Shown: piece after piece, positions 1-64,000 of the stretch
How the letters are laid out: the number at the start of each line of letters is the position of its first letter
Position numbering within the stretch: position 1 is the first letter of the stretch
Assembly: GCA_018650645.1 (NCBI GenBank)
Contig: JABIFP010000020.1
Location: 82,529-146,528, forward strand
DNA from: Candidatus Magasanikiibacteriota bacterium
GTDB lineage: Bacteria; Patescibacteriota; Patescibacteriia; Magasanikbacterales; UBA922
Length of the DNA: 64,000 nucleotides
Direction: 5' to 3'
Program-made: the position numbers and the translations under genes
Notes under the pieces: model-generated
The model's database searches: none
What the model was told of the DNA's origin: nothing
The model's input: the letters and a program-made list of their open reading frames with translations, nothing else

Positions 1-274
1 ACATGCCAGATGCACGCGATCCCCAATAGAGAGCTTCTGAATCTAACATGTCTTGATGCAGTGTATATACACTTGCCGCATGTGCATTGGCAACTCCTTC
101 AATCGTTGGCACGAGTGAAATTGATCGCCAAGATTCTGCTCCATCAGTTGAAACAAATACACCAGCTGGACCGCTGGTTTCTAATGAACTGTCTCCGGAA
201 AGAGAGACACACCCTTGCCCAACAAGCAAAAGGGCTGCACCACAAAGGAGTGCTTTGGTATACCGAATGTTCAT
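1..274 (-). CDS. Partial CDS: N-terminal part of a secreted/lipoprotein-like protein (MNIRYTKALLCGAALLLVGQGC...). The gene runs off the window start.
   Basis: Minus-strand frame open from the ATG at 274 to the window edge with no stop. Signal-peptide-like hydrophobic N-terminus with a Cys. The start is 3 nt after the holB stop. It is not in the supplied ORF track because it is incomplete. Confidence 0.45.
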   Translation of the reverse strand, partial: MNIRYTKALLCGAALLLVGQGCVSLSGDSSLETSGPAGVFVSTDGAESWRSISLVPTIEGVANAHAASVYTLHQDMLDSEALYWGSRASGM

Positions 275-276
275 AG

Positions 277-1203
277 CTATGGAAGTGCTAATAATACCTG
301 CTCCACAAGGAGACGAGGATGAATATTTTTTGTAAGTAAACGTTTTGCCTGAATAAGCGAATCAATTACGTGCACAGCCTGCGCAGGAGGAAGGTCACCC
401 TTTCCTTGCAGATCGTCTCTCAGTAGTTCCATCCACACGCTTAGCGTGTCAATCAGGTCTTCTCTTGTTGCGATGTGATCAGTTTTATCTCCGAATAGCG
501 GCTCTACCTGCTTAAACTTTTGGTAAAGTGGCTTACCTTTGAGCGCATGAAACCCTGCAATCAATGCTTTGAAGGATTCATAGGCCTCTGCATCATTAGC
601 ATAGGAATGTGCCAAACCGGCTCTTCCTTTTGCTAAAGCAGCAATATCTTCTTGCTCAGCCTGTGGCAATTTCGCTACTACTGGTAACAAAAGTATATCA
701 TTTTTTGGAACAAACCCAAAATGTATTTGCTGACAACGACTTAATATTGTTTTGGGGAGTGCAGCCTCATCATGCGTAACTAACATAATGCACGTTTGCT
801 TTCCTGGCTCCTCTAATGTTTTAAGCAAAGCATTCGCCGCTTGGGTGTTCATGAGATGTGCATTATCAATAATGGCAACTTTATACCCACCCATTGCAGA
901 AAATTGTGTTAATCGATGTTTCAGTTCTCTGAGTTGATCTACATCGATATGTTTTTTTGTCTTATTCGTTTTTTTATCTTTTTGTCTATGAACAAGCATG
1001 ACATCAGGATGTGTCATGAGCTGTTTTGGCGTGCAAGAAAGTAACTCAGCTGCAAATTGATATGCCACGTGCCTTTTTCCTACATGCTCTGGCCCAACAA
1101 AACAATAGGCATGAAACACAGTATTCTGCTCCTGCACAGTTTGAAAAAATTCTTGTTGCTTGTGATGTCCAACGATGTTCTTCATAGATGAGTAGTGTAA
1201 CAT
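277..1203 (-). CDS. holB: DNA polymerase III delta-prime subunit (clamp-loader AAA+)
   Basis: P-loop VGPEHVGKRH, and the SRC motif (TILSRCQ) characteristic of delta-prime/clamp-loader subunits; ~300 aa. Confidence 0.7.
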   Translation of the reverse strand: MLHYSSMKNIVGHHKQQEFFQTVQEQNTVFHAYCFVGPEHVGKRHVAYQFAAELLSCTPKQLMTHPDVMLVHRQKDKKTNKTKKHIDVDQLRELKHRLTQFSAMGGYKVAIIDNAHLMNTQAANALLKTLEEPGKQTCIMLVTHDEAALPKTILSRCQQIHFGFVPKNDILLLPVVAKLPQAEQEDIAALAKGRAGLAHSYANDAEAYESFKALIAGFHALKGKPLYQKFKQVEPLFGDKTDHIATREDLIDTLSVWMELLRDDLQGKGDLPPAQAVHVIDSLIQAKRLLTKNIHPRLLVEQVLLALP

Positions 1204-1436
1204 AGGTGTAATTTGTTGACAAAAGACCCCAAAAGAATTACATTGGCAGCAACATATGCGAGGGGCATGTGTTCATGAGGAGCCTTCACAATGATGACCC
1301 GATTCTCTTTCACTGAGCTTACTGATTCGAATACTCCGGTTTTTTGTACCGTGACAGTTGATGGAACCCATAAGAGGTTGCCTCGGATTCCAATCAGCTC
1401 GCCGTGCACGTGGCAGGTAAGCATCTTTTCAGACAT
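1182..1436 (-). pseudogene. Possible C-terminal remnant of a YfcE/MJ0936-type metallophosphoesterase (truncated)
   Basis: CHVHGE...NLLWVPST resembles the GHTH...NPGS C-terminal motifs of Calcineurin-like phosphoesterases. No N-terminal half exists upstream, where the G+C-rich island begins. It overlaps the holB start. Confidence 0.3.
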
Positions 1437-1652
1437 GGGTAGCTATAGGAATGCGGTACTCACGGAGCGCGCGGATGGAAGCCTCCAACTCGCTGCTGCT
1501 AATGACGCCAGCATATGTGTAGTGTTTCCAAGAGTCACTCGCGACTCTTGTTTAAGTCATCTGCCAATCACCGTCATCGAGGGCATACCGATCGATCCGG
1601 AGGCAGGAGGATTCTAACCACGCCGGCCTCAGCGCCGGCGTTCACTTTTTTT
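1437..1652 (+). ncRNA. G+C-rich ~200-nt non-coding island, a candidate small RNA of unknown family
   Basis: Abrupt rise in G+C against AT-rich flanks. No codon-position bias. Several hairpins (GAGTC-ACTCGC-GACTC; CGATCGATCCGG palindromes). It ends in an 8-bp GC stem followed by a T-run on the plus strand. Confidence 0.3.
1619..1652 (+). terminator. Intrinsic terminator (ACGCCGGC-CTCAGC-GCCGGCGT followed by TCACTTTTTTT)
   Basis: Perfect 8-bp GC-rich stem plus a T7 tract on the plus strand. The T-run overlaps the KK codons at the end of the minus-strand GT4 gene. Confidence 0.5.
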
Positions 1653-2715
1653 GAAAAATATTTGCATATTCCTTTGCCGCCTTCTTCCAACTGAAATCCT
1701 TCAACCGATCAGCCCCTTTTGTAGTAAGTGCTTCTCGTTCTTTCGAAACCTGCTCCATTGCTGCTGCTATTGCTGTAATATTAGTCGGATTAACAAGAAG
1801 GGCAGCATCTCCAGCAACTTCTGCTGTTGAGGTAGTACTACTCGTAATCACCGGCGTCTTGGCAGCAAACGCCTCTAAAATGGGCATACCAAAGCCTTCA
1901 TACAAACTTGGATATACAAATGCCTCAGCATGCTGCATAAGAGCATACGCTTTCTGCTGTGGAATGTACCCAAGCATATGAATACGTTTTTTTACGTCGC
2001 TTTTCGTTATTGCTTGCACGACCTCATCATATCCGTATCCGGGTTTTCCTGCCAAAACAAGACTCACATCGACATGATTCTTTGCGTACAATTCAAATGC
2101 CTTTACTATGCCAATGGTATTTTTTTTATGTTCAATTCTAGAAATCGATAAGAAATATGTTCCATAGCTTGAGGGTTTTGGTTTTTCTTTTGCATACCCC
2201 GTATCATACCCATGTCCAATGACATGCATTGCCGCGGCTCCTTCGCCAAATACATCAAGGATTTCCTGTTTAGTATATTCTGTTGGTACCACTACATCAC
2301 TCACCTTTCTCATTGCTCGTTTTGCAGAAAAAATGCTGTACCAGCGCTCAAATGCTGAATATACCTCGGGAAAACGAACCCCTGCAATATCATGAATAGT
2401 TACCACTGTTTTTTTGGGATGAATGCACGGTGCAACATGTGCAGGTATGAACAAAACGTCAGGCCTATCAACAAGCATCTGCATACTCAGCCGCAGCTGT
2501 GTCCACAACCGTTTTGGTGGCCAACGGAGCATTTTTACCTCCCAGTTTTTTGGAAGCTGCGCCAATGATCCTTGCAAGGGTGCATCTGTATACAAAATAA
2601 CGCGCACCGATGAATCGATGAGCGATTTTAACTGCTCTATAATGTGAAATGCATACCACTCCACGCCCGTCTTTTGTGCTTTGTTGGCGCGGGAAGCATC
2701 AATTGCGATAATCAT
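1642..2715 (-). CDS. Glycosyltransferase family 4 (GT-B, retaining)
   Basis: EGFGMPILEAFAAKTPVITS C-terminal GT1/GT4 signature; ~357 aa. Confidence 0.8.
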   Translation of the reverse strand: MIIAIDASRANKAQKTGVEWYAFHIIEQLKSLIDSSVRVILYTDAPLQGSLAQLPKNWEVKMLRWPPKRLWTQLRLSMQMLVDRPDVLFIPAHVAPCIHPKKTVVTIHDIAGVRFPEVYSAFERWYSIFSAKRAMRKVSDVVVPTEYTKQEILDVFGEGAAAMHVIGHGYDTGYAKEKPKPSSYGTYFLSISRIEHKKNTIGIVKAFELYAKNHVDVSLVLAGKPGYGYDEVVQAITKSDVKKRIHMLGYIPQQKAYALMQHAEAFVYPSLYEGFGMPILEAFAAKTPVITSSTTSTAEVAGDAALLVNPTNITAIAAAMEQVSKEREALTTKGADRLKDFSWKKAAKEYANIFQKK

Positions 2716-2716
2716 A

Positions 2717-3730
2717 TTACCGCTGTGAGCTCAAACTGCGCTTATAATTTTCCAAATTTTCTAAGGCGAGACCTGTTCCTTTTGCAACACAGAGCAGCGG
2801 TTCATCTGCAACATAGCAGGCTACCCCAGTCGCTTGAGAAATAAGTTCATCTAAATTTCTGAGCTGACTAGATCCCCCACTCATAATAATTCCTTTATCC
2901 ATGACGTCAGCAGAAAGTTCTGGCGGTGTGTCGTGGAGTACTTTCTTTACCGCATCAATAAGTCCTTCCAAATCGAGTTGCAAGGCTTCGGTAGTATCGT
3001 CACTGCTTACTTCAATAGTCCGCGGTAATCCAGATATCATATCGCGTCCTTTCACTTCCATTTTGAGCGGCTCTTGCATATACATGGCTGAACCTACCTG
3101 AATTTTCACTTCTTCCGCAGACCGGTCTCCAATAGCAAGACCATGTTTTCGTCTGATATGTTCTGCAATTGAGGCATCAAATCGCGTTCCTCCAATTCGG
3201 ACAGATCCACAAGAGACGATTCCACCCAAAGAGATAACCGCAATTTCGCTGGTTCCTCCACCAATATCAATAATCATGTGGCCAGAAGGGCTTCCAATAG
3301 GAATATCTGCTCCAATAGCTGCCACAATCGGTTCTTTAATAATGTATGCTTCGCGCGCACCAGCGGCAAGCGCCGCATCAATTACCGCACGACGTTCTGT
3401 TGAGGTAATTCCAGCAGGAACAGCAATCATCACTTCTGGACGGAACAATCTCACTCCCCCAATCGCTTTGTTGATAAAATAGCGAAGCATGGCTTCTGTT
3501 GTTCTGTAATTTGCTATCACTCCATCTTTCAGTGGCCGCTCGGCAACAATCGTATCTGGAGTCCGTCCAATCATTTCTTTGGCTTCAATACCAACGGCAA
3601 GCACTTTATTATCTGTTGTAGAAACAGCAACCACTGACGGCTCATTAATAACAATACCGCGCTTTGGTACATGTACCAGCACGTTTGTTGTTCCAAGATC
3701 AATTGCTACTTTTTTAATCCACATGCTCAT
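2717..3730 (-). CDS. mreB: Rod-shape-determining actin homolog MreB
   Basis: DLGTTNVLVHV phosphate-1 motif, IDIGGGTSEIAVISLGG, ~337 aa, typical MreB N-terminus MxxxxxxxIAIDLGT. Confidence 0.9.
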   Translation of the reverse strand: MSMWIKKVAIDLGTTNVLVHVPKRGIVINEPSVVAVSTTDNKVLAVGIEAKEMIGRTPDTIVAERPLKDGVIANYRTTEAMLRYFINKAIGGVRLFRPEVMIAVPAGITSTERRAVIDAALAAGAREAYIIKEPIVAAIGADIPIGSPSGHMIIDIGGGTSEIAVISLGGIVSCGSVRIGGTRFDASIAEHIRRKHGLAIGDRSAEEVKIQVGSAMYMQEPLKMEVKGRDMISGLPRTIEVSSDDTTEALQLDLEGLIDAVKKVLHDTPPELSADVMDKGIIMSGGSSQLRNLDELISQATGVACYVADEPLLCVAKGTGLALENLENYKRSLSSQR

Positions 3731-4083
3731 ACCCGCGGTGATTTGTCTTTTTTGAGCAGGCTATTAGTAAATGTTGCAACGATTGTCATGATGAGTGAGG
3801 CAAAAAGTGCTGGAACGAATCCATCAACCTCAAACCCTTTTACAATGGTAGAACCAAACCAAAAGAGCAGTGCATTCACCACAAAGGTAAATAATCCTAA
3901 AGTTAAAATAGTGATTGGCAACGTGAAAAATTTCACAATTGGCCCAATAATGGCATTAATAAGTGCAAGAATAGCTGCTGCTACTAATGCTGCATATGCA
4001 CCAGAAATAGAAACGCCACTTAACCACAATCCAATACCATATAATGTCAGAGCGCTGATGGCCCATTTGATGATCAATTTCAT
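3727..4083 (-). CDS. Small 4-TM membrane protein (DUF360 / phage-holin-4-like family)
   Basis: Four hydrophobic segments in 118 aa, ending KKDKSPRV; 4-bp overlap with mreB. Confidence 0.5.
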   Translation of the reverse strand: MKLIIKWAISALTLYGIGLWLSGVSISGAYAALVAAAILALINAIIGPIVKFFTLPITILTLGLFTFVVNALLFWFGSTIVKGFEVDGFVPALFASLIMTIVATFTNSLLKKDKSPRV

Positions 4084-4098
4084 ATATTTTTTGTTACT

Positions 4099-4956
4099 CT
4101 ATGGTAATACGATACTCCGTTTGGCTGTTTTAATCAACCCATCCTTCTCTAAGATGAGCAAGATCTTTACCACTCTAGCCTTTGGAATTTGGCTAAATCT
4201 AGTGATAATTGACTGCTTGCTCACTTTTTTTTGTTCACGAAGCATATCAATAATACGCCCTCTGAAATATCGGTCTGTCTGCTTGAATGGAATGGTCTTT
4301 TTTTTCTTCTTTATGGGAGGAATATAGGTCAAAATTGCTGGAGTTGCCCGGCAATAGCGCTTCAATGGACACGATTCGCATTTGGGATTTCTTGAGGTAC
4401 AAAACTGTGATCCAATATCCATGAGTGCCTGATTCCAGTTATACGCGCTACGCTTTGGGAACATTTCTTCTGCTTTCTTTAACAATACATCATCTTTTTG
4501 TGAATCAACACCAAAATATACTCTATTATATATGCGCCGATGATTTGTATCCATCATGGGCACTTGTTTTTTGAATGCAAAACTCATGACAGCACGCGCG
4601 GTGTAATCACCAATGCCAGGCAATGCTTTTAGCGATTCTAGATCTGAAGGGAATATTCCTCCATGCTGCTCTATCACTGCTTGCGCTGCTTTTTGTAAGA
4701 ATAAGGCTCGTCTGTTATACCCAAGCCCTTTCCACACAGTAATAACCGATGCCGTTGATGCATCAGCTAAATCCTGGACCGTAGGAAAAGCACGCAAAAA
4801 TTCGTGATACTTTTCTATCACGCGCGCTACCTGTGTTTGTTGCAGCATAACTTCGCTTACCAAAATATGGTATGGATCATGCGTATGCCGCCACGGTAAA
4901 TCTCGTTTATGTTTTTTGTACCATTGCAGTACAGCGCTTTGCACCTCTTCTTTCAT
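4099..4956 (-). CDS. HhH-GPD base-excision DNA glycosylase with a 4Fe-4S loop (MutY/Nth family, no NUDIX domain)
   Basis: HhH motif LPGIGDYTA with catalytic-region context. CxxxxxxCxxCxxxxxC cluster (CTSRNPKCESCPLKRYC). A C-terminal extension carries a KKKKK run. Confidence 0.7.
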   Translation of the reverse strand: MKEEVQSAVLQWYKKHKRDLPWRHTHDPYHILVSEVMLQQTQVARVIEKYHEFLRAFPTVQDLADASTASVITVWKGLGYNRRALFLQKAAQAVIEQHGGIFPSDLESLKALPGIGDYTARAVMSFAFKKQVPMMDTNHRRIYNRVYFGVDSQKDDVLLKKAEEMFPKRSAYNWNQALMDIGSQFCTSRNPKCESCPLKRYCRATPAILTYIPPIKKKKKTIPFKQTDRYFRGRIIDMLREQKKVSKQSIITRFSQIPKARVVKILLILEKDGLIKTAKRSIVLP

Positions 4957-4965
4957 ACCCCCTGC

Positions 4966-5751
4966 TTAAGACCCAACGACTCTATTTGCTGGCGTCTCTC
5001 CAATAATCTCTACCTCAAATCCAATACCCACATACGGATAAATAAGCGCCGCATCTTTGATTGAAAGATTTACACATCCATGCGAATGCGTTTGAATACC
5101 AAAATCGTTATGCCAATATGTTCCGTGAATATAATACATCCGTTTAAATTCCATATTCCACGGTACATTTTCTAAATCATAATCTACCCCTCGGTATCTT
5201 TTTGAAGCGAGCTTGCGCTCAATATTAAACGTACCGCTTGGTGTTTCTGTCCATGGATTCCCAGTTGAAGCAGCAAGATTCAAAACTTTTACTTCATCTA
5301 CATAAAAAAACAGCCGCTGATTTGTTTTATCTACCACCATTTTTCGCTCATATGCTAATTCTGGTGCGGCATCTGCAGGCGAATAGCCATGCATCACTTC
5401 ATCGAAATCTTCATACCCGTCACCATCAGAATCCGTTTCATTCATACTCGAACCGAACCACACTTCTAACCAATCGTTTAATCCATCACCATCAAGGTCG
5501 TGTTGATGCATTTGCAACTTTGGCGCAAGCGGAGAATACCCCATCTTTACTTCTCCTCCATCGGGAAACGAATCTCCATCCGTATCGCTTATGAGTGGAT
5601 CGGTAAAATATACAAACTCTTCTTGATAATCTGTAAGCCCGTCACTATCCGTATCGACATCACCTGCCAAGGCCGCAATCGGTACTAAAAACAAACACGC
5701 TGCACTCATAAATATGCAGCGCGCCAGGCGTGTAATCGTATAAGAACGCAT
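4966..5751 (-). CDS. Secreted L,D-transpeptidase (YkuD domain) with N-terminal thrombospondin-type-3 Ca-binding repeats
   Basis: Signal peptide. DTDSDGLTD / DTDGDSFPDGGE / DLDGDGLND / DSDGDGYED repeats. C-terminal catalytic HGxxxx...SHGCVNL motif. Confidence 0.7.
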   Translation of the reverse strand: MRSYTITRLARCIFMSAACLFLVPIAALAGDVDTDSDGLTDYQEEFVYFTDPLISDTDGDSFPDGGEVKMGYSPLAPKLQMHQHDLDGDGLNDWLEVWFGSSMNETDSDGDGYEDFDEVMHGYSPADAAPELAYERKMVVDKTNQRLFFYVDEVKVLNLAASTGNPWTETPSGTFNIERKLASKRYRGVDYDLENVPWNMEFKRMYYIHGTYWHNDFGIQTHSHGCVNLSIKDAALIYPYVGIGFEVEIIGETPANRVVGS

Positions 5752-5752
5752 A

Positions 5753-7213
5753 TTACATCTCTCGTTTCATTCTATAAAGTCCATAAAATATGAGGAACGT
5801 CACAAATGACCCAAGCGCTGCAAATTGCACGATACGCTTTGTAAGGTCTCCACCAACCGCAAGAGAAAACGATTTTTTGTTTGGCGTAAGCGGTTCATCA
5901 TCTTCTGCATCATTCACTCCATCGTTATCTGTATCTGCAGCGTTTGGATTTGTCCCGTCATCTCGCTCAGATTTGTCGTCCACTCCATCGTCATCAGTAT
6001 CAGCTTTTAATGGATCAGTTCCAATACTTCTTTCTTCTTCATCTAAAATTTCATCATTATCATCATCCGTATCAGCATTGTTTCCCTCCCCATCCAAATC
6101 AGTATCTATAGATTCATCCGGATCTAGCGGAAACGCATCAAGTAAATCATTTACCCCATCTCCATCGGTATCTTCTTTCAATGGATCTGTACCACTTTCA
6201 ATTTCAGCACCATCCATGATGCCGTCGCCATCGGTATCTCCCTTGAGTGGATTTGTCCCGTACTGCGCTTCTTCATTATCTAAAATACCATCGTCATCAG
6301 TATCTTTTTTTGCTGGATCAGTACCCGCTTCTACTTCTTTTGGGTCATCAATCCCATCTCCGTCGGTATCAACCTTGGTAGGATCAGATCCATGCATTTT
6401 TTCTTCATTATCGGTAAGTCCATCTCCATCGGTGTCTGGTTTTAGTGGATCTGAGCCGAGTGCTTTTTCTTCTTCATCACTTAATCCATCATTGTCGTCA
6501 TCTGTGTCGGAATTGTCACCAATACCATCGCCATCAACATCTGCCCATTCTCCACCATTTGTTGGGAACGCATCTTCTTTATCTTTTACCCCGTCTCCAT
6601 CACTATCTGCTCTAGCCGGATTTAAACCATTATCTACTTCATGTTTATCATTTAATCCATCGCCATCGGTATCACTATTCACAGGACTTGAACCTATTTC
6701 ATTCTCTTTTGTATCGCTCAGTCCATCATTATCGTCATCTGTGTCTTCCTTATTTCCAACATTATCGCCGTCTGTATCTAAATCAATATCGAGTTCTTGC
6801 GTAATATCAAATGCTGCGATTTGCTGCTCTGTAATATCAATCTGATTTCCATTGGTATCAAATGCAACAATATTGCTGAGTCCCATTTCAATTTGTTTTT
6901 TTCCTTCTCCTAACGTATACGGAACACCTACTTGCCGTGCTTCTTCAAATGCTAAATCAATAACTCGAGCAGAACCAAGTGTTTTACCATCAACAAAAAA
7001 ATCTACATCAGCGCTAAGGCGCGCAAAATTATTATTCACTACAACTGAATATAGCTTTACATCATCCCCTGCAAATCCATCTGGATCAGAAAGCCAGAAA
7101 CCACCATTTGCAACTAAGGTAAACGCCTCTGCAAGCACCATGGTTGGCACGAGTAATGCAACAAGCACCCCTAAAACAAGTTTGCTACGTCTATTGAATA
7201 TCATAAGAATCAA
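5753..7213 (-). CDS. Cell-surface thrombospondin type-3 repeat (DxDxDG) Ca-binding protein with N-terminal signal peptide and C-terminal TM anchor
   Basis: More than 12 tandem DTDGDG/DTDDDG repeats; signal peptide; C-terminal hydrophobic anchor followed by RMKREM. Confidence 0.7.
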   Translation of the reverse strand: MILMIFNRRSKLVLGVLVALLVPTMVLAEAFTLVANGGFWLSDPDGFAGDDVKLYSVVVNNNFARLSADVDFFVDGKTLGSARVIDLAFEEARQVGVPYTLGEGKKQIEMGLSNIVAFDTNGNQIDITEQQIAAFDITQELDIDLDTDGDNVGNKEDTDDDNDGLSDTKENEIGSSPVNSDTDGDGLNDKHEVDNGLNPARADSDGDGVKDKEDAFPTNGGEWADVDGDGIGDNSDTDDDNDGLSDEEEKALGSDPLKPDTDGDGLTDNEEKMHGSDPTKVDTDGDGIDDPKEVEAGTDPAKKDTDDDGILDNEEAQYGTNPLKGDTDGDGIMDGAEIESGTDPLKEDTDGDGVNDLLDAFPLDPDESIDTDLDGEGNNADTDDDNDEILDEEERSIGTDPLKADTDDDGVDDKSERDDGTNPNAADTDNDGVNDAEDDEPLTPNKKSFSLAVGGDLTKRIVQFAALGSFVTFLIFYGLYRMKREM

Positions 7214-8066
7214 TATCTATTGAGAGAAGTATATCACCCTTTTGTGCAGTCTGCCAAACTGAAGCGCCATTTTTTTTGAGCCTATCTGTTACTGACCTTG
7301 CTGGATGTCCGTACGAATTATCCTTACTTGCAGAAATGATCGCATGTTCCGGAGAGACTGCTTCAAGAAAAGAAGCACCCGATGAGGTCTTACTTCCGTG
7401 GTGTCCTACTTTTAAAATATCAACATCAAGCTTCTCAGCATACGTTTCAACTAAGTATGTTTCTAACGCTGATTCTGCATCACCGGTAAGCAAAACACTG
7501 GTATCACCAACATCTACTCGCATAACAATTGATGTATCGTTACTATCAAACGAAGTACTCCCTGGAACCAGCGGATCGTCTTGCATATTATGATCCGGAT
7601 ACAGTACCTGCAAGCGCGCTTCCCCAAGAATAAATTCTCTCGGCTCCATAATTACCATTTCTTCTGCATATTCCTTCTCAACATACCCTAAAAATGATGT
7701 ATATAGCGTGTTTTGCTTCCCTACTCCTGTGAGAATAATTTGTTCCACATCAAACCCCGCTAATACATCCATACAGCCAGCATAATGATCAGCATCAGGA
7801 TGGGTAATGACCATATACGTAATTGTTCTATCAAACGCTGGCATGACCCGCCCAAGGGCATCAAGCACCTGCGCGCCGCGTGAACAATCTATAAGCATAT
7901 CTTCCCCATTTGTAAACTGCAGGTAGGTTGCATCGCCTTGCCCGACGTCTAAAAATGCGATACGCGTGTTCGCAGAAGAGAATGATTGGAGCTCAGAAGA
8001 AAATATTCCAAGAAGTATAACTATTGCAGCAGTAAGAAGCTGCATGAGTGCATGATTTTTTTTCAT
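7191..8066 (-). CDS. Metallo-beta-lactamase-fold protein (ComEC C-terminal-domain-like) with its own signal/TM segment
   Basis: DVGQGDATYL...HPDADH and HHGSKTS MBL motifs; it sits immediately downstream of the ComEC membrane gene. Confidence 0.7.
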   Translation of the reverse strand: MKKNHALMQLLTAAIVILLGIFSSELQSFSSANTRIAFLDVGQGDATYLQFTNGEDMLIDCSRGAQVLDALGRVMPAFDRTITYMVITHPDADHYAGCMDVLAGFDVEQIILTGVGKQNTLYTSFLGYVEKEYAEEMVIMEPREFILGEARLQVLYPDHNMQDDPLVPGSTSFDSNDTSIVMRVDVGDTSVLLTGDAESALETYLVETYAEKLDVDILKVGHHGSKTSSGASFLEAVSPEHAIISASKDNSYGHPARSVTDRLKKNGASVWQTAQKGDILLSIDIDSYDIQ

Positions 8067-8069
8067 AAG

Positions 8070-9485
8070 TTATTTTAGTATATCACGGCGAATGAGCAAT
8101 CTATATGCATATGCAAGTATGGCGTACATAAGCAGCATTTGCCAAGCAGTAATAGAAACCAATATCTGCGCACCTGCAGCATGTGCAACATAAGTAATAA
8201 CAGCGAATATATATTTCATTAAAAGTAGAGCGAGTGAAGAAAAAAGACTCGCTACAATTCCAAGCGGAAGTAGCGAAATTACACCACACAGCATCACAAA
8301 CGGCACAGCCCAAAGAATAGCAACATTTGCAAAAATGCCAAGCAGCGATACACGCTCAAATGTAAACAGTACATAGGGTGCGGTAATAATTGATGCAGCG
8401 CAAGAAGCAGCTATTACCTGACGCAAGCCTTTTATAGGCAATATTCCTGACAGCTGCTTTTCAAGCGGCGTAGCCACATACACCAGTCCCATAGTTGCCA
8501 ATACTGAAAGAATAAATCCAGCATCATGGAGCAATATATATGGATTGTAGATGCACATGGCTGTAGCCGCATACAATAATATTCTCCCAGCAGACTGCCG
8601 CCTTCCCATAGAAAACGCGTACACTCCCAAAAGCCCCATAATTGCAGCTCTCACAACGCTGGCAGAAGCGCCAACAAATATTGTAAATAAAATAACAGCA
8701 ATGCTGCTCACCCAAATGGCATACTGCCTACGAATGTGCAAAAATGGCGCGATAGAAAAAAATCCCTGTACAATAAGCGTGATGTTATATCCAGATATGG
8801 CAATAATGTGAATCGTTCCAGTGATAATAAACAACTCTTCCGCAGGCCCTAATCCACCTCTATAACCATACAATACGCCAGCCACAAAACTTGCATAGGG
8901 TTCATGCCAGGTAGTCCTGATACGATTGGCAACATAGTACTTTCCCTTTAAAAGTAATCGCTGCCAGCCTGCATGTTCACCAACCTTGCGCATGTCATGC
9001 ACATAGCAACTCCCATGAATTCCCTTAACCAATGCGTATGTATCAAATGCAAAGGTCTCTGAGGCAGCAGGAGTTTTTGCATCACAGCGCAGCTGTATAT
9101 CGTCGCCAAGCATATATGCGGGATACCTCTCTGCATACACCCAAATGCGCTGTGCTGTGCCACTTGGCTGCACCATATACATTGCCCGCTTTCTACGGAT
9201 ATCAGGCTCAGCAATAATTTCTCCTTTCCACATGCCTTCTGGTAGCACCATACTGAGTTCTTGATAGCGCAGAACATATCCTTGAACATGGAAAAAACCA
9301 AGCAAGGCCAAACAAAAACACAGTATGGCCAGCTGTCTATATTTCAGCGCTATTACACCCACAATAGCAATCACCCAAATATACTCATAGATAACGATTC
9401 CGAGCAGAAAACAAAAACAAGCCACAACAACGGACTTGCTTTTTGTTATTACCTGCCGACTACTCCCCAGTAGCGGAAGAGGCAT
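8070..9485 (-). CDS. comEC: ComEC/Rec2-family competence membrane channel protein (DUF4131 + competence domain, no MBL domain)
   Basis: Polytopic membrane protein of 471 aa. The domain order and the adjacency to the separate MBL-domain ORF suggest a split ComEC. Confidence 0.6.
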   Translation of the reverse strand: MPLPLLGSSRQVITKSKSVVVACFCFLLGIVIYEYIWVIAIVGVIALKYRQLAILCFCLALLGFFHVQGYVLRYQELSMVLPEGMWKGEIIAEPDIRRKRAMYMVQPSGTAQRIWVYAERYPAYMLGDDIQLRCDAKTPAASETFAFDTYALVKGIHGSCYVHDMRKVGEHAGWQRLLLKGKYYVANRIRTTWHEPYASFVAGVLYGYRGGLGPAEELFIITGTIHIIAISGYNITLIVQGFFSIAPFLHIRRQYAIWVSSIAVILFTIFVGASASVVRAAIMGLLGVYAFSMGRRQSAGRILLYAATAMCIYNPYILLHDAGFILSVLATMGLVYVATPLEKQLSGILPIKGLRQVIAASCAASIITAPYVLFTFERVSLLGIFANVAILWAVPFVMLCGVISLLPLGIVASLFSSLALLLMKYIFAVITYVAHAAGAQILVSITAWQMLLMYAILAYAYRLLIRRDILK

Positions 9486-10576
9486 TACATTTCAATGACT
9501 GTTTTGTCTCCAATAATCATGCGATGTCCTTCCATCCCCTCGCCTGTTCTTTTTATCAACTGCGCATTTTTTCCAATCAAACTTTCACTAATCACAATTG
9601 GCGCATCAACTTTCGCATTTGCTAATACTATAGAATGTTTAATCGTTGCTCTATAAATTTCTGCACCGGCTCCAATAGTCACATCAGGGCCAATAACACA
9701 GCTTTTTAATACACAGTTTTCTCCAATAATCGCAGGACCGTGAATAATCACATCTGCGGCAATATCAGCTCCAACACCAATGTGTACTTTTCCATTTATT
9801 GTTGCTTCTTCATGAATTTCTCCCTGCTTTGGAAAATCTTTTTCATCCATATGCTTCATAAGAAGCGCATTGGCCAAAAGCAAATCTTTTGGTTTCCCCG
9901 TATCTTTCCACCAACCGGTAATTTCTTTGTAGCCAACTGATTTTCCGGTCTTCAAAAAGTTTGAGTGAATTGATGAAATTTCATATTCTCCTCTATGACT
10001 TTTTTCAATATTGTTATACGCTTCAAAAAACACCTTTGGTCCGTACAAGTATACTCCTGTGACAGCATAATTATTTGGTGGATTCTCTGGCTTTTCATGA
10101 ACATCCACAAGCACACCAGCATCGTCAAAAATCGGTACTCCAAACCGTTGTGGGTCTGGTACTTCTGAAAGCGCGAGCATGCAGTCATGCCCCTTATCAG
10201 AAAACTCTTGAACCATGTCTTTTAATGAACCGAGCAAAATATTGTCAGACAAATAAAACATGAACGGATCGTCTCCAATAAATTTTTCAGCTTCTTTTAC
10301 CACATGAGCAATTCCTTGCGGTCCGCCTGTTTGTTCAAAATATTTGATCGTAATACCCCAATGTCCACCATCGCCAATATGATCCTGCAGTGATGTTTCA
10401 CCCGGATTTGTGTTAATGAAGATTTCGGTTACACCCGCATCAATCGCTTTTTCAATGGCATGATAAATCATCGGCTTGTTTCCAAGCGGCAGTAAATGCT
10501 TATTAATGGTTGTGGTAATTGGATGTAATCGCGTTGCACGGCCCCCACCGGTCAAAATCGCTTTTCTGATTTTCAT
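9485..10576 (-). CDS. Sugar-1-phosphate nucleotidylyltransferase (RfbA/GlmU-like N-terminal domain + C-terminal left-handed beta-helix hexapeptide repeats)
   Basis: N-terminal AILTGGGRATRL nucleotidyltransferase motif; C-terminal [LIV]G-x4 hexapeptide repeats. Confidence 0.7.
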   Translation of the reverse strand: MKIRKAILTGGGRATRLHPITTTINKHLLPLGNKPMIYHAIEKAIDAGVTEIFINTNPGETSLQDHIGDGGHWGITIKYFEQTGGPQGIAHVVKEAEKFIGDDPFMFYLSDNILLGSLKDMVQEFSDKGHDCMLALSEVPDPQRFGVPIFDDAGVLVDVHEKPENPPNNYAVTGVYLYGPKVFFEAYNNIEKSHRGEYEISSIHSNFLKTGKSVGYKEITGWWKDTGKPKDLLLANALLMKHMDEKDFPKQGEIHEEATINGKVHIGVGADIAADVIIHGPAIIGENCVLKSCVIGPDVTIGAGAEIYRATIKHSIVLANAKVDAPIVISESLIGKNAQLIKRTGEGMEGHRMIIGDKTVIEM

Positions 10577-10588
10577 ATGAGGGAAATA

Positions 10589-11692
10589 TTACCACCAAAC
10601 AATGGCTTTTACAAGTATATGATAGGCTTTCATAAGCGGATTCCCAATATAGGTTAATATTGGGCTGTTTACTGCTTCATCTTGGAAATCAATAACTCCC
10701 ACACTTTTTTTTAACATTTGTCTATCACTAACTGTCCGGATCTGCTGAATGTTCTTTCTTTTCCTTAGCCAAATTCTCACGTTTTTAGGCTGTGCCCAGT
10801 ATGCATACACGTTTAATCGCTTTTTAAACCAACCACCCTTTATTGCAAAGAGAATCAGTCCGCACTCAAGCACTAACATCATAGGCAGTAGCACCAGTAA
10901 TGTGCGCCACTTAAAGTACATCAGCCACACCGCAAATCGATTTCTTTCCATCCAGAAAAATTTATCAATACTTCTCCCGAATTGATATTTATGATAAAAC
11001 ACCGAGTCGCGCACTAATACACTCTTATATCCAAGTGAGCGTAGACGGAAACACCATTCCATATCTTCATGATACATGAAAAAATCCGGATCCCATCCGC
11101 CATGCTTTTTAATTAAATCTGCCCGTACAAGAAGTGCCGCACCACTTGCATATCCAACTTCTTTTATTTTTGGTAAATCAAGTTCTTTTATTGGGGTACG
11201 ATTTTCATCAGTATACCCAAATCCTAAATAGTGAAACGCATTTCCAGCACTATTCACTAATTCTGTTTCTGGATGCAAAAGCATAAGCGATTGCGCAACG
11301 CCAATAGTTTCGTCGCTTTGGAGTGCTTCAACAAGGGGTTCAAACGCATGCCGCGCAAAAAAACCATCGTTATTGTGATAAAACACATAATCATATCCAT
11401 GCTCGAGTGCCCAGTCTCCACCAATATTATTTCCTCCTGCAAATCCAAGATTCTCGTCTTGTGGTAAATATACACACTCTGGCAATTCTTTTCCTGAGTA
11501 CGGCATGACAGCATCATGCACGTATCTGCTAAAGAGTCCTTTTTCAGGATGAGGATTATTTACAACGACAAACGCTAACCTATCTTTTGGATACGTCACT
11601 TTTTTGAGCGCTGAAACAGCATCATCAATATACGACTCGTTATGATAATAGAGCAAATAGACAATTGCAATTTTTGGGAGTTTCTTTTCCAT
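10589..11692 (-). CDS. Glycosyltransferase family 2 (WbbL/rhamnosyltransferase-like) with C-terminal TM helices
   Basis: YHEDMEWCFRL motif shared with the three downstream GT2 paralogs; hydrophobic C-terminus. Confidence 0.6.
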   Translation of the reverse strand: MEKKLPKIAIVYLLYYHNESYIDDAVSALKKVTYPKDRLAFVVVNNPHPEKGLFSRYVHDAVMPYSGKELPECVYLPQDENLGFAGGNNIGGDWALEHGYDYVFYHNNDGFFARHAFEPLVEALQSDETIGVAQSLMLLHPETELVNSAGNAFHYLGFGYTDENRTPIKELDLPKIKEVGYASGAALLVRADLIKKHGGWDPDFFMYHEDMEWCFRLRSLGYKSVLVRDSVFYHKYQFGRSIDKFFWMERNRFAVWLMYFKWRTLLVLLPMMLVLECGLILFAIKGGWFKKRLNVYAYWAQPKNVRIWLRKRKNIQQIRTVSDRQMLKKSVGVIDFQDEAVNSPILTYIGNPLMKAYHILVKAIVWW

Positions 11693-11693
11693 A

Positions 11694-12620
11694 CTAGAGT
11701 GAATAATAATGATGTTGGCCGCGCCATTTCCACAAATACTTGAACCAACTTTTTACATGAATACGTGCGAGTTTGTTTTTAAATAATGCTCTAAATACTC
11801 CTGGTACTTTCGCGGAACCTCTGCCATGAATATGTACCAGTGTCACTGTTGGCACATAATACACTGGCCACCCAGCATCCCACATCCTGCGGCACCAATC
11901 GATATCTTCATAATACATAAAGAACCGATCATCAAACATGCCCACCTGCTTCATAGCATCTGCGCGCACAAACATTGCAGACCCCATGAGGGCATCCACC
12001 GGCCGCACTTTGCTGTGGTCAATCTCTTTCATGTGATGAAACGCCACCCGCTGCTTTCCGTGATCAGTTTGACCAAGTCTTGTTCGCTGATATAACGGCT
12101 GCAATAGTGGTGGAAATCGCCAACAAGAAAATTGTAATCCACCATCCGGATACTGTAATCGTGGGCCAATCATACCAATGCGTGGATTCTCTTGCATAAA
12201 CTGGTACAGCCCCTCAATAACCGATTCACCTGTCAAAAATTCTGTGTCTGGATTCAGTGCAAAATAATATTGCGCCTCATGTGCGCTGAGACCCGCATTT
12301 TGTGCAAACCCGAATCCTTTATTCTCTGACAGCTCAATACAGTGCACATTGGGAAATCGTTTTTGCAAAAATGCTTTTATTCCATCACCCGAATTATTAT
12401 CAACCACGGTGATTTGCACAGAAAGACTGCTTTTTACTAATTCCGCGTATAGCGAAGAAAGACAGACTTCAATGTTGTCTTTCATTTTGTAGTTTACAAT
12501 GACAATTGAGACATCTTTCATATTACGTGTTCCAGTAAATACGCATCTGTTTCCATGAGAGTTGGCGTTTGGCAGTAATTTCTTTTCTTCTCTTACGAAT
12601 CGACCCATAGTTACGCACAC
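11694..12620 (-). CDS. Glycosyltransferase family 2 (rhamnosyltransferase-like)
   Basis: VSIVIVNYK...VVDNNSGDG GT-A N-terminus and YYEDIDWCRR motif. The true start is probably the internal MKDVSIV, which removes the overlap with the upstream gene. Confidence 0.7.
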   Translation of the reverse strand: MCVTMGRFVREEKKLLPNANSHGNRCVFTGTRNMKDVSIVIVNYKMKDNIEVCLSSLYAELVKSSLSVQITVVDNNSGDGIKAFLQKRFPNVHCIELSENKGFGFAQNAGLSAHEAQYYFALNPDTEFLTGESVIEGLYQFMQENPRIGMIGPRLQYPDGGLQFSCWRFPPLLQPLYQRTRLGQTDHGKQRVAFHHMKEIDHSKVRPVDALMGSAMFVRADAMKQVGMFDDRFFMYYEDIDWCRRMWDAGWPVYYVPTVTLVHIHGRGSAKVPGVFRALFKNKLARIHVKSWFKYLWKWRGQHHYYSL

Positions 12621-13623
12621 ATACCCCTAATCCTGATATTACTTTTGGATGAGTGAATAAAAGATACACGAACTTCTTTCCTTCATACCATATCACAGGC
12701 AATGCATCAAGCAATCCATTCTGCCAGTACTCGTTTTTATACAAGGTGATCAAATGGTTCTTATAGCTATGATATTGTACCCAGCTACTTTGACTGCGCT
12801 TATTCTTTGCCGCCGTAAAGTCATCTTTCTTTACCGGACCAGCCGCACTTCTATCATGATGAGCAACAGCTTTTAGTACAATAGCAGATTTTTTCCCCGC
12901 ACTCGCTAATCGATAGGCTAAATCTACATCTTCTTTATACGAAACGTACAACTCGTCAAACATGTTGCCATCACTGAAGGCAACATCATCAATTGCTTTT
13001 GTTCTATACATCGGCAAGGCTCCGGAAAGACCAAATACTGGTAATACTTCTGCTGGCATTTCCTTGTGTAACTCCTTCCAATCTTTGGTTGTATGCAAAT
13101 CAGTAACTCGTCTGTTTTTATATACCTGTAAACCAAGAGAGTCCACCTGACTGGTACATATTTTTTCAAAAGGAATATGGTCTTCTGCCATCAAACTAAA
13201 ATTCCACTTCATAAGCCGTGGTGAAACAGCATCATATTCTTTATGTGTATCGAGGAAAGTAACCAGCTGCTCAAACAAATTTGGATGCAAATGCATATCT
13301 TGATTAAGAAGCAGCATATATTCACCAGCACCTTTTTTATAAAGCGCATTGTGTCCACCAGCAAATCCAAGGTTTTTTTCATTTTTATACATGGTCATGG
13401 GGAGTGCCTCAGCATATGCTTCCATTTCCTTCACCATGCCATCTTCTGAGCCATTATCCCAAACATGCAGTTTCCAATCTTTATATGTCTGTCCTTTTAG
13501 CGATTCAAAAAGTGCAGGCACATATTTTGCCCCGTTCCAGCTTACTAATTGTACAGAAAGTTTTGCCATACTATTTTTTACGAGCGTGCAGCTTATCAGC
13601 AATCCAAGCGAGCGCAATTCCAA
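12523..13623 (-). CDS. Glycosyltransferase family 2 (rhamnosyltransferase-like)
   Basis: LSVQLVSWNG...WDNGSEDG and YKEDVDLAYRL motifs. Confidence 0.6.
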   Translation of the reverse strand: MELRSLGLLISCTLVKNSMAKLSVQLVSWNGAKYVPALFESLKGQTYKDWKLHVWDNGSEDGMVKEMEAYAEALPMTMYKNEKNLGFAGGHNALYKKGAGEYMLLLNQDMHLHPNLFEQLVTFLDTHKEYDAVSPRLMKWNFSLMAEDHIPFEKICTSQVDSLGLQVYKNRRVTDLHTTKDWKELHKEMPAEVLPVFGLSGALPMYRTKAIDDVAFSDGNMFDELYVSYKEDVDLAYRLASAGKKSAIVLKAVAHHDRSAAGPVKKDDFTAAKNKRSQSSWVQYHSYKNHLITLYKNEYWQNGLLDALPVIWYEGKKFVYLLFTHPKVISGLGVCVRNYGSIRKRRKEITAKRQLSWKQMRIYWNT

Positions 13624-14440
13624 TTGGCCTCGCTACAGCCAGCGGCATCCACTTATACCACGGTTCCCATTTTTTAAAGTAGGTCACCATACTTTTAGTA
13701 AATTGCTGTTGTTTCCACAGCGTTGTGCGCTGTTTAAAACTCTGCCCAACATAATCGATTGCTTCAATAATCGGCGTATACACCACATCATATCCAAGCC
13801 GCCGTGTTTCGCGGCAAATATCAACGTCTTCATACCAAATAAAATACCTTGGATCCCATGCCCAACCAAGTTCTTGTACTATTTCTTTTCGCATAAGCAT
13901 AAACGCCCCTCGCACAGAATCAACTGAATGCTCTAGGGTAAAATCAACGCCTTTCATATGATATTTATCCAAAAGCTTTGGGAACACATGATGCAGCTTC
14001 AGAATCATAGTCAGCTGTTCAAAAAACTGTGGAAACCGTCTTGGTGTTGCCGCTTCATTGAGGTTTCCGTGTTCATCAACTAATGTTGGGCTGGCAATAC
14101 CAACTTTTGGATGCTTAATCATCCAATCGAGTAGAATAGGCAGTGAACCTGGTTTCAGCTGCATGTCTGGATTCAAAAAAAGGAGCCAATCCCCTTTTGC
14201 ATGTTCAAGCGCCTGATTGTTTGCTGCTCCAAATCCGGCATTATAATTATTTGCCAAAACAAGTACCTCTGGATGTTTTCCAAGGATATGTGCTGGTGTG
14301 CCATCTGTTGAGGCATTATCTACAATAATTTGCTGAATATGAAGATCGCCTGCCGCAGCTAACACGCTTTGCAATTGCCGATCGATAAGCTCTTTACTGT
14401 TCCAAGTCACGGTAATTACCGTAATATCTGTGCGTGTCAT
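13571..14440 (-). CDS. Glycosyltransferase family 2 (rhamnosyltransferase-like)
   Basis: ITVITVTWNS...VDNASTDGT and WYEDVDICRE motifs. Confidence 0.7.
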   Translation of the reverse strand: MTRTDITVITVTWNSKELIDRQLQSVLAAAGDLHIQQIIVDNASTDGTPAHILGKHPEVLVLANNYNAGFGAANNQALEHAKGDWLLFLNPDMQLKPGSLPILLDWMIKHPKVGIASPTLVDEHGNLNEAATPRRFPQFFEQLTMILKLHHVFPKLLDKYHMKGVDFTLEHSVDSVRGAFMLMRKEIVQELGWAWDPRYFIWYEDVDICRETRRLGYDVVYTPIIEAIDYVGQSFKQRTTLWKQQQFTKSMVTYFKKWEPWYKWMPLAVARPIGIALAWIADKLHARKK

Positions 14441-14465
14441 ATAGGCCTAGTGTAGCGATATTTTA

Positions 14466-14502
14466 GGAAAAAAACAACCCCTACGTCGCACGGACGTAGG
14501 GG
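14466..14502 (-). terminator. Intrinsic terminator for the foreign gene: CCCCTACGTC-GCACG-GACGTAGGGG followed by a T-run on the minus strand
   Basis: Perfect 10-bp stem, 5-nt loop, and a T7 tract on the minus strand immediately downstream of the stop at 14538. Confidence 0.65.
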
Positions 14503-14537
14503 GTGGCCGAAGTGGCCAGGTCAGGTGCTGAGATGCC

Positions 14538-15074
14538 TCAGCCCGTGAAGGTGACCAGCCGCGCCGCGATGTCGGCAAGCTCGAGGATCTCCACGGACAT
14601 GTCCGTCAGACTGCCCACCGGCACCAGGACCGCATCGTAGCCGATGATCCGGTTCTGGTCCTTCTGGAGCAAGTGCGAAAGCGCCCACACCTCACCGTCG
14701 ACGACGAAGTTTCCGCTCTCATCGACCGTGAACTCCTTCTTCTGGAAGACGATCCAGTGGGTCAGGCCCGCGCGGTGGACAACCTTGCCATCCTTCACGC
14801 AGATGAAGCCAGCGATCGCTTCCGCAGGCATGGCCGACTCACCTTGCCCGTTGTAGTACGTGACCCCTTCCGGGCACACCAGGCGAAGGGTCGGCTCGGC
14901 GTCGATGATGGGCGCGCCGTACGCGCCGTTCTTCAACTGGTAGAAGAGGTTCTGACCATCTTTCCCCGGGTTGAAGAAGTTGTAGCTGTCCGCCTCGTAG
15001 GTCATGGTGGTCTTGCTGTCCCCCACGACTGCGAACTCAAACACCCACTGACCACAGGTGATTTTCACCTTCAT
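14538..15074 (-). CDS. Compositionally foreign (high-G+C) hypothetical protein of 178 aa (MKVKITCGQWVFEF...); function unknown
   Basis: Strong G/C bias at third codon positions, unlike the neighbours. Consensus SD AAGGAG 6 nt before the ATG at 15074. Own terminator. The supplied 206-aa ORF extends upstream of the SD-supported start. Confidence 0.6.
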   Translation of the reverse strand: MKVKITCGQWVFEFAVVGDSKTTMTYEADSYNFFNPGKDGQNLFYQLKNGAYGAPIIDAEPTLRLVCPEGVTYYNGQGESAMPAEAIAGFICVKDGKVVHRAGLTHWIVFQKKEFTVDESGNFVVDGEVWALSHLLQKDQNRIIGYDAVLVPVGSLTDMSVEILELADIAARLVTFTG

Positions 15075-15105
15075 CTCAAACTCCTTAAGTCGTGCTCTCC
15101 ACACC

Positions 15106-15135
15106 CAAAAAACAGGCGTAGATACACCTGTTTTA
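15106..15135 (-). terminator. Hairpin plus T-run on the minus strand, downstream of the 15162..15947 gene
   Basis: ACAGG-TGTATCTACG-CCTGT followed by TTTTTT on the minus strand. It lies between the stop at 15162 and the SD of the foreign gene. Confidence 0.4.
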
Positions 15136-15161
15136 TCAAAAAAATCCCTATTTGTCAACCC

Positions 15162-15947
15162 TTACACCTCACTTAATGCCCCATCCACAATCTGCTGCGC
15201 CATTCCTACGCGCTTTCGCCATTCATGCGCATCATTATTGATTTGGTCTCTCCAGTGATCAATACCCCCAGCAGCCTCAACTAATGCCAAAAACTGATGT
15301 GGTGTTTCCCACTCAAGGCCTTCAAATGTCATGTATGACCGCGGCAATGCAGCCTTATGCAGCGCACTCCACCACTGCCCCCAAATACCCACATCGTCTC
15401 TGCTTTGTAACCCTAAAATCACCGCAATGGCTTCGCTCGAATAATAAAAAGCCCCGCTCAAATAATCATGCACCTCGTCTTCACCAAGGGTATGCGCAAT
15501 AACTCTGTTTGCAATGCGCTCTGTTTCAATCAATGGCTCTTGATGCATTGCATACCCGCGTTTTGATCGCTCGCACACAATATAATCCGGTAAAGCTGGC
15601 CAATCAACCACAAAAAGTTCTTTTACAAAGGCTTCTAATTCTTTTTTATGTGATGCACACCAATGCAGTGCCCTATCTAAGTCAATATAGAGTAAACCGT
15701 CTTTTCCATACTTTGCTCCTTCTGCAATTGCACGGCGATAAATCTGCCCCACATTGTTTTCTTTTTGAATCACTACGTTCCACTTCGCTTTTTTTAGTGC
15801 CTCAATAACATTCTTTTTTGTAAGCGGTGTACAAACAACAACAGCACTGCCAAAAAATACTTTTAATCGACCTGCAAATTCTTCTATTCGCGCCAGAAGC
15901 GCTCCCTGAGGATCATGATATGTACACGCAAGAGTAATCTTCGCCAT
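15162..15947 (-). CDS. Hypothetical protein in the glycan cluster (possibly a sugar-nucleotide-dependent transferase); no recognisable motif
   Basis: 261-aa ORF with host-like composition, between rfbD and the GT2 block. Confidence 0.35.
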   Translation of the reverse strand: MAKITLACTYHDPQGALLARIEEFAGRLKVFFGSAVVVCTPLTKKNVIEALKKAKWNVVIQKENNVGQIYRRAIAEGAKYGKDGLLYIDLDRALHWCASHKKELEAFVKELFVVDWPALPDYIVCERSKRGYAMHQEPLIETERIANRVIAHTLGEDEVHDYLSGAFYYSSEAIAVILGLQSRDDVGIWGQWWSALHKAALPRSYMTFEGLEWETPHQFLALVEAAGGIDHWRDQINNDAHEWRKRVGMAQQIVDGALSEV

Positions 15948-15950
15948 AAG

Positions 15951-16793
15951 TTATGTAATATAGTCAGCTAAAGCATCTTGCCAGCTGCGCATGGGTAATC
16001 GTTTTGAATTATTGAGCGTTGTATAGGCAGGTCGTTTTGCTGCCCGCGGATACGCATCAGATCCGCATGGTGTTGTTTTTACATCTAGGGAAGCCAATGC
16101 AAATGCTTCATTTGCAAATGCAAACCAGCTGCATTCCCCACTATTTGCTCCGTGATAGATTCCCGATTCTGCCTTTTCTTCAATAAGCGATTTAGTAAAT
16201 GCTGCCAAATCAGGCGCATATGTTGGTGAACCAACTTCATCATCCACAATTGAAAGTTCTGTCTTTCCCACTTCTTTCACCAAGTAGAGCATGGTATCAA
16301 TAAAACTTCGTTTACTTACTTCACTCTGTCCTTCTTTTCCAAATAATCTTGAAAGTCGAATGATGTAGTACTGCCCACCAACTTCTTGCACTGCTTGCTC
16401 TCCTGCAAGTTTAGATTCCCCGTACACATTTACTGGGCCAGTCTTAGATGCTTCCGCATGTGGCTGTGAGCCATCACCAGCAAATACATAATCAGACGAG
16501 TAATGTACAAATGTGGCACCCATACTTTTGCAGAGTGTTGCTAACTGCTTTGGCACCTCGCTATTTAACCGGAATGCTATTTCTTTTTGCGCAGCGTCTT
16601 CTTCGCACTGATCCACTGCATTATACGCTGCCGCATTAATCACCAATTCCGGTTGTTCTTTTTCAAACAGTGCTTCAACCGCTCCTGTATCAAATAAATC
16701 GAGCTCTGCCCTATCTAACGCTAAAGCATTGGGAAATACTTCCTGCAACGCTCCTCCTAGCATTCCTTTTGCTCCTAAAATTATTGTTTTCAT
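15951..16793 (-). CDS. rfbD: dTDP-4-dehydrorhamnose reductase
   Basis: N-terminal ILGAKGMLGGAL Rossmann motif; YxxxK context; ~280 aa; neighbourhood with rfbB and a cupin epimerase. Confidence 0.75.
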   Translation of the reverse strand: MKTIILGAKGMLGGALQEVFPNALALDRAELDLFDTGAVEALFEKEQPELVINAAAYNAVDQCEEDAAQKEIAFRLNSEVPKQLATLCKSMGATFVHYSSDYVFAGDGSQPHAEASKTGPVNVYGESKLAGEQAVQEVGGQYYIIRLSRLFGKEGQSEVSKRSFIDTMLYLVKEVGKTELSIVDDEVGSPTYAPDLAAFTKSLIEEKAESGIYHGANSGECSWFAFANEAFALASLDVKTTPCGSDAYPRAAKRPAYTTLNNSKRLPMRSWQDALADYIT

Positions 16794-16819
16794 ATATTTG
16801 TGCCTGGATCCTTCGATGC

Positions 16820-16915
16820 CCGGCCTTCGGCCAGGTTACTCAGGATGACATTTCCTTCTTGCTACCGGCCTTTGGCCAGGTTGTTCAGGATGACATTGTT
16901 ATTACTGGTTGTTCA
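16820..16915. repeat. Intergenic tandem repeat, ~2.5 copies of a ~44-nt unit, each with a GGCC-loop-GGCC hairpin followed by AGGTT
   Basis: CCGGCCTTCGGCCAGGTTACTCAGGATGACATT and CCGGCCTTTGGCCAGGTTGTTCAGGATGACATT differ at 3 of 33 positions, then a partial third copy. Located between rfbD and the cupin gene. Confidence 0.6.
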
Positions 16916-16929
16916 GAATGAAACCATCA

Positions 16930-17355
16930 TTATGAAATACTCAACTTCTCGTCTCTCACCTTCAAATACTCATCGTAGTCTTCAATATAATCACTTCTAT
17001 TTGGATTATAGTTTGTTGAAGAAAGCGCCAAAAGTACCGCATCGTCAGAAAAATCTTTGAAATGATGCCACACGTAATTTTGTACATATAGCGCGCTACT
17101 TGGCGCTTGCATTGGCAATTCTTCCAAGCCATTTCCTCTATCAATCACCGCTGTGCAAGAACCAGAAACAAGAATAAAAAATTCTTCTTCCTTTTTATGA
17201 CAATGTGCACCTGTTGGCCCTTCTGGAGAAGTAATATAATACACGCGTTTTACCTCAAAATCAATATACTCATGAAGCTCCACAGGATTCATGGTAAATT
17301 TTCCTGCCACGTGAATTTTTTTTAGCTCAAACTGCTCAAACGCTTTTTTTGCCAT
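16930..17355 (-). CDS. Cupin-fold dTDP-sugar epimerase/3,4-ketoisomerase (RfbC / FdtA / WxcM-like)
   Basis: Single cupin of ~141 aa with conserved His; operon context with rfbB/rfbD. Confidence 0.55.
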   Translation of the reverse strand: MAKKAFEQFELKKIHVAGKFTMNPVELHEYIDFEVKRVYYITSPEGPTGAHCHKKEEEFFILVSGSCTAVIDRGNGLEELPMQAPSSALYVQNYVWHHFKDFSDDAVLLALSSTNYNPNRSDYIEDYDEYLKVRDEKLSIS

Positions 17356-17360
17356 ATCTC

Positions 17361-18413
17361 TTAGGTTACTGACTTCATTTTTTCTTTAGAACGTTCCAGA
17401 TCCTCCTGGAATTTATTCATATCATCCTTCTTTGCTCGGAGTGTTTCTACCCACGCAGTATTACTCTTGTACCATTCAATCGTTTCAAGAAGTCCTCTAT
17501 GAAATTCGTCTATTCCATATTCTGCAGACCACCCAAGCGCCTTCATTTTACTCGCATCAATTGAATACCGTCTGTCATGACCTGGTCTATCTGTAACAAA
17601 TTCGATTTTGTCTTCACCAAATCCCATTGCTTCCAAAATCATTTTTGTCAGTTCCAAATTATTTCTTTCGTTATCAGATCCAATATTATACACCTGCCCT
17701 GGTTCTCCTTTTTGTAGTAATAGGTCGAGTGCTTTTGCATGATCTTTCACATGAATCCAATCGCGAACATTTAGTCCATCTCCATATACTGAAACTGTTT
17801 TTCCTTCTAGCAGTCTGAATACAAAAAACGGAATTAACTTTTCTGGGAATTGATATGGGCCGTAGTTATTAGAACAATGGGTTACCACTACGGGCACACC
17901 ATGTGTTACGTAATACGCATTACACATTAAATCTCCACCTGCTTTTGCTGCCGCATAGGGCATGTTTGGCATAATTGGCGCATCTTCTTTCCAAGATCTT
18001 GGGTCTTCTAATTCAAGCGCACCATATACCTCGTCTGTAGAAACATTCACAAACTTTTTGATGTTGTGATTCTTTACAGCATCCAAAATCATTTGTGTAC
18101 CAAGTGTATTTGTCAGGACAAAATCTTTGCACCCTCCATGAATTGATCGATCTACATGTGTTTCTGCTGCAAAATTGATGACGTGATCAATACCATACTC
18201 ATCCATAACGGCATTTAAGGCATCTAAATCCGTAATGTCTCCCTTCACAAAGGTATACCGAGGATCATCCTGAATATGCTCATGGTTTTCTAGGTTCCCA
18301 GCGTATGTGAGCTTATCAAAATTGATGATCTGCACATCCCCATGCGCCTCAAGCATATGATGGATGAAGTTTGAGCCAATAAAGCCAGCTCCTCCGGTAA
18401 CAAGTAATTTCAT
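17361..18413 (-). CDS. rfbB: dTDP-glucose 4,6-dehydratase
   Basis: MKLLVTGGAGFIGSNF N-terminus, YAAAKAG (YxxxK), ~350 aa extended SDR. Confidence 0.9.
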   Translation of the reverse strand: MKLLVTGGAGFIGSNFIHHMLEAHGDVQIINFDKLTYAGNLENHEHIQDDPRYTFVKGDITDLDALNAVMDEYGIDHVINFAAETHVDRSIHGGCKDFVLTNTLGTQMILDAVKNHNIKKFVNVSTDEVYGALELEDPRSWKEDAPIMPNMPYAAAKAGGDLMCNAYYVTHGVPVVVTHCSNNYGPYQFPEKLIPFFVFRLLEGKTVSVYGDGLNVRDWIHVKDHAKALDLLLQKGEPGQVYNIGSDNERNNLELTKMILEAMGFGEDKIEFVTDRPGHDRRYSIDASKMKALGWSAEYGIDEFHRGLLETIEWYKSNTAWVETLRAKKDDMNKFQEDLERSKEKMKSVT

Positions 18414-18475
18414 AAAACAGTAATAAAGAGTATAGAAAGAGGCCTATATGACCCCTCTAGCCCCGCAATTATACA

Positions 18476-19264
18476 TTAATCGAGCGGATAATCAAATTCG
18501 TCTCCCGTATTTAATCTTCTTGAGCTAAACATGATGAGTGCTGAAGGGTCATCAAGCGGGTTGGTCATTCTTGCGCAAACCCCGGAAGGCATTTGAATTG
18601 CTCGAGTTGCGCTCGTAAGTGCCCCTACATAGCGCTCTTTTGTATCGATTTGTTCACAAATAACATCAACTTGCCCGTACGCAACGTAGAACATGAGGTC
18701 TGTTTGTTTATGATAGTAATCCCCAATAACCTTTTTGGGACTAAGCACGAGCCTCGAAATATATATAGACCCTACTTTGGCAGTTGCCAAAATTCTTCCT
18801 TGATTTGATTTATCTTGCTGAAAATTAAACATGTCGAGCTGATTTTCACAGCGCTCCCCTAAACAAGTACCTTCATCCATTTCTCTAAAAGAATCGCTTT
18901 TTGAACGCAGCTCTCTATTACTGAAAAATACTAAGATAGCATTTCCCTTCCCAACATTCTGCGTTGAAATTTTGTGGCACGGTGGAATTTGTACGATGTG
19001 CCTACCGGGATCTAAAATGAATTCCTTCCGTTTTTTTGTACACACTTGTTCAAATGATGCATGCACGCGGCCCTTTGCAACATAAAACACCACTTCCGTT
19101 TCTTTATGATAATACCCACCCGTAATTACACCTGGTTCAATTTCAACACGAGTCATAAAGACATCACCAATTTTTGCTGTTGAAACGCGCCTTCCCGGCT
19201 TGCTCAGATCATGCACAAAATCGCAGATCGTGATAAATTGTGGTGTTATCCCAGAATCAGTCAT
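18476..19264 (-). CDS. Bicupin protein (two WxcM/FdtA-like cupin domains), probable sugar isomerase
   Basis: Internal duplication: GGYYHKETEVVFYVAKGRVHASFEQ and GDYYHKQTDLMFYVAYGQVDVICEQ. Confidence 0.5.
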   Translation of the reverse strand: MTDSGITPQFITICDFVHDLSKPGRRVSTAKIGDVFMTRVEIEPGVITGGYYHKETEVVFYVAKGRVHASFEQVCTKKRKEFILDPGRHIVQIPPCHKISTQNVGKGNAILVFFSNRELRSKSDSFREMDEGTCLGERCENQLDMFNFQQDKSNQGRILATAKVGSIYISRLVLSPKKVIGDYYHKQTDLMFYVAYGQVDVICEQIDTKERYVGALTSATRAIQMPSGVCARMTNPLDDPSALIMFSSRRLNTGDEFDYPLD

Positions 19265-19282
19265 ACTCCCCTTTATTACCCT

Positions 19283-19813
19283 CTATACATGTTTTCTGAC
19301 AAGCGCCCATGCAGCAATACTCATTCCGTTCCAAATGTCTCCATGACTAATCATTTCGTCAATTTCTTCAGGCTTTCTGTACACAAGTTCTATTTCTTCA
19401 CTTGCATCCGGCGCTGCTTGTTGCTGATCGATTACATCACAGAGAAATACTTGCGCTTTATCCTTCACCATTCCTGGCGCCGGCTCAAACTCACCAAGCT
19501 TTGACCAGTTTTCGGCTATTAATCCTGTTTCTTCTAACAACTCCCGTTTTGCAGCAGAGAGCCCATCAATATCCTCACCGGCTCCTCCCCCAGGGATTTC
19601 TATACTTTGCTTATCATGGAGATACCGATACTGCAACACGAGTGCTATACGTCCATCAGCCAATCGCGGGATGATTAATACATTTCCAGGCGTCTCAAGA
19701 TAGTAATACTGTCCTGTTTTTCCATCCGGCAGCTCATACTCATCATGCTTATACTCGTACCATGGATTCTCGTGAATCACCTCTGTAGAAATTGTTTTTA
19801 ATCGCTTTGGCAT
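19283..19813 (-). CDS. NUDIX hydrolase (ADP-ribose pyrophosphatase-like)
   Basis: Nudix box GGGAGEDIDGLSAAKRELLEETG. Confidence 0.85.
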   Translation of the reverse strand: MPKRLKTISTEVIHENPWYEYKHDEYELPDGKTGQYYYLETPGNVLIIPRLADGRIALVLQYRYLHDKQSIEIPGGGAGEDIDGLSAAKRELLEETGLIAENWSKLGEFEPAPGMVKDKAQVFLCDVIDQQQAAPDASEEIELVYRKPEEIDEMISHGDIWNGMSIAAWALVRKHV

Positions 19814-19814
19814 A

Positions 19815-20252
19815 TTAAGTAAACAGTGCCGCTATCTCTTCAATCGATTCACTTGGAGGATTTTTTACAATCGAGTGCATGCTTCCGCCATTATCGTCCG
19901 CCCAGCGTGGAATAATGTGCACGTGAACATACGGTACTGATTGCCCAGCAACTTCGCCATGATTCACGCCAAAAGTAAATCCTTCTGGTGAGAGCACTTC
20001 CTTGATTTTTTTTGTTGCATGCTGCACTCCTTGCCACAATGACGAAATAGTTTCCGCAGAGAGATCCAGGAGTGTTTCTCCAAATACTTTTGGCACTACC
20101 AGCGTGTGCCCTTTTGCAAGCGGAAAGATATCTAAAAATGCGAGGACATGCTCATCCTCATATACTTTATGTGCCGGAATTTCACCCGCAAGAATCTTAT
20201 GAAAAATTGTTTCTTCCATAGGATTAGTGATTATCGATATGTTTGATGCCAA
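19815..20252 (-). CDS. HIT-family (histidine triad) nucleotide hydrolase
   Basis: HVHVHIIPR histidine-triad motif. Confidence 0.85.
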   Translation of the reverse strand: MASNISIITNPMEETIFHKILAGEIPAHKVYEDEHVLAFLDIFPLAKGHTLVVPKVFGETLLDLSAETISSLWQGVQHATKKIKEVLSPEGFTFGVNHGEVAGQSVPYVHVHIIPRWADDNGGSMHSIVKNPPSESIEEIAALFT

Positions 20253-20919
20253 GCTCAGGAATCAGAATTGGATAATCAAAGCTGAGCATAAATGCAGCAG
20301 CCTTTGCCGCAGCCTCTACAGGTAAGGCATTATCAAAAGAGACGTCTTTAATTCCAGCTCGCTCAAAAAGTGGCGTAGCAATTTTCCCCGGATAAAATCC
20401 CATAACACGAATTTTATCTGGCTCTAATTCTATGGCCAAACATTTCGTCATACCCGTAAGCGCCCATTTACTTGTGTTGTATGCACTTCTATTTACTTTA
20501 GCATGTATACCCGCCTGAGAAACAACATTTAATATCGTTCCCGATTGCTGTTTTTTCATGTATGGCACTGCAGCTCTTGTAAGTGCAAAGGTTCCATTTA
20601 CGTTTACATCCATGAGTTTTTTAAATGCGTCAGGATCAGTCTCTTCGATTTTTTGATGCAAGTAAATGCCTGCATTGTTTATGAGCACATCAATTTTTCC
20701 GTGTTCTTTTACAATTTCTTCTATAACGCGTTCACACCATGCAGGATCACAAATATCACATTCATGTGCGCTTACGCCAAGTTCCTTCGCCACTTCTTCA
20801 AGTGGCTGCTTCTCATTTGATAAAATCACCACGGTATGGTCTTTGTTTAATTCGGCTGCCAGTGCTTTTCCAAGCCCTGAACTTCCCCCCGAAATTACGA
20901 TCACCTGATTGTTTGTCAT
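20224..20919 (-). CDS. Short-chain dehydrogenase/reductase (SDR)
   Basis: ISGGSSGLGKA (TGxxxGxG) and YNTSK (YxxxK) motifs. Confidence 0.85.
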   Translation of the reverse strand: MTNNQVIVISGGSSGLGKALAAELNKDHTVVILSNEKQPLEEVAKELGVSAHECDICDPAWCERVIEEIVKEHGKIDVLINNAGIYLHQKIEETDPDAFKKLMDVNVNGTFALTRAAVPYMKKQQSGTILNVVSQAGIHAKVNRSAYNTSKWALTGMTKCLAIELEPDKIRVMGFYPGKIATPLFERAGIKDVSFDNALPVEAAAKAAAFMLSFDYPILIPELGIKHIDNH

Positions 20920-23228
20920 ATTGACGTATTAGTTTCTGATTCAATCATACCCGAATCATTGCCTCCCGGCAACCGCCGGTCATATTCCCATAGATAATAG
21001 GCCCCAGACTCAGTAGAACTACTCATAAATACTGATGAAATAAGTGGCAATTGCTGCGTGTCTACACGCTGCTTTTGTAGCGCAACTAAGCAAAATTCTC
21101 CTTCAGGAATGTATAATTCTGCCATTCCCTTGGTGTTCTGTGATACCGCCAAATAAAGCTCTTCCAGCAGTGCTTCCCGTTCTGGCTGCTGATGTTGGCT
21201 TCCAATTGGAAAATTTCCACCAATATAGCGCCCACCTGAAGTCGCTTCAAGCCCAAGCAGCGGCCACGTGTCTGCCAAAATACACGAATATACGGGTTTT
21301 TCTGCAATATGCACAGCAAGTGCATATTCCGTTTCGTTCATCGTTCGTAAATCTGGCCCAGAAGCAAGCGAGGAAACTGTTACACCAGAAAGAAATAACA
21401 CCAAGATTGCAAACACCCCTTTTGCAGCCCGCTTAGAAACGCGCACTTTCCATGTAGAAAAAAATCTCGCTACTCCATAGAGTATAAAAAGCATGGCAAA
21501 TAGTGTAACCATTGGATCAAGTCTACGCACAAACGAATGATCACCACCCATACCAAACCATCCAATTCCATATCCGCCAGCTACTGCCGCGCCAACAAGT
21601 GCTAATAGCCACCAGCTTCTTTCCTGCTCTTTTATATACAATCGATACACTCCATACAGTGCTAGCAGTATTGCCATAATTGCCGCGACCATAACATGCC
21701 ACCGCACAGAGGTAAATGGAGACGCTGCGAATGCATAGTCTGGCGTATGATTGAAAAGTAAATTAAAAGGCAATATATCATGTGAGCGAATCATAGACGC
21801 GTAAAACCATCCAGAACTCATACCAACAGCTTGTTTTACAGCATGTAGTGCCTTTCCACCAGAGAATCCAAAAGAAGAAATCCCCGCCAACCACTCGAGT
21901 ACAGGAATCACACCCATCGCTAACAGTGACAGTACAGCAAACCATACTCGTTTTAAGGCACCAAGTGCACCTTTCATTGACCCAAGAACAATAATACCGA
22001 CTAATGCAATGAGCACCACCACAATATATACAGGATGAGCAAAAAAGAGCCAAACACTTTGCAGGGCAAACAGTATCCAATGACGCATTTGCTTTCCCTG
22101 CAAAGCAAGCAAAAGGAGGAGTATTGACCAGACAAAGGCAAGAAAACCAATGCTAATTGCCAAAGACAGCCCGCCAAGTGCCTGAAGAGAAAACGGTACA
22201 ACGCTGAGCGCGGCTAGCCACACACCGTACCGTGGTGAGGTAAATAGTAATCTTCCTAATCGATATAGCAAAAGCGGCAAAAAAAGCGCCCACAGCAGCA
22301 CAATGAGCCACCTGTTGGCTGTGTGCATAGAAACACCAAACACTTCTTGTGCACTAATCTCATATGCCCAGAGCTGCGCATACACATACTTATGTGGCTG
22401 CACAAATACTTTTGGCAGCTTAAGCCAAGATAATTGTACCATCTGTGGATTTGGGAAAAGTACCGGCTCAATATATTCCCCAGCAATGAGCTGTTCCTGC
22501 GCCCCCATCATTCTATATACATCACCGCCAACTGGTAAAGTGTGGCTTAATGGAATAGCCGCATGAATAAGAAAACTATGTAAAATAATAAAGACCAAAA
22601 TGACCTTTGTTTTAAATCGTGAAAATATCATGACGCCAAGCATGATGCTAAGGGCAAATATTACCCAAAGCGTCATAGCATCAAATGTTTGCCAAGGAGA
22701 AAATAGTGCGGCTCCTGACTGCAAAGAATGCATGTGTGCAACTACCCCAACAAGCCCAGCCATATATGCAAGTGCAAGCAATCGCGGTGGTGCAAAAAAC
22801 GTGCCTCGAGCAATATGAATATGCGGCTTTATCTGAATTTTATCTATATGCCCCTTACCGCCCTGAAGCGTAAACTGACGAAACAGGCCCGTTGCTGCCG
22901 CTGTTAATACAAATGACCCAAGTAGTGCCACCACGGAATACGTATTCCACACAAGCATTACGGCAAGCATCCCGCACAGCAGCGTGAGCATTGCCCAAGA
23001 ACCAAGCAGTGTTGTCACAGCATCTGTTTTTTTCCATCTATACAACCGATTTAATATCTGCTGCCACCAAGACACAACAACTCGCGTATACAAAACGAAT
23101 CCAATCGTACTTAGTAATGGAATACCCTTTATGAGTCCTCCTGCCAAAAAGCTAAGCCCCAAAAGAAGCAGTATTGCATTAATAGGCGCAGAAAGTGGCG
23201 TAAAAATTCTTGGAAATCTATGCATCAT
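20916..23228 (-). CDS. Large polytopic membrane protein (770 aa), possibly a GT-C/YfhO-like glycosyltransferase or polymerase; no diagnostic motif
   Basis: More than 15 predicted TM helices plus a soluble C-terminal domain. Confidence 0.35.
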   Translation of the reverse strand: MMHRFPRIFTPLSAPINAILLLLGLSFLAGGLIKGIPLLSTIGFVLYTRVVVSWWQQILNRLYRWKKTDAVTTLLGSWAMLTLLCGMLAVMLVWNTYSVVALLGSFVLTAAATGLFRQFTLQGGKGHIDKIQIKPHIHIARGTFFAPPRLLALAYMAGLVGVVAHMHSLQSGAALFSPWQTFDAMTLWVIFALSIMLGVMIFSRFKTKVILVFIILHSFLIHAAIPLSHTLPVGGDVYRMMGAQEQLIAGEYIEPVLFPNPQMVQLSWLKLPKVFVQPHKYVYAQLWAYEISAQEVFGVSMHTANRWLIVLLWALFLPLLLYRLGRLLFTSPRYGVWLAALSVVPFSLQALGGLSLAISIGFLAFVWSILLLLLALQGKQMRHWILFALQSVWLFFAHPVYIVVVLIALVGIIVLGSMKGALGALKRVWFAVLSLLAMGVIPVLEWLAGISSFGFSGGKALHAVKQAVGMSSGWFYASMIRSHDILPFNLLFNHTPDYAFAASPFTSVRWHVMVAAIMAILLALYGVYRLYIKEQERSWWLLALVGAAVAGGYGIGWFGMGGDHSFVRRLDPMVTLFAMLFILYGVARFFSTWKVRVSKRAAKGVFAILVLFLSGVTVSSLASGPDLRTMNETEYALAVHIAEKPVYSCILADTWPLLGLEATSGGRYIGGNFPIGSQHQQPEREALLEELYLAVSQNTKGMAELYIPEGEFCLVALQKQRVDTQQLPLISSVFMSSSTESGAYYLWEYDRRLPGGNDSGMIESETNTSI

Positions 23229-23229
23229 A

Positions 23230-23865
23230 TTACATTCCTTGCGTAAACAAACTCACAACAGCAAATCCAATTGCTAGTCCAAACACCCAAGAAGCGATGG
23301 ACAATAAATATGGAACATTAAACACAAGTGCCATAAGCGTTACAGAAACAGCTATTACCTGTGAAATCATCTTAATCTTTCCCCAACGATTAGCTGCACG
23401 GACTTCATGAAATCGTAATTTGGCTACAGCCGCAAGTATCAAAAACAATACTTCAATTCCCAAAATTGTCATGCCAATCCAAAGCGGAAAATGCGTTAGT
23501 ACAACAAGCAAAATCATTGATCCCACAAGCAGCTTATCTGCAAGTGGATCAAACATCATTCCCCACTGCGTTACCATGTTCCTCGTTCTGGCCAGTGATC
23601 CATCAATCGCATCAGTAAACGCGAGGAGCAAGAATAAACCAGCGCCCCAGTCGTAAATACCAATTGAAATAATGTATACAGCAAGCGGCGTAAACAAAAT
23701 CCTAAAAGCCGTCACCTGATTTGGGGTAATGCGCTGAGGAATAAGTTTTAGTACTGTTTTTGCCATGAGCGAGTCATGGACAAATATGTGGTCAGCTTTT
23801 TGAAATCGAAACATTGCTGGATGCGAGGATGTAAAGCGTTTGACCAACCGAAACGTACCGATCAT
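23230..23865 (-). CDS. CDP-alcohol phosphatidyltransferase (PgsA/PssA family)
   Basis: DAIDGSLARTRNMVTQWGMMFDPLADK matches D-G-x2-A-R-x8-G-x3-D-x3-D. Confidence 0.85.
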   Translation of the reverse strand: MIGTFRLVKRFTSSHPAMFRFQKADHIFVHDSLMAKTVLKLIPQRITPNQVTAFRILFTPLAVYIISIGIYDWGAGLFLLLAFTDAIDGSLARTRNMVTQWGMMFDPLADKLLVGSMILLVVLTHFPLWIGMTILGIEVLFLILAAVAKLRFHEVRAANRWGKIKMISQVIAVSVTLMALVFNVPYLLSIASWVFGLAIGFAVVSLFTQGM

Positions 23866-23884
23866 ATATGCGGATTATGCCCGT

Positions 23885-23913
23885 ATTATACGCAATATCC
23901 GTTAATTTAGCAA
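23885..23913 (-). promoter_or_regulatory. Sigma70-like promoter (TTGCTA, 17-nt spacer, TATAAT) for the phosphatidyltransferase gene; very short leader
   Basis: Minus-strand TTGCTA...17 nt...TATAAT, about 20 nt upstream of the ATG. Confidence 0.4.
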
Positions 23914-23943
23914 AAAAAAGAACCCCAAACGGGATTCTTTTTG
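23912..23943 (-). terminator. Bidirectional intrinsic terminator closing the ribosomal-protein operon (AGAACCC-CAAAC-GGGATTCT flanked by A/T runs)
   Basis: Stem-loop with an A8 run on one side and a T5 run on the other, just after the rpsI stop. Confidence 0.55.
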
Positions 23944-23949
23944 ATGTTG

Positions 23950-24342
23950 TTAACGTTTTCTCCACTGGTGTCCACGACGAGCGCCATGTCGACCCGGTTT
24001 CTTTCTTTCTTTTGCACGAGAATCTCTAGTAGTAAATCCTTGTGCTTTAAGGAGTGGTTTCAATCCCTCATCAAAGATGAGAAGTGCACGTGTGATACCG
24101 TGTCGTACGGCTTCTGCTTGTGCATTTACTCCACTTCCTGAAACTTTTACAGAAATATCGAAATCCTTTTGTTTTCCAACAACTTCTAGAGGTGCTACCA
24201 CCTTTTGTTGCCAAAATACGATTGGGAAATATTCAGTATAGTCTTTTCCGTTTACAGTGATCTTTCCTGATCCTTTTGCAAGGCGTACTCGAGCTGAAGC
24301 GGTTTTTCGGCGACCAAGGCCGCGAATGAATTCTAATGCCAT
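23950..24342 (-). CDS. rpsI: 30S ribosomal protein S9
   Basis: MALEFIRGLGRRKTASARVRL N-terminus; basic C-terminus ending WRKR. Confidence 0.9.
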   Translation of the reverse strand: MALEFIRGLGRRKTASARVRLAKGSGKITVNGKDYTEYFPIVFWQQKVVAPLEVVGKQKDFDISVKVSGSGVNAQAEAVRHGITRALLIFDEGLKPLLKAQGFTTRDSRAKERKKPGRHGARRGHQWRKR

Positions 24343-24347
24343 AGGAT

Positions 24348-24707
24348 TTATGCCTCAATAGTTAAACGCTTCATCATTTCGTTTCGTAGTCTATTTTTTG
24401 GAAGCATTTTCACTACCGCTCTACGCATAACTTCCGTTGGATCGTTATCGAATACCTTTTTCATTGGTGTTCGTCTGAGTCCACCTGGATGTTGTGTGTG
24501 GTGGTAGTAATCTTTTTGAACAAGTTTACGTCCTGTAAACTTCACTTTTGATGCATTTTTTACAACAACAATGTCTCCGCAATCTAGGTTTGGAGCAAAG
24601 GTTGGTTTGTTCTTACCGCGAAGTGCCATTGCAATTTGTGTCGCAACTCTTCCCACAGCTTGATCCGTAGCATCAATTTCAGTTGTTTGTCTTGTTTGGG
24701 TAGTCAT
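24348..24707 (-). CDS. rplM: 50S ribosomal protein L13
   Basis: Size, basic composition, and operon position upstream of rpsI. Confidence 0.85.
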   Translation of the reverse strand: MTTQTRQTTEIDATDQAVGRVATQIAMALRGKNKPTFAPNLDCGDIVVVKNASKVKFTGRKLVQKDYYHHTQHPGGLRRTPMKKVFDNDPTEVMRRAVVKMLPKNRLRNEMMKRLTIEA

Positions 24708-24715
24708 AAACTTTG

Positions 24716-25066
24716 TTATACAAGCTCAATGCGAACCATTTCAGCAGCATCGTTTTTTCGGTGACCGAGTTTAACGATTCGAGTGTATCCACCTTGACGT
24801 TCTTTATAATGAGGACCAATTTCAGTCATCATTTTTTGGATAGAACTTTTAGTGAAGAGCACTTTATTGACTGCCTTTCGGTCAGCCAAAGACCCACGTC
24901 CCGCTTTTGTAATGACTGGTTCAATTACCGTGCGAAGCGCTTTTGCCTTTGCTTTAGTTGTTCTAATTCCACCGTGGATAACAAGTGATTCAGCCAAGTT
25001 ACGCATAAGCGCCTTTCGCTGCTCTTTCTTTCTCCCGAGGGTGAATTTTTTTGAATTATGTCTCAT
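24716..25066 (-). CDS. rplQ: 50S ribosomal protein L17
   Basis: MRHNSKKFTLGRKKEQRKALMRNLA N-terminus; downstream of rpoA. Confidence 0.9.
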   Translation of the reverse strand: MRHNSKKFTLGRKKEQRKALMRNLAESLVIHGGIRTTKAKAKALRTVIEPVITKAGRGSLADRKAVNKVLFTKSSIQKMMTEIGPHYKERQGGYTRIVKLGHRKNDAAEMVRIELV

Positions 25067-25075
25067 AAATTTCTA

Positions 25076-25813
25076 TTACTCAGAATCCTCTGCTGAAGCG
25101 ACTGCGGAAGTACCGGTTCCACGTTCGGCTTCTGCCAAAATGACTGCAAAGTGATCCATTAGGATCTTAGTTCCCTGTTTTACTGCTTCTTTTACTGCTA
25201 ATGTTCCATTCGTTTCAATCGTCATGGTAAGTTTTTCAAAATCTGTCACATCTCCTACACGAGTATTTTCTACCGCATATCCCAAATCTCTGATTGGTGT
25301 GTAGAGAGAATCGATCAAAATTGTTCCAAGATCAACATTCTTTGCTTCCTTTTCTTTCACTGGAACGTATCCCAAACCTTTTCCGATAATAACTTCCATT
25401 TCAAGTGCTTTCCCGTCATCAGTAAGTGTAAGCAAATGTAAATCTTTGTTTACAAGTTCGATGTCTGCGTTATCTTTGAAATCTGCAGCAGTTACAGGAC
25501 CAAGTCCTTTTTTGCTGAGTTTTAGTAGTACAGGTTCTTCAGCATGTGAAATCACTGCAAGTTGTTTGAGGTTCAAGATAACTTCAACCATGTCTTCTTG
25601 CACGCCATCAATAGCGCCGAATTCATGTTGAACTCCATCGATTCGTACAGATTCAACAGCAGCACCCGGAAGTGATGCAAGGAGTACACGACGAAGTGCA
25701 TTTCCTAATGTTGTTCCGTATCCTTTTTCACAAGGAGAAACGATCAATTGACTCACGTTTTTTTGATCAGTTTCTTGAAACTCGATAGTTGTTGGAAGAA
25801 GAATGTGTTCCAT
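25076..25813 (-). CDS. rpoA: DNA-directed RNA polymerase alpha subunit, N-terminal domain only (245 aa)
   Basis: Alpha-NTD dimerisation region; position between rpsD and rplQ. It stops about 85 aa short of a canonical alpha, so it has no alpha-CTD. Confidence 0.8.
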   Translation of the reverse strand: MEHILLPTTIEFQETDQKNVSQLIVSPCEKGYGTTLGNALRRVLLASLPGAAVESVRIDGVQHEFGAIDGVQEDMVEVILNLKQLAVISHAEEPVLLKLSKKGLGPVTAADFKDNADIELVNKDLHLLTLTDDGKALEMEVIIGKGLGYVPVKEKEAKNVDLGTILIDSLYTPIRDLGYAVENTRVGDVTDFEKLTMTIETNGTLAVKEAVKQGTKILMDHFAVILAEAERGTGTSAVASAEDSE

Positions 25814-25849
25814 AGACGTTGGCTATTTACGTGCCATGACAGGCATGGA

Positions 25850-26470
25850 TTAACGAGATGAGTAATACTCAATAATAAGTTTTACATCAAAGACTTTGTC
25901 GTAATCTGCTTCAAGTGGCATTGAAACCACTTTTCCTTCCTGTTTGCTTGGGTCAATTGTGATCCAAGATGGAAGTGCAGCACTTGCAAGTCTTTCCTCA
26001 ATATTATCAAAGATTTTCTTCTTTGTCTTTGTTGCTTTCACAGCAATCACATCACCAACTTCCACCAAGTATGATGGAATATTCATTTTCTTTCCGTTTA
26101 CAGTGAACATGTTGTGTCCTACCATTTGTCTTGCTTGTGCACGAGTCACAGCAAAACCGAGTCGATAAATTACATTATCAAATCGTCTTTCAAGTAGTCC
26201 TTGCAAGTTTACTCCAGAGTCTCCTTGCATTCGTCCAGCTTCTTTCACGTATTTTGAAAATTGTCGTTCACGAAGTCCGTACATGAACTTTGCTTTTTGC
26301 TTTTCATCAAGTTGCTTTCCGTATGTTGAAGAACCACGACGACGTGCTTGTCCATGCATACCTGGGCGTTGAGAAAGGCGTTTTGCAACCTTTGCTGCAT
26401 TTGTTTTGAGTCCAAGATTCACACCAAATCGACGTGCAATCTTGTTTTTAGGTCCAATATATCTTCCCAT
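25850..26470 (-). CDS. rpsD: 30S ribosomal protein S4
   Basis: MGRYIGPKNKIARRFG N-terminus. Confidence 0.9.
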   Translation of the reverse strand: MGRYIGPKNKIARRFGVNLGLKTNAAKVAKRLSQRPGMHGQARRRGSSTYGKQLDEKQKAKFMYGLRERQFSKYVKEAGRMQGDSGVNLQGLLERRFDNVIYRLGFAVTRAQARQMVGHNMFTVNGKKMNIPSYLVEVGDVIAVKATKTKKKIFDNIEERLASAALPSWITIDPSKQEGKVVSMPLEADYDKVFDVKLIIEYYSSR

Positions 26471-26479
26471 AGTAGTCTA

Positions 26480-26875
26480 TTAAACGCGTCGTCTTTTAGG
26501 AGGTCGGCACCCGTTATGTGGGAGTGGTGTCACGTCTTTCACAGAAAGAACGTTTAACCCTTGACCATTCAGTCCTCGGATTGCTCCTTCACGACCGCCA
26601 CCGATTCCTTTTACGAATACATTTACTTCTTTTAATCCGAATGCTTTTGCAGCTTCTACAGCTCGCTTTACAACTTGCTGAGCAGCATATGGAGTTGCTT
26701 TCTTTGGACCTTTGAATCCAACCATTCCAGCACTTGCCCAAGTAAGGACATCTCCGTTCAAATCAGTAAGGGTAACAATAGTATTGTTGAAAGTTGCTTG
26801 GATGTATGCACGCCCAGAACTTACCTGCTTATTGATTTTTTTCTTTTTCGCTTTTGTTGCGGGTTTTTTAGCCAT
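26480..26875 (-). CDS. rpsK: 30S ribosomal protein S11
   Basis: C-terminus [11 protein letters not shown]...[13 protein letters not shown]. Confidence 0.9.
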
Positions 26876-26904
26876 AACACGAATGTTGATTTGCGCTCAC
26901 AAAC

Positions 26905-27291
26905 CTAGGTTTTTTGAGCAGCTTTCTTCTTACCACTAGACGCCATCACTCTCTTGTTCCCGCGTCTTGTGCGTGAGTTAGTCTTTGTTCGTTGTCCACG
27001 AACTGGTAGGCTCTTCTTGTGTCGAATACCTCTATAACATTTAATGTCTTTCAGACGTTTAATGTTCGCAGTAACTTCACGACGAAGGTCACCTTCAGTT
27101 TTAAATTCTTTTTCAACAATTGCACGAATTGCATCTTCTTGATCACGAGTAAGATCTTTTACTCTTACATCTTCGTCAATGTTTGCTTTTTTCAAAATCT
27201 TTTGTGATGAGACAAGTCCTACACCAAAAATGTAAGTAAGTGAAATCACCACGCGTTTTTGTTTTGGAATGCTTACACCAGATACACGCAT
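26905..27291 (-). CDS. rpsM: 30S ribosomal protein S13
   Basis: [26 protein letters not shown]-terminus. Confidence 0.9.
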
Positions 27292-27308
27292 ATCTATTAA
27301 TTACTTGT

Positions 27309-27446
27309 TTAGGCAGCTTTTGTACGCTGCTTTGAACCTTGGGCAGAATTGTGGCGACGAATTTCACATCGCACTTCTAGACGCCCTTGTCTTCGAAGAA
27401 CTTTGCACTTAGGGCATCGTTTCTTTGCTGAACTCTTTTTCTTCAT
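27309..27446 (-). CDS. rpmJ: 50S ribosomal protein L36 (extended C-terminus, 45 aa)
   Basis: My own translation of an ORF not in the supplied track: MKKKSSAKKRCPKCKVLRRQGRLEVRCEIRRH..., with the C-x2-C...C...H zinc ribbon of L36; between infA and rpsM. Confidence 0.7.
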   Translation of the reverse strand: MKKKSSAKKRCPKCKVLRRQGRLEVRCEIRRHNSAQGSKQRTKAA

Positions 27447-27468
27447 ATCAGCCTGACAATTTATACAG

Positions 27469-27545
27469 GAATAAAAAAGATATCAACCACTGCCGCGATA
27501 TCGACGCTCGTCTCGACTGACAAGCTACACCGCACCGGTTGATAT
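27469..27545 (-). terminator. Long inverted repeat (9-bp perfect arms GATATCAACC/GGTTGATAT enclosing ~50 nt) followed by a T-run on the minus strand, between infA and rpmJ
   Basis: Structure seen directly; CTTTTTTATT follows on the transcribed strand. It could act as a terminator or attenuator after infA. Confidence 0.45.
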
Positions 27546-27554
27546 TTTGCTCTA

Positions 27555-27785
27555 TTAGAGTCGGTATGTAATACGCCCTTTAGTGAGGTCATATGGAGTC
27601 ATCTCCACTTTGACGCGGTCACCAATTCCTAATCGGATTCGGAACTTTCTCATCTTCCCTCCGAGGTAGGCTACAATCTCGTGATCGTTCTCTAACTTTA
27701 CACGAAATTTAGCTCCCGGAAGTACCTCATCGATCACTCCGTGAAGGACCAGGGCATCGTTATTTTTTGCCATTTCTGGATTCAA
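27555..27785 (-). CDS. infA: Translation initiation factor IF-1
   Basis: 72-76 aa S1-like OB fold, ...[34 protein letters not shown]. Confidence 0.9.
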
Positions 27786-27799
27786 TTTAACTGCGCAGT

Positions 27800-27828
27800 A
27801 TGATAATGCATTTTGTCCCTAATGTCAA
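27800..27828 (-). promoter_or_regulatory. Sigma70-type promoter for infA (TTGACA, 17-nt spacer, TATCAT)
   Basis: Minus-strand TTGACA ttagggacaaaatgcat TATCAT, about 15 nt upstream of the infA start. Confidence 0.55.
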
Positions 27829-28012
27829 GAAAAAGGAACTTGCGCGTGTGAATAACTTGGATGAAATCAGATTCTGCCAATTCAGGCGGAATCTATATCC
27901 CCCATAGCATAGCTTGTATTGACAAATTATGCAAGATAGGGTACCTCTACATTAAACAATTTGTTTAAAAAACATCGATTTAACCAAGTTTTATTGGCAT
28001 TCCGCCTCTATT

Positions 28013-28029
28013 CTGTCTAAATAAGACAG
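28013..28029. promoter_or_regulatory. Perfect palindrome CTGTCT-AAATA-AGACAG, 13 nt upstream of the wHTH gene start; candidate auto-operator
   Basis: Seen directly. It overlaps the expected RBS region of the 28043 gene, which begins with a winged-helix-like domain. Confidence 0.35.
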
Positions 28030-28042
28030 TAATCATTAGCAC

Positions 28043-28885
28043 ATGTTTGGAGGGATTTCACCTAAAATTGAGGATCTTGTTGTGCAATCGCTCGCTTCTA
28101 AAGGAAGAATGAGTGCTGGCGACATATCTCATCAGCTTACCATCGATGGGTACTCTTGGAGTCCCCAGGCAATCTATAGGGTACTCAGAAAATTAACGGA
28201 AGAAGGAGTCCTTACCAAAGAGCGACGCACCTTTAGTGTCTCAATGACCTGGCTTATGCGCCTTCGGAGTATTACACAGACCTTGGAATCGACGTATTTT
28301 ACTGATGAATACCTCCAAGACTTGTTACCACCACCTGGCAGCAAGCATACCTGGCATTTTCCAGACATTCACCGATTACAAAGTTTTCGGTCGCAAATTC
28401 TACTGGCTTTGGCGCAAATGTCTACATCCTCAACCTGTTTGAGTTTTCAGCCCCATCAATGGGATCTTATCCTCCATCAGGAGCACTTATTTGCCTTTCT
28501 GCAGGCCTTTTACGCAAAAGACCGTACTCATTACGTTTTGACTGGAAATAGAACCTATTTAGACAAATACGCGCAGGCTATTTTACAAGGAGAATACCCA
28601 AACAACTCGTATTACTTGGCTTCAGAAGAAGAATGCATTGATACAAAAGGAAGAGAAGTGCATGTTATTGGCAATTATATTGTAACCATAAAGCTCGATC
28701 AGCGGTTACGAGATCATATTGACACCCTCTATACAAGTACACTTCCACTGCAAGATGTCGATTCGCTCAATATTTTGCCTATCATGAACGCTCGTGGTAG
28801 ACAGACTATTCGAATTGAATATAACGAAAAAAAAGCAGCGCAAATTGCGCGCCGCTTTTATTTACTGTTTGGTCCTCTTAAATAG
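28043..28885 (+). CDS. Hypothetical protein with an N-terminal winged-helix-like DNA-binding region
   Basis: N-terminal ~70 aa resemble PadR/MarR-type wHTH (..AGDISHQLTIDGYSWSPQAIYRVLRKLTEEGVL..); the rest is unrecognised. Confidence 0.35.
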   Translation: MFGGISPKIEDLVVQSLASKGRMSAGDISHQLTIDGYSWSPQAIYRVLRKLTEEGVLTKERRTFSVSMTWLMRLRSITQTLESTYFTDEYLQDLLPPPGSKHTWHFPDIHRLQSFRSQILLALAQMSTSSTCLSFQPHQWDLILHQEHLFAFLQAFYAKDRTHYVLTGNRTYLDKYAQAILQGEYPNNSYYLASEEECIDTKGREVHVIGNYIVTIKLDQRLRDHIDTLYTSTLPLQDVDSLNILPIMNARGRQTIRIEYNEKKAAQIARRFYLLFGPLK

Positions 28886-28887
28886 TG

Positions 28888-30810
28888 TTATAGCAAGATT
28901 GCCTTAATCCTTCTAATCCCTGCACTACTCGCTTCTTCTTTTTTTATTCTGAATGTTCCCATGTCACCAGTTCGAGTTACATGCGGACCACCACAAATTT
29001 CTCTACTAAATGTTGGCTCCTCCGGATTTGCATTTCCAGCATGCGCAGGATCCCCAATGGTATACACTTTTACCACATCATCATACTTATCGGTAAATAA
29101 TCCAATAACCCCATTATCTAACGCCTCTTTGAGTGGCATTTCTTGAAAATCGATTGGATAATCTTTTGCAATTGCGGCATTTACAAGCACTTCTACTTCG
29201 GCCTTTTGCTCTGGTGTCATTTTTTCCGGATGAGAAAAATCGAATCGTAATCTGTCAGGAGTAATATTACTTCCCTTTTGCTCAACATGATCACCCAGTA
29301 CTTTTTTGAGCGCGATATGAAGCAGATGCGTTGCCGTATGATATTTCACACTCATTTCTGATGTGTCTGCCATACCACCCTTAAATTTTTTCTGTGATGC
29401 TTCGCGAGAAAGGTCTTTGTGTTTTTTCACAAGCGCAGCAAACGCCTCCATATCAACAACAATTCCCTTTTCTCTTGCGAGCTCTTCAGTGATTTCAATT
29501 GGGAATCCATAACTTTGATACAGATCAAACGCATCTTCTGTGGTAAGCGCACCGTCAGCAATCATTTCTTCAAACTTTTTGAGTCCTTGCTGTAATGTCT
29601 TTCTAAACTTTTCTTCTTCGGCTGAAGCAACCTTCATCACATGATCTTTTTGCGCGGCAAGATCTGGGTATGCATCAGTATAGGCATCAATGACGCTTCC
29701 TACAACTGTTCCAACAAAGGCTTCTGTCACCCCAAGATCTTGAGCAAATCGTACTGCTCGTCTAAGTAGCCGTCGAGTAAAGTATCCCTGATCTTTATTA
29801 CTTGGTACAGCATTATCACCAATTAAAAATGCTGCAGCGCGCACATGATCCATAACCACACGGAACGCATACGTTTCTTTTTCATTAGCACCGTATGTTT
29901 TTCCACTTACTTGTTCAATGTGATTACGAACGCCATCGAACTGATCAATCATGAAAATATCTGGATTATTGATTGCTGCCGCAGCAATGCGCTCAAGTCC
30001 TCCACCAAAATCAATATTTTTCTTTTCGAGTTCAACAAATCCATCCTCTGTTTTTCTATACGCCATGAACACGTTATTCCCAATTTCCATAAATCGGCCG
30101 CAATCGCAGTTTACATGACACGGTGTATCCTTCCAAACAGACGCTGCATGAATTCCATCACCATCACCAAAATCCCAAAACATTTCTGCATCAGGCCCTC
30201 CGGGTTCTCCTACCGGCATGTTTTGTGGTACGCCAGCTCTACTCCACCAGTTTTTCTTTTCATTGTAGTAAAAAATGCGAGCGCCCTGCATGCCTTTTTC
30301 TTCTGGATTGTCTGCAATCGACGCATCAATTCCCTTTTCTTTAAATAATTTCTGCCACTTTTCTGCTGCTTCCGTATCTTTTGGAATACCAATCTCTTCA
30401 TTTCCAGAAAAACACGTAATATAGAGTTTACTTGGATCAAGACCAATGTCATTCATCAAAAAATCAAATGCCCATTCAATCTGCTGCGCTTTAAAATAAT
30501 CTCCCAAACTCCAGTTTCCTAGCATTTCAAAAAATGTAGTATGTCTGTTGTCTCCCACTTCATCAATATCGCTCCCGCGGAAACATTTCTGACTATCGGT
30601 AATCCGCGTTCCCTGTGGATGCGACTGCCCCAATAAATACGGCACCATTGGCTGCATGCCAGAACCCGTAAACAGTGTTGTTGGGTCATTCTCTGGTAAC
30701 AGTGAAGCAGAATCAATAACTGCATGCGTCTTATTTGCAAAATATGCCAAATAGGCTGTTCGAATATCGTTTGTTTTCATAATTCTCAAATTATACAATG
30801 ACTCCACCAC
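28888..30810 (-). CDS. alaS: Alanine--tRNA ligase, short form (640 aa; catalytic, tRNA-recognition and editing core, no C-terminal C-Ala domain)
   Basis: FTGSGMQPM class-II-region motif near the N-terminus and the editing-site HTATHLLHIALKKVLG. Confidence 0.8.
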   Translation of the reverse strand: MVESLYNLRIMKTNDIRTAYLAYFANKTHAVIDSASLLPENDPTTLFTGSGMQPMVPYLLGQSHPQGTRITDSQKCFRGSDIDEVGDNRHTTFFEMLGNWSLGDYFKAQQIEWAFDFLMNDIGLDPSKLYITCFSGNEEIGIPKDTEAAEKWQKLFKEKGIDASIADNPEEKGMQGARIFYYNEKKNWWSRAGVPQNMPVGEPGGPDAEMFWDFGDGDGIHAASVWKDTPCHVNCDCGRFMEIGNNVFMAYRKTEDGFVELEKKNIDFGGGLERIAAAAINNPDIFMIDQFDGVRNHIEQVSGKTYGANEKETYAFRVVMDHVRAAAFLIGDNAVPSNKDQGYFTRRLLRRAVRFAQDLGVTEAFVGTVVGSVIDAYTDAYPDLAAQKDHVMKVASAEEEKFRKTLQQGLKKFEEMIADGALTTEDAFDLYQSYGFPIEITEELAREKGIVVDMEAFAALVKKHKDLSREASQKKFKGGMADTSEMSVKYHTATHLLHIALKKVLGDHVEQKGSNITPDRLRFDFSHPEKMTPEQKAEVEVLVNAAIAKDYPIDFQEMPLKEALDNGVIGLFTDKYDDVVKVYTIGDPAHAGNANPEEPTFSREICGGPHVTRTGDMGTFRIKKEEASSAGIRRIKAILL

Positions 30811-31879
30811 CTAAACAGATGGCATCTTGGTAGATAACCGCAAACTGTCCGGGGGCAAGTGCACGTTGCTTCTGAGTAGTGGTTATAGAGTACTCTCCAG
30901 AGCTATCTTGGTCAAGAATCGCTTCTTGCAGTTCTTGGCGATGGCGGAATCTGACCATGCATGATAGTGGCATAGCTGGCAGCTGGCCTGAAATGCTATG
31001 CAAAGAATCAATCCGAACTGTCGTTGTATAAAGCAATGGATCTTCACCAAACCCAACAACAAGCTCATTGGTATCAAATCGTTTTTGTAGTACGTAGAGC
31101 GGTTTATTTTCTCCTTTTGGCATACCAGGAAGCCCTCCGCTCGGCACACCAACATTGCGCTGCCCAATCGTATAAAATGCGAGTCCTTCATGAGCGCCAA
31201 GCACTGTTCCATCTGAAAAAACAATATTCCCAGGTGTTTTATCTATTTCTTTTTGCAAAAAATCTTTCATTGGTACTTCTCCTACAAAACAGATGCCCAT
31301 ACTTTCTGGACGCTGCGCCGTTGGCAGAGCAAACTTTTCTGCAAGCGCCCGTACTTCGGGTTTCGTATATTCCCCTAGTGGAAATAACGTGTAATCAAGT
31401 TCTTTTGAAGTCACCTGATGTAAAAAATATGTTTGATCTTTATTATCATCTTTTGCTCTTTGCAGTAGCGCCACTCCAGAAGAACGATCAATAGAAGCAT
31501 AATGCCCTGTGGCCATGCCCTCAAATCCAAGTTCCTTCGCTTTATTAATCCATGCACCAAATTTAATAAATTTGTTACACATCACATCTGGATTCGGCGT
31601 TCTTCCGGCACCGTACTCTTTATATAGGTAACTCATCACCCATTCCTTATACTCTTTTTCAAAGTCGAGTGTCAGGCATTCAATACCTAAATGCGCCGCT
31701 GTTCTAATCGCATCTCTTCTATCTTCTCTCCAAGTACATTGCCCGCTGTCGTTTACACTATCGCTCCACTGTTTCATGTATGCGCCTGTTACATCATACC
31801 CTTGCTCAATTAAAAGCGCAGCGGCAACCGAAGAATCGACGCCGCCAGAAAGACACATTAATATCTTCCCTTTGCTCAT
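30791..31879 (-). CDS. mnmA: tRNA-specific 2-thiouridylase
   Basis: PP-loop CLSGGVDSSVAAALL; ~360 aa. Confidence 0.9.
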   Translation of the reverse strand: MSKGKILMCLSGGVDSSVAAALLIEQGYDVTGAYMKQWSDSVNDSGQCTWREDRRDAIRTAAHLGIECLTLDFEKEYKEWVMSYLYKEYGAGRTPNPDVMCNKFIKFGAWINKAKELGFEGMATGHYASIDRSSGVALLQRAKDDNKDQTYFLHQVTSKELDYTLFPLGEYTKPEVRALAEKFALPTAQRPESMGICFVGEVPMKDFLQKEIDKTPGNIVFSDGTVLGAHEGLAFYTIGQRNVGVPSGGLPGMPKGENKPLYVLQKRFDTNELVVGFGEDPLLYTTTVRIDSLHSISGQLPAMPLSCMVRFRHRQELQEAILDQDSSGEYSITTTQKQRALAPGQFAVIYQDAICLGGGVIV

Positions 31880-32586
31880 GGTAATAGTGTTACAGGAGTT
31901 ATTTGCTTTTCAAGCTCCTCTTTATAATACGCGGTAATTGGTTCAATCAATTTTTCATCATCAAATATTGCTCTGGCACTTTTACTTCTTAGCCAGTACG
32001 CAAATTGATACAGGTATCGAATATTTGTTGTCATAGACATACCCGTTTCCTGACAAAAATAGAGTCCTCTTGCAAGACCGATTTGTCCAAAGGCATCCAA
32101 TTTATCTGCATCGCGAAGTGTAATCGCACTATAATGCGCATCGGCAAAATCATTATAATGATATTTCAGCCCATAGAGTAATTCGAGTTTTTGATCGGTG
32201 TTCAGTGATCCCGCTAATACCGTATCTTCCTGAAACCATTCCTGAAGCATTTCATAAGAAAGTGCGTGATGCCGTTTTTTTTCTGGATTTTTTCCATTAA
32301 ATTCGCGTGCTCGTCCAATATCATGCAAGAGTCCACAAAGAACCGGTAAAAATGGATGTGCTCCATCACCCGTTGAAATTCTGTATGCATTGTTTGCCAC
32401 TCGCGTTGCATGTCCCTGACCATGAGATGGTGCTGGGAACTCCGTAAATAGCATTTCAATACGCTGTTGTACATGTGCCACTACCTCCTGCTCCGAAGCA
32501 GAAAGATCAGGCATCTTTAGAATAGGTGCCGTCGAATTCAAATCCAGCATATACACAAAGTAAAAGTATCCAAGCAACACTAGCAT
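31876..32586 (-). CDS. HD-domain phosphohydrolase
   Basis: H...HD motif (LLHDIGR); 236 aa. Confidence 0.55.
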   Translation of the reverse strand: MLVLLGYFYFVYMLDLNSTAPILKMPDLSASEQEVVAHVQQRIEMLFTEFPAPSHGQGHATRVANNAYRISTGDGAHPFLPVLCGLLHDIGRAREFNGKNPEKKRHHALSYEMLQEWFQEDTVLAGSLNTDQKLELLYGLKYHYNDFADAHYSAITLRDADKLDAFGQIGLARGLYFCQETGMSMTTNIRYLYQFAYWLRSKSARAIFDDEKLIEPITAYYKEELEKQITPVTLLP

Positions 32587-32905
32587 ATCCTATCCAACTT
32601 GAAAAGAGTGTTTGTGTCATGTCTGCAGGAACCATTCCTGTCATTTCAAGTACCCAAGCACCTAATACAGATACAATGAGTATATCGAGTGCTAACCCTA
32701 ATCCTCGGAGCGTTGTTGGTTTTACTGCCTTAAAATACCATTTTGCCAAAATCATGGTAATTGGAATAAGCAGTAGTGCGTTTACAATAAAACCAGCTGT
32801 GGTGAGTGCAAATCCGGCAGAAATTGCATGCTCAATGGCAACAATAACCGCAGCTTTTACAAATACGAGTAGTCCAAATATTAATCCTCTGAGTGTAGTA
32901 TTCAT
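32507..32905 (-). CDS. Small integral membrane protein (4 TM), unknown function
   Basis: Hydrophobic segments only. Confidence 0.4.
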   Translation of the reverse strand: MNTTLRGLIFGLLVFVKAAVIVAIEHAISAGFALTTAGFIVNALLLIPITMILAKWYFKAVKPTTLRGLGLALDILIVSVLGAWVLEMTGMVPADMTQTLFSSWIGYASVAWILLLCVYAGFEFDGTYSKDA

Positions 32906-32908
32906 AGG

Positions 32909-33238
32909 TTACATGCTAAAAACTAATCCAAAAATGAAAATGAGCATAAAGATAAAGAGCCATCCTAACGTTGAAAGCAGCATCACGGTTGCCGCCTTAA
33001 ATTGATGATGAAACAACCTTTTCAGTGGTTCGTAAAAGAGAAGCCAGCCACATACCCCAACAGAAAGTACCCCAAGAAAAATACCAAACGTATAGCGGAT
33101 TAGTACTTCAATCTCGTTGTTATATAGAAATTCTAACTGCCGAGCAAATACTGCCAAAAAAAGTACATACAAAATGATCAGCATCGCATGGAAAAATCCG
33201 TGCCAAAATGGTTGTCTGTAATTCTTTGAAAATAACAT
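32909..33238 (-). CDS. Small integral membrane protein (3-4 TM), unknown function
   Basis: Hydrophobic segments only. Confidence 0.4.
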   Translation of the reverse strand: MLFSKNYRQPFWHGFFHAMLIILYVLFLAVFARQLEFLYNNEIEVLIRYTFGIFLGVLSVGVCGWLLFYEPLKRLFHHQFKAATVMLLSTLGWLFIFMLIFIFGLVFSM

Positions 33239-33243
33239 ATCTT

Positions 33244-35526
33244 TTATTTAAGTGATTGAATTTTTTTCTTAATGTCTTCGTTCTCTGGATTTAATTGTAA
33301 TACTTTTGTATAAAATTCGATTGCCTTTGGCTTATTCCCTATACGTTCCGCAGCAATTCCTAAACTAAACAGTCCGTTTGAATGGTCTGGATGCGTATCC
33401 ACAAGTGCAAGCCACATTTCTATCGCTTTCTGCATTTGATCGCGCTCTCCTGTATTATACAACACTCTGGCATATTGGTATGTAATATCAACATTCCCTG
33501 GCACAAGTGAAGAGGCTTTTTCATATTGTTTTACCGCCAACTGAAACTGCTCTAGCCGTTCATAAATATCTCCGAGTGCCGCGTACGCCGAAACAAATTG
33601 TGGATGCAATTGAATAGCCTTTTCTAGCGTGGCCTTTGCTTCAGCATCTTGTTGCGAATCAATATGAATAAGGGCTTTTCGCCAATAGAGCTGTGCATTT
33701 GTTGGGGCAAGGGCAATGGCGCTATCAAGTTGCTGCAAGGTATGTTCATCAGCACCCGTCGTAAATAATCGAGCATTGCTATACATCGTAGCGAGTGTAT
33801 CCCAAGAAGTATATGAAAGCGGATCAAGTGTTGTTGCACGCTTTGCTTGATCAACAGCATTTGCCATAGCAAACGTAAACTCGTCTGTAATAGTATCTTC
33901 TTTTGAAAGTGCCCTTGCGTATTGCAAATAGGCATCAGCAAGCGACGCTCTATACGGTCCATATGCAGGACGCAGCTGTGTTGCTTTATTCATATGCTCA
34001 ATCATTTGCGGTGCAGACGCAGCATGAAGTCCTGCTGTTGCTTGTGATTCAGCAATAATATGCCGAATACCAAATGCAGCAGAAATTCCAAGCGCAGTAA
34101 CAATAGAAACAAACAAGAAACTGACTAAAAATGAATCCTTCAGCTCAGCCGATACAGAAATTTCTTTTACTTGGTCGAGTCTTTTTGTGTGCATGGCAAA
34201 GGCAACGCACATCATAAACAGAAGCCACCACCAGAGCATCCAAAGTGCAGCTCCCAAAAAGGAAACAAACATACCAATAGTAAGGACAAGCCAAGCAGCT
34301 CCAAGCGCAACAGCATGTAATTGTTCTGGGTGAATCTTGCGCGCGGTTTTAGTAATAACACGCCCTTTCCGTGCATTTATGTCACTAATTCCAGTTACCA
34401 AAACTCCGCTCCCTAAAAGCACCACAAATAATAAGGATAGCGCTCCCACAAAACCAAGTTCAACAAATAGTGCATGCACTGTGCTATATGGCTGCCAAAA
34501 TATTCTATCTGCAAACGCTTCTAATCCATTAAACGCATGTGGTCTATATAATGAAAATGCATATCCAAACGATGCAGGCCCATTTCCAATGAAAAATGTA
34601 GAAACGTCCTTGAGCAGTACTTGCTGCGTAATTTGTGTAGAAACGCCGTTTCCAAGTGTTAGCTCTGCAGGCAAGTCGCCTTTCAACATATTGGGCGTTC
34701 CTGCTACAGCAAAAGCAATAGAAGAAGCAATAAGTAGTACACCAATAGCTCGCACCCACTGCACGACATCGTCATGCTGCCAAGCAGAAAGCACCACAAT
34801 CGATACAGCAAACGCTACGAGTATATATAAGTACGGAAGTGCAATACTCACAACCGCAAGACAGTGCAGGATAAGTGCTACTACAGCAAACATGCGTGCC
34901 CACCAAGAAAGCGTCCTGTGCATGGCAAAGGCAAGTGTAATTGGTATAACAGCAACAATCCATAGTCCGAGTACAGACGCAAACTGTGTCAGTACATTTA
35001 CCGCGCCACTGTGCGCCCAAGGAATATGTGTTGGTGCATACAAAGAAATAACAAAAAATGCACTTACAATACCCGAAATCCCAACCAGAAGTGCAATAAA
35101 CCTATGCAGTACATGGCCGCGCGCGGCATGCTGAGCGCTCATATATCCAAAAGCAATCGCCCCAAAGATACTCGCAAGAGATAATCCAAATACTTCGGGT
35201 TGCCCAAGTATACCGTGAGACAAATTACCTGAAAGCACCCATGCAAGAAGAGCAACTACCAAAAAAATAAGTGCAGCCGCATCAACGGGTGTTCTGCGTA
35301 ATTGAATTTTTTTTACAACTAATACGCGAGCGCCAAATATGAGCGCAGCAAGCATGGCACAAAATACGACAAGCAATACTTTTGGCAACGTATGTGGATC
35401 TCTTAGCCCAGGAATATGAAGTAATATTCCACCAATTAACCCAACACCAAGAATAGCAATAGCACCCGAGCTAAGGGCGCTACTGATTGCTGTTCGTTTT
35501 GGACGAAATAATGATGTGCGCTTCAT
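33244..35526 (-). CDS. Polytopic membrane protein with C-terminal TPR repeats (O-antigen-ligase/Wzy-like architecture possible)
   Basis: About 450 aa of TM helices followed by TPR-like repeats (AYAALGDIY..., ...AIEFYTKVLQLNPEN). Confidence 0.45.
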   Translation of the reverse strand: MKRTSLFRPKRTAISSALSSGAIAILGVGLIGGILLHIPGLRDPHTLPKVLLVVFCAMLAALIFGARVLVVKKIQLRRTPVDAAALIFLVVALLAWVLSGNLSHGILGQPEVFGLSLASIFGAIAFGYMSAQHAARGHVLHRFIALLVGISGIVSAFFVISLYAPTHIPWAHSGAVNVLTQFASVLGLWIVAVIPITLAFAMHRTLSWWARMFAVVALILHCLAVVSIALPYLYILVAFAVSIVVLSAWQHDDVVQWVRAIGVLLIASSIAFAVAGTPNMLKGDLPAELTLGNGVSTQITQQVLLKDVSTFFIGNGPASFGYAFSLYRPHAFNGLEAFADRIFWQPYSTVHALFVELGFVGALSLLFVVLLGSGVLVTGISDINARKGRVITKTARKIHPEQLHAVALGAAWLVLTIGMFVSFLGAALWMLWWWLLFMMCVAFAMHTKRLDQVKEISVSAELKDSFLVSFLFVSIVTALGISAAFGIRHIIAESQATAGLHAASAPQMIEHMNKATQLRPAYGPYRASLADAYLQYARALSKEDTITDEFTFAMANAVDQAKRATTLDPLSYTSWDTLATMYSNARLFTTGADEHTLQQLDSAIALAPTNAQLYWRKALIHIDSQQDAEAKATLEKAIQLHPQFVSAYAALGDIYERLEQFQLAVKQYEKASSLVPGNVDITYQYARVLYNTGERDQMQKAIEMWLALVDTHPDHSNGLFSLGIAAERIGNKPKAIEFYTKVLQLNPENEDIKKKIQSLK

Positions 35527-35535
35527 ATAAGCAAA

Positions 35536-37767
35536 CTACGAATCAAACCGAATCACATTATTTGGAGAAAGTTGTGTTGGACCGTCAGATGTTTTTTCTG
35601 GCGCTACAGCTGGCTGCGCTGCAGGTGTTGCCGCTTGCTCTACCTGTGGAGAGGGCTGTGACATATCACCACTTCCTTCTCCTGTTTTCTTTTTTCTTCT
35701 TCTGCGACGTTTTCTTTTTTTCTTTGGTGGATTGTTTTCATCAATAAAAGGAGAGCTAGCAGAAGGAACAGATGCTTCGGCGGGTGCATGTGCTACTTCC
35801 GCAGTTTCTTGTAAGATTTCTGGCACTACGGGTTTTGCTGCAGGAATTTCTGGTGTAGGTGATTCTTTAGGTACCTCTATTTTTTCTTTAACATCCGCTG
35901 CCGTCGATATTGCAGGCTCATCTTTTACTACCAGTTTTTCCTGGACGACTGGCACTTCCTTCACAACTGGCGGTACCGGCATTTCTTTTACCACAGGTAC
36001 TATAGGTTCTTCTTCCCAAAGTAATGGCTCAGTTGCCTCAAGAACCTCTGGTTTTATCACCACGTGAGCTTCTGGAGCAGGAGTGATTTTCCCGACGTCT
36101 AGTGCACTCGGTTGCTCAGCAGCATCGAAAACCTCTTCTTTAGCGGGAGTAGGTGCTGGTGCTGGTGTAGCAACGGCAGCAATTGGTTCAGGTTTCTTTT
36201 CTGCCACTGGTTTATTTTCAACAGTCGATTTTTTCTCGGTTCTTGGTGTCTCTTCTCTTCTCGGTTTATTTTCTGAAGGTCTATCTGATCGTCTATTATC
36301 AGATGGCTTATCTGATCGTCGTTTTTCTGAAGGTCTATCTGATTGTTTAGTATCAGACGATCTATCTGATCGCTTATTGTCTGACGATCTTTTTCTATCA
36401 TCTTTTTTCTTTTTGTCGATGGGCGGCAATACATCCTCATCTTTTTCATCGCCAAAACCACTCCAACGCATAATTTTCTCTTCGATTTCGGCTCGTTTTC
36501 TTCCGTATCTTTCTCTTGAAACACGAATTACCTTTTCTGCTGAACCTGTTGGAGAACCAATTGGTGGCAATGTCAGTGCACTAAATGGCTGAGAAGCAAC
36601 CCCATCAATCATAAGTTTGAGTAAAATTTGGTATTTTGCCAAATTTACAATATCTTCTTCCATAAAAATAGGCGCATACTCTTTTGCCAACGATTCAGCA
36701 TCTGATGCCCCCACACGGAAAGATATAATAGTTCCAACATTACCAAATACAGCATCAGCAACCACTTCGTCTAACTGCGCAACATATTGATGCGCCATAA
36801 TAAGACCCAAATGATATTTACGCGCCTCAGAAAGAATATTGGCAAATGACGGTGTCGCAAAGTTTTGGAATTCATCTACATACAAGAAAAAATCTCGTCT
36901 ATCTTTTTCTAGCATATCAACACGCTCCATGGCAGAAAGCTGCAACTTGGTAATGAGCATTCCACCCAAAAGCCGCGAGTTATCTTCCCCCATTCGCCCT
37001 TTAGAGAGATTCATGATCAAAATTTTCCCGTCATCCATTGCCTTTCTTACATCAAACGTTGATTTTGGCTGCGCAACCATGTTTCTAATCAGTGATGCAG
37101 ATAAAAATTGCCCAATCTTATTTTGAATAGGAGCAACCGCTTCTGTCGCATATTTTTCTGAATATCCAGCAAACTCAATCTGCCAAAAACTCTTTACAAC
37201 CGGATCATTCGTTCCTTTAATCAATTTTCTTCTATATTTTTTATCTGACAACAATCGATTAATTCCAAGGAGTGTTGTTCCTGGGTTATCTAATAATACT
37301 AGCAGCGTATTATTTAAAATGTATTCCATTCTAGAAGACCATACGTCTGGCCAAATCTTTTTAAATGTTCCCATCATTCCTGCCGCAACAAGATGTTTCT
37401 GCTCTTCATTATATACTTCCAAAATATTAAACCCGATTGGATTTGATAAATCAGCTGGATTCACATAAATCACATCATTCATGCGCCAACTTGGAATGTA
37501 ATCAATAATTTTTTCTGCAAAATCTCCGTGAGGATCAATAAGTCCTACACCATGTCCATTATAAATATCAGAAAGCATCATGTTTTCCATCATGGTACTT
37601 TTTCCCATTCCTGTTTTTCCAATAATGTAACTGTGTCTGCGCCTGTCATCGATTTTAATACCAAACCGTCTCATCTGGTTTCTATAATTGGTTTGCGCAA
37701 ACAAACAGATCTCATTAGGATCTGGTGCAGGGGCTTCGTCTTGCTTCAGTAAATATGGAGCTGGCAT
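35536..37767 (-). CDS. P-loop ATPase of the TraG/VirD4/HerA (DUF87-like) type with a long disordered, repeat-rich, charged/Pro-rich C-terminal tail ending in a poly-basic stretch
   Basis: Walker A IIGKTGMGKST; Walker-B-like FFLYVDEFQ; no TM segment. The tail has RSD/KPSD and PVV/KEV repeats and KKKRKRRRRRKKK. Confidence 0.5.
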   Translation of the reverse strand: MPAPYLLKQDEAPAPDPNEICLFAQTNYRNQMRRFGIKIDDRRRHSYIIGKTGMGKSTMMENMMLSDIYNGHGVGLIDPHGDFAEKIIDYIPSWRMNDVIYVNPADLSNPIGFNILEVYNEEQKHLVAAGMMGTFKKIWPDVWSSRMEYILNNTLLVLLDNPGTTLLGINRLLSDKKYRRKLIKGTNDPVVKSFWQIEFAGYSEKYATEAVAPIQNKIGQFLSASLIRNMVAQPKSTFDVRKAMDDGKILIMNLSKGRMGEDNSRLLGGMLITKLQLSAMERVDMLEKDRRDFFLYVDEFQNFATPSFANILSEARKYHLGLIMAHQYVAQLDEVVADAVFGNVGTIISFRVGASDAESLAKEYAPIFMEEDIVNLAKYQILLKLMIDGVASQPFSALTLPPIGSPTGSAEKVIRVSRERYGRKRAEIEEKIMRWSGFGDEKDEDVLPPIDKKKKDDRKRSSDNKRSDRSSDTKQSDRPSEKRRSDKPSDNRRSDRPSENKPRREETPRTEKKSTVENKPVAEKKPEPIAAVATPAPAPTPAKEEVFDAAEQPSALDVGKITPAPEAHVVIKPEVLEATEPLLWEEEPIVPVVKEMPVPPVVKEVPVVQEKLVVKDEPAISTAADVKEKIEVPKESPTPEIPAAKPVVPEILQETAEVAHAPAEASVPSASSPFIDENNPPKKKRKRRRRRKKKTGEGSGDMSQPSPQVEQAATPAAQPAVAPEKTSDGPTQLSPNNVIRFDS
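36240..36400. repeat. In-frame ~27-nt tandem repeats (GGTCTATCTGATCG...-like units) encoding the R/S/D/K-rich tail repeats of the ATPase
   Basis: At least four consecutive units visible: tctatctgatcgtctattatcagat / ggcttatctgatcgtcgtttttctgaa / ggtctatctgattgtttagtatcagac / gatctatctgatcgcttattgtctgac. Confidence 0.6.
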
Positions 37768-37807
37768 AATTTATTTTTGCTAGTATAGCATACCTAAGTA
37801 TGATCCC

Positions 37808-38884
37808 CTACTTTTTTATTGCTTTGCTCACAAGCTTTCGCACCGCTGCAGGAGAAGCGATTGGAATAGCTTTTGAGAGCCCATCAGTAAGCTTCTTAGC
37901 CTGCGGAGCACTCCAATGCAGTACATCGAGCAATTGATTTGTAACTGTTTCTTGTGGCGCTTCTTCATCGAGCACAATTGCGCCACCAAATGTATCAATA
38001 TGTGCAGCATTCTTTTGCTGATGTCCTGCTTTTGGAATGAGGAGCGTTAATTTTTTTAGCGCAGAAAGTTCTGTTAATGTACCAAACCCGGCCCTTGAAA
38101 CAACAATATCTGCAGCAGCTAATATATCTGGCAATTCTTCTGAAACAAATGGAATATGATGATACCAATCACAGGCAGCTTCAAGTGCAGCGAGCTCTTT
38201 ATGTGCACGTTTTTGCCCAGAAAGATGGATGATTTGCGCTTCGCCTTTTAACACCGGAACCGCTTCTTTTATAAACGTATTTATTTTTTCTGCACCCGTT
38301 CCACCGCCCAAAGCAAGGACCACCTTTTCTTTTGAAACAATACCGGCAAAATCTTTTCCCTTCTTAGCACTTCCCTTTTGGATCGCTACTCGTACGGGGT
38401 TTCCCAGCACTACTGGTGAATAGGCTTCAAATGCTACAGCAGACGCAGCTGTTGCCGCACTTACAACCGTTGCCCACCGTGCCATGATGGTATTTGCAAG
38501 CCCCGCTTCAATATCTTGCTGATGTACTATTGTTGAAATTTTCAGCAGTTTTGCAGCCACATGCACCGGAACAGATACAAATCCCCCAGTTGTAATACAT
38601 AGTGCGGGTTTATGTTTTTTCAATAATCGAATCGATTGAAGCACACCAATACCAAACCGAATAGCATCAGTAAACGTACGAAGTGACACGTATCTTCGGA
38701 GCTTCCCTGCTTGAATAGACGCAAATGGTATTCTGGCTTCTTTTACTAGCTGACACTCTGGTCCAGATCTTGTGCCAATCCAAAAAAAATCGTATTGATC
38801 TTTTGGTAGCGCCTCTGCCATAGCTAAAAGTGGCGTCACTGGCCCAAGCGTATATCCCCCAGAAAATAAAATCGTTTGTTTCAT
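37808..38884 (-). CDS. murG: Undecaprenyldiphospho-muramoylpentapeptide beta-N-acetylglucosaminyltransferase
   Basis: ILFSGGYTLGPVTPLLAMAEAL N-terminal G-loop; GT28 architecture; ~358 aa; adjacent to ftsW. Confidence 0.85.
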   Translation of the reverse strand: MKQTILFSGGYTLGPVTPLLAMAEALPKDQYDFFWIGTRSGPECQLVKEARIPFASIQAGKLRRYVSLRTFTDAIRFGIGVLQSIRLLKKHKPALCITTGGFVSVPVHVAAKLLKISTIVHQQDIEAGLANTIMARWATVVSAATAASAVAFEAYSPVVLGNPVRVAIQKGSAKKGKDFAGIVSKEKVVLALGGGTGAEKINTFIKEAVPVLKGEAQIIHLSGQKRAHKELAALEAACDWYHHIPFVSEELPDILAAADIVVSRAGFGTLTELSALKKLTLLIPKAGHQQKNAAHIDTFGGAIVLDEEAPQETVTNQLLDVLHWSAPQAKKLTDGLSKAIPIASPAAVRKLVSKAIKK

Positions 38885-38885
38885 A

Positions 38886-39980
38886 TTATGTTTGCTTACT
38901 CACATTAACTACAAGCCCAGCTGCTAATAAAGCAACCATCAGCGCCGTTCCTCCGTGCGAAACAAATGGTAGTGGGACTCCGGTCATTGGCATAATGCCA
39001 AGCATGGAACCGATGTTGAAAAAGGATTGAGAAATAAACCAAATGATAACCCCAAGCACCAGAATGCGCCCAAAATCATCAGCATGTTTTGCAATACATA
39101 TTGCTCGCCTTGCTATGATGAGTAAAAACACAATCATGAGCGAAGAAATAATAACACCCATTTCTTCTGCAATGATAGCAAAAATACTATCTGCGTGCAC
39201 CTCTGGTAAATACGCATGCTTTTGCCTTGAGTGCCCCAAACCGCGGCCCATCCATCCTCCAGAACCAACCGCTACTTGCGCCTGCAAAATATGATACCCA
39301 GAAGTATCTAAATGCTCATTTGGATTTAAAAAGGTTGTTAACCGCTCGGCTCTATATGGTGCAATGATAATAAGCACCGCCAGTGCGGCTATGGCTAACC
39401 CAAATAGTGCCGAAAGATGACTCATTTTTGATCCTGCTACAAACAGTACACCAAAACAAATCGCAAACATAATTGCCGCAGAACCCAAATCTGGCTGGAG
39501 GAGAATAAGCCCCACAGGAAGTAATCCTAAAAGCAATATCGGTAAAAATCCATGTTTAAAATCCTTTATTTTTGGACCGATTTTTGCGCCATACCATGCA
39601 AGCGCAAGAATCATGCCAACCTTTGCAAGCTCAGCAGGCTGAAAAGAAAATCCAAATAATGAAATCCAGCTTTGCGCTCTAGTACCATAATCTGCTCCAA
39701 TTCCTGGGATGAGGACGAGTGCCAGCAATAAAAACGAAAGCCCCGCAAACACCGGCGCGTACTTCTGTAATTTTTTATACGGAAATTTAGAGGCAATCAC
39801 AAACAGTACTACCCCCGGAATAGCACCAAATAGTATCTGCCGCGTAATGAAGAAAAACGGATTATCAAATCGATTTACAGAACTCGCTGACGTAAGCATG
39901 ACAAGCCCAAACAACAGAAACAAAAAAATATACGATAAAAACGTATAATCAGTTCCTTTTGATTGCGCTCTTTGAGTCAT
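38886..39980 (-). CDS. ftsW: SEDS-family peptidoglycan glycosyltransferase FtsW/RodA
   Basis: 10-TM protein with the conserved C-terminal PFVSHGGTALM motif. Confidence 0.85.
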   Translation of the reverse strand: MTQRAQSKGTDYTFLSYIFLFLLFGLVMLTSASSVNRFDNPFFFITRQILFGAIPGVVLFVIASKFPYKKLQKYAPVFAGLSFLLLALVLIPGIGADYGTRAQSWISLFGFSFQPAELAKVGMILALAWYGAKIGPKIKDFKHGFLPILLLGLLPVGLILLQPDLGSAAIMFAICFGVLFVAGSKMSHLSALFGLAIAALAVLIIIAPYRAERLTTFLNPNEHLDTSGYHILQAQVAVGSGGWMGRGLGHSRQKHAYLPEVHADSIFAIIAEEMGVIISSLMIVFLLIIARRAICIAKHADDFGRILVLGVIIWFISQSFFNIGSMLGIMPMTGVPLPFVSHGGTALMVALLAAGLVVNVSKQT

Positions 39981-39981
39981 A

Positions 39982-40338
39982 TTATACGTTCAAAAAGACC
40001 AGAAGCAATGAAATAATGAGAACGAACAGTTGGCACAGTGCTGCCCCAAAAAGGAGGACATATGAGGCAAATCGATCCTTTTGAAATAATTCTGCTGCAA
40101 AATAGGTGTTAAGCCCGATTATGAGTATCCCCACCGCGGGAAGTACAAATACGGTATGCCAGGCACCTGTAAGATCTACCCCAAATAGGACGGTATAGTG
40201 TAAAAATAAGGCCTCTTCTGTTGGGCGAATATGCCAAAGCAGCCATCCCCAGGCAAAAAGGTTGCAAAGCGATGCGATTCCAACTAAAATAATCACCTGT
40301 GGCCGCCGAAAAAAGAGTTTCACGTTAGAAAGTTGCAT
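39982..40338 (-). CDS. Small membrane protein (3 TM), unknown function
   Basis: Hydrophobic segments; 1-nt gap to ftsW. Confidence 0.4.
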   Translation of the reverse strand: MQLSNVKLFFRRPQVIILVGIASLCNLFAWGWLLWHIRPTEEALFLHYTVLFGVDLTGAWHTVFVLPAVGILIIGLNTYFAAELFQKDRFASYVLLFGAALCQLFVLIISLLLVFLNV

Positions 40339-40401
40339 GAGTGTACAAAATTAGCCAATTCTTGCTAAATATCCCTGTTATTATACTCCACAGCGCTCTT
40401 C

Positions 40402-40430
40402 TTGACAACATCGGCTCTAGAGCGTATAAT
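40402..40430 (+). promoter_or_regulatory. Consensus sigma70 promoter TTGACA, 17-nt spacer, TATAAT upstream of rpmA
   Basis: Exact -35 and -10 hexamers with a 17-nt spacer, about 70 nt upstream of the rpmA ATG. Confidence 0.6.
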
Positions 40431-40499
40431 GGCCCCACTATCGCAGGCTTACCTTAATCTGGTTTGCTCCTGTGCACCATTTCTATTAATTGAGAAGAT

Positions 40500-40775
40500 A
40501 TGGCTCATAAAAAAGCCGGTGGTTCAGCGAAGAGCTTACGCGACTCGAATCCACAGTACCTTGGTACCAAAGTTGGTGACGGACAAACTGTTCGCGCTGG
40601 AATGGTGCTTGTACGACAACGTGGTACAAAAATCCGCCCGGGACAAAATGTAAAAAAAGGAAAAGACGATACCCTTTATGCTGGAACAGCTGGAGTGGTA
40701 AAGTTCAGCAGTAAAAAGATGCGTCGATTTGACGGACGCCTCAAAATGGCAACATTTGCAAACATCGAAGCGTAA
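40500..40775 (+). CDS. rpmA: 50S ribosomal protein L27 (stand-alone, no adjacent rplU)
   Basis: [30 protein letters not shown]-terminus. Confidence 0.9.
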
Positions 40776-40784
40776 GCTTTGTAG

Positions 40785-40816
40785 AAAAACTACTCGTATG
40801 AGTGGTTTTTTTGTTG
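40785..40816 (+). terminator. Intrinsic terminator after rpmA (A-run, ACTACTC-GTAT-GAGTGGT, T7), copy 1 of a 32-bp direct repeat
   Basis: Hairpin plus TTTTTTT. The identical 32-mer recurs at 41809..41840. Confidence 0.6.
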
Positions 40817-40870
40817 TGCTTGTAAAAAATCTTTGATATGATATGGGTATTATTTCACTAATGCATCTTT

Positions 40871-41794
40871 ATGGAAGGAATTGTTCGCGAACAGCCCAAG
40901 GCACCACTTAGCCTGGAACAGCTTCAAGGAAAGACAGGATATGAGTTAAAGGGCCTTGCTACTGAGCACAAAGAAAATCCTGCGAATCTCTTCTGGCAAT
41001 TAGTTGCAGCCTCAGATGAATCTTCACTACACCGCAGATTTCCTCTTTCACTAATGGAACACGCAACACATTTGCTTCCCGACGGAAAAAAAGTTTCTGG
41101 GTTTGGAAATAATGACAGCGCAAGAAGAGCCTATTCTGAATTGCTTGATCGGGCCATGCCTGGTTCTGGTCACGATACAAAAAGTATTAGAGCTGAGGAT
41201 CCAAATCATTTTCCAGGTGATCAAAAATACTTGCCCCGATTAGGTAAATATACAAGAACTGAGCAGTTATTTGCAGGAAATCTAGTGTGGACTAGCAAAG
41301 CCCAAGATTTACGTGCGAGAGCCAATATTAAGCGAGGTACTGATACTGCCTCTGCTGCGGAAAAACTGGCAGCACAAGCTGAAAGCAATATACAAGAAAT
41401 AGATGAAACTCTTGGTACAGATGCAGGATCCTCCATTACGCAAGCCCTTGCAAAAGCTACTGAGCTTGCAGTATCACCGCGCAGTGAGCGAGACGTGATA
41501 CAGGCAAGCAGAATATTTGAGCATATTTCTCATACACTGACAGGGGCAATCAATTCTGACTTTGATTACGATGCTGCCCCGGGAACAACTCTCAAAAAGC
41601 ACCCTAAAGATCAGCTGAAAGACGCACTGTCAAAAGAGTGGCTTACTCAAGCCTCTGCTGGAACTACACAGACTGAACAATTACATTCAGCGGCTGAGAT
41701 AAGAGATGCACTGTTTGTCCTTGCAAAAGCACTTGACCAAAGAAGCCTTCAAGGACGAGATGGATTAACAGCTGAAATTGAACAAGCTACATAG
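40871..41794 (+). CDS. Hypothetical soluble protein (307 aa, hydrophilic, no TM or signal peptide), bracketed by the duplicated terminator
   Basis: Complete ORF. Composition slightly more G+C-rich than the host by eye. No recognisable motif. Confidence 0.5.
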   Translation: MEGIVREQPKAPLSLEQLQGKTGYELKGLATEHKENPANLFWQLVAASDESSLHRRFPLSLMEHATHLLPDGKKVSGFGNNDSARRAYSELLDRAMPGSGHDTKSIRAEDPNHFPGDQKYLPRLGKYTRTEQLFAGNLVWTSKAQDLRARANIKRGTDTASAAEKLAAQAESNIQEIDETLGTDAGSSITQALAKATELAVSPRSERDVIQASRIFEHISHTLTGAINSDFDYDAAPGTTLKKHPKDQLKDALSKEWLTQASAGTTQTEQLHSAAEIRDALFVLAKALDQRSLQGRDGLTAEIEQAT

Positions 41795-41808
41795 TCTTCA
41801 CAGATTCA

Positions 41809-41840
41809 AAAAACTACTCGTATGAGTGGTTTTTTTGTTG
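41809..41840 (+). terminator. Second copy of the 32-bp rpmA terminator (direct repeat) after the 307-aa gene
   Basis: AAAAACTACTCGTATGAGTGGTTTTTTTGTTG identical to 40785..40816. Confidence 0.6.
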
Positions 41841-41869
41841 ACAGAAACAGTAAATAGCCGTAGAGTCTA

Positions 41870-42295
41870 GTGAAACACGAACTCTTGAGGGATTCCATGC
41901 GAAATGTGCTATGGACGGCTCTCTTGATTGCCGTCTTTCGATTTGTGACGTATTCACAAGACCTACCTGAGGTACTGTTCTTTGCGGCTTCCTTTGTGGT
42001 CGTCATGCAGAGGATCCTCTATGAGGTGCAGCGCTCGGCAGAGTCGAAGAAGTATCAACGGTGGGCCATCATTGGTAGCTGGTATGTTCAAAACATCAGC
42101 GCCATGGCGGTGATCCTGGCGGCGATCGCCGGGCTCGGACACTGGGTGAACTTTGTGGACGGCCGATCGAACAGTGAACCCGACCCCGTGCCGCTCGCGC
42201 TGCTACTCCTGCTGTGCGTCGTCGGCCTGGCAGGCTTTCTGTCACTCGACCCAACCAACCCAACCAGCCACCTCGGTGGCAAGGAGGACAACTAG
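41870..42295 (+). CDS. Compositionally foreign (high-G+C) small 4-TM membrane protein; start is GTG 41870 or ATG 41897
   Basis: G+C-rich codons; four hydrophobic helices. GAGGGA precedes ATG 41897 by 4 nt. Own terminator directly after the stop. Confidence 0.5.
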   Translation: MKHELLRDSMRNVLWTALLIAVFRFVTYSQDLPEVLFFAASFVVVMQRILYEVQRSAESKKYQRWAIIGSWYVQNISAMAVILAAIAGLGHWVNFVDGRSNSEPDPVPLALLLLLCVVGLAGFLSLDPTNPTSHLGGKEDN

Positions 42296-42296
42296 T

Positions 42297-42324
42297 GGGC
42301 CGCGCATGCGGTCCTTTTGCTTTT
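42297..42324 (+). terminator. Intrinsic terminator GGGCCGC-GCAT-GCGGTCC followed by TTTTGCTTTT
   Basis: 7-bp stem with one G-U pair, tetraloop, and a T-rich tract immediately after the stop at 42295. Confidence 0.55.
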
Positions 42325-42342
42325 ACGCTATACTATAGTCCT

Positions 42343-42798
42343 ATGAAATATTATATCCTTCTTTTAGCCATTTTCTTTACCTTTGGGTTTGGCTGTACAA
42401 AAACAGTAGCACCAACATATACACCTCCTGAGGGACAGGTGCACATTGATCCGCAAGAACAGGTAACGCTGGAAGGTTACCTTTCAGCATCCAACCAAGC
42501 AGCAGGAAAAACGCTCACTATTGATGAAGTACAAGTATCAAAGCATGCGTGGATTGCTATTTATGCTTCTGATAAAAACAGACCCGGCAAAATATTGGTA
42601 GCGACAGCCGTGTCCCCTGCTGACCGTGGTCCCGTTGCTATTGCATTACCAAACTCTTCAACCGTTGGCGAAATGTACTATATTCTCTTGCATGAAAGCG
42701 GCAGTGAACCAGGATTCAACTTTATGGAAGACGATTTTCCGAGTGATGCGACGAAAGCTACCAGTGTAGAGATTGTTGACAAGAATACACAAATATGA
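42343..42798 (+). CDS. Lipoprotein (signal peptide with lipobox ...FGFGC), unknown function
   Basis: MKYYILLLAIFFTFGFGCTK N-terminus. The supplied ORF 42214..42798 starts upstream inside the foreign gene; the ATG at 42343 gives a canonical lipoprotein signal. Confidence 0.55.
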   Translation: MKYYILLLAIFFTFGFGCTKTVAPTYTPPEGQVHIDPQEQVTLEGYLSASNQAAGKTLTIDEVQVSKHAWIAIYASDKNRPGKILVATAVSPADRGPVAIALPNSSTVGEMYYILLHESGSEPGFNFMEDDFPSDATKATSVEIVDKNTQI

Positions 42799-43107
42799 GA
42801 ACCTGTTCAGCAGGTGGGACCATTAACTCACACAGGGAGAGTAATTCAAGGAAACGCCTGCGGGAGAATTTCGCTTTTTAGAAACCCAAGGGTGACTAAA
42901 GCCTGTAAAGGTATAGCGAGAGAGCCTGGAGATTGGCGTCTAGCTCTAGAAAAGAGCATGCAGGTGAAAACCTGTAAGGTCGATGCGGTGAAATACCTCT
43001 CGGCGCATAAGATCTCCTTGCTTTAATCCTTCGAATAGGCCGGTTCGATGCCGGATGGTCCCCAATTCCCTTCCCCAGGTAGCTTGTGCTACCTGGGGAA
43101 TTTTTAT
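42799..43107 (+). ncRNA. Structured, probably non-coding ~300-nt region between the lipoprotein stop and a double terminator; candidate sRNA or structured 3'UTR of unknown family
   Basis: Multiple clean hairpins (CAGG-TGAAAA-CCTG; ATGCG...CGCAT; CCGG-TTCGATG-CCGG; 11-bp CCCCAGGTAGC-TTGT-GCTACCTGGGG). G+C above the flanks. The only ORF here (70 aa) shows no coding signal. Motifs GGAAACGCCTGCGGG and AGGTGAAAACCTGTAAGG faintly recall RNase-P-type elements, but no P4 strand is present. Confidence 0.3.
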
Positions 43108-43113
43108 ACCTCA

Positions 43114-43148
43114 TAAAAAACATCCGGTTTATCCGGATGCTTTTTATT
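43114..43148. terminator. Bidirectional intrinsic terminator (CATCCGG-TTTA-TCCGGATG flanked by A6 and T-run), preceded by a second plus-strand terminator hairpin at 43073..43107
   Basis: Perfect 7-bp stem; CTTTTTATT follows on the plus strand and a T-run follows on the minus strand. It serves the plus-strand RNA and the convergent minus-strand gene. Confidence 0.6.
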
Positions 43149-43166
43149 CCACTTTTTTTATGGTTT

Positions 43167-43541
43167 TTATTTTCTTTTAGAAGTCGACTTCTTTTGTGTT
43201 GTTTTTTTTGCCGAAGAATTTTTTTTCCGGCTTATTGTATTTTTTACTTTTTTTTCTAATTTACTGGCCAGTTTTCCAACAATAAACTTCTCAACCAGCC
43301 CGGTCATCATGGAGCTCATAACGCCCATGTTTTTGGAAACACCATCTACCTTTCCTCTCATATACTGAACGGCTTCATTGATGAGTTCAAGTTTGTGCGT
43401 GAGTGATTCTACAATGCGATTCGCGTTCTTCAAAATTCTTGCGGCTTCAAATAAAAGCCAGCAGAGAAATACTGTGAAAAATAGCACACACAGTGCAAGA
43501 GCAACGTACAACACGTCTTGACTCGAACTTACAATGTCCAT
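43167..43541 (-). CDS. Small protein with N-terminal TM helix, coiled-coil middle and Lys-rich C-terminal tail; unknown
   Basis: 124 aa; VLYVALALCVLFFTVFLCWLLF TM; C-terminus KKNSSAKKTTQKKSTSKRK. Confidence 0.4.
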   Translation of the reverse strand: MDIVSSSQDVLYVALALCVLFFTVFLCWLLFEAARILKNANRIVESLTHKLELINEAVQYMRGKVDGVSKNMGVMSSMMTGLVEKFIVGKLASKLEKKVKNTISRKKNSSAKKTTQKKSTSKRK

Positions 43542-43659
43542 AGGTCTCCTTTATAATAACAAGCGCTGTGAGTATATCATAGTTGTATACATCTGTGAAA
43601 TCTATAGACAGACCCATCTCTGCTTGCTACCATGAATATACTATTCTTATATATTCGAT

Positions 43660-44355
43660 ATGAAACATATTGTACTCCTTCTTGCTCTTGTCCTTATGGG
43701 GATGGGATGCCTATCTTCCGCAGAAACGCCCGCATCAGACACCATTAACAGCGCAACACTTCCTGTTAATGCTCAGCCGATGGCTTCTTCTACAGAAACA
43801 CCCCGACCAATAGAAGAACCAATTCCATCTGAACCCCCAACTTCTCCTCCACAAGACTTACCCGCAACACCAGTAGCTCCACCGCAAACAGGCTGCACAG
43901 AAGAAGCAAAAATGTGTGAAGATGGTACAGTGGTTGTCAGAACTGGACCAAATTGTGAATTTGAAGCCTGCCAAGATACACCTATACGTGCTTGCACTGA
44001 CGACCAACAATTCTGCGCTGATGATTCAGTACGCCCAAGAAACTTTGAAACCTGCGAATGGCTCGATTGCCCAGAAGAAGTTACGGTATCTATTTCTGTC
44101 ACAGCAAAAAATTGGGAATTTGTACCCGCACAAATCGAGGTTGAAAAAGGAAACACGGTAGAACTAAGCATCACCAGTATTGACGTTGATCACAGCTTTG
44201 CTCTTCCAGCGTTTGGTATTAATACAAAGCTCAGTCCAAACCAAACGTCAGTAGTCACCTTTACTGCTGATAAAACCGGCTCATTTCCATTTTCTTGCAA
44301 AGTCTTTTGCGGAGAAGGACATAAAGGAATGAATGGTGTGCTGATTGTAAAATAG
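43660..44355 (+). CDS. Secreted cupredoxin-domain protein with CuA-type ligand pattern (H...C-x3-C-G-x2-H-x2-M) and a Cys-rich N-terminal region
   Basis: Signal peptide. C-terminal HSFALP...FSCKVFCGEGHKGM matches the CuA site pattern of COX-II/NosZ-type cupredoxins. Eight Cys lie in the preceding ~70 aa. Confidence 0.55.
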   Translation: MKHIVLLLALVLMGMGCLSSAETPASDTINSATLPVNAQPMASSTETPRPIEEPIPSEPPTSPPQDLPATPVAPPQTGCTEEAKMCEDGTVVVRTGPNCEFEACQDTPIRACTDDQQFCADDSVRPRNFETCEWLDCPEEVTVSISVTAKNWEFVPAQIEVEKGNTVELSITSIDVDHSFALPAFGINTKLSPNQTSVVTFTADKTGSFPFSCKVFCGEGHKGMNGVLIVK

Positions 44356-44362
44356 CGCATAT

Positions 44363-44397
44363 AAAAAAAGAGACCCACAACAAAGGTCTCTTTTTAT
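44363..44397. terminator. Bidirectional intrinsic terminator between the cupredoxin gene and pheT
   Basis: AAAAAAAGAGACC-CACAACAAA-GGTCTCTTTTTATT. Confidence 0.6.
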
Positions 44398-44409
44398 TAC
44401 GTTCATTCT

Positions 44410-46815
44410 TTACCTCACCACTGCCCCAAATTTCTTTTCAACTGCAGCAACCACATGCGCGTGTTCACCATCCACTTCTTCTCCGGTAAGCGTTTTATTA
44501 TCATCCCTATACGTTACTCTGTATGCCATGCTCTTTTTACCATCAGCAATATGTTCACCTTGGTATACATCAAAAAGTTGTACATCTGTAATCATTGGTG
44601 AAACTGCAGCAATTGCTTTACGTACATCAGTATCAGCTGTGATACTCTTAACTTCAAACGCTAAATCGCGTTGCACCACTGGAAATGCCGGTAATGGTGT
44701 ATACGCAATGCGTTCATTTACAAGCGGCGCAAGTCGACTCAAGTTCAACTGCACAACCGCAGTTCTATGTGGCACACCAATCGTATCCTGCACCACAGGG
44801 TGAATCTCTGCAATTGATCCCAAATACGTATCCCCTACTTTTACAAATGCGTGACGACCACCGTGCAAATATTCTGGTGATTCATCTGCTTTTTCAAAGG
44901 TAATGGCAAGTCCCAATCGATCTGCTACATTATGCAAAACACCAGAAAGTTCAAAGAACGGTGTTTCAACGCCTTTTTCTGCATATACCAAGCCTAAATA
45001 CTCGTCTTGCCCTGGTAGCATTTCTTTTTTATCTGGATGCGCAAGTGGCCCGTCCTCTTCCGGTCGGTATCCGCGCCCCGTTTCAAACAGTCTCACTGCA
45101 TCAAATCGATGAAGATTACTTTCTACATTCACCATCATGTTTGGAATCAGTCCACGCCGTACAAACGGTCGGTCTTTTGCCAAAGGATGCGCGAGTTCAA
45201 TATAATTTTCTGTAGTAATACCAAATTTTGCAAGCCACTCCGGAGAAACAAATGAGTAGTTATACACTTCTGTGTACCCAGCTTCATATGCTAAAAGTTC
45301 TTTTACACGCTTTTTCATGTCACGCAGTGGACTTGGCGGTGTTGGACTAATGGGAAACGCTGGGAATGTTGTCGGAATATTTTTATACCCGTAACTACGC
45401 GCAACTTCTTCTGTAATATCTTCCGGAATACCAATATCTCCAGTCGCTCTCCACGTTGGAATGGTCACATATAACGTATCCTCTTTTTGCTCTACCCCAA
45501 ATCCTAAACGTGTAAGCAGCTCGCTCATGTCTTTATCTGAAATATCTACTCCAATCCGAGAACGAATTCTGTCTGCAGAAATTTCAAGCGGCCCTAAATC
45601 TTGCTCAAAAGAATGAATATCTGTGAGATTACTCACCACTTTTGCGTTAGGACATAGTTCAAGTGTCAATTCAACCGCTCGCTTCATGGCAAGTTCTGGA
45701 AGATTCGGATCAAGTCCTTTTTCAAATCGAGTTGATGCGTCAGTTCTTACCCCTAACGCAGTAGAGGTTCTTCGGACACTAAGCGCCTCAAAATTAGCCG
45801 CCTCGTACATGATACTGGTGCTTTGATCTGTTACCCCACTATCGTCTCCTCCTTTTACACCCGCAACAGCAATCGCCCGTTTCTTTTCTGTAATAAGCAG
45901 CATACTTGGTTCTAGTTCATATTCTTCCCCACCAAGTAAGACAATCTTTTCTCCTTTTTTTGCTTTTCTTACCACAACAGATGCCACATCAATAGTATCA
46001 GCATCAAACGCATGCATTGGCTGACCCAATTCAAACATCACATAGCTAGTAATGTCTACAATATTATTAATTGGACGAACCCCCACAGCAAGCAATCGTT
46101 TTTGCATCCATGTTGGAGAAGGCTCAACAGTAATACCAGAAAGCTGCACGCCCATATATCGCGGACACAGTTTCTGATCCTTCACTTTTACTTTTACCGC
46201 AGCTTCTGTTCCTTCTACAACCTCTGCCGGTGCATACGCTTTTAGTTCTGTTTTGTACATGGCAGCAAATTCACGAGCCATGCCGTAATGTCCCCACAAA
46301 TCAGGACGGTTTGTCATTGATTTGTTATCTATATCAAAAATTGTATCGTCTAATTTGAGCGCCTTGATTATTTTTGTTCCGTTTTTCACTTTGGCATCAA
46401 ACATTTGAATGCTCAATCCTTCATCTACCAAGCCTAATTCCTGATCTAAACAAAGCATCCCTTCTGATGTTTCACCACGCATTTTTGATTTGTTGATAGC
46501 AAATCCTCCAGGAAGCACAGTTGGTGCTAAAGCAACCGGTACTTTTGCCCCAACATGCATTTCAAGCTTGTTTCCAAATACAATCTGACGAGGAGATTTT
46601 TCCCCTACCTCAACCTGCGCAATATTTAGCTTCTCTGCATTTTCATGTTTTTCAATCGATAAAATTTCTCCAACAACAACTCCATCAAGAAATGCTGTTT
46701 GCTCAACAACTTCTTCAACTTCAACAGTTTGCACAGTAAGTTCCTCTAACATTTCTTCTCCTGATTTTTTTGGAAGAGTAACAAAGTCCTCAATCCATTG
46801 TTTTGAAATTCTCAT
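44410..46815 (-). CDS. pheT: Phenylalanine--tRNA ligase beta subunit
   Basis: 801 aa; N-terminal tRNA-binding region, B3/B4 and B5 domains; immediately downstream of pheS. Confidence 0.9.
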   Translation of the reverse strand: MRISKQWIEDFVTLPKKSGEEMLEELTVQTVEVEEVVEQTAFLDGVVVGEILSIEKHENAEKLNIAQVEVGEKSPRQIVFGNKLEMHVGAKVPVALAPTVLPGGFAINKSKMRGETSEGMLCLDQELGLVDEGLSIQMFDAKVKNGTKIIKALKLDDTIFDIDNKSMTNRPDLWGHYGMAREFAAMYKTELKAYAPAEVVEGTEAAVKVKVKDQKLCPRYMGVQLSGITVEPSPTWMQKRLLAVGVRPINNIVDITSYVMFELGQPMHAFDADTIDVASVVVRKAKKGEKIVLLGGEEYELEPSMLLITEKKRAIAVAGVKGGDDSGVTDQSTSIMYEAANFEALSVRRTSTALGVRTDASTRFEKGLDPNLPELAMKRAVELTLELCPNAKVVSNLTDIHSFEQDLGPLEISADRIRSRIGVDISDKDMSELLTRLGFGVEQKEDTLYVTIPTWRATGDIGIPEDITEEVARSYGYKNIPTTFPAFPISPTPPSPLRDMKKRVKELLAYEAGYTEVYNYSFVSPEWLAKFGITTENYIELAHPLAKDRPFVRRGLIPNMMVNVESNLHRFDAVRLFETGRGYRPEEDGPLAHPDKKEMLPGQDEYLGLVYAEKGVETPFFELSGVLHNVADRLGLAITFEKADESPEYLHGGRHAFVKVGDTYLGSIAEIHPVVQDTIGVPHRTAVVQLNLSRLAPLVNERIAYTPLPAFPVVQRDLAFEVKSITADTDVRKAIAAVSPMITDVQLFDVYQGEHIADGKKSMAYRVTYRDDNKTLTGEEVDGEHAHVVAAVEKKFGAVVR

Positions 46816-46818
46816 AGG

Positions 46819-47844
46819 CTAAAATTGTGTCAAAAATCTCAAATCCCCACCGTGTATGTGACGAATGTCTTCAATACCATATTTTGACATAGCGATTCTG
46901 TCTATGCCGTAATCAAATGCATAGCCATTATACTCTTCCGGATCAATTCCACCTTCTCTTAATACATTCGGATGAATCATTCCACATCCAACAATTTCCA
47001 TCCATTTTGTTTTGATCTTATCTCCGGCTTTATAGGTTATTTGCATGTCAATTTCGAATCCAGGTTCCACAAAAGGAAAATGCCCGGGTCGAATGCGCAA
47101 CTTTACATCTTTTTTATACAGCCCCTTAAACATGGCCATAATGGTTCCAATCAAATCGCCAACTGAAAGATCTTTATCAATAACCAGTGCATCAAACTGA
47201 TAAAACGTATGCCCATGTGTAGCATCAATCGTTTCATTTCTAAAGACACGCCCAGGATGCGCTGCTCGAAGTGGTGCCCCATATTTTCTCATGAGCCGCA
47301 CCTGCATGTTTGAAATATGCGCACGCATGAGTTGATTTGGTTTATCTTTTACATAAAAACTATCCATCGATTCTCTTGCCGGATGATCTTCAGGAAAATT
47401 GAGTGAACCAAAGTTATAATAATCACTTTCTAGTTCAGGCCCATCTTCAATCAAAAATCCCATGTTGCGAGCAATTTCTTCGAGTTCCCAGCGCGCTTGT
47501 GTAATTGGGTGAATATGCCCTTTTGCCGCCTGCCCTTTTTGCACCTGCTGCGATACATCAATCGCTTCCTCTGTGGCAAGATTAGCCAATCGCTCTTTAT
47601 CAAGCTCTTCACGCTTGCTACCAAGCATGTCTTGCAGCTCAGTCTTTACAATATTGGCAAGTTGCCCTACTTCTTTTTTTGCATCTCCAGACAAATCCTT
47701 CAGTCCTTTCATGACATCTGTGAGTTTTCCATTTTTTCTCGCAAAAAATCGCTGTTCAATTTCTTCTAGCATTAAAAAATCACGTACATCATCAATCGCC
47801 GATTCAAATTCTTTTTTTATTTGTTCGATCTGATCTTTAATCAT
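46819..47844 (-). CDS. pheS: Phenylalanine--tRNA ligase alpha subunit
   Basis: Class-II catalytic core, ~341 aa, upstream of pheT. Confidence 0.9.
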   Translation of the reverse strand: MIKDQIEQIKKEFESAIDDVRDFLMLEEIEQRFFARKNGKLTDVMKGLKDLSGDAKKEVGQLANIVKTELQDMLGSKREELDKERLANLATEEAIDVSQQVQKGQAAKGHIHPITQARWELEEIARNMGFLIEDGPELESDYYNFGSLNFPEDHPARESMDSFYVKDKPNQLMRAHISNMQVRLMRKYGAPLRAAHPGRVFRNETIDATHGHTFYQFDALVIDKDLSVGDLIGTIMAMFKGLYKKDVKLRIRPGHFPFVEPGFEIDMQITYKAGDKIKTKWMEIVGCGMIHPNVLREGGIDPEEYNGYAFDYGIDRIAMSKYGIEDIRHIHGGDLRFLTQF

Positions 47845-47853
47845 ATGCAGAAA

Positions 47854-48324
47854 TTATTCATCTAAATTTCTTTTTGAGTCTAATGTTGTGGTTTGATCCA
47901 AACTTGCCTTCACTCCTGACATATGCACACTTTTATTGTATTGCGTTTCTATCTGTTTCAAAAAGGCTGTTGCAAATGGCGGTAATCCCGCTTCTATTGC
48001 GAAGGCTGAATCAATAATTCTTTTTGCTGCAGTAAACAGCTCTGTATTTTCATGGGATATTTTCTCTTTCCCTGGTGTAAGAAATCGTTCTTGTTCAAAA
48101 AGCTTTGCAATTTCTGTTAACTGATTCTGCAATTTTGTTACAACATTTGCATTCATATCCTTGTTCTCTCTTTTCCAAACATTAAATGCATCCTCAACCA
48201 CAATTTTTATCCGTGCCACATCTTTGAATTGCAAAAGCTCTGCAGGCGAAATGTTCTCATCAGGTCTTTTAAATGTAAGTACATTTTCTGGTGTTGGTCT
48301 TTCCATACTAAAATAGTTTAGCAA
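47854..48324 (-). CDS. Hypothetical protein (156 aa)
   Basis: ORF with host composition, tightly packed between rseP and pheS. Confidence 0.4.
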   Translation of the reverse strand: MLNYFSMERPTPENVLTFKRPDENISPAELLQFKDVARIKIVVEDAFNVWKRENKDMNANVVTKLQNQLTEIAKLFEQERFLTPGKEKISHENTELFTAAKRIIDSAFAIEAGLPPFATAFLKQIETQYNKSVHMSGVKASLDQTTTLDSKRNLDE

Positions 48325-49477
48325 TATCTCTAAACGTCACTACAACAATGAGTATAAGCAGCAGCACAAATCCTACGGTATGCGCCTTTTGTTCATATTT
48401 CATTGGTACTTTTTTTCCGGTAATCCCTTCTATCCAGACAAATACTAATCGCCCACCGTCTAATGCTGGAATTGGTAAAATATTTAATGCCGCAAGACTT
48501 AATGAAATCATTGCTGTCACATTAATTAAGTATACTACGCCAAGTTTTACACTCTCTCCAATAATCGATGCGATGCCTACTGGGCCAGATACTTCAAATG
48601 CAGCACCCTGCCCAAGTATTAATCCTTTTACTAAAATGTATAACGATATAAAAATTGCTAATAGACTTGACCATGCTGCCTGCATACCTTTTACAAGGGC
48701 TAAGTACCATGGATATTTGAGCACAGCTCCGTCTGCAAGTGCAACACCAAGTTTATATCCTTTCCCCTCAGTAAGTACTTCCGGTACAACATCTACAGTT
48801 ACTTCTTCTCCGGAACGTTGCAACGTTACACTCACCATGTCGCCTTCACTTTTTTCTATCAGCGCTTGCGCATGTGAAGCATTAATAACATGTTGCCCAG
48901 ACACCGCAATAATAGAATCAGCACCCTTAATCCCTGCTTTTTCTGCTGGGGAATCCGTGAGTACCTGCTGCACCATTGTTACAGGAGGCGAAACGACCGT
49001 TGCATCTTCTGGAATACCATTTGTTACATCCGTAGGGAGCCCAACAGAAAATCCTATACCGAGCAATACTGCTGCAAGTACAAAGTTCATGGTTACTCCT
49101 GCTACAAGCACAATCGATTTTTTCCACGTACTTTTATGTCCAAAACTATCTTTTTGCGCAGCTTCTTCTCCGTTTTCTCCTTTAATTCTACAAAATCCAC
49201 CAAGCGGTAAAAGGTTCAAAGAGTAGAGTGTAGCTGGATATTCTTCTCCTGCTGCAGATACACCCGCTTCAATCGCATTTCGTTTTGCTTTTCTTGGAGA
49301 AACCCACACTAATTTTTTGGTAACAGGATCTTTATACACACCAATTGCAAGCGGTGGAAACCCGAGCGCAAACTCATGTACTTTCATTCCAGAGAGTCTG
49401 GCAGCTATAAAATGGCCAAACTCATGTACAAAAACAAGCAGGCCAAGGATGAGAATAAAGAGAAGTACAGTTGTCAT
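48308..49477 (-). CDS. rseP: RIP zinc metalloprotease RseP (site-2 protease, M50 with PDZ)
   Basis: HEFGHFIAARL HExxH in TM1, PDZ region, and the C-terminal LDGG motif (PALDGG). Confidence 0.85.
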   Translation of the reverse strand: MTTVLLFILILGLLVFVHEFGHFIAARLSGMKVHEFALGFPPLAIGVYKDPVTKKLVWVSPRKAKRNAIEAGVSAAGEEYPATLYSLNLLPLGGFCRIKGENGEEAAQKDSFGHKSTWKKSIVLVAGVTMNFVLAAVLLGIGFSVGLPTDVTNGIPEDATVVSPPVTMVQQVLTDSPAEKAGIKGADSIIAVSGQHVINASHAQALIEKSEGDMVSVTLQRSGEEVTVDVVPEVLTEGKGYKLGVALADGAVLKYPWYLALVKGMQAAWSSLLAIFISLYILVKGLILGQGAAFEVSGPVGIASIIGESVKLGVVYLINVTAMISLSLAALNILPIPALDGGRLVFVWIEGITGKKVPMKYEQKAHTVGFVLLLILIVVVTFRDIAKLF

Positions 49478-49516
49478 ATTTCTTGCAGTTTATGCGATCA
49501 TTGTGCCATAGAGAGC

Positions 49517-49546
49517 AAAAAAAAACAACCGCTATGCGGTGTTTTT
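49517..49546 (-). terminator. Bidirectional intrinsic terminator (A9, ACCGC-TAT-GCGGT, T5) ending the CheY-like module transcript
   Basis: Hairpin flanked by AAAAAAAAA and TTTTT; downstream (minus strand) of the G+C-rich module. Confidence 0.5.
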
Positions 49547-49562
49547 GAAGTGATTAAGTAGA

Positions 49563-49574
49563 ATCCCCCGACGG
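49563..49574. repeat. Left arm of a 12-bp perfect inverted repeat, ATCCCCCGACGG; its partner CCGTCGGGGGAT is at 50124..50135
   Basis: Exact reverse-complement 12-mers that bracket the G+C-rich CheY-like module. Confidence 0.6.
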
Positions 49575-49708
49575 ATTCCACCCGCAATGCACCTGGCAAC
49601 TACCTTGCCTTCACAAGCCCTAGGGTCTCCAGCCCCAAAGCTCAGCGCAGCAGCTGCTGTGTATCGTGTTGCTCGTGTTGTCGTTGTCGCCGAAGCGACG
49701 TCGTAGCG

Positions 49709-50086
49709 TTAGTTCGCCAGCCGAAGGCTAGCGATCCGCAGCATAGTACCAGCAGTCGTGTAGAGCTCCCCAAGGCGCAACTTCGAAAAGTCGACCCCAG
49801 GACGCATCGAACCACTCATAACGAGGACCGGAACAGACGAGAACCTCTCGGTAATAGCCTGTTTAAGCCAGAACCCGTTATGACGGTGCTGCATGTCGAC
49901 GTCCGTAATGACTAGATCGACACGCGTGGTCTCCATCAGCTCGAGAGCCTCTGGAGGGTTATTGGCGAAGACGATGTCAACGTCCATCACGTGCACCCTG
50001 GCCATGTAGCGCAACAAGTTGCGCCGGACCAAGATCTGGATGTTCGTTTCGTCGTCGACGACCAAAACAGTGGGCTTGTTACCCAT
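49709..50086 (-). CDS. Compositionally foreign (high-G+C) single-domain response regulator (CheY-like receiver, 125 aa)
   Basis: LVVDDE acidic pocket, the LVITDVDM phospho-acceptor Asp, and the VLVMSGS Thr/Ser position. SD AGGAG 5 nt before the ATG at 50086. The supplied ORF, extended to 50152, is not supported by the SD. Confidence 0.65.
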   Translation of the reverse strand: MGNKPTVLVVDDETNIQILVRRNLLRYMARVHVMDVDIVFANNPPEALELMETTRVDLVITDVDMQHRHNGFWLKQAITERFSSVPVLVMSGSMRPGVDFSKLRLGELYTTAGTMLRIASLRLAN

Positions 50087-50123
50087 GGTTGCTCCTCTCG
50101 TTGAGGTGCACCACGGGCTTTCA

Positions 50124-50135
50124 CCGTCGGGGGAT
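50124..50135. repeat. Right arm of the 12-bp inverted repeat, CCGTCGGGGGAT
   Basis: See 49563..49574. Confidence 0.6.
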
Positions 50136-50151
50136 AGCCCCAAGTAAACCA

Positions 50152-50415
50152 TTATTTTGACGTTTTGTCAATCCCTAAGCGCGTAATAAGTTGTTGTTTT
50201 TGTTCTTTTGAAAATTGTTTAATCTGCCACTCACGCTTAAGCGCCGCAGATCTATCCGTACATTTCTCACTATACACAAGTGTTATGGGGAGCCGCGCAC
50301 GCACATATTTGGCTCCTTTGCCTGATCTGTGCACCGCTAGCCGTGATTCTAGATCTTTTGCTATTCCTGTATATAAGCTACCGTCTGTGCATGACAAAAT
50401 ATAAACTGTGTACAT
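50152..50415 (-). CDS. GIY-YIG nuclease-family small protein (YhbQ/UPF0213-like)
   Basis: YTVYILSCTDGSLYTGIAKDLESRLAVH GIY-YIG motif; 87 aa; host-like composition. Confidence 0.75.
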   Translation of the reverse strand: MYTVYILSCTDGSLYTGIAKDLESRLAVHRSGKGAKYVRARLPITLVYSEKCTDRSAALKREWQIKQFSKEQKQQLITRLGIDKTSK

Positions 50416-50421
50416 ATTTGA

Positions 50422-50457
50422 TAAAAAAAATTGGCCGGCAGCTGGAGACTGACGGCC
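50422..50457 (-). terminator. Intrinsic terminator (GGCCG-16-nt loop-CGGCC followed by T9) ending the 50573..50995 module, 6 nt upstream of the GIY-YIG start codon
   Basis: Stem GGCCG/CGGCC followed by AATTTTTTTTT on the minus strand. Confidence 0.5.
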
Positions 50458-50572
50458 TAATTCGCTCCCGAAGGAGCATCTGGGTCTTTACGAGAGGAGC
50501 ACTCACGTTCTGACCACACTCTGACTATGCCCTATTTGCCCGGAGTTGTCAAGTGAATAACTCGATGCGCTC

Positions 50573-50995
50573 CTACTGGGAAAACCTGTTCGGCGGAGGC
50601 GCCTGGGGCCTTGCCTCTTGGAGCAGATGATCGCGGAGTGCGGTAGCGGCGGCTTGCGCAGCACCGTCGATGCTCGCGGCGTCGAGCGGCCCGAGAGCTT
50701 CGGCAGCATTCTGCGCTACAAATACGCGATACGCGCCAGTGAGCGCCTCGATCTGCTCGCCGTTGAGCGGGAACTGCGCAGCGTCAAGCTCAACCTCTCT
50801 GAGCGCTTGCGTATATATATATGTTAGGAAATCCCCAACATTCCCCTCCTGCGCTGACGCCAGCTTGATCTCAGCCGAAAAGGCCTTGACCAACTCACCC
50901 TCGCAAGTGAGAACACTCCCAATTCGTTCCTCGCTGCGCTCTTCTTCAATATTACGAGCGGCCCAGACTTCTGGTACCATGTTTTCCATACCCAT
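50573..50995 (-). CDS. Compositionally foreign (high-G+C) acidic hypothetical protein (140 aa, Ala/Glu-rich, Pro-rich C-terminus)
   Basis: G+C-rich codon usage. AGGGG SD 6 nt before the ATG. A structured ~120-nt 3'UTR with a GCTCC-UUCG-GGAGC hairpin. Confidence 0.55.
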   Translation of the reverse strand: MGMENMVPEVWAARNIEEERSEERIGSVLTCEGELVKAFSAEIKLASAQEGNVGDFLTYIYTQALREVELDAAQFPLNGEQIEALTGAYRVFVAQNAAEALGPLDAASIDGAAQAAATALRDHLLQEARPQAPPPNRFSQ

Positions 50996-51085
50996 CGATT
51001 TCCCCTTTACAAATTAGCGATTCCTGCCGTATACTACTCGCGTAGTTCACAGCTAGGTGGACGAAGACATTATAACATAGACTTT

Positions 51086-51649
51086 ATGAACCCACTATAT
51101 ATCATTTTAGCAGTTGTGGCGGTACTCCTCTTTTGGGTTATTGCCCTTTACAACGGCTTGGTAAAAATGAACAACCGAACAAAAGAAGCCTGGAGTGATA
51201 TTGACGTACAACTCAAACGTCGTCATGACCTTATCCCAAACCTTATTGCAAGTGTAAAGGGATACATGAAACACGAAAAAGAACTCCTTGAAAATATTAC
51301 AAAAGCACGTTCTCAGGCAATGAGTGCGCAAGAATCAGGAGATACAGCGGCACTTGCGTCAGCTGAAGGGATGCTTGGAGGAATGCTTGGAAAATTGCAA
51401 ATTGCAGTTGAAGCGTATCCTGACCTCAAGGCAAACCAAAACGTTGCGCAACTCATGGACGAACTTTCTGACACTGAAAATAAAATTCAGGCGTCAAGAA
51501 GATTCTACAACGGTATGGTTCGCGACTTCAACACAAAAATGGAATCATTCCCAAACAATGTATTTGCAGGAATGCTCAACTTCACAAAGTATGAATTCTT
51601 TGAAGTTGAAGATGCTGCTGAAAGAAAGAATGTAAAAGTAGAACTCTAA
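51086..51649 (+). CDS. lemA: LemA-family protein
   Basis: N-terminal TM plus NGLVKMNNRTKEAWSDIDVQLKRRHDLIPNL. Confidence 0.85.
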   Translation: MNPLYIILAVVAVLLFWVIALYNGLVKMNNRTKEAWSDIDVQLKRRHDLIPNLIASVKGYMKHEKELLENITKARSQAMSAQESGDTAALASAEGMLGGMLGKLQIAVEAYPDLKANQNVAQLMDELSDTENKIQASRRFYNGMVRDFNTKMESFPNNVFAGMLNFTKYEFFEVEDAAERKNVKVEL

Positions 51650-51673
51650 ATCGATTGTTATGAGAGCAGCCTT

Positions 51674-52225
51674 GTGCTGCTTTTGTATTTGTCGAATATA
51701 TATCTTTCCTCTATGGATATAACATTATTACAGCTAGACGCATTCCGAGCCAAAGGCATGCGTCCGCAAGCACTTTGCTGCATTGTAAAACATAAGCGAG
51801 TACTTTTTGTGTATGAAAGAGAATACGACCTGTGGCAGTTTCCACAAGGAGGTGTTGATAATGGTGAATCAGTGCAGCAAGCGGCAATGAGAGAAATGAA
51901 CGAAGAATTAGGTGAAGAATTTGCCGCGTCGCTTATCTATAAAGATATCATTGCAGAAAACACTATCAAATTTTTGAAAGAGAAGCATGGCGCCCGTCCA
52001 TTGCATACTGATGCAGGAAAGGCTATCATAATGAAAGGAAAGCATTACTTTTTTACCGTACTTGAAACAGATACTCGCGTTGCTGCAAGTGACACCCAAT
52101 TTGCAAAAGCCACCTGGCTCACGTATGAAGATGCAGTAAAACGAGCCACAACGCTGTATCAAAAAGGAAAAAAACGTGTCACGCTTGCAGCACTAGAAGC
52201 ACTTAAAGAACATAAGTACATCTAA
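51674..52225 (+). CDS. NUDIX hydrolase
   Basis: Nudix box QGGVDNGESVQQAAMREMNEELGEEF. The true start may be the internal ATG at codon 14 (MDITLLQ). Confidence 0.7.
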   Translation: MLLLYLSNIYLSSMDITLLQLDAFRAKGMRPQALCCIVKHKRVLFVYEREYDLWQFPQGGVDNGESVQQAAMREMNEELGEEFAASLIYKDIIAENTIKFLKEKHGARPLHTDAGKAIIMKGKHYFFTVLETDTRVAASDTQFAKATWLTYEDAVKRATTLYQKGKKRVTLAALEALKEHKYI

Positions 52226-52226
52226 T

Positions 52227-53096
52227 ATGTATAATCAAATCGATTCGAATAAGCGCAAAACCATTATTTTGATCACTATTTTCCTTGCGGTCATCATGAC
52301 TGTTGGATTTGTGTTTTCTGAAGTACTTGGCTATGGCCCAGGCGTACTTGTGATTGCACTTGTGTTTTCATTAGTGACATCAGTATTTAGCTATTACCAT
52401 TCAGATAAAATTGCGCTACGCTCTACGGGCGCAAAGCAAATTACCGGCACAGACAATCCATATGTATACCGCATGGTAGAGAATCTCTGTATTACTGCAG
52501 GTATGCCAATGCCCAAAGTACATATTATTGACTCCCCTGCTTTGAATGCATTTGCAACTGGACGAGATCCGGAACATGCATCAATAGCGCTCACATCTGG
52601 AATTGTTGCCGCATTAGAAAATGAAGAACTGGAGGGAGTAATTGCACATGAATTAAGTCATATTAAAAATTATGACATCCGCGTTATGACCATTGTGGTG
52701 GTACTTGTTGGAATGGTTGCCATTTTGGGAGATTTATTTTTCCGCGGACATTTGTTTGGTGGAAAATCTGACAGCAAAGGAAGTGGCCCACTTATGATTT
52801 TTGCCATTGTGCTCGTTGTTCTTTCTCCTATTATTGCTGAGCTGATTAAACTCGCAGTGTCTAGAAAAAGAGAATACTTAGCCGACGCATCAGGTTCACT
52901 AATGACAAGATATCCTGAAGGATTAGCTAGAGCACTTGAAAAAATTTCTGCTGATCCTGCAAAATTGAAAAAAGTAAGTTCTGCTACAGCACATTTATTT
53001 ATTGCAAATCCATTTGGTAAATCAAAACTGAAAAGCATGTTTAGTACGCATCCACCGATTCAGGATAGGATAGCGAAGCTTAGGAACATGGCGTAA
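52227..53096 (+). CDS. htpX: Protease HtpX (M48 zinc metalloprotease)
   Basis: HELSHIKNYD HExxH; 4 TM segments; classic lemA-htpX pairing. Confidence 0.85.
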   Translation: MYNQIDSNKRKTIILITIFLAVIMTVGFVFSEVLGYGPGVLVIALVFSLVTSVFSYYHSDKIALRSTGAKQITGTDNPYVYRMVENLCITAGMPMPKVHIIDSPALNAFATGRDPEHASIALTSGIVAALENEELEGVIAHELSHIKNYDIRVMTIVVVLVGMVAILGDLFFRGHLFGGKSDSKGSGPLMIFAIVLVVLSPIIAELIKLAVSRKREYLADASGSLMTRYPEGLARALEKISADPAKLKKVSSATAHLFIANPFGKSKLKSMFSTHPPIQDRIAKLRNMA

Positions 53097-53133
53097 ATAA
53101 AAAAAACAGCCCTCATTGAGTGCTGTTTTTTTA
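53097..53133. terminator. Bidirectional terminator between htpX and the convergent 53131..53607 gene
   Basis: A8, AACAGC-loop-GCTGTT, T7. Confidence 0.5.
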
Positions 53134-53607
53134 TTCCGGGTGATGCTGCGTTACTTTTTTTTCAACTCGTTCTACCCTACTCCCCATCATGACAATTTCC
53201 TGCTCATTTGTCACTGACTTTTGCATGTAGCCCTCTATGAGGTCTATGACATTGCGGATGTCGTCTTTTGTGGCCATAGATTCCTTTAACTCATCCACCT
53301 TATCTTTCGTATGAACTAATCCAATACTCAACTTGTGGAGCTGAAGTTCATGTTTATCTATTTCCGCTTTGTACGTAGTCATTTCCATCATAAACGATCT
53401 TAACAGCTCGTGATGCTCCTCTGAAAAAAAATCAATGTCTCCATATTTTTTGTAAAAAGAAAGCCACATCTGTGAGTACTCTGAAAATTTCTTTGGATCC
53501 TTGCACAATTGATGATAAAAAATCTCAAATCTAGGATGAAAACTGCTTAGTTTTTCACACAATCGATGAATATCCTTCTCAAATGTCTTTTGAGATCCAT
53601 TTTTCAT
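53131..53607 (-). CDS. Hypothetical coiled-coil protein (158 aa)
   Basis: Heptad-rich sequence; no motif. Confidence 0.4.
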   Translation of the reverse strand: MKNGSQKTFEKDIHRLCEKLSSFHPRFEIFYHQLCKDPKKFSEYSQMWLSFYKKYGDIDFFSEEHHELLRSFMMEMTTYKAEIDKHELQLHKLSIGLVHTKDKVDELKESMATKDDIRNVIDLIEGYMQKSVTNEQEIVMMGSRVERVEKKVTQHHPE

Positions 53608-53749
53608 ATGAATATTAATGATGCCTTCATTGATTACGACCCTATTATAACACCCACATTCTTCCCGTCAAAAAGGCTCCCAAAAACACCCCGTTTTTAA
53701 ACAAATCGGTTAATATGATATGATAGCGAAGCCTTGCGGAGGCAGAGAT

Positions 53750-56707
53750 ATGACAACAAGAACACCTGAAGAAATATTAGACCAACCCAAGGTCTCTTTA
53801 GTAGAGGTCTATTTGCAGTTGCAACAGCATTACGAAGGGGTGTTTGGTGAAAATGCTATCATTATTATGGAAGTTGGTTCATTTTACGAAGTGTATGGTG
53901 TGGATAATGCAGAGATGAAGATTGGGAAACCAAAAGAGATTGCAGAAGTACTTAACATTCAACTTACAAGACGAAATAAACGAGATCTGCAAAATAGTAT
54001 GAAGAATCCCCTCCTTGCGGGATTCCCTACTGCTACATTTGATAGATACATTGGCAGACTCACCGCAGAAAATCGCTATACCATTATTATTGTAAGGCAA
54101 AAAGGAGCACCACCAAATGTAGAGAGATATATTGACCGCGTGTTGTCTCCTGGGGTGAACTTTGATTACCGACCAGGCCACGATGAACAAACCATGGCGA
54201 GTGTGCTTGTTGAAATGTCTGGCAACATGTATAACGCGGCGTATTCAGCAATAGATGTTGCTACCGGCAAGTCCTACGTTTTTGAAGCGCACAGCACAGG
54301 GGAAGATCATACCGCTGCGCTTGATGCTATCTTTCATCTGCTCCAATCGCGTGGTACAGGAGAAGTGGTGCTCACGTGTAGCCCTGACATTGCCCCTTTT
54401 GTAACAGACTATTTGGAACTCCAAAATATTGGCAGCCTAACAACGCAAGAAAAACGACTTGATGTAGCGTTTCAAAATACGCTGCTCGGCTCAACATATA
54501 ATATTGAATCATACCTTTCTGCGGTTGAAACACTCGATTTAGAAAAGACACCACTTGCTTCTGAAGCGCTGGCGCTTGTCATCGATTGGATTATTCAGCA
54601 TGAACGGCCTTTGGCAGAACGACTGCATCGACCAATGCTTTTGCGCAATAATGCCTTTTTATATTTAGGAAACGATCCACTCCATCAGCTTGCAATGCTG
54701 TCTCATGATCCGCATGAGCAGACTATTCTCAAACTCATGAACCATACGCGCACCAGCATTGGTCGCAGGCTTTTGAAAGACCGACTCCTCCACCCTATTA
54801 CCAATCCAGAAGAAATGACGGCGCGATATGATTTAGCAGATGCCGTGGCGCCACTGATTACGGAAATTGAAATTCATTTGCGTGAAGTGTATGACATAGA
54901 ACGCCTTGCCCGCAGATTACGGCTTGGTCGGCTGCATCCGTTTGAAGTAAACTTTTTGTTCGACTCTCTTGAAGCAGCCATTAATATTATTACCACGCTT
55001 GAGTCTCAAGATCTTCCTGCAATAAAACAGCTGCAGGATCATAAAGAAACCATTCAAACCTGTATTAAAGAAGTGAAAGCACATTTTTCACTTTCAGAAA
55101 CTGGGCAAGTGACCAATCAAGCTATTTCAAGGTCTTTGTTTAAACAAGGATTTGATAAAGAACTCGATGCCATGCTTGCGCAAAAAGAAGCTGAAGAAGC
55201 AAAGCTTGAGCTGATTAAAGAAAAAATGGTTGAGCTGCTCCTTGATGCAACGGGAAAAGACGAGAGCAACTTTGTGGTAATAAAACAAATGGATAAAGAT
55301 GGTCACTACATTTCTTTGACCAAAAGCCGGTATGCACAAATTCAAGAAGCGCTTAGTGACACGTACGTGTCGATTGATGAAACCGTGTATGCATTTTCTG
55401 ATTTCAGATTTAAAGTGCAAGTTGGCAATGTAAAAATCACCGCAGGAATTATTGATGACGTCTCTGGTAGTATTGTTTCTTTACAAACAAAAATAATTGG
55501 TCGAGTACGTGAACTATTTGCACAAGAGCTTGTAAGTTTGGACACAACCTTTGGCGATACTATTCATATGGTAAGTGGATTACTTGCCGCGATTGATGTA
55601 GCTGTTTCTACCGCTAAGGCGGCACAAACGTTGCGGCTCGTAAGGCCAGAACTTACCGCATCAAAAAATCATGAAAACTATTTAGAGATTGCAGATTTAC
55701 GCCACCCTCTTGTAGAGGCGCGTGAGGAAAATGGAATTTATATAACAAATAATGTACTGCTCGGTTCTGCTGAGTATACTAATGACAATACACTACCAAT
55801 GCTGCCTGAAGCTGATGATGTGCGCGGCCTTTTGCTATACGGCATCAATGCAAGTGGAAAGTCGTCCTTTATGAAAGCTATAGGGATTGCTGTAATGCTT
55901 GCTCAAGCTGGGTTTTTTGTTCCAGCAACCAGGATGCGATTTAGTCCATTTGAAGAACTCTTTACGCGAATATTAGCAAAAGATAATGTAGAGCGCGGTC
56001 TTTCTTCCTTTGCAGTAGAAATGATGGAACTTAAAAATATTTTTACGCGCTGCTCCCCAAAAAGTTTGATTCTAGGCGATGAGATTTGCCGTGGAACAGA
56101 AACACTTTCTGCTATTGCTATTGTAAGCGCCGCAGTAAAGCGCCTCAGTGAAAAAGGAAGTCTCTTTTTGTTCACCACCCATCTGCATCAGCTAGCAAAC
56201 CTAGATGTGTTCTCTTCCCTACCGCATGTGGTCTGTGGCCACCTTGCCGTTCGGTATGATGAAGCGCAGGATTTGCTTATCTTTGACAGAACTCTGCAAC
56301 AAGGAAGTGGAAGTAGCATTTACGGACTCGAGTTTGCGCAGTCTCTTCACATGGATGAAACCTTCCTCAAAGATGCCATGAATATCCGGAAACATTTGGC
56401 CGATGATTTTGATGAACTGGAACTACTCACAAAAAAAGTAAAAAGTGCATATAATAAAGACCTGTTCTTATCTTCGTGCAGCTTGTGTCATAATAAAGCA
56501 GAAGAAACACATCATATTTCTCCGCAAGAGATTGCAGATAAGCACGGAAACATTGGTCACTTTCATAAAAATCATAAAGCCAACCTTATTACCCTTTGCG
56601 ATGATTGTCATGACAATATCCATCACGGGAAAATAAAAGTGAAAGGATATGTGATGACGAGTAAAGGGTTGCAGCTGGATGTTGAGGAGATGGAACAAGA
56701 ATCATAA
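53750..56707 (+). CDS. MutS-family protein with C-terminal HNH endonuclease domain (MutS-HNH fusion)
   Basis: MutS domain I (GSFYEVYGVDNAE), Walker A GINASGKSSFMKAIG, and a C-terminal HNH motif (C..CH...HHI.P...HGNIGHFH.NH..NLITLCDDCHDNIHHG). SD GGAGG precedes the ATG at 53750; the supplied ORF starts at 53720. Confidence 0.75.
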   Translation: MTTRTPEEILDQPKVSLVEVYLQLQQHYEGVFGENAIIIMEVGSFYEVYGVDNAEMKIGKPKEIAEVLNIQLTRRNKRDLQNSMKNPLLAGFPTATFDRYIGRLTAENRYTIIIVRQKGAPPNVERYIDRVLSPGVNFDYRPGHDEQTMASVLVEMSGNMYNAAYSAIDVATGKSYVFEAHSTGEDHTAALDAIFHLLQSRGTGEVVLTCSPDIAPFVTDYLELQNIGSLTTQEKRLDVAFQNTLLGSTYNIESYLSAVETLDLEKTPLASEALALVIDWIIQHERPLAERLHRPMLLRNNAFLYLGNDPLHQLAMLSHDPHEQTILKLMNHTRTSIGRRLLKDRLLHPITNPEEMTARYDLADAVAPLITEIEIHLREVYDIERLARRLRLGRLHPFEVNFLFDSLEAAINIITTLESQDLPAIKQLQDHKETIQTCIKEVKAHFSLSETGQVTNQAISRSLFKQGFDKELDAMLAQKEAEEAKLELIKEKMVELLLDATGKDESNFVVIKQMDKDGHYISLTKSRYAQIQEALSDTYVSIDETVYAFSDFRFKVQVGNVKITAGIIDDVSGSIVSLQTKIIGRVRELFAQELVSLDTTFGDTIHMVSGLLAAIDVAVSTAKAAQTLRLVRPELTASKNHENYLEIADLRHPLVEAREENGIYITNNVLLGSAEYTNDNTLPMLPEADDVRGLLLYGINASGKSSFMKAIGIAVMLAQAGFFVPATRMRFSPFEELFTRILAKDNVERGLSSFAVEMMELKNIFTRCSPKSLILGDEICRGTETLSAIAIVSAAVKRLSEKGSLFLFTTHLHQLANLDVFSSLPHVVCGHLAVRYDEAQDLLIFDRTLQQGSGSSIYGLEFAQSLHMDETFLKDAMNIRKHLADDFDELELLTKKVKSAYNKDLFLSSCSLCHNKAEETHHISPQEIADKHGNIGHFHKNHKANLITLCDDCHDNIHHGKIKVKGYVMTSKGLQLDVEEMEQES

Positions 56708-56731
56708 AACGCCCAAAAGGGCGTTTTTGCT
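56706..56731 (+). terminator. Intrinsic terminator after the MutS-HNH gene (AAAACGCCC-AAAA-GGGCGTTTT)
   Basis: Perfect 9-bp stem followed by TTTTTGCTT. Confidence 0.6.
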
Positions 56732-56732
56732 T

Positions 56733-56775
56733 ATAAAAAAAGAACCGGCCCCACAACGTGTGTGTGAGCCGGCAT
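56733..56775 (-). terminator. Intrinsic terminator for the foreign 226-aa gene (GCCGGC, long loop, GGCCGG, then T-run on the minus strand)
   Basis: The hairpin is followed by CTTTTTTTAT on the minus strand, downstream of the stop at 56819. Confidence 0.4.
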
Positions 56776-56818
56776 TGTCACCGCGACGATAGTGCCGTGG
56801 TGGCGATAGGCGCAAGGC

Positions 56819-57499
56819 CTAGAGCCTGCAGCCGTTGCGAGCCACCGAGATAGCGTTCGCGAGCTTGCTTTCGACGGTCATCCTCGTCCTCTCCTCGAGG
56901 GGATAACCACCATAGTGAGCCACCTTCACGGGAGATTCATCGTGAAGGTCTACCACGATGGGAACATTCCGTGACTTGTCACCGGACGCGAGAGAAACCG
57001 CAATGATCTTTCCCTCACGGATCGTGATCTCCGGACGCTGCTGCCCCCCAGCCGAAGTCCTCAGAAGAGACATCACGTCCCGGAGAAGATCATCGCTGAT
57101 CACGATTTCCAGCTCACCGAAGGCTCCGCGGAGTTTCGCCATCACATCCAGATAGAACTCCGCTTCACGATGTAGCTGACGCAATTGCCTAAGCTCCACG
57201 TGCAGACCCGAGATGGCCTTGTGCATCGGGAGGGCATCCTCACCCCTCCGACAATGCAGCACCAGGATGCGTCCCGAGAAAGGCCCCGCGGCAATCACTT
57301 TCGGATCGCTCTGAGGGAGCATTTTCACACGCGCGCACCGCTTCCAGCTGAGAACCGTGGGTACTGGACCCACGCCAGGATACTGCACCCAGTGCTCCAC
57401 CAGCTCTTCCAGCTGATTCTCCGTGAGTTTGATCCGCTGATCCACTAGCACGTGCTGGATCGTCGCCTTCAGGGCCGCATAGAATGCCGCACTGATCAT
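56819..57499 (-). CDS. Compositionally foreign (high-G+C) hypothetical protein (226 aa); no recognisable domain
   Basis: Strong G/C bias at third positions in an AT-rich context; own terminator; AT-rich upstream region. Confidence 0.5.
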   Translation of the reverse strand: MISAAFYAALKATIQHVLVDQRIKLTENQLEELVEHWVQYPGVGPVPTVLSWKRCARVKMLPQSDPKVIAAGPFSGRILVLHCRRGEDALPMHKAISGLHVELRQLRQLHREAEFYLDVMAKLRGAFGELEIVISDDLLRDVMSLLRTSAGGQQRPEITIREGKIIAVSLASGDKSRNVPIVVDLHDESPVKVAHYGGYPLEERTRMTVESKLANAISVARNGCRL

Positions 57500-57673
57500 C
57501 TCTCTTGTCCTAACACCCCTCCCTGGGGATTATGGCGCATTGCGCCGTTTTAGTTCGAGTAGAGCTAACCAGAAAACAGCCATTTTGTCAATGGTAGTGC
57601 TTCCCCACTCGTGCACAGAAAGACTCTATGGTATACTTTATTCATCATTGTATTTATTTTTTTCTCACACTCT

Positions 57674-57892
57674 ATGAAGGGAAACATGGGAGGACTCACC
57701 AAGCTTTGCTGGGTTCTATTAATCGTTGGAGGACTCAATTGGGGACTCGTTGGAGCATTTGAATGGAATTTAGTCACTGCACTTTTTGGAAGTGTTGAAT
57801 GGCTCGAACGACTTGTATATATCCTCGTTGGGCTTTCAGCTCTCTGCGGACTCGCAACCCTGAAAAAAGGATGTTGCAGCAAAAAAGCATAA
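57674..57892 (+). CDS. DUF378-family small membrane protein
   Basis: LLIVGGLNWGLVGAFEWNLV is the DUF378 signature. The supplied ORF starts at 57611; the ATG at 57674 fits the usual family length. Confidence 0.6.
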   Translation: MKGNMGGLTKLCWVLLIVGGLNWGLVGAFEWNLVTALFGSVEWLERLVYILVGLSALCGLATLKKGCCSKKA

Positions 57893-57906
57893 GAACGCAA
57901 AAAAAG

Positions 57907-57934
57907 TCCGAAAGGGCTTTTTTTGTTATGTCTA
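57907..57934 (+). terminator. Intrinsic terminator after the DUF378 gene (A7, GTCC-GAAA-GGGC, T7)
   Basis: GNRA-tetraloop hairpin flanked by A and T runs. Confidence 0.5.
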
Positions 57935-57992
57935 TTCCTCCATATCCATCCACACCTTCCCAAACCCCCAAATACCGCTATACTGACTGCAT

Positions 57993-60350
57993 ATGTTTAT
58001 CAAAAAATACTTCAACTGGCTCCAGAAGGATAATCCCGTTGGAGACGTCGTCTTGTATCCAGAGCTCTCTACGGATAGAGAGACTTCGCTTAAGGGTGTC
58101 TATATTGCCGGAGACCTCACTGGAATTCCTCTTTTAAAGATGGCCACAAACGGTGCTGCAAATATCGTCAAAAAGCTGCAATTTGATCAATGGAAGAAAA
58201 CCAAACGGATGATGGATGCCATTGAAGCCGATAAAAAGCTAAAGAACACAGATTCTACTCAATCACATAGACCCAACAGTTTTGATATTGTCATTGTTGG
58301 CGCAGGCCCAGCTGGAATCTCTGCAGCGCTTGAGGCAAAGCGCAGAGGCTACTCGTATGTAGTATTAGAAGCATCGGACAGACTCTTCAATACCATAGAA
58401 AACTTTCCCAAAGGAAAGCCGATGTTTTATGAACCAAAAGCATTGAAAGAAGAAACAGCAATGACCATGGTTGGAAAAACAAAGGAAGAACTCCTTGGGC
58501 ACTTAAAAAATATTGTAGACAAGCATGAACCAAACATAGTATTTGGTCAGAAAGTCGATTTGATTGAAGTGGAAAGTGATGGTACCCACAAAATTTCAAC
58601 AAAAGCAGACACATACCATGCAAAGAAAACTATTTTAGCATCTGGCAAAAGTGGCCATAGTAGAAAGCTCGGTATTCCCGGGGAGCATCTTTCTCATGTC
58701 ACAAACTGTTTATACGATCCGCAAGAATATTCAGGCAAGCAAGTATTAGTTATTGGTGGTGGTGACAGTGCGCTTGAAAGTGCTGCGCTACTAGAAAAGG
58801 CTGGTGCAAAAGTAACAGTTTGTTATAGAAAAAAAGAATTCGTGCGGCCAAAGCCAGATAATATTCAAACAGCACTTACTCTGCAAGAGTATGGCAAGCT
58901 CACTCTTTTATTTGAATCAAGTCCAAAAGAAATTAGAGAAAAAGAAGTCGATATTGATGTTGCAGGAGAGCGCAAAACCTTTTCTTTTGATCATGTCTTC
59001 ACCCTGATTGGTACACAACTCCCTTACGAATTTTTTGATAAGTGCGGCATCAAAATTGAAAATGCAAAAACAAAAACCACCTATTGGTGGATGGCATTTT
59101 CTGTTGCCTTTATGAATGTTGTGTATTTTGGAAAAGCCTCAAACGGTATTACCGGCCATGCTGGAGCAGCGGAATTTACCAATATAGTTGCGGGTAATCC
59201 TACAGAAATCATCTTTAAAACAATTGCTTGGCTAAGCGCAATTGCAATGATTGTAACGGGCGTGGTTGTACTAAAAGACTTAATTAAAAACTGGAAGAAA
59301 TATTTCACGAATAAATGGGATTATATCCGCAACGGATACTTCTTTGCAGCCATGGTACTCTTTATCTTTTCTTTTTTTGGTAACAAATATTTCAACTTCA
59401 ATTTAGGAAATCAGGATCCATACTTTTGGTACAGCTTCCTCTATACCACAACTATTGGGCTATTTGGCCTGCGGCGCATTGTAGTAACCAAAAAAACGTA
59501 CGTCACCAAACAAACGATTCTCCTCTTTTTGATCCAAGCACTTCCCCTCTTCTTTATTCCAAACTTTGTATTGCCCTGGATGGATGCACATGGATTAATC
59601 TCTGAATGGGTACGCCAAACAGTGTTCCTTGGTGGCGAATGGTGGCGATTCGTTGGATTTATTCTTGCCTGGCCGCTGTTTATCTGGAATGTGTTTACCG
59701 ATCAGCCAAGTATCTTCTGGCTTGTTACCAGTTTGATTCAAACCTTTGTAATTATTCCATTTTTGGTTATCAAATATGGAAAAGGAGCCTACTGCGGTTG
59801 GATTTGTAGCTGCGGCGCAATGGCAGAAACACTCGGTGACGAATACAGAAAGCTTGCGCCACATGGAGCAAAAGCAAAAAAATGGGATAATGCCGGACAA
59901 GTGATATTGTTTATCATAATGGCCATTACTATTCTGAGACTCCTCGGATATGTCCCGAGTCTTTCTGGAGCACTTGCTGGCATAAACTCCGTACTCCTCG
60001 ATGGATATAAAATTATCGTTGATACCTTTTTAGCTGGAACTGTTGGTGTAGCACTATACTTCTTTATGGGTGGCCGTGTGTGGTGCAGATTCTTCTGCCC
60101 GCTGGCTGCACTTATGCACATCTACAACAAATTCTCTACCTGGCGCATTTTGTCTGACAAAAAGAAATGTATTTCTTGCGGTCTTTGTACTAAATCGTGC
60201 CACATGGGAATCGATGTGATGGGATACGCACAGACAGGAAGAGTATTAGACGATGTGGAGTGTGTAAATTGTAGCGCTTGTGTGAATGTGTGTCCTACTG
60301 GAGTGTTGAGTTTTGGAAGATATGGGAAGGTTTGGAATAAGAAAATATGA
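57993..60350 (+). CDS. Fusion protein: FAD/NAD(P)-binding pyridine-nucleotide-disulfide oxidoreductase domain + polytopic membrane region + NapH/MauN/NosR-like polyferredoxin (CxWxCxxG and two 4Fe-4S CxxCxxCxxxCP motifs)
   Basis: DIVIVGAGPAGISAALEA (FAD GxGxxG), VLVIGGGDSALESAALL (NAD GxGxxA), more than 8 TM helices, CGWICSCGA, CISCGLCTKSCHMG, CVNCSACVNVCPTG. The GD motif (VYIAGDLTG) lies N-terminal to the first GxGxxG. Confidence 0.6.
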   Translation: MFIKKYFNWLQKDNPVGDVVLYPELSTDRETSLKGVYIAGDLTGIPLLKMATNGAANIVKKLQFDQWKKTKRMMDAIEADKKLKNTDSTQSHRPNSFDIVIVGAGPAGISAALEAKRRGYSYVVLEASDRLFNTIENFPKGKPMFYEPKALKEETAMTMVGKTKEELLGHLKNIVDKHEPNIVFGQKVDLIEVESDGTHKISTKADTYHAKKTILASGKSGHSRKLGIPGEHLSHVTNCLYDPQEYSGKQVLVIGGGDSALESAALLEKAGAKVTVCYRKKEFVRPKPDNIQTALTLQEYGKLTLLFESSPKEIREKEVDIDVAGERKTFSFDHVFTLIGTQLPYEFFDKCGIKIENAKTKTTYWWMAFSVAFMNVVYFGKASNGITGHAGAAEFTNIVAGNPTEIIFKTIAWLSAIAMIVTGVVVLKDLIKNWKKYFTNKWDYIRNGYFFAAMVLFIFSFFGNKYFNFNLGNQDPYFWYSFLYTTTIGLFGLRRIVVTKKTYVTKQTILLFLIQALPLFFIPNFVLPWMDAHGLISEWVRQTVFLGGEWWRFVGFILAWPLFIWNVFTDQPSIFWLVTSLIQTFVIIPFLVIKYGKGAYCGWICSCGAMAETLGDEYRKLAPHGAKAKKWDNAGQVILFIIMAITILRLLGYVPSLSGALAGINSVLLDGYKIIVDTFLAGTVGVALYFFMGGRVWCRFFCPLAALMHIYNKFSTWRILSDKKKCISCGLCTKSCHMGIDVMGYAQTGRVLDDVECVNCSACVNVCPTGVLSFGRYGKVWNKKI

Positions 60351-60390
60351 TGCCTAATAACTTCATACCGAAATTTTTGTAAATTCAAAT

Positions 60391-61386
60391 ATGCTAACCA
60401 GTACCATTACTTCTAGTACCGAATCAGTAAATATAGCTAAATTAATTATAAAAAACATTGATCTCATAACTTTGTTTTCTACAATTTCTATAGCTCTCTT
60501 AGGCTGGCTTATATCAATTTTAATCCAAGGCAAAATCGTAAAAAAACAGCACAGGATAGCGATAGGGTATGCTATATACAAAGAATTTGTAAAACTTCAC
60601 ATGGAAGTACAAAACACCCTAAGTACATTAAACGCAAGCTCTAGACCGCCCTTTATAATAATGGAAACTATTATGATTGTTCGGCCTCAGACTAGTATTG
60701 AAATAACCCATGTAATTGAAGCAGGCAAAGAGTGGGAAAAATTCATTAATAAATTAAACACTTTATATTTTGACTTTACTGATAAATACCTTGAAATTCT
60801 TTATCTCTTTTCTGACTGGGAAGCAGCGTTTAAATCACTAGCATTCACTAAAAATTGCTTGTCTGAGGAAATCAACTCTCTAAAATCAAAAATATATTCT
60901 GATATATCAATATTGCAAATGTACACAGTAGATCACGGATACGATTGGAGAAAATGGGATAGAAAGGAGATTGAGATAATCATTAATAGGATCGCTGAAA
61001 ATATACTTGATATTACCAGCTATCTTGGAGATTTTATGATTCTTCTCCACAATGAAACCTTATCCAATTATTTCAAGCAAAAACGTGAAATACGAATGAC
61101 AACAGATCCCAGATATAGAGTTTTAACAAAAAAAGGTATAGTAGAGAATCTAGATGTTAACCTGATCGAAAAAATGAAAAAACACAAAAGTATACATGAT
61201 GAAACAATAGAAAAAGAACTACTCGTTACTACTCCCTCTGATAAAAAGAATCTAAACTTGCGAAAAGCAGGAATCTGTCCAGACTGTAACACAGATATTG
61301 AAGTAAAAGATACTATAGTGGAGACAGAAAAAACGTTTTTTTCTTATACCTGTGGTCATGGATGGAATGTATTCTCACAAAAATGA
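60391..61386 (+). CDS. Compositionally foreign (very AT-rich) hypothetical protein: N-terminal TM helix, long alpha-helical middle, C-terminal zinc-ribbon-like CPDC...CGHG
   Basis: AT-rich codon usage clearly below the neighbours. A hydrophobic segment at residues ~25-45. C-x2-C...(24)...C-x-H at the C-terminus. Confidence 0.5.
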   Translation: MLTSTITSSTESVNIAKLIIKNIDLITLFSTISIALLGWLISILIQGKIVKKQHRIAIGYAIYKEFVKLHMEVQNTLSTLNASSRPPFIIMETIMIVRPQTSIEITHVIEAGKEWEKFINKLNTLYFDFTDKYLEILYLFSDWEAAFKSLAFTKNCLSEEINSLKSKIYSDISILQMYTVDHGYDWRKWDRKEIEIIINRIAENILDITSYLGDFMILLHNETLSNYFKQKREIRMTTDPRYRVLTKKGIVENLDVNLIEKMKKHKSIHDETIEKELLVTTPSDKKNLNLRKAGICPDCNTDIEVKDTIVETEKTFFSYTCGHGWNVFSQK

Positions 61387-62729
61387 ATCTAGATACCAAA
61401 ATATTGAGAAAAAAAATATTTAGTTGGTCGCTCTCCATTTTATCTATTTCTGGAGCTTCTCTTTTCATATCCCAATTTTCCCAACCCCTCCTCCACCCAA
61501 CAAAACTCACCACCACCCTAGCAGTCATGTTCCTCGGCTACCTCGGTATTCTTTATCTGAAACCTAAAAACCTCTGGCTTATTTTGGGAACCAGCATCAC
61601 GGCCCAACTCATCTTCCTTTTCATGCCGGCATTCTTCAATGACTTCTACCGCTACCTGTGGGATGGAAATATGCTCCTGCAAGGAATCAGTCCATATGCA
61701 CTTACTCCATGGGATGTCTTTGATACCCCAGCCCTCCAATCACTCACAGATGTGTGGTACTGGGATTCCTTGTACTTTAAATGGAGCAACACCATTTATC
61801 CACCAACTCTCCAGCTGGTCTTTGCCTTTGCAAATGCCATCAAGCTGAACAGTACGCTCGTATTAAAATCAATCTTCTTTCTATTTAACCTAGGAACCTT
61901 TGGCATTGCTATCAAACTCCTAGACCACCTCAAACAACCGCGCTACCTGATTGCACTTATCGCCCTCAATCCCCTTTTTCTTTTTGAAACGATGGCCGCC
62001 GGGCATTTTGAACCGATTCTCCTATTCTTCCTTTTGCTTACATTGTATTTACTCGTCAGAAACAAACACATATTAGCGGGCCTAAGTTTTGGCGCACTGA
62101 TTCTTACCAAATATTTTCCAATTTTACTCGCGCCACTATTTATCTTGAAAAAAAGATACAAATGGTGGATCTCTGCGCTCATAACAATTGTAACAATGAG
62201 TCTGCTGTATCTTCCGTTTGTACTCCTCACACCTGACACTTTTCAGCTGTTTGAATCTCTGAAAACGTTTCATGCCGATTGGGTAATGAGCCCAGGGATT
62301 TTTGCACTGCTGCAGATTGCTTTTGGATATGGCACGGCAAAAATCCTAAGCATGCTACTGACCATTGGTGCCACACTCCTTGCCTATAGATCTTTTTCCA
62401 AACACCAAAACATTTTTGAAGCTACCTGGCAAATCCTTTTTGCGCTCATTATATTCTCTTCCGTTGTATTCTCTTGGTATGTATTATGGCTTGTGGTGCT
62501 CCTTCCATTTGTAAAATACCGACTGTCCACTATTGCATTATCAGGAGTAGTCCTGCTACAGTACCTAGTACTCTACTACAGTAGCGCCGAGCAAACATTC
62601 CTATACCGCCAAAACGGGCAGGTCTGGTGGCTACAGCTACTGATTTGGGTGCCTCCACTTTTTGCATTTGCATATGAAGCCTACAAACACAAACGCACTC
62701 TTCTTTTACGCTCGTCCAAAAACGAGTAA
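61362..62729 (+). CDS. Polytopic membrane protein (GT-C/DUF2029-like glycosyltransferase candidate); the true start is possibly the ATG at 61527, where composition returns to host-like
   Basis: More than 10 TM helices; no soluble domain. The 5' ~165 nt of the supplied ORF lies inside the AT-rich island. Confidence 0.4.
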   Translation: MECILTKMNLDTKILRKKIFSWSLSILSISGASLFISQFSQPLLHPTKLTTTLAVMFLGYLGILYLKPKNLWLILGTSITAQLIFLFMPAFFNDFYRYLWDGNMLLQGISPYALTPWDVFDTPALQSLTDVWYWDSLYFKWSNTIYPPTLQLVFAFANAIKLNSTLVLKSIFFLFNLGTFGIAIKLLDHLKQPRYLIALIALNPLFLFETMAAGHFEPILLFFLLLTLYLLVRNKHILAGLSFGALILTKYFPILLAPLFILKKRYKWWISALITIVTMSLLYLPFVLLTPDTFQLFESLKTFHADWVMSPGIFALLQIAFGYGTAKILSMLLTIGATLLAYRSFSKHQNIFEATWQILFALIIFSSVVFSWYVLWLVVLLPFVKYRLSTIALSGVVLLQYLVLYYSSAEQTFLYRQNGQVWWLQLLIWVPPLFAFAYEAYKHKRTLLLRSSKNE

Positions 62730-63972
62730 CTTTTCTGGTAAAACAAGAATTGGCAGCGCGATTGGTAATCAGCCATGGGCAAATGATTTGGCAAAGGCAC
62801 TCATTACCGATATGCATACTGAATATGCACAGTTCGGGTCTTCTTATGATTTGTATACACCTGAAGATTTTCCGCACTTAGATTTTGAGCAAGTCGATAC
62901 TGGCATGCATAAAATGTTTCAGACACTTTTGCAAACATATGAGCGAGTTATTATTGTGGGGTCCGACATACCATGGGTTACACAACAAATTATTGAAGCG
63001 AGTTTTTCACTACTCGATACACACGACGCGACAATAATCCCAACCATTGATAAGGGGTATGGCCTAATTGGCATGCGTACGTACGTAGATCTGTTTACAG
63101 ATATTTCACAGTGGAAAAGCCGCGCTAGCGATTATAATTTAGCTACAGAAACTATTGCACTCGCTGAAAAAAAGGGCAAATCTTTGCGCGTGCAAGAAGA
63201 AGTATTTGATATAGATGAAGTGGAAGACATTTCGCTTCTGGCAGAACACATTGATGAATATCCTCACATGAGAAATGTAGATGCCTTTTTAGAAAAACAA
63301 CCAATTCCGTTTAAGGTAAGTATTGTTATCCCTACATACAATGAAGAAGCGAACATTGCACAAGTGGTTTCAGCGCATACGCATGCGGGCATAGAAATCA
63401 TTGTTGCAGACGGCGGCAGTACTGATGCAACGGTTTCTTTAGCCACAAATGCAGGAGCTACCATAATCACTAGTGATGGAGGCCGAGGTGGCTCACTACG
63501 AGCAGGAGCAAAGGCTGCATCCAATGACCTACTCCTCTTTTTACACGCAGATACTGTGCTACCAAAAGGCTGGCTTAAAGCTATCCAGCATGCTATTACA
63601 GAAGGAGCTGTTGGTGGCGCCTTTAAACTCTCTTTCAATAATAGCCATTGGTTTTATACCGGTGGTGCGGCTTACGCAAATATGCGCGCACGCGTCTGCA
63701 GTGCCTATCACGGAGATCAAGCTATGTTTATTCTCCGCAGTGTATATGAATCAATTGGCGGATTTCCTGACGTTCCTATTATGGAAGATGTCATGCTCTC
63801 AAAAAAAATGAAAAAGGCTGGAAAAACAAATCAAGTTCCACTTTCTGTTATTTCTTCCGATAGGCGTATCAAAAATTATGGCAGAATAAAAAGCACCTTT
63901 CGGTACTTCTTAATGAAATCACTTTTTTACTTCGGTGCTTCTCCTTCACTGCTTACAAAAATTTATCGCTAA
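62662..63972 (+). CDS. Two-domain protein: DUF2064-like (nucleotidyltransferase-fold) N-terminal domain + family-2 glycosyltransferase C-terminal domain
   Basis: C-terminal VSIVIPTYNEEANIAQVV...ADGGSTDAT GT-A motif. The N-terminal region resembles the DUF2064/TIGR04282 partners usually encoded next to TIGR04283 GT2 genes. Confidence 0.5.
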   Translation: MHLHMKPTNTNALFFYARPKTSNFSGKTRIGSAIGNQPWANDLAKALITDMHTEYAQFGSSYDLYTPEDFPHLDFEQVDTGMHKMFQTLLQTYERVIIVGSDIPWVTQQIIEASFSLLDTHDATIIPTIDKGYGLIGMRTYVDLFTDISQWKSRASDYNLATETIALAEKKGKSLRVQEEVFDIDEVEDISLLAEHIDEYPHMRNVDAFLEKQPIPFKVSIVIPTYNEEANIAQVVSAHTHAGIEIIVADGGSTDATVSLATNAGATIITSDGGRGGSLRAGAKAASNDLLLFLHADTVLPKGWLKAIQHAITEGAVGGAFKLSFNNSHWFYTGGAAYANMRARVCSAYHGDQAMFILRSVYESIGGFPDVPIMEDVMLSKKMKKAGKTNQVPLSVISSDRRIKNYGRIKSTFRYFLMKSLFYFGASPSLLTKIYR

Positions 63973-64000
63973 ACGTTTTCGTCTACTCGCGGTACCAGTA

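What the first reader, a model, noticed from the sequence alone, without database searches (positions are those of the whole stretch)
42799..43148. ~300-nt highly structured non-coding region ending in tandem terminators; unassigned RNA
After the lipoprotein stop there is a G+C-elevated stretch with no credible ORF; the 70-aa frame has no coding features. At least five clean hairpins are visible: CAGG-UGAAAA-CCUG; AUGCG...CGCAU; CCGG-UUCGAUG-CCGG (tRNA T-arm-like); and an 11-bp perfect stem. Two consecutive intrinsic terminators follow. No plus-strand gene lies downstream, so this is not a riboswitch leader. It is either a stand-alone sRNA or a long structured 3'UTR. Short stretches resemble RNase P motifs (GGAAACGCCUGCGGG; AGGUGAAAACCUGUAAGG), but the P4 strand GGAAAGUCCGG is absent. 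The UUCGAUG loop is tmRNA/tRNA-like, but no tag ORF or acceptor pairing was found.
Basis: seen in the sequence. Interest (0 to 1): 0.55.

Follow-up and report, generated by a model that had tools for sequence, protein, structure and literature searches.

The report
Orphan RNA with tRNA-like ends
Just after a lipoprotein gene in a marine Candidate Phyla Radiation (CPR) bacterium lies a roughly 248-base RNA gene that has a complete tRNA-like acceptor/D/T domain, but whose anticodon loop is replaced by a 176-base branched domain; it fits no known RNA family, and no relative could be found to confirm it.

Summary
The hairpins, raised G+C, lack of coding signal and terminators are real. GGGACCAU (42816-42823) pairs perfectly with AUGGUCCC (43055-43062), directly next to the CCGG-UUCGAUG-CCGG T arm. 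A D arm (ACUC-ACACAGGGA-GAGU), U8, A14, G18G19 and A21 follow in textbook positions. An 8-bp bulged helix then carries a 176-nt four-armed insert where the anticodon loop should be.

This full tRNA-like arrangement occurred in 0 of 1200 shuffled windows. The plus strand folds with z = -3.8; the minus strand gives -1.0.

Rfam 15 and ARAGORN at default settings find no tmRNA, tRNA, RNase P RNA or group I intron. The tmRNA hallmarks are absent: G3:U70, an A discriminator and a recognisable tag. No artificial excision of the insert gives a canonical tRNA.

The host is a Candidatus Magasanikbacteria genome assembled from metagenomes. All nine retrieved contig copies cover the RNA in full or in part and are 100% identical. 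The nearest relatives (PheT identity 67% or less) lack the RNA at the syntenic site. Every search for homologues failed, so there is no covariation evidence.

Best reading: a new tRNA-scaffolded non-coding RNA matured by tRNA-processing enzymes. Its function is unknown, and confidence is moderate.

The parts
42801..42815 (+). Small hairpin ACCUG-UUCAG-CAGGU between the lipoprotein stop codon (42796-42798) and the RNA 5' end. It has no U tract.
   Evidence: Sequence. Inference: it would cap the 3' end of the upstream mRNA if RNase P cuts at 42815/42816.
42816..42823 (+). Acceptor-stem 5' strand GGGACCAU. It pairs 8/8 Watson-Crick with 43055-43062.
   Evidence: (pair probability 0.89 or more)
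42824..42843 (+). U8-A9 linker, D arm (stem ACUC 42826-29 / GAGU 42839-42; loop ACACAGGGA with A14, G18G19 and A21), then A26.
   Evidence: Adding a D arm with GG to the T arm plus acceptor closure lowers the chance rate from 0.10 to 0.003 per shuffled window. Also requiring U8, A14 and A21 gives 0 of 1200.
42844..42852 (+). 5' strand of the extended 'anticodon-arm' helix (AUUC-AAGG(A)). It pairs with 43027-43036, with C43032 bulged out.
   Evidence: The alternative partner CCUUG (43016-20) is used in the unconstrained MFE.
42853..43026 (+). Insert domain that replaces the anticodon loop:
- branched domain A (42854-42939), which includes a GUAA-capped hairpin at 42901-12;
- hairpin B (42943-57);
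- hairpin C (42959-76);
- hairpin D (42977-43015);
- single-stranded CCUUGCUUUAA (43016-26).
   Evidence: Constrained fold at -92.0 kcal/mol against the free MFE of -93.5. These are single-sequence predictions only.
43027..43039 (+). 3' strand of the extended helix (UCCUU-C-GAAU) and the 3-nt variable loop AGG.
43040..43054 (+). T arm: 4-bp stem CCGG/CCGG (G53:C61 present) and loop UUCGAUG (U54 U55 C56 G57 A58).
43055..43063 (+). Acceptor-stem 3' strand AUGGUCCC plus an unpaired C (discriminator). The next bases are AAU, so CCA is not encoded.
43071..43107 (+). Intrinsic terminator of the RNA/lipoprotein transcript: perfect 13-bp stem, 4-nt loop, then UUUUUAU.
   Evidence: I11. This hairpin accounts for the only notable Rfam hit (NsiR1, 32.8 bits, below its gathering score of 39).
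43111..43148 (.). Second hairpin CAUCCGG-UUUAU-CCGGAUG with an A run before it and a T run after it. It is a bidirectional terminator shared with the convergent 124-aa gene (43167-43541, minus strand).
42343..42798 (+). Upstream orphan lipoprotein gene (151 aa). It is probably co-transcribed with the RNA, because no sigma-70-like promoter was found between it and the RNA.

Best explanation
Bases 42816-43063 encode a ~248-nt non-coding RNA built like an engineered 'tRNA scaffold'. It has a genuine tRNA top half and core:
- a 12-bp acceptor/T stack in an 8/4 layout;
- a D arm and T loop able to form the elbow;
- U8, A14, G18G19, A21 and G53:C61.

The anticodon loop is replaced by a 176-nt four-armed domain carried on an 8-bp bulged helix.

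Proposed working (inferred, not shown):
1. The RNA is transcribed with, or just after, the lipoprotein mRNA and terminated at 43071-43107.
2. RNase P cuts at 42815/42816. This leaves the upstream mRNA capped by the 42801-42815 hairpin.
3. The 3' trailer is trimmed back to C43063, and CCA is added.
4. The tRNA-like domain provides processing, nuclease resistance and access to proteins that read the tRNA elbow and acceptor end. Aminoacylation is possible.
5. The insert domain carries the specific, still unknown, function.

In architecture the RNA works like tmRNA or a tRNA-scaffolded RNA. It is not a member of the tmRNA, tRNA, RNase P RNA or group I intron families.
For: - Perfect 8-bp terminal helix flush with a canonical T arm. 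D arm and tertiary-contact bases sit at textbook spacing.
- Chance rates per shuffled 64-kb window, both strands: 0.10 for T arm plus acceptor closure; 0.003 with a D arm containing GG; 0 of 1200 with U8, A14 and A21 and with the following helix.
- One hit of the D-arm level in 2.3 Mb of unrelated real DNA. It is the only such site in the window.
- Strand-specific stability: z = -3.78 on plus, -0.96 on minus.
- G+C of 0.496 against 0.424.
- A strong plus-strand terminator lies 8 nt after the discriminator.
- The cloverleaf-constrained fold costs only 1.5 kcal/mol over the MFE.
- No protein homologue for either long frame across the region.
- Single copy, not a repeat.
- Sequence 100% identical across the nine retrieved contig copies from different samples and sources (seven full-length, two cut by contig ends).
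- 8/4 acceptor branches exist in natural tRNAs (PMC5389517).
Against: - No homologue was found anywhere, so there is no conservation or covariation.
- The closest relatives (PheT identity 67%, 61% and 54%) carry other genes at the syntenic site and show no match.
- The neighbouring lipoprotein is itself an orphan. The whole block may therefore be young or dispensable.
- Expression, processing and CCA addition are all inferred.
- The criteria for the chance test were textbook tRNA features, but they were chosen after seeing the sequence.
- The interior helices rest on single-sequence energy predictions.
- The homologue searches were limited: one degenerate pattern per collection, and the metagenome collection did not even return the organism's own contigs.
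Confidence: 0.45

Rival explanations
1. It is a tRNA gene interrupted in its anticodon arm by an intervening sequence. This could be a self-splicing or otherwise excised intron, or an insertion that has turned the gene into a pseudogene.
For: - CPR genomes are reported to contain tRNA genes with group I introns that hide them from tRNA finders (PMC8172020).
- The acceptor, D and T arms are as good as in a real tRNA.
- ARAGORN at default threshold calls a tRNA for 7 of 3000 artificial excisions.
- A 7-nt stretch CUUUAAU (43021-27) next to the helix looks like an anticodon loop. The segment 42852-43020 ends in G.
Against: - No group I or group II intron match, even at E up to 10 on 257 nt.
- At 173-176 nt the insert is below the ~200 nt I recall for the smallest natural group I introns (own knowledge, not checked here).
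- No internal guide sequence lies near the 5' end of the insert.
- The base before the candidate 5' splice site is G, not U.
- Every excision gives a defective anticodon arm: a mismatch in the stem, G33 or A33 instead of U33, or pyrimidine at 37. Alternatively it gives an 8-bp stem, 3 bp too long to decode.
- The variable loop has only 2-3 nt.
- The insert is single copy in the 64 kb searched, with no terminal repeats or target duplication.
Confidence: 0.2
2. It is only the structured 3'UTR and terminator region of the lipoprotein mRNA. It would act in cis for stability or termination. The tRNA-like fold would then be either a simple RNase P punctuation site or fortuitous.
For: - It starts 18 nt after the stop codon with no recognisable promoter in between.
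- The lipoprotein gene and the RNA are both confined to this organism.
- No homologues were found.
Against: - A cis stabiliser does not need a D arm, a T loop and the tertiary-contact bases. Together these are not expected by chance (0 of 1200 shuffles).
- 250 nt with z = -3.8 is far more structure than a terminator needs. Separate terminators follow.
Confidence: 0.15
3. It is this lineage's tmRNA (ssrA) in a highly divergent form. It would be charged, enter stalled ribosomes with SmpB, and encode a tag.
For: - Same topology as tmRNA: the 5' and 3' ends form the acceptor stem next to a T arm; a long helix replaces the anticodon stem; a multi-helix body lies in between.
- It is followed by a terminator.
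- Short open frames exist inside, for example ...AVKYLSAHKISLL ending at UAA 43024-26.
Against: - The third acceptor pair is G:C (or A:U in the other register), not G:U.
- The discriminator is C, not A.
- No tag ends in the usual Ala-rich or hydrophobic motif, and no resume-codon context or PK1 was recognised.
- ARAGORN finds no tmRNA, even at 80% thresholds.
- No tmRNA family of Rfam scores at E up to 10.
- No smpB among the ten window ORFs of about 130-310 aa that were scanned.
Confidence: 0.05
4. It is a small protein gene: the 70-aa GTG frame at 42814-43026, or the 75-aa minus-strand frame at 42896-43123.
For: Both frames are open. The chance of a 70-codon open frame at this composition is a few per cent per frame (my estimate).
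Against: - No real homologue in 1.84 billion representatives, and no word-sharing candidate for the minus frame.
- No Shine-Dalgarno sequence.
- Gene callers did not call it on any contig.
- The frame runs through the tRNA-like helices.
Confidence: 0.02

Closest known systems
tmRNA (ssrA)
   Same: The 5' and 3' ends pair into an acceptor stem stacked on a T arm. A long helix stands in place of the anticodon stem. A body of a few hundred nucleotides with several helices lies between. It is a stand-alone gene with a terminator.
   Different: - No G3:U70, and the discriminator is C.
- It has a real D stem.
- No recognisable tag frame or pseudoknots.
- Only 248 nt.
- Not detected by ARAGORN or by any Rfam tmRNA model.
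Intron-containing bacterial tRNA genes (group I introns in anticodon loops, reported for CPR in PMC8172020)
   Same: Intact acceptor, D and T arms, with about 170-250 nt inserted in the anticodon arm. Standard tRNA finders cannot see the gene.
   Different: - No group I core by Rfam.
- The helix below the D arm is 8 bp with a bulge, and no excision restores a canonical anticodon stem-loop.
- The variable loop has only 2-3 nt.
Engineered 'tRNA scaffold' RNAs (a foreign RNA inserted in place of the anticodon loop so that the cell processes and stabilises it; own knowledge)
   Same: Exactly this design: a tRNA top half plus an extended anticodon stem that carries a structured cargo.
   Different: Those are artificial. 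I am not aware of a described natural chromosomal example of this size in bacteria.
Allo-tRNAs / 8/4 and 9/3 tRNAs (PMC5389517)
   Same: A 12-bp acceptor branch split 8/4 instead of 7/5.
   Different: Allo-tRNAs have a normal 7-nt anticodon loop and a long variable arm, and they decode codons. This RNA has neither feature.
Bacterial Y RNA-like YrlA and viral tRNA-like structures (bioRxiv 10.1101/312249 listed; details from own knowledge)
   Same: A tRNA-mimicking module (T arm, D arm, elbow) embedded in a larger non-coding RNA.
   Different: In YrlA the acceptor-like stem is closed and the RNA ends lie in the other stem. Viral tRNA-like structures sit at the 3' ends of viral genomes and use pseudoknotted acceptor arms.

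Membership tests
tmRNA | tRNA-like domain: the 5' and 3' ends form an acceptor stem stacked on a T arm with a UUCRA loop | tested here: met
   8-bp helix 42816-23/43055-62 flush with the CCGG-UUCGAUG-CCGG arm
tmRNA | G3:U70 wobble pair (alanine identity), A discriminator and a CCA end | tested here: not met
   The third pair is G42818:C43060 (A:U in the 7-bp register). The unpaired base after the stem is C43063, followed by AAU.
tmRNA | Internal tag reading frame with a resume codon after pseudoknot PK1, ending in a degradation motif | tested here: inconclusive
   Short frames exist (ENFAF*, AGENL*, AVKYLSAHKISLL*). None has the usual C-terminal motif. All lie inside predicted helices. No PK1 was recognised by eye. 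No pseudoknot predictor was available.
tmRNA | Recognition by dedicated detectors (ARAGORN; Rfam tmRNA covariance models) | tested here: not met
   ARAGORN finds nothing at default, 95% or 80% thresholds. No tmRNA family appears at E up to 10.
tRNA gene with group I intron | Group I catalytic core (P3-P9) detectable by covariance model | tested here: not met
   No Intron_gpI match at E up to 10 on 701 nt or on 257 nt
tRNA gene with group I intron | Removing the insert restores a canonical tRNA: 5-bp anticodon stem, 7-nt loop with U33 and purine 37, and a 4-5 nt or long variable region | tested here: not met
   3000 excision variants were tried and 7 were called by ARAGORN at default settings. 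All have mismatched stems or non-canonical loops.
tRNA (top half and core) | 12-bp acceptor/T stack, a D arm with G18G19, U8, A14, A21, T54-A58 and G53:C61 | tested here: met
   All are present at canonical spacing in the 8/4 register. 0 of 1200 shuffled windows reproduce the set.
Bacterial RNase P RNA | P4 helix strands and conserved regions CR-I to CR-V; match to RF00010/RF00011 | tested here: not met
No match at E up to 10. At 248 nt it is well below the ~330-400 nt I recall for bacterial RNase P RNA (own knowledge).
Allo-tRNA (8/4) | 8/4 acceptor branch together with a long variable arm and a decoding anticodon loop | tested here: not met
   The 8/4 branch is present. The variable region is only 3 nt, and there is no 7-nt anticodon loop (PMC5389517).
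Intrinsic terminator | G+C-rich hairpin followed by a U tract on the transcribed strand | tested here: met
   43071-43100 plus TTTTTAT, and 43121-43139 plus CTTTTTATT
Any conserved structured RNA class | Homologues in other genomes with compensatory base changes | tested here: inconclusive
   No homologue was found. Coverage of CPR DNA by the tools was narrow.

The most novel reading that the evidence does not exclude
A previously undescribed class of bacterial tRNA-capped RNA. It would be matured by RNase P and the CCA-adding enzyme, and charged by a non-alanine synthetase. A paired G at the 5' end opposite C, followed by a C-rich tail, recalls histidine identity. It could act on the ribosome as a tmRNA-like molecule, or use the tRNA module as a natural scaffold for a new functional domain.
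Probability: 0.15. Interest if true: 0.85.

Novelty: new variant of a known kind. Interest (0 to 1): 0.55.

Why it matters
tmRNA is the only widespread bacterial RNA known to combine a tRNA-like acceptor/T domain with a large non-tRNA body. A second, unrelated molecule with an even more complete tRNA core would show that bacteria reuse the tRNA top half as a general processing, stability and recognition module. It would also raise the question of whether it is aminoacylated and whether it enters the ribosome. CPR bacteria have reduced genomes and many divergent housekeeping RNAs, so unassigned RNA genes there are worth resolving. If it instead proves to be a tRNA gene with a non-group-I intervening sequence, it would point to an unknown tRNA splicing or fragmentation route in bacteria. 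The caveat is that it is so far seen in one species only.

Tried and rejected
**Known-family searches**
- Rfam at gathering thresholds on the whole window gave 0 hits. E-value scans of 701 nt and 257 nt gave only terminator-like noise.
- ARAGORN at default settings found nothing.
- ARAGORN at 80% thresholds with long introns drew a cloverleaf here. The same setting gives about 110 calls per 64 kb in real and shuffled DNA alike, so I discard it as evidence.

**Search for relatives**
- The nine contig copies retrieved for the same organism are 100% identical across the part of the RNA each one covers (seven full-length, two cut by contig ends). An rpmA look-up returned only the same species.
- Only a 46% PheT relative exists among the GTDB species representatives.
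- Six syntenic or related CPR loci show no match by nhmmer, blastn or my tRNA-like-domain scan, and no tRNA or Rfam hits.
- A degenerate two-anchor pattern in the metagenome contigs gave 3 hits, all chance matches inside G+C-rich coding DNA.
- Three patterns in viral contigs and a blastn search against phages gave nothing.
- I looked for spurious ORF translations of homologous RNA genes and found none.
- Homologues of the lipoprotein would have allowed a synteny search. Only the protein itself was found.

**Other checks**
- Neighbouring proteins against Pfam, PHROGs and NCBIfam: no smpB, and no phage or RNA-related genes.
- MITE or repeat origin: no second copy of the insert.
- A reading as a tRNA-Phe mimic next to pheST (a GAA triplet at the helix tip) was rejected. 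The discriminator is C, and the RNA is not in the pheST leader.

Full report
**Observation**

Its G+C is 0.496, against 0.424 for the window. The plus strand of 42810-43070 folds to -93.6 kcal/mol, with z = -3.78 and none of 200 shuffles as good. The minus strand is unremarkable at z = -0.96. The 70-aa GTG frame has no real homologue among 1.84 billion representative proteins. The 75-aa minus-strand frame has no candidate either. Gene callers left the stretch empty on every contig.

**What was missed**

In fact GGGACCAU (42816-23) pairs 8/8 Watson-Crick with AUGGUCCC (43055-62), with pair probability 0.89 or more. The 3' strand starts at the base right after the T stem CCGG-UUCGAUG-CCGG (43040-54), which gives a 12-bp coaxial stack in an 8/4 layout.

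After the 5' strand come:
- U and A, equivalent to positions 8 and 9;
- a D arm, ACUC-ACACAGGGA-GAGU, whose loop starts with A, contains GGG and ends with A;
- one A, equivalent to position 26;
- AUUCAAGG (42844-51), which pairs with CCUU-C-GAAU (43028-36).

Three bases (AGG) link that helix to the T stem. One unpaired C (43063) follows the acceptor stem. CCA is not encoded.

So every element of the tRNA top half and core is present. The anticodon loop is replaced by about 176 nt (42852-43027).

**Is it chance?**

I wrote a scan with textbook criteria. It finds this site and no other in the window on either strand. It finds none in the CPR relatives' loci.

| Criteria | Hits per shuffled 64-kb window (1200 composition-preserving shuffles) |
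|---|---|
| T arm plus acceptor closure | 0.10 |
| Adding a 4-bp D stem with GG in the loop | 0.003 |
| Adding U8, A14 and A21 | 0 of 1200 |
| Adding the following helix | 0 of 1200 |

In 2.3 Mb of unrelated real DNA there was one hit at the D-arm level. The criteria were fixed after I had seen the sequence, but they are standard tRNA features.

One caution applies. ARAGORN at 80% thresholds with long introns also draws this cloverleaf. That setting yields about 110 calls per 64 kb in real and shuffled DNA alike, so it is not evidence.

**Anatomy of the insert**

These are single-sequence predictions. With the cloverleaf enforced, the fold costs -92.0 kcal/mol against -93.5 unconstrained. The elements are:
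- a branched domain A (42854-42939) with a GUAA-capped hairpin;
- hairpin B (42943-57);
- hairpin C (42959-76);
- hairpin D (42977-43015);
- about 11 unpaired bases (CCUUGCUUUAA).

CAAGG (42847-51) can pair either with CCUUG (43016-20) or with CCUU-C-G (43028-33), so two conformers are possible.

**Transcription unit**

Only 18 nt separate the lipoprotein stop codon from G42816. They form a small hairpin without a U tract (42801-15). No sigma-70-like promoter was found there, so co-transcription and release by RNase P is the simplest inference.

A perfect 13-bp hairpin plus a U tract (43071-43107) follows 8 nt after the discriminator. The second hairpin (43121-39) has an A run on one side and a T run on the other. 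It also terminates the convergent 124-aa gene.

**Known families**

- Rfam 15 gives nothing at gathering score in the whole window. At E up to 10 it gives nothing relevant. The best hit, NsiR1 at 32.8 bits (below its gathering score of 39), is just the terminator hairpin.
- No tmRNA, tRNA, RNase P, SRP, 6S or intron model matches.
- ARAGORN finds no tRNA or tmRNA.
- The tmRNA hallmarks fail: the third pair is G:C, the discriminator is C, a true D stem is present, and there is no usual tag.
- For the intron reading, I excised every segment from 42841-42900 to 42989-43038 (3000 variants). ARAGORN at default settings called 7 of them. All have a mismatched anticodon stem or a loop without U33 and purine 37.
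- The natural helix is 8 bp, too long for decoding.
- CPR tRNA genes with group I introns are on record (PMC8172020), but no group I core is detectable here.

**Relatives**

PheT names the organism as Candidatus Magasanikbacteria. Seven contigs from different samples and sources carry the RNA full-length and two more carry part of it; all are 100% identical. The next PheT relatives are only 67%, 63%, 61% and 54% identical, and the best GTDB species representative is 46%.

In the three syntenic relatives with DNA available (L090, L095, L096), other genes occupy the place of the lipoprotein-RNA block. Nothing similar is found by nhmmer, blastn, my scan, ARAGORN or Rfam. The lipoprotein has no homologue at all.

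A degenerate two-anchor pattern returned three chance hits from the metagenome contigs. It did not return the organism's own contigs, which shows how thin that collection is for this lineage. Viral and phage searches were empty. No covariation test was therefore possible.

**Interpretation**

The sequence shows a complete tRNA-like domain that carries a large structured insert, on the plus strand, ending at a terminator. It belongs to no curated family.

Inferred steps are maturation by RNase P, 3' trimming and CCA addition. The tRNA module would give processing, stability and access to tRNA-binding proteins, and the insert would carry the function. I put this at 0.45.

| Rival reading | Confidence |
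|---|---|
| tRNA gene with a non-group-I intervening sequence, or a disrupted tRNA gene | 0.20 |
| Purely cis-acting 3'UTR | 0.15 |
| Divergent tmRNA | 0.05 |
| Small protein gene | 0.02 |

The remaining probability covers chance and readings I have not considered.

**Novelty**

The architecture is closest to tmRNA and to engineered tRNA scaffolds. Its 8/4 acceptor branch recalls the allo-tRNAs (PMC5389517). It fails the defining tests of each of these families, so I rate it a new variant of a known kind (RNAs with tRNA-like domains). Interest is moderate because it rests on one sequence from one species.

Noticed in passing
window 40785-40816 and 41809-41840: A perfect 32-nt direct repeat (a terminator-like hairpin plus a T run) brackets the orphan 307-aa gene at 40871-41794. 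Strain variants L098 and L007 have one repeat copy and lack the gene. This is a presence/absence cassette within the population.
   Followed up: partly
window 42000-42300: A patch of G+C 0.60-0.655 in a 0.42 genome lies inside the 141-aa hydrophobic ORF 41870-42295, which has no family hit. Relative L096 has a G+C-rich 78-aa hydrophobic ORF at the same place next to rpmA.
   Followed up: partly
window 42343-42798: The lipoprotein upstream of the RNA has no homologue except itself among 5.8 billion proteins. It has only a weak DUF7282 hit.
   Followed up: yes
window 1-64000: The whole 64 kb contains no tRNA gene and no Rfam family at gathering score.
   Followed up: no
window 43016-43036: A second T-loop-like heptamer UUCGAAU (43030-36) and a duplicated CCUUG / CCUUCG motif give CAAGG (42847-51) two alternative partners. 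This hints at a conformational switch at the base of the insert.
   Followed up: no
window 43660-44355: A secreted cupredoxin/CuA (COX2-like) domain protein sits alone between the RNA locus and pheT. Its best partial matches are to the NosZ and CoxB C-terminal domains. This is unusual for a CPR genome with little respiratory capacity.
   Followed up: no
method (window and control loci): ARAGORN with -ps80 and introns of 100-400 nt reports about 110 'tRNAs' per 64 kb in real and shuffled DNA. Calls made with that setting carry no weight.
   Followed up: yes

Follow-up and report, generated by a model that had tools for sequence, protein, structure and literature searches.

Inverted repeats around a CheY-like receiver gene in a Magasanikbacteria genome probably act as RNA pairing elements rather than DNA ends

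The receiver gene described here, from an uncultured Candidatus Magasanikbacteria, is framed by inverted repeats that most probably work in the messenger RNA. We put the probability at about 70% that these repeats are cis-acting RNA elements, not DNA ends, and that two helices are involved: H1, which pairs the 5' leader of the message with the end of its 3' UTR, and H2, which sequesters the Shine-Dalgarno (SD) sequence of the gene. The first-pass annotation of the 64-kb stretch of DNA analysed here (the window) had offered two explanations of the repeats, a mobile unit with a cargo gene or long-range pairing of the two UTRs. Our analysis supports the latter, since the pairing is specific to the sense strand and has been preserved through sequence change in the orthologue of a sister species (n = 2 species). 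The receiver unit is composed as follows.

49517..49540, minus strand: intrinsic terminator ACCGC-AUA-GCGGU followed by a U-run (stem 49540-49528), closing the receiver transcript
49563..49594, minus strand: 3' arm of H1, made up of AGGUGCAUUGCGGGU (upper stem), a GGAAU loop and CCGUCGGGGGAU (lower stem, the second 12-mer)
49595..49708, minus strand: structured interior of the 3' UTR with three hairpins, enclosed by H1
49609-49595, minus strand: 3' UTR hairpin GGCAA-GGUAG-UUGCC
49659-49648, minus strand: 3' UTR palindrome or hairpin CAGCAGCUGCUG
49699-49686, minus strand: 3' UTR hairpin GUCGC-UUCG-GCGAC
49709..50086, minus strand: CheY-like single-domain receiver gene, 125 aa (Pfam profile and alignment to solved receivers)
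50087..50152, minus strand: leader, which can also be read as an open, in-frame stretch of 22 codons ahead of the receiver ORF
50090..50101, minus strand: 3' arm of H2, ACGAGAGGAGCA, which includes the receiver SD
50104..50135, minus strand: 5' arm of H1, made up of AUCCCCCGACGG (lower stem, the first annotated 12-mer), a UGAAA loop and GCCCGUGGUGCACCU (upper stem)
50143..50171, minus strand: putative promoter TTGACA-N17(TGg)-TTTACT, overlapping the stop codon of the GIY-YIG gene

The gene runs on the minus strand from its ATG (50086-50084) to its stop codon (49711-49709), and its SD sequence, GAGAGGAG, lies five nt upstream of the ATG. The product matches Response_reg (PF00072) over residues 7-93 with 43.9 bits against a cut-off of 30.2 (E = 3e-11). 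Alignment to the solved receivers 6swl and 1mvo fits D11/D12, the phospho-acceptor D62 (ITDVDM) and S91 (VMSGS), and K102 was placed by eye as the conserved Lys. A complete receiver with its DD pocket, acceptor Asp and Ser, preceded by an SD of its own, had thus been read correctly at first pass. The acidic pocket, acceptor Asp, Ser and Lys are all retained in the sister orthologue P0162, and judged by these residues the protein is an ordinary-looking phosphorylatable receiver domain; in P0003, His replaces the Asp two residues past the phospho-acceptor. No histidine-kinase homologue was found in the 64-kb window in a limited test by tblastn with a single hybrid kinase as query. An orphan single-domain receiver had been considered unusual in itself; we find such receivers unremarkable. 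Defence-system and NCBIfam profiles gave no match except for generic receiver profiles below cut-off.

The 12-mer ATCCCCCGACGG is present at 49563-49574 on the plus strand and its exact reverse complement at 50124-50135, confirming the perfect 12-bp inverted repeats first annotated around the gene; these are the sole two copies within the window, even when one mismatch is allowed. Dinucleotide shuffling of the 721-nt region produced a perfect inverted repeat of at least 12 nt, with arms more than 100 nt apart, 9 times in 1000, which makes the 12-mer by itself just modestly unlikely. The repeat grows to 32-nt arms, 72% complementary as DNA and separated by a gap of 509 nt. As RNA, the leader and the 3' end would form a duplex of -60.9 kcal/mol, 5.6 sd below shuffles, a value reached by none of 1000.

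H1 is bipartite, with 12 bp, a conserved 5x5 internal loop (UGAAA/GGAAU) and then 15 bp. H1 was predicted in the MFE and centroid folds of the transcripts of both species, from the window and from the sister locus L100, and in the RNAalifold consensus. Its pair probability is 0.82-0.98 in full-length transcripts, and z-scores are -7.2 and -10.2 for transcript folding and -5.6/-5.9 for the leader/tail duplex. Conservation of both helices was judged across two distinct species, and the helices were compared species by species because MAFFT-based pair counting misaligns the variable upper stem. Every non-Watson-Crick position of the upper stem is a G·U pair on the sense strand, four per species, and stability favours the sense over the antisense duplex by 9-12 kcal/mol. 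The 5' arm differs between the species by an indel of 3 nt (GUG), which is mirrored by another of 3 nt (UGC) at the paired site of the 3' arm, and single-sided substitutions keep the pairing (two C>U opposite G, one G>A opposite U). One pair of the lower stem is altered on both sides in L100 to give a U·U mismatch. The 12-mer is part of an RNA structure conserved in the sister orthologue, which by the criterion set at first pass counts against its being the end of a mobile unit. H1 leaves the SD uncovered, so any effect on translation would be indirect.

The SD is covered instead by H2, whose other arm lies ~390 nt upstream, beyond the neighbouring GIY-YIG gene, in the following segment.

50152..50415, minus strand: GIY-YIG nuclease-domain gene, 87 aa (Pfam PF01541, E = 1.6e-18)
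50457-50423, minus strand: terminator-like hairpin GGCCG...CGGCC with U8, just 5' of the GIY-YIG start
50477-50464, minus strand: hairpin GCUCC-UUCG-GGAGC, read from the sequence and present in the fold
50490..50501, minus strand: 5' arm of H2, the anti-SD UGCUCCUCUCGU, a perfect 12-nt complement in the intergenic region between D and the GIY-YIG gene
50524..50552, minus strand: promoter-like TTGACA-17-CATAGT right after the D stop codon, the best sigma-70-like match (10/12)

At the same place the sister species carries a different 13-nt sequence, a perfect complement of its own SD region, and the H2 arms differ between the species at most positions other than GAGGAG/CUCCUC. Cognate duplexes have -23.6/-25.6 kcal/mol vs about -13 kcal/mol for cross-species duplexes, a loss of ~10 kcal/mol. 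The longest complementarity of this type in 5000 shuffles was 11 in each species, and 12 was never reached. H1 and H2 are also the top two inverted repeats in L100, at homologous positions. In predicted folding of nascent, upstream-initiated transcripts of the window, H2 has a probability of 0.90-0.97, and no more than 1% of the SD is unpaired as long as the 3' arm of H1 has yet to be made; at full transcript length, the SD is predicted to be 40-48% unpaired. The equilibrium probability of H2 is low (0-0.15), and nascent-transcript predictions for H2 in L100 were erratic. Since H1 and H2 cross, their coexistence lies beyond the reach of nested folding.

The sister locus (L100/L098) has the same gene order as the window: lemA, a D-like gene, GIY-YIG, receiver and rseP. 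D is a 140-aa ORF upstream of the GIY-YIG gene, and its AlphaFold model is all-helical with low confidence (pLDDT 58). Identity between orthologues is 48% for the receiver, 34% for D and 58% for GIY-YIG, the last occupying the equivalent position in L100; synonymous sites are saturated between the two species, and dN/dS of the receiver is ~0.2. Conservation at the DNA level is confined to exactly the leader, the 3' arm and the terminator: the interior is unalignable, and conservation restarts precisely at 49594. Seven relatives at a greater distance lack the 1.5-kb module of D, GIY-YIG and receiver, and six of them have lemA right beside rseP, with 80-227 bp between the two. This distribution suggests that the module entered the locus before the two species split.

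Promoter-like sites occur on either side of the GIY-YIG gene. The one at 50524..50552 has its equivalent in the sister at L100 1067-1095 (TTGACA-17-CATACT), and a transcript from it would include the anti-SD arm. The hairpins downstream of it have as their L100 counterpart a GCUC-UUCG-GAGC hairpin plus a stem with a U-run. The candidate promoter beside H1 (50143..50171) has a poor -10 (TTTACT) and was missed by the scanner because this hexamer lacks A at position 2. Both of its hexamers and the extended -10 TG are identical in L100, where TTGACA lies in another frame, its TGA serving as the stop codon. Transcription starting ~7 nt past this site would place the 5' arm of H1 at the extreme 5' end of a monocistronic mRNA.

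The ATG of the leader extension overlaps the GIY-YIG stop codon (TAATG). Within leader codons 6-17, the two species are separated by five substitutions, all synonymous, and one whole-codon indel. Most substitutions in the 5' arm of H1 fall at third codon positions, so its conservation may partly reflect protein-coding constraint. At the other end of the message, the three 3' hairpins of the first reading are all present, as is the terminator it had assigned to the gene. The terminator recurs in L100, with the rseP promoter region coming next. The 3' UTR of L100 is unalignable with that of the window, yet it likewise opens with a GC hairpin (CGCGAC-AA-GUCGCG) and forms hairpins when folded. Rfam gave no match at gathering score in the window, and nothing at E <= 1 in 49300-51200 or in the corresponding L100/L098 module. 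Weak sub-threshold Rfam matches (SNORD50, sroH) lie at L100 1-417, outside the module.

These features can be combined into a working mechanism. In the sense transcript, the receiver leader would pair with the end of the 3' UTR, just ahead of the terminator, and H1 would thereby enclose the SD, the coding sequence and the 3' UTR hairpins; H1 probably serves to control translation or stability of the message. Transcripts initiated upstream would contain the anti-SD, and H2 would keep their receiver ribosome-binding site closed. A transcript from the promoter overlapping the GIY-YIG stop codon would be free of the anti-SD and have its 5' end locked to its 3' end by H1. Joined in this way, the message may be shielded from RNases that depend on a free end, or may offer RNase III a double-stranded site. 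Instead of this, or as well, H1 might displace H2 once the 3' end exists, and so open the SD. We also entertain, tentatively and as a possibility, that both helices form an operon-scale two-cistron RNA switch or a long-loop pseudoknot. Under such a switch, the SD would be freed only after the 3' end of the transcript pairs with the leader, or on the promoter-proximal isoform; it would act as a checkpoint of transcript completion or isoform, and selection for it, rather than past transfer, would account for the lasting GC-richness of the gene.

To our knowledge, end pairing of bacterial mRNAs is documented in few cases (icaR, hbs and hok), all of them found experimentally in cultured Firmicutes or Proteobacteria. 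[quoted passage not shown] By analogy, the present architecture is best read as comparable, not homologous, to that of the icaR, hbs and hok mRNAs. In icaR of S. aureus, a long 3' UTR segment pairs with the leader of the same mRNA, giving double-stranded RNA that can influence translation and RNase III access (PMC3868564). The likeness extends to closing of a ribosome-binding site by an anti-SD motif, which is of UCCCC type in icaR and CUCCUC here. However, the icaR anti-SD resides in the 3' UTR itself, while here H1 is upstream of the SD and the anti-SD is located across a gene; there is no sequence homology, and our case is from Patescibacteria and known from sequence alone. The hok mRNA of plasmid R1 combines tac/fbi end pairing with ucb-SD sequestration, which are coupled by refolding and supported by covariation (PMC9841398). 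It shares with our locus a 5'/3' closing stem joined with an upstream complementary box that sequesters the SD. The hok mRNA, however, is a ~400-nt message that encodes a small hydrophobic type I toxin and is accompanied by the antisense RNA Sok. The message described here encodes a receiver of 125 aa, neither a conserved antisense RNA nor an ORF for a small peptide was seen with it, and the upstream box sits in the leader of another cistron. [quoted passage not shown] Both are small, highly structured mRNAs with a strong SD and a long-range UTR helix; the present one has roughly double the length and consists of two parts around a conserved internal loop.

The locus is thus a comparative-genomics candidate, from an uncultured Patescibacterium of reduced genome, for a 27-bp end-pairing helix together with an SD-sequestering helix that reaches across a neighbouring gene. 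CPR bacteria have few classical regulators. If confirmed, the arrangement would indicate that elaborate post-transcriptional control is present in them, and would provide a compact model in which both helices can be checked by compensatory mutation.

RNase III stalks of rRNA precursors and of the early mRNAs of phage T7 form where distant segments pair and enclose a functional unit, and their cleavage has been demonstrated. H1 might mainly be such a processing stalk, excising the receiver cistron from a D-GIY-YIG-receiver precursor. This sub-variant of the RNA reading would suit a helix of 27 bp that closes off the entire cistron and contains a symmetric, conserved internal loop, and a terminator-like hairpin is found 5' of the GIY-YIG gene, with none between it and the receiver gene. 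The end pairing of icaR makes an RNase III substrate (PMC3868564). We nonetheless consider processing unlikely to be the main role of H1, because it leaves H2 unexplained and because a candidate promoter stands right at the 5' arm of H1.

That the receiver is a recently transferred foreign gene, and the inverted repeat a functionless coincidence or the relic of an inverted duplication, is in our estimate improbable. Its composition, described at first pass as foreign, is indeed distinct: GC is 55-57% in the region vs 42% for the window and the genome, and receiver GC3 is 0.71 vs 0.25-0.40 in neighbouring genes, among them the GIY-YIG gene (0.35, host-like), which lies between two GC-rich genes within the loop of H2. 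A perfect 12-mer repeat in ~1% of shuffles would also leave room for coincidence. The composition does not mark a recent arrival, however, since the module is shared with a species at saturated synonymous sites, and the arms have changed in both species with complementarity kept. Nor did a donor emerge. In an exhaustive HMMER search, the receiver family comprised two clusters only among 1.84 billion representatives, its own and one sister; all further matches were generic receivers of at most 36% identity. Word-based searches with the receiver, D and island A each returned the query alone, and donor searches of phage and viral contigs gave no matches. GC-rich foreign sequence is joined to islands in L001 and L099 (junctions 50069 and 50762), which would link the islands to a donor context as mosaics of foreign fragments. 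We rejected this as the likeliest reading because both look like assembly chimeras, their junctions breaking into coding sequences that continue unbroken, with conserved N-termini, in the sister species; coverage of L001 is 1.1x, and a second junction in L099 leads into a junk tail.

The geometry would also suit an invertible DNA segment, in which a recombinase flips the 510-bp segment and separates the gene from a promoter outside the left arm: the promoter-like site lies outside that arm, the SD, coding sequence and UTR lie inside, and the inverted repeats are retained in both species. We judge this very improbable. The whole locus is present on 15 contigs from varied samples and assemblers, all of them collinear with 100% identity (two more are truncated), no contig has the opposite orientation, and no recombinase gene is annotated within +/-10 kb on those contigs. 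Inversion with gene conversion would moreover homogenise the arms, which are 72% identical as DNA with G·U mismatches on one strand. H2 behaves in the same way around the ribosome-binding site, which points to RNA.

The MITE or mini-IS reading, in which a transposase would recognise the 12-bp repeats as TIRs and the receiver gene would be the cargo, is largely refuted. It accounts for short, perfect inverted repeats at the borders of a compact segment of odd composition, and for the absence of the module from the seven distant relatives, six with lemA directly next to rseP. However, those outgroups lack the whole 1.5-kb module, not the unit bounded by the repeats; relatives have either all of the module or none, and no empty site lacking exactly 49563-50135 was found among them. 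The repeat forms a single pair in the window and in each of the retrieved sequences, without exception at this locus, with 0 matches in viral contigs and, elsewhere, copies only at the same locus in conspecific and sister contigs. No target-site duplication is seen (flanks ...GGGGCU before one arm and UCUACU... after the other), and no transposase was found inside 10 kb. The sister retains the arms though the cargo has diverged to 48% identity, and the arms co-vary rather than staying conserved in sequence; their sense-strand G·U mismatches would be unaccounted for if a protein recognised them. Scanning 241 million JGI metagenome records with the leader motif gave 14 unrelated GC-rich chance matches and no new homologues, a result that is silent on other copies in the lineage because the scan also missed the organism's own contigs. 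The locus illustrates that orthologues should be checked before short inverted repeats around a compositionally odd gene are called transposon ends.

An integron cassette was rejected because arms 509 nt apart flank the gene, as against an attC of 60-140 nt, and no integrase lies in the neighbourhood. A hok/Sok-type toxin-antitoxin system was likewise rejected, as the enclosed ORF is the 125-aa receiver and not a small hydrophobic toxin. A single small ORF runs antisense (49587-49706, 39 aa), and L100 lacks an equivalent of it.

The five GC-rich islands were also compared with one another. They share no common sequence, their ends have in common just 10-16-nt chance matches, and end pairing resembling H1 was seen at none of the others; a cassette or MITE family was therefore dropped. 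Selection on mRNA structure as a general cause of the islands was dropped on the structure z-scores of coding sequences: the receiver has -4.9, D and B lie at ~0, and host genes run from +1.4 to -3.8. The persistent GC-rich ORFan genes of this genome are a separate question.

The 12-bp inverted repeat around a CheY-like receiver gene is present exactly where the first-pass annotation placed it, its two 12-mers being the sole copies within the 64-kb window, and the complete receiver gene and the G+C-rich segment (55–57% GC versus 42% GC for the window) were likewise confirmed. The flanked gene (minus strand, ATG at 50086, stop at 49711-49709, 125 aa) is preceded by GAGAGGAG and followed by a 145-nt 3′ UTR rich in hairpins and an intrinsic terminator (49540-49528) with a U-run. 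Its product matches Pfam PF00072 (E = 3e-11) with D11/D12, D62 and S91 aligned to those of solved receivers, and by sequence is a bona fide receiver domain. Candidate promoters near the receiver were recognized as consensus matches only and are listed here with the two neighboring genes.

Genes and candidate promoters upstream of the receiver gene
50995-50573, minus strand: ORF D, GC-rich, 140 aa, between lemA and rseP
Just past the D stop, minus strand: promoter-like TTGACA-17-CATAGT, kept in the sister species L100
50415-50152, minus strand: GIY-YIG gene, 87 aa, host-like composition, between D and the receiver gene
Overlapping the GIY-YIG stop, minus strand: candidate promoter TTGACA-N17(TGg)-TTTACT, kept in L100 despite a different reading frame over it

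A perfect 12-nt inverted repeat alone was a roughly 1-in-100 event for the region in shuffles; the full duplex between leader and 3′ end was reached by 0 of 1000. This duplex, the predicted helix H1, pairs a 5′ arm in the receiver leader (50104-50135) with a 3′ UTR arm (49563-49594). In the sense RNA of the window, a 12-bp lower stem (AUCCCCCGACGG/CCGUCGGGGGAU) is followed by a 5×5 internal loop (UGAAA/GGAAU) and a 15-bp upper stem (GCCCGUGGUGCACCU/AGGUGCAUUGCGGGU; 11 Watson–Crick pairs and 4 G·U). Because all non-canonical positions of the upper stem are G·U on the sense strand, the sense duplex is 9–12 kcal/mol better than the antisense one. H1 was found in the MFE, centroid and RNAalifold consensus structures with pair probabilities of 0.82–0.98, and whole-transcript z-scores were −7.2 for the window and −10.2 for L100.

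L100 (NCBI JBGCVJ010211432.1), of which contig L098 is a near-identical strain, also has D, GIY-YIG and receiver genes in the window's order, flanked by lemA and rseP. Protein identity to the window is 95% for LemA, 74% for RseP, 58% for GIY-YIG, 48% for the receiver and 34% for D; synonymous divergence has reached saturation, and dN/dS for the receiver is ~0.2. Nucleotide similarity covers the leader (50173-50049) and resumes exactly at 49594, with none detectable in between. The two best long-range inverted repeats of L100 are homologous in position to the two best of the window. In L100, H1 comprises 10+2 bp with one U·U, replacing a lower-stem pair, then the identical loop and 14 bp (10 Watson–Crick and 4 G·U). 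The 5′ arm shows a 3-nt indel with a 3-nt counterpart at the paired 3′-arm position, all three single-sided substitutions retain pairing, and the L100 stem is longer by two new pairs.

A second predicted helix, H2, joins the receiver SD region ACGAGAGGAGCA (50101-50090) to a perfectly complementary anti-SD, UGCUCCUCUCGU (50501-50490), in the D/GIY-YIG intergenic region. Complementarity is again perfect in L100 (UCCGAGGAGAACU/AGUUCUCCUCGGA), even as the flanks of GAGGAG differ between the two; cross-species arm combinations lose ~10 kcal/mol, and a length of 12 was never reached in shuffles. Of the two putative helices, H2 gives the stronger covariation signal; because it involves a ribosome-binding site, it points to control at the RNA level. 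H1 and H2 cross in topology and would therefore be alternatives or form a long-loop pseudoknot. When folded, 3′-truncated, upstream-initiated window transcripts gave P(H2) of 0.90–0.97 with the SD fully sequestered, and full-length window RNAs favored H1 with the SD 40–48% open; the picture is less clear-cut for the L100 transcript.

End pairing and anti-SD sequestration are also found in the icaR (PMC3868564), hbs (PMC5737220) and hok (PMC9841398) mRNAs, with which the receiver locus shares no sequence. On purely comparative evidence from two species, its architecture would work like theirs, although here the end-pairing helix leaves the SD uncovered and the anti-SD sits in another cistron's leader. 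A monocistronic mRNA initiated at the candidate promoter over the GIY-YIG stop would carry the H1 5′ arm at its extreme 5′ end. Downstream of the promoter-like site past D come the anti-SD hairpin, a hairpin with a UUCG loop and, abutting the GIY-YIG start, a terminator-like stem with U8. This region looks like an attenuator-type leader; it has no Rfam match. Its layout (TTGACA-17-CATAsT, CUCCUC-bearing hairpin, UUCG tetraloop hairpin, terminator-like stem and U-run ending 7–15 nt ahead of the GIY-YIG start) is conserved between window 50416-50572 (minus strand) and L100 1064-1216.

Part of the H1 5′-arm conservation could instead reflect coding constraint. The receiver leader (50087-50152, minus strand) is an open in-frame extension of 22 codons whose ATG overlaps the GIY-YIG stop (TAATG), with a 21-codon counterpart in L100 (1487-1549), and JGI calls the gene at 147 aa versus 125 aa at NCBI. 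The extension contains a conserved peptide block, LSPDGESP(W)CTS; across codons 6–17 the five interspecies substitutions are all synonymous, with no non-synonymous change, and the indel spans a single codon. Some transcripts may therefore have a translated leader, possibly through coupling to GIY-YIG; against this, a strong conserved SD and H2 are both centered on the internal ATG.

The first-pass annotation also proposed a mobile unit (MITE or mini-IS). Seven relatives more distant than L100 have lemA and rseP as divergent neighbors, 80–227 bp apart in six; the window has 1.6 kb and three genes between them, and the locus is therefore an insertion relative to these outgroups. The divergent spacer (49478-51085) seems to be an insertion hotspot. 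In the seventh relative (L018) the spacer contains an unrelated gene (2701-3567) that encodes 271 aa and is host-like in composition. The mobile unit itself did not hold up: no further repeat copies occur in the window, fetched loci, viral contigs or metagenome scan, no target-site duplication adjoins the arms, the 10 kb on either side of the receiver contain no annotated transposase or recombinase, and no outgroup or sister species compared lacks just the repeat-bounded unit. A DNA switch is made unlikely by the single orientation in all contigs of the locus, and both ideas by arms that are imperfect as DNA yet fully paired as sense RNA. No Rfam family, defense-system match or phage relative was found.

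Identical proteins carry the annotation Candidatus Magasanikbacteria (MBT4153589.1 and neighbors), and the closest rseP homologues among the GTDB species genomes searched are Patescibacteria MAGs (51–58% identity). The 1.7 kb around the receiver is 100% identical full-length in 12 contigs and over the portion covered in three more; the population is essentially clonal here, and the island is no assembly artefact because these contigs stem from different samples and assemblers. Five genes of the window are GC3 outliers (0.62–0.86 versus 0.25–0.40 for about 65 others), and the GC-rich segments form single-gene islands.

Single-gene GC-rich islands
14538-15074, minus strand
41897-42295, plus strand
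49709-50086, minus strand (receiver)
50573-50995, minus strand (D)
56819-57499, minus strand

All except the receiver are ORFans, the four having no match in Pfam, NCBIfam or PADLOC; the five share no end motifs, and no homologues of island A and D were found beyond their own cluster. Sister-species GC3 is 0.50 for D and 0.67 for the receiver despite saturated dS, a pattern consistent either with an old acquisition from a very GC-rich donor followed by slow amelioration or with active maintenance. In general, Patescibacteria commonly acquire genes by HGT (PMC12455944); the homologue search found no donor of the receiver. Two short metagenome contigs (L001, 1-198; L099, 1-1584 and 3236-3267) fuse foreign sequence of 63–68% GC (an ORF end; a PlsC-like gene and a PAS-domain gene) to island parts 99.7–100% identical to the window. 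Both joins interrupt conserved coding sequences, the receiver (50069, at VLVVDDE) and ORF D (50762, at GEQIEAL), and the simplest and likeliest reading is assembly chimerism at GC-rich k-mers; real recombinants are less likely. The L099 receiver has two non-synonymous changes, P44T and E46Q.

Elsewhere in the window, a NUDIX gene (51674-52225, plus strand) lies between lemA and htpX; tblastn of the relatives other than the short sister contig did not detect it there (lemA–htpX gap 14–111 nt). A small gene between rseP and pheS (47854-48306, minus strand) has 31% identity in the sister species and was undetected in more distant relatives. The 995-aa MutS-like protein (53720-56707, plus strand) has a C-terminal Cys/His-rich HNH-like motif (…CHNKAEETHH…HFHKNHKANLITLCDDCHDNIHHGKI), which suggests a MutS–HNH fusion, not canonical MutS. 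Finally, four unrelated GC-rich JGI metagenome contigs (L105 65-83, L106, L111 and L112) share a conserved context (…GGCTCTCCCCCGACGGTGAAAGCCGTTTGAAAGTCGCTTGTCGTCGGGCTGAAGG…) around the chance motif TCCCCCGACGGTGAAAGCC, which resembles a structured non-coding element from a different organism.

Follow-up and report, generated by a model that had tools for sequence, protein, structure and literature searches.

How is a gene expressed when an intrinsic terminator ends a few nucleotides before its start codon? This question is raised by a small GIY-YIG nuclease gene of an uncultured marine Magasanikbacteria (CPR) genome, of which we analysed a stretch of 64,000 nucleotides (the window, to which all positions refer unless stated otherwise). 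The gene is part of a 1.55-kb island of three minus-strand genes, p140, GIY-YIG and REC, located between the divergent LemA and RseP genes. The gene order given in an earlier note on this DNA, p140 at 50995-50573, GIY-YIG at 50415-50152 and then the REC ORF, was confirmed. The order LemA, p140, GIY-YIG, REC, RseP, PheS is identical in L012 and L013, which represent a second Magasanikbacteria lineage; as L013 is almost the same as L012, two independent lineages carry the island. Its features, from the p140 end to the RseP end, are as follows.

51069-51077, minus strand: P1, a putative extended -10 (TGtTATAAT) before p140, read from the sequence and identical in L012
51006-51035, plus strand: promoter-like site of LemA, TTTACA-18-TATACT, scan score 10/12; L012 counterpart at 629-600 of that sequence
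50573-50995, minus strand: p140, an acidic 140-aa ORFan, pI 4.4, GC-rich, with SD
50524-50552, minus strand: P2, promoter-like, TTGACA-17-CATAGT, 20 nt past the p140 stop codon, scan score 10/12
50423-50517, minus strand: RNA of about 95 nt (leader, sRNA or both), predicted by folding in two species, with hairpins H1 (50517-50482), H2 (GCUCC-UUCG-GGAGC, 50477-50464) and H3 (terminator t1)
50490-50501, minus strand: anti-SD stretch UGCUCCUCUCGU, apical within H1
50423-50457, minus strand: t1, predicted intrinsic terminator with an interrupted 9-bp stem, AA and U8
50152-50415, minus strand: GIY-YIG nuclease gene, 87 aa, UPF0213 type, without SD or own promoter-like site
50143-50171, minus strand: P3, promoter-like, TTGACA-14-TGG-TTTACT with extended -10, overlapping the last GIY-YIG codons
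50087-50135, minus strand: REC 5'UTR, with the 5' arm of an end-to-end pairing (50135-50104), segment X (50118-50103), the predicted sRNA target (50101-50090) and SD GAGGAG (50097-50092)
49709-50086, minus strand: REC, a single-domain response-regulator receiver of 125 aa (PF00072, E 5e-11)
49563-49594, minus strand: 3'UTR arm of the end-to-end 'panhandle' pairing with the REC 5'UTR
49517-49540, minus strand: t2, terminator ACCGCAUAGCGGU followed by U9; it ends the island, lies 40 nt ahead of the RseP start and is conserved in L012

The outer genes differ from the middle one in composition. The p140 and REC ORFs are GC-rich (GC 0.58 and GC3 0.62; GC 0.56 and GC3 0.71), whereas the GIY-YIG ORF (GC 0.41, GC3 0.35) lies within the GC3 range of host genes (0.25-0.40), which bears out the host composition ascribed to it earlier. 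An SD-like 4-mer precedes all 5 high-GC ORFs of the window as against 8 of its 62 host genes, and GIY-YIG has none. Readings of the GC-rich flanks as group I intron, riboswitch or tRNA/tmRNA were dropped; the GC-rich ORFs show coding-type GC3. Calling the outer modules foreign is thus apt for composition and translation signals and misleading as to a recent arrival: the island is older than the split of two lineages with saturated synonymous sites (dS window versus L012 about 1-2.5), and its proteins are 34-63% identical between the window and L012/L013. Six more distant relatives lack the island; in them, LemA directly neighbours RseP at a distance of 65-150 bp. The GC-rich modules of this genome would accordingly be long-term residents with their own regulatory signals. 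Sequence identity within the island is 35-60% overall and peaks in the P3/REC-leader stretch (78%) and at t2 and the RseP promoter (80%). The LemA promoter-like site, which sits antisense inside the p140 5'UTR, accounts for 74-82% identity of that stretch between the lineages.

The contig of the window recurs in identical form in JGI samples 3300024261, 3300024259 and 3300072015 and in runs SRR7617949 and SRR8437084. Two metagenome scans, a genome scan and a viral scan added no further island lineage. The metagenome DNA-pattern scan gave 0 matches, and the metagenome REC-profile scan gave only matches that did not exceed 41% identity across most of the protein or 48% over short segments, which we take as generic receivers. 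A word-indexed REC search at E up to 1e-8 returned only one near-identical cluster. In the genome scan, the best RseP was 58% identical and its locus lacked the island. Covariation within the island consequently refers to one species pair, because the independent lineages are two. Paralogues of GIY-YIG or of any high-GC ORF were not found within the 64-kb window.

The GIY-YIG ORF matches PF01541 with E 1.6e-18 over profile positions 1-76 of 78, a full-length catalytic domain, and its residues 3-81 align with the solved UPF0213 members 1ZG2 (E 4.7e-17) and 1YWL (E 2.4e-14). Judged by its sequence, it is a bare single-domain UPF0213-type protein without a DNA-binding domain, similar to the stand-alone proteins of UPF0213/YhbQ type BH0048 (1ZG2) and EF2693 (1YWL), which likewise consist of a single GIY-YIG catalytic domain of about 80-100 aa. 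We know of no established function for this widespread family and of nothing on its regulation. The gene described here appears promoterless and lies behind a predicted RNA gene or leader, and the UPF0213 GIY-YIG type gains a concrete expression context behind a terminator.

The earlier comparison with small defence or homing cassettes found no support. PADLOC gave no match for p140 or GIY-YIG and only insignificant ones for REC (E 0.016-0.044), NCBIfam gave nothing specific, and PHROG gave only generic receiver-domain families, for REC. A homing cassette is not supported by a bare UPF0213-type nuclease whose homologues occur in unrelated neighbourhoods. All 13 island-bearing contigs, from two lineages only, carry the GIY-YIG gene, and other relatives lack the whole island. 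As for the earlier suggestion to compare homologues, their neighbours do differ, and the L012 gene too lacks a promoter-like site in the gap behind its terminator. The Ssn site-specific ssDNA nucleases (cd10448) are also small single-domain GIY-YIG proteins, and their genes are flanked by hairpin-forming sequences (PMC11893778). At our locus, in contrast, the hairpins belong to a terminator and to mRNA structures that occur nowhere else, and the nearest solved relatives of the nuclease are UPF0213 proteins. The SRM pattern of that study (PMC11893778) matched once in 64 kb (at 11841, remote from the gene) and not at all in L012, compared with 0-1 matches in shuffles; being absent near the gene and at chance level in 64 kb, it led us to reject an Ssn/NTS system.

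The terminator t1 consists of GGCCGuCAGUcuccaGCUGcCGGCC at 50457-50433, then AA, then U8 at 50430-50423, with a dG of about -17 kcal/mol. A simple consensus terminator scan missed it because its stem is interrupted. Its T-run, formerly counted as nine, has eight residues, and the gap to the ATG, formerly given as 6 nt, has 7 (ATCAAAT). Of 14 intergenic hairpin plus T-run sites in the 64-kb window, t1 is the closest to the next same-strand start, with 8 nt counted from its final T to the first base of the ATG versus 28-3128 nt at the other sites. In L012, a terminator with a completely different stem sequence adjoins the GIY-YIG ATG likewise. As the consensus scan of both species found no promoter-like site between t1 and ATG, read-through is the simplest reading, and from the sequences GIY-YIG is most likely expressed in this way. 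The earlier proposal of read-through expression is thereby retained in its main point, though probably not in its assignment of the terminator simply to the p140 module. As to its further description of t1 as a built-in attenuator, inspection of the folds revealed no evident antiterminator pairing, so the term means leaky termination here rather than a demonstrated switch.

P2, located between the p140 stop codon and t1, resembles in form the promoters of the other modules, and intergenic DNA is enriched in TTGACA, with about 9-10 of the 22 copies lying there. Its L012 counterpart reads TTGACA-17-CATACT and also scores 10/12. In L013, 5 of the 17 spacer positions are changed compared to L012, while the hexamers (-10 CATAAT) and the 17-nt spacing are kept. 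The P2 and t1 motifs of the candidate sRNA thus appear conserved with promoter-like variation, and in both species a predicted promoter, structured leader and intrinsic terminator lie directly upstream of the GIY-YIG ORF. A conserved P2 in this position would define a separate transcript or leader of about 95 nt, and t1 probably does not belong simply to the upstream module, as had been assumed.

Independent predictions for the window and for L012 gave this RNA the same three-hairpin shape, despite basal and terminator stems of different sequence, and in both species hairpin 1 begins about 7 nt past the P2 -10. The common shape is that of separate single-sequence folds; MAFFT with RNAalifold gave a positive covariation term with only 2 compensatory pairs and was uninformative because the sequences are too diverged to be aligned in a structure-consistent way. 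The structured p140 3'UTR described before is only partly recovered: the same three hairpins recur in L012, but the whole 3' region folds only modestly better than shuffles (z -1.8). Rfam gave no family at the gathering threshold in the whole window, and only noise at E up to 10 (window) or 5 (L012).

The anti-SD stretch in hairpin 1 is a perfect 12-nt complement of 50101-50090, the REC ribosome-binding region; in L012 the complement is 13 nt long. This length was reached by 1 of 5000 dinucleotide shuffles for the window and by 0 of 5000 for L012. The flanks of the anti-SD and SD sequences differ between the species yet stay complementary, and cross-species pairing is limited to a 6-nt core. 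In a read-through transcript, the pairing is part of the minimum-energy fold in the window with a probability of 0.97 (0.25 in L012). Among 67 translation starts of the window, REC has the best duplex energy with hairpin 1 (-30.9), effectively tied with ORF 1291-1617 (-30.8); since RNAduplex over-extends on long segments, exact-complement statistics were used instead. These complementarities amount to a predicted link, at the level of RNA, from the segment that precedes GIY-YIG to the REC gene.

The same hairpins could be a plain 3'UTR and terminator of p140, with no separate RNA, GIY-YIG being transcribed by read-through from the p140 promoter and the REC complementarity acting, if at all, within a long polycistronic transcript. 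We consider this explanation unlikely. It would account for the fact that t1 should end P1 transcripts too and for the thermodynamically favoured cis pairing in the window, and the P2 -10 begins with C instead of T (10/12 positions match overall). It leaves without a role, however, TTGACA and CATA-T at exactly 17-nt spacing in three sequences despite the changed spacer, and the start of hairpin 1 at nearly the same distance from the -10 in both species.

Alternatively, GIY-YIG might be expressed independently from a weak promoter of its own that lies within the T-tract and terminator or overlaps them. Its mRNA might then be leaderless, and the abutment would be due to genome compaction. Some promoters in this compact genome do overlap the preceding terminator; at 14468-14440, TTGTTT-17-TACACT is readable. 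For this reason a weak, unrecognised promoter in the t1 T-tract is conceivable, and several genes start 28-47 nt past a terminator, at least one of them with a readable promoter overlapping the T-tract. Host genes in the window mostly lack an SD, and initiation without an SD would be in keeping with the AU-rich start region. Nevertheless, the empty consensus scan in both species, the lack by eye of a TANNNT-type -10 within 15 nt of the ATG, and a gap of 7 nt, far below any other terminator-to-start distance, make a promoter at this site quite improbable.

The REC module had been described as starting just after the GIY-YIG stop codon. GC content does shift there, but ATG 50152 is merely the start of the longest ORF; the conserved REC start with its SD GAGGAG is ATG 50086, 66 nt downstream. 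P3 has identical hexamers and spacing in L012, whereas its spacer has changed, as has the sequence immediately past the -10; it went unreported in the promoter scan because its -10 lacks A at position 2. The -10 elements of both P2 (CATAGT) and P3 (TTTACT) are imperfect. REC is 48% identical to its L012 orthologue. Its DD at residues 11-12 and D62 align with D12/D13 and D57 of CheY. No kinase domain that could indicate a cognate histidine kinase was found among the neighbouring genes scanned or carrying precomputed Pfam labels.

In both species, a local hairpin of the REC 5'UTR (z -3.9 and -5.7) is predicted to sequester SD and AUG, and the REC 3'UTR is clearly structured (z -4.1). In addition, the two ends of the mRNA form a 32-nt inverted repeat in both species, in which 27 and 26 of 32 positions pair and which is present in the minimum-energy fold of the whole REC mRNA of either one. 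Our own reading of the pair tables, for the one species pair, revealed at least 6 double compensatory changes. The REC-flanking motif occurs nowhere else in the window, and a dispersed repeat was rejected.

Obtained by computation from two lineages, the whole picture points to RNA-level regulation. The best explanation, to which we assign about even chances, is an old island of three nested units in which the GIY-YIG gene is throttled by an RNA circuit targeting REC. The island would have entered the space between LemA and RseP, which are divergent, in an ancestor shared by the two Magasanikbacteria lineages, and its minus-strand units would run from P1 through p140 to t1, from P2 through the RNA of about 95 nt to t1, and from P3 through REC to t2; P2 and P3 are presumed to fire and t1 to terminate. 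The GIY-YIG gene would fit exactly between the t1 U-tract and the P3 -35. Without a promoter, it would be made only from transcripts reading through t1, most of them started at P2 and some perhaps at P1. The P2 RNA may pair with the REC ribosome-binding region, in trans if terminated and in cis if read through, and the REC mRNA may switch between two folds, the 5' hairpin hiding SD and AUG or the same 5' strand paired with the 3'UTR. A promoterless GIY-YIG gene, t1 and the P2 RNA together would thus embed a nuclease gene in an RNA circuit that throttles its transcription and has REC as its evident target. The sign of this regulation and any functional link between the proteins are likewise presumed. 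As a compact sequence-based hypothesis, the locus offers a candidate sRNA, a target with covarying complementarity and an mRNA 5' strand that may pair alternately.

One can speculate further, though only tentatively and with clear doubt, that t1 is a decision point: stopping there would release a free anti-SD RNA that represses REC in trans, read-through would silence REC in cis, and the outputs of nuclease and receiver would be set reciprocally, atop a three-way competition of 5' hairpin, 3'UTR and sRNA for the REC start. To our knowledge, regulatory RNAs in CPR/Patescibacteria are little explored, these organisms being uncultured, and such a circuit, if true, would be among the first worked out in a CPR bacterium. 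In a wilder variant, the CUCCUC RNA might act as a general brake on SD-dependent foreign-type genes, host genes mostly lacking an SD.

That the three genes form one regulated unit, as proposed earlier, agrees with the order conserved in L012/L013 and with the predicted link between the upstream segment and REC; the RNA and REC have promoter-like sites of their own, P2 and P3. Conversely, there may be no functional unit at all, only three unrelated accessory genes in a permissive intergenic spot with complementarities that are inherited accidents. With five high-GC modules per 64 kb, two would lie beside one gene with a chance of about 0.3 (a rough estimate), and no family or defence model links the proteins. 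But the complementarity persists in different sequences even though neutral sites are saturated, and the second lineage has the same order and spacing, so that we find such a coincidence decidedly improbable.

The least probable explanation, which we set aside as very improbable, takes the inverted repeats as DNA-level ends or recombination sites of a mobile REC module and/or GIY-YIG segment driven by the nuclease as in homing: seen against other relatives, the island is an insertion, small GIY-YIG genes occur in many different CPR neighbourhoods and T4 free-standing endonuclease genes are also promoterless behind terminators (PMC2988022), but the arms match predicted transcript ends and the SD rather than composition boundaries, the repeats are unique in the window and covary instead of staying fixed, the 87-aa nuclease has no DNA-binding domain, and among the island-bearing contigs none has an empty site inside the island. 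The T4-like mobE and seg genes are intergenic nuclease genes that depend on upstream promoters and terminator read-through and are followed closely by the promoter of the downstream gene (PMC2988022). The likeness lies in the intergenic, promoterless, read-through-dependent slot, which at our locus is deduced from sequence; the difference lies in the cellular CPR genome and in a protein without DNA-binding domain.

For the RNA circuit targeting REC, partial parallels are available. Hok/Sok, a type I toxin-antitoxin system, combines end-to-end fold-back of an mRNA, a sequestered start and a separately promoted small complementary RNA. The REC circuit would resemble it in the predicted fold-back mRNA, hidden start and small RNA complementary to the start. 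Unlike in hok/Sok, the target is a 125-aa soluble receiver domain instead of a small membrane or hydrophobic toxin, and the small RNA is encoded upstream on the same strand, not antisense. Pairing between 3'UTR and 5'UTR of one mRNA, expected to affect translation or stability, is described for icaR of S. aureus (PMC3868564) and hbs of B. subtilis (PMC5737220). The REC mRNA is predicted to be similar, as its 3'UTR pairs with its own 5'UTR. The REC 3'UTR pairs with the strand that otherwise masks SD and AUG and is therefore expected to open the start region, unlike in icaR, where the 3'UTR reportedly masks the SD itself.

The p140 protein had no Pfam match and only a far sub-threshold NCBIfam match (E 0.037). 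Its AF2 model is a predicted four-helix bundle (pLDDT 82) with no Foldseek PDB match below E 0.5, and only 3 p140 lineages were found in sets of 1.84e9 and 5.8e9 proteins (representative search and profile search). An apparent natural PAS-p140 fusion (P0122/L094) is probably an assembly chimera, because its contig turns abruptly to unrelated DNA of 67% GC at window position 50762. Arms-race evolution is not needed to explain the divergence of p140: the neighbour p156, which has host composition, is equally diverged between the window and L012 (aa identity 0.31 and dN 0.72, compared with 0.34 and 0.69 for p140).

The gene order on the minus strand is p140 (a 140-residue ORF, 50995-50573, encoding a protein with a pI of 4.4), non-coding DNA rich in GC, a hairpin with a U-run, the gene of an 87-residue GIY-YIG nuclease and a receiver (REC) module, as the earlier note had claimed. 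Because the 4.5 kb around this locus are 100% identical on ten contigs obtained from different marine metagenomes with different assemblers, and one more contig matches at 99.8% identity, the arrangement is real and an assembly artefact is excluded. NCBI assigns both p140 and the GIY-YIG protein to a MAG of a "Candidatus Magasanikbacteria bacterium". The terminator preceding the nuclease gene, t1, was located as follows:

50457-50433, minus strand: t1 hairpin GGCCGuCAGUcuccaGCUGcCGGCC, followed by AA and then by U8 at 50430-50423

Only ATCAAAT separates t1 from the GIY-YIG ORF (ATG at 50415, stop at 50152), and the nine T residues and 6-nt gap initially described have to be corrected to eight and 7 nt. 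Among the 14 intergenic sites of the window with a hairpin and a T-run, t1 is by far the nearest to a following start on the same strand, with a distance of 8 nt, measured from its final T to the first base of the ATG, versus at least 28 nt at the other 13. The GIY-YIG ORF has the host-like composition ascribed to it (GC3 0.35) and also lacks a Shine-Dalgarno (SD) sequence. The assignment of REC to a position right after the GIY-YIG stop codon holds for its longest ORF, which reaches an ATG overlapping this stop, but not for the conserved start at 50086, which is preceded by the SD GAGGAG and is also used by the orthologue. Taken together, the observation was confirmed and its interpretation was borne out in part.

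Promoters and terminators of the island, i.e. the 1.55-kb block of these three genes between divergent LemA and RseP genes, were assigned from motifs and conservation. In agreement with the proposal that the nuclease gene has no promoter of its own, a scan found no promoter-like site between t1 and the GIY-YIG ATG, either in the window or in L012, a contig of a second Magasanikbacteria lineage carrying the island; a TANNNT motif was not found by eye in this interval. In L012, AGGAG stands directly ahead of the GIY-YIG ATG, where it would be useful only on a transcript arriving from upstream. A weak GIY-YIG promoter may be present despite the scan, as other genes of this compact genome begin 28-47 nt past a terminator and for at least one of them a promoter is readable across the T-tract. 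A promoter-like site upstream of t1, P2, lies 20 nt past the p140 stop codon and reads TTGACA-17-CATAGT in the window and TTGACA-17-CATACT in L012. Its score of 10/12 ranks it joint first among the promoter-like sites of the region, and first on the island coding strand, in both species; in L013, a further contig of the second lineage, five of the 17 spacer positions differ from L012 and the -10 is CATAAT, with hexamers and spacing otherwise unchanged. The promoter-like site P3 (TTGACA-14-TGG-TTTACT) overlaps the end of the GIY-YIG ORF, and the REC leader behind it is conserved (78% identity). Its motif and spacing are identical in both species, while the spacer and the stretch just past the -10 differ. 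The AT-rich GIY-YIG ORF occupies exactly the interval between the U-tract of t1 and the -35 of P3.

DNA identity between the window and L012 amounts to 75-90% in the flanks and 35-60% in the island interior, with local peaks. One peak covers the p140 5'UTR (74-82%), whose opposite strand carries a 10/12 LemA promoter-like site in both species, which is a sufficient explanation for this conservation; another (80%) covers t2, the terminator closing the island, and the RseP promoter region. At 51006-51077, the LemA promoter-like site and the p140 extended -10 point towards each other, and the 5' ends of the divergent transcripts are predicted to overlap by about 20 nt.

The sequence downstream of P2 was predicted to form the same three hairpins in both species, beginning about 7 nt past the -10:

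H1: apical part GAG-UKCUC-CUC
H2: short stem with UUCG loop
H3: intrinsic terminator (t1)

Between the species, the H1 basal stem and the whole of H3 show no sequence relationship, yet pairing is retained in each. The sequences are too unlike for sequence alignment, which made RNAalifold on their MAFFT alignment uninformative. No Rfam family was matched by the sequence upstream of GIY-YIG.

An inverted-repeat search revealed the same two repeat pairs at homologous positions in the window and L012. In the first, UGCUCCUCUCGU (50501-50490, within H1) is perfectly complementary to ACGAGAGGAGCA (50101-50090), the REC SD region 4 nt ahead of the REC ATG; the equivalent pair of L012, AGUUCUCCUCGGA and UCCGAGGAGAACU, comprises 13 nt. 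Both pairs have only the core CUCCUC/GAGGAG in common, and in the pair tables, as we read them, both sides have changed at four flank positions with pairing kept. The observed length was attained by 1 of 5000 dinucleotide shuffles of the leader for the window and by none of 5000 for L012, and cross-species combinations reached 6 and 8 nt, close to the shuffle mean of about 5.5. REC gave the best H1 duplex energy among 67 start regions scored (-30.9); ORF 1291-1617, in which a GAGGAGC stretch is likewise present, was practically equal (-30.8). The minimum-energy fold predicted for a read-through transcript includes the anti-SD/SD pairing in the window (probability 0.97), and in L012 this pairing has a probability of 0.25. 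ORF 1291-1617 (plus strand) has flat GC1/GC2/GC3 values of about 0.5, unusual for coding DNA, a TTGACA promoter-like site at 1216 and no family match; it could be a second anti-SD target or a non-coding RNA.

The second pair is a 32-nt imperfect repeat linking the REC 5'UTR (50135-50104) with its 3'UTR (49594-49563), with 27/32 and 26/32 paired positions in the two species; in its second helix we counted six or more double compensatory changes. Minimum-energy folding of the complete mRNA includes this end-to-end pairing in either species, and the motif was found neither elsewhere in the window nor in unrelated loci. The 5'UTR alone forms a hairpin hiding SD and AUG (z -3.9 and -5.7). The strand that hides them is also the partner of the 3'UTR, so that each structure is an alternative to the other. 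The 3'UTR (49518-49708, minus strand; L012 1928-2125) is about 190 nt long, strongly structured (z -4.1) and much longer than the end-to-end pairing requires; a UUCG hairpin immediately follows the REC stop codon.

These features can be joined into one picture to which we give an even chance. P2 would yield an RNA of about 95 nt terminating at t1, GIY-YIG would be produced solely by read-through of t1, the anti-SD of the P2 RNA would act in trans or in cis on the start region of REC, and REC would have its own promoter plus an internal structural switch. Such control by RNA would resemble known types but take a new form, in a bacterium that is itself unusual. UTR pairing and a small complementary RNA together bring hok/Sok to mind; since the target is a receiver domain, the locus is not a type I toxin-antitoxin system. 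The REC UTR pairing is reminiscent of icaR (PMC3868564) and hbs (PMC5737220).

The nuclease is a stand-alone GIY-YIG domain of UPF0213 type (1ZG2, 1YWL). Its placement between t1 and P3 resembles that of T4 free-standing endonuclease genes, which rely on upstream promoters and terminator read-through while the gene downstream keeps its own promoter (PMC2988022). An RNA gene and its target may therefore have been there first, a GIY-YIG gene of CPR type plausibly having inserted itself between the two later. The comparison of neighbours that the earlier note had called for showed that CPR homologues of 60-72% identity adjoin RecQ, DeoC, NAPRTase and other unrelated genes and have no common upstream element. 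Members of the recently described Ssn family are likewise GIY-YIG proteins of one domain, and their genes are surrounded by hairpin repeats (PMC11893778); the SRM motif of this family is absent at the present locus. The idea of a defence cassette found no support, as no defence model was matched significantly. At 53720-56707 (plus strand), a 995-residue MutS homologue has a Cys/His-rich, HNH-like C-terminal tail (…CHNKAEETHH…HKNHKANLITLCDDCHDNIHHG), which suggests a MutS-nuclease fusion.

Both GC-rich ORFs of the island belong to a set of five outliers in the window (overall GC about 0.41), with GC of 0.56-0.58 and GC3 of 0.62-0.79 versus 0.25-0.40 in host genes:

GC-rich modules (longest ORF), GC/GC3 outliers
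14538-15158, minus strand
41870-42295, plus strand
49709-50152, minus strand, REC
50573-50995, minus strand, p140
56819-57499, minus strand

An SD-like motif precedes all five of them, but only 8 of the 62 host genes. Each is a single-gene module ending in its own terminator; four have a perfect TTGACA -35, p140 carrying an extended -10 instead. TTGACA is strongly enriched in intergenic DNA of the window and also occurs ahead of the other GC-rich modules. Family searches matched only REC (a receiver), leaving four ORFans. The predicted p140 fold is a four-helix bundle, for which no structural match was found. In L012, both island ORFs remain GC-rich (GC3 0.50 and 0.67).

The p140 protein is nearly orphan: when 1.84 billion representatives were searched completely with HMMER and 5.8 billion clusters with a profile, three lineages and one partial 208-residue fusion sequence were obtained. 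The homologue P0123 (34% identity) is encoded on L012 and L013, where the gene order equals that of the window: LemA, p140, GIY-YIG, REC, RseP, a small ORF and PheS. Synonymous sites are saturated between the window and L012 (dS about 1 to >2).

Amino acid identity, window versus L012
LemA: 0.95
PheS: 0.85
RseP: 0.74
GIY-YIG: 0.63
REC: 0.48
p140: 0.34
p156 (neighbour of host composition): 0.31

Given these identities, including that of p156, the island genes are weakly constrained orthologues and an arms race is not required. LemA and RseP adjoin directly (65-150 bp gap) in six further relatives (RseP 44-57% identical). Two saturated lineages with the island and six relatives without it indicate an insertion older than the lineage split; on this sequence comparison, based on two independent island-bearing lineages, the island is old, not recent. 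The genome and metagenome contig collections scanned returned neither the window's own species nor that of L012; protein-indexed assemblies hold many identical copies of the locus.

In a seventh relative (L014, labelled Candidatus Nomurabacteria), LemA and RseP flank an unrelated insert of about 800 bp (2755-3567) with ordinary composition, and this intergenic spot seems to take insertions repeatedly. The third p140 homologue, P0124 (29% identity, 147 residues), lies beside a glycosyltransferase gene, a different context, on a 2.4-kb contig of JGI 3300072015, a sample shared with one copy of the window's contig. On contig L094 (1-3267, ENA ERZ23491197), 1.58 kb of 67% GC DNA with acyltransferase and PAS genes is fused to window positions 50762-49113 (99.7% identity), and the junction yields the PAS-p140 fusion P0122. 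We rejected P0122 as a natural fusion, since L094 is probably chimeric, joined during assembly at a k-mer rich in GC.
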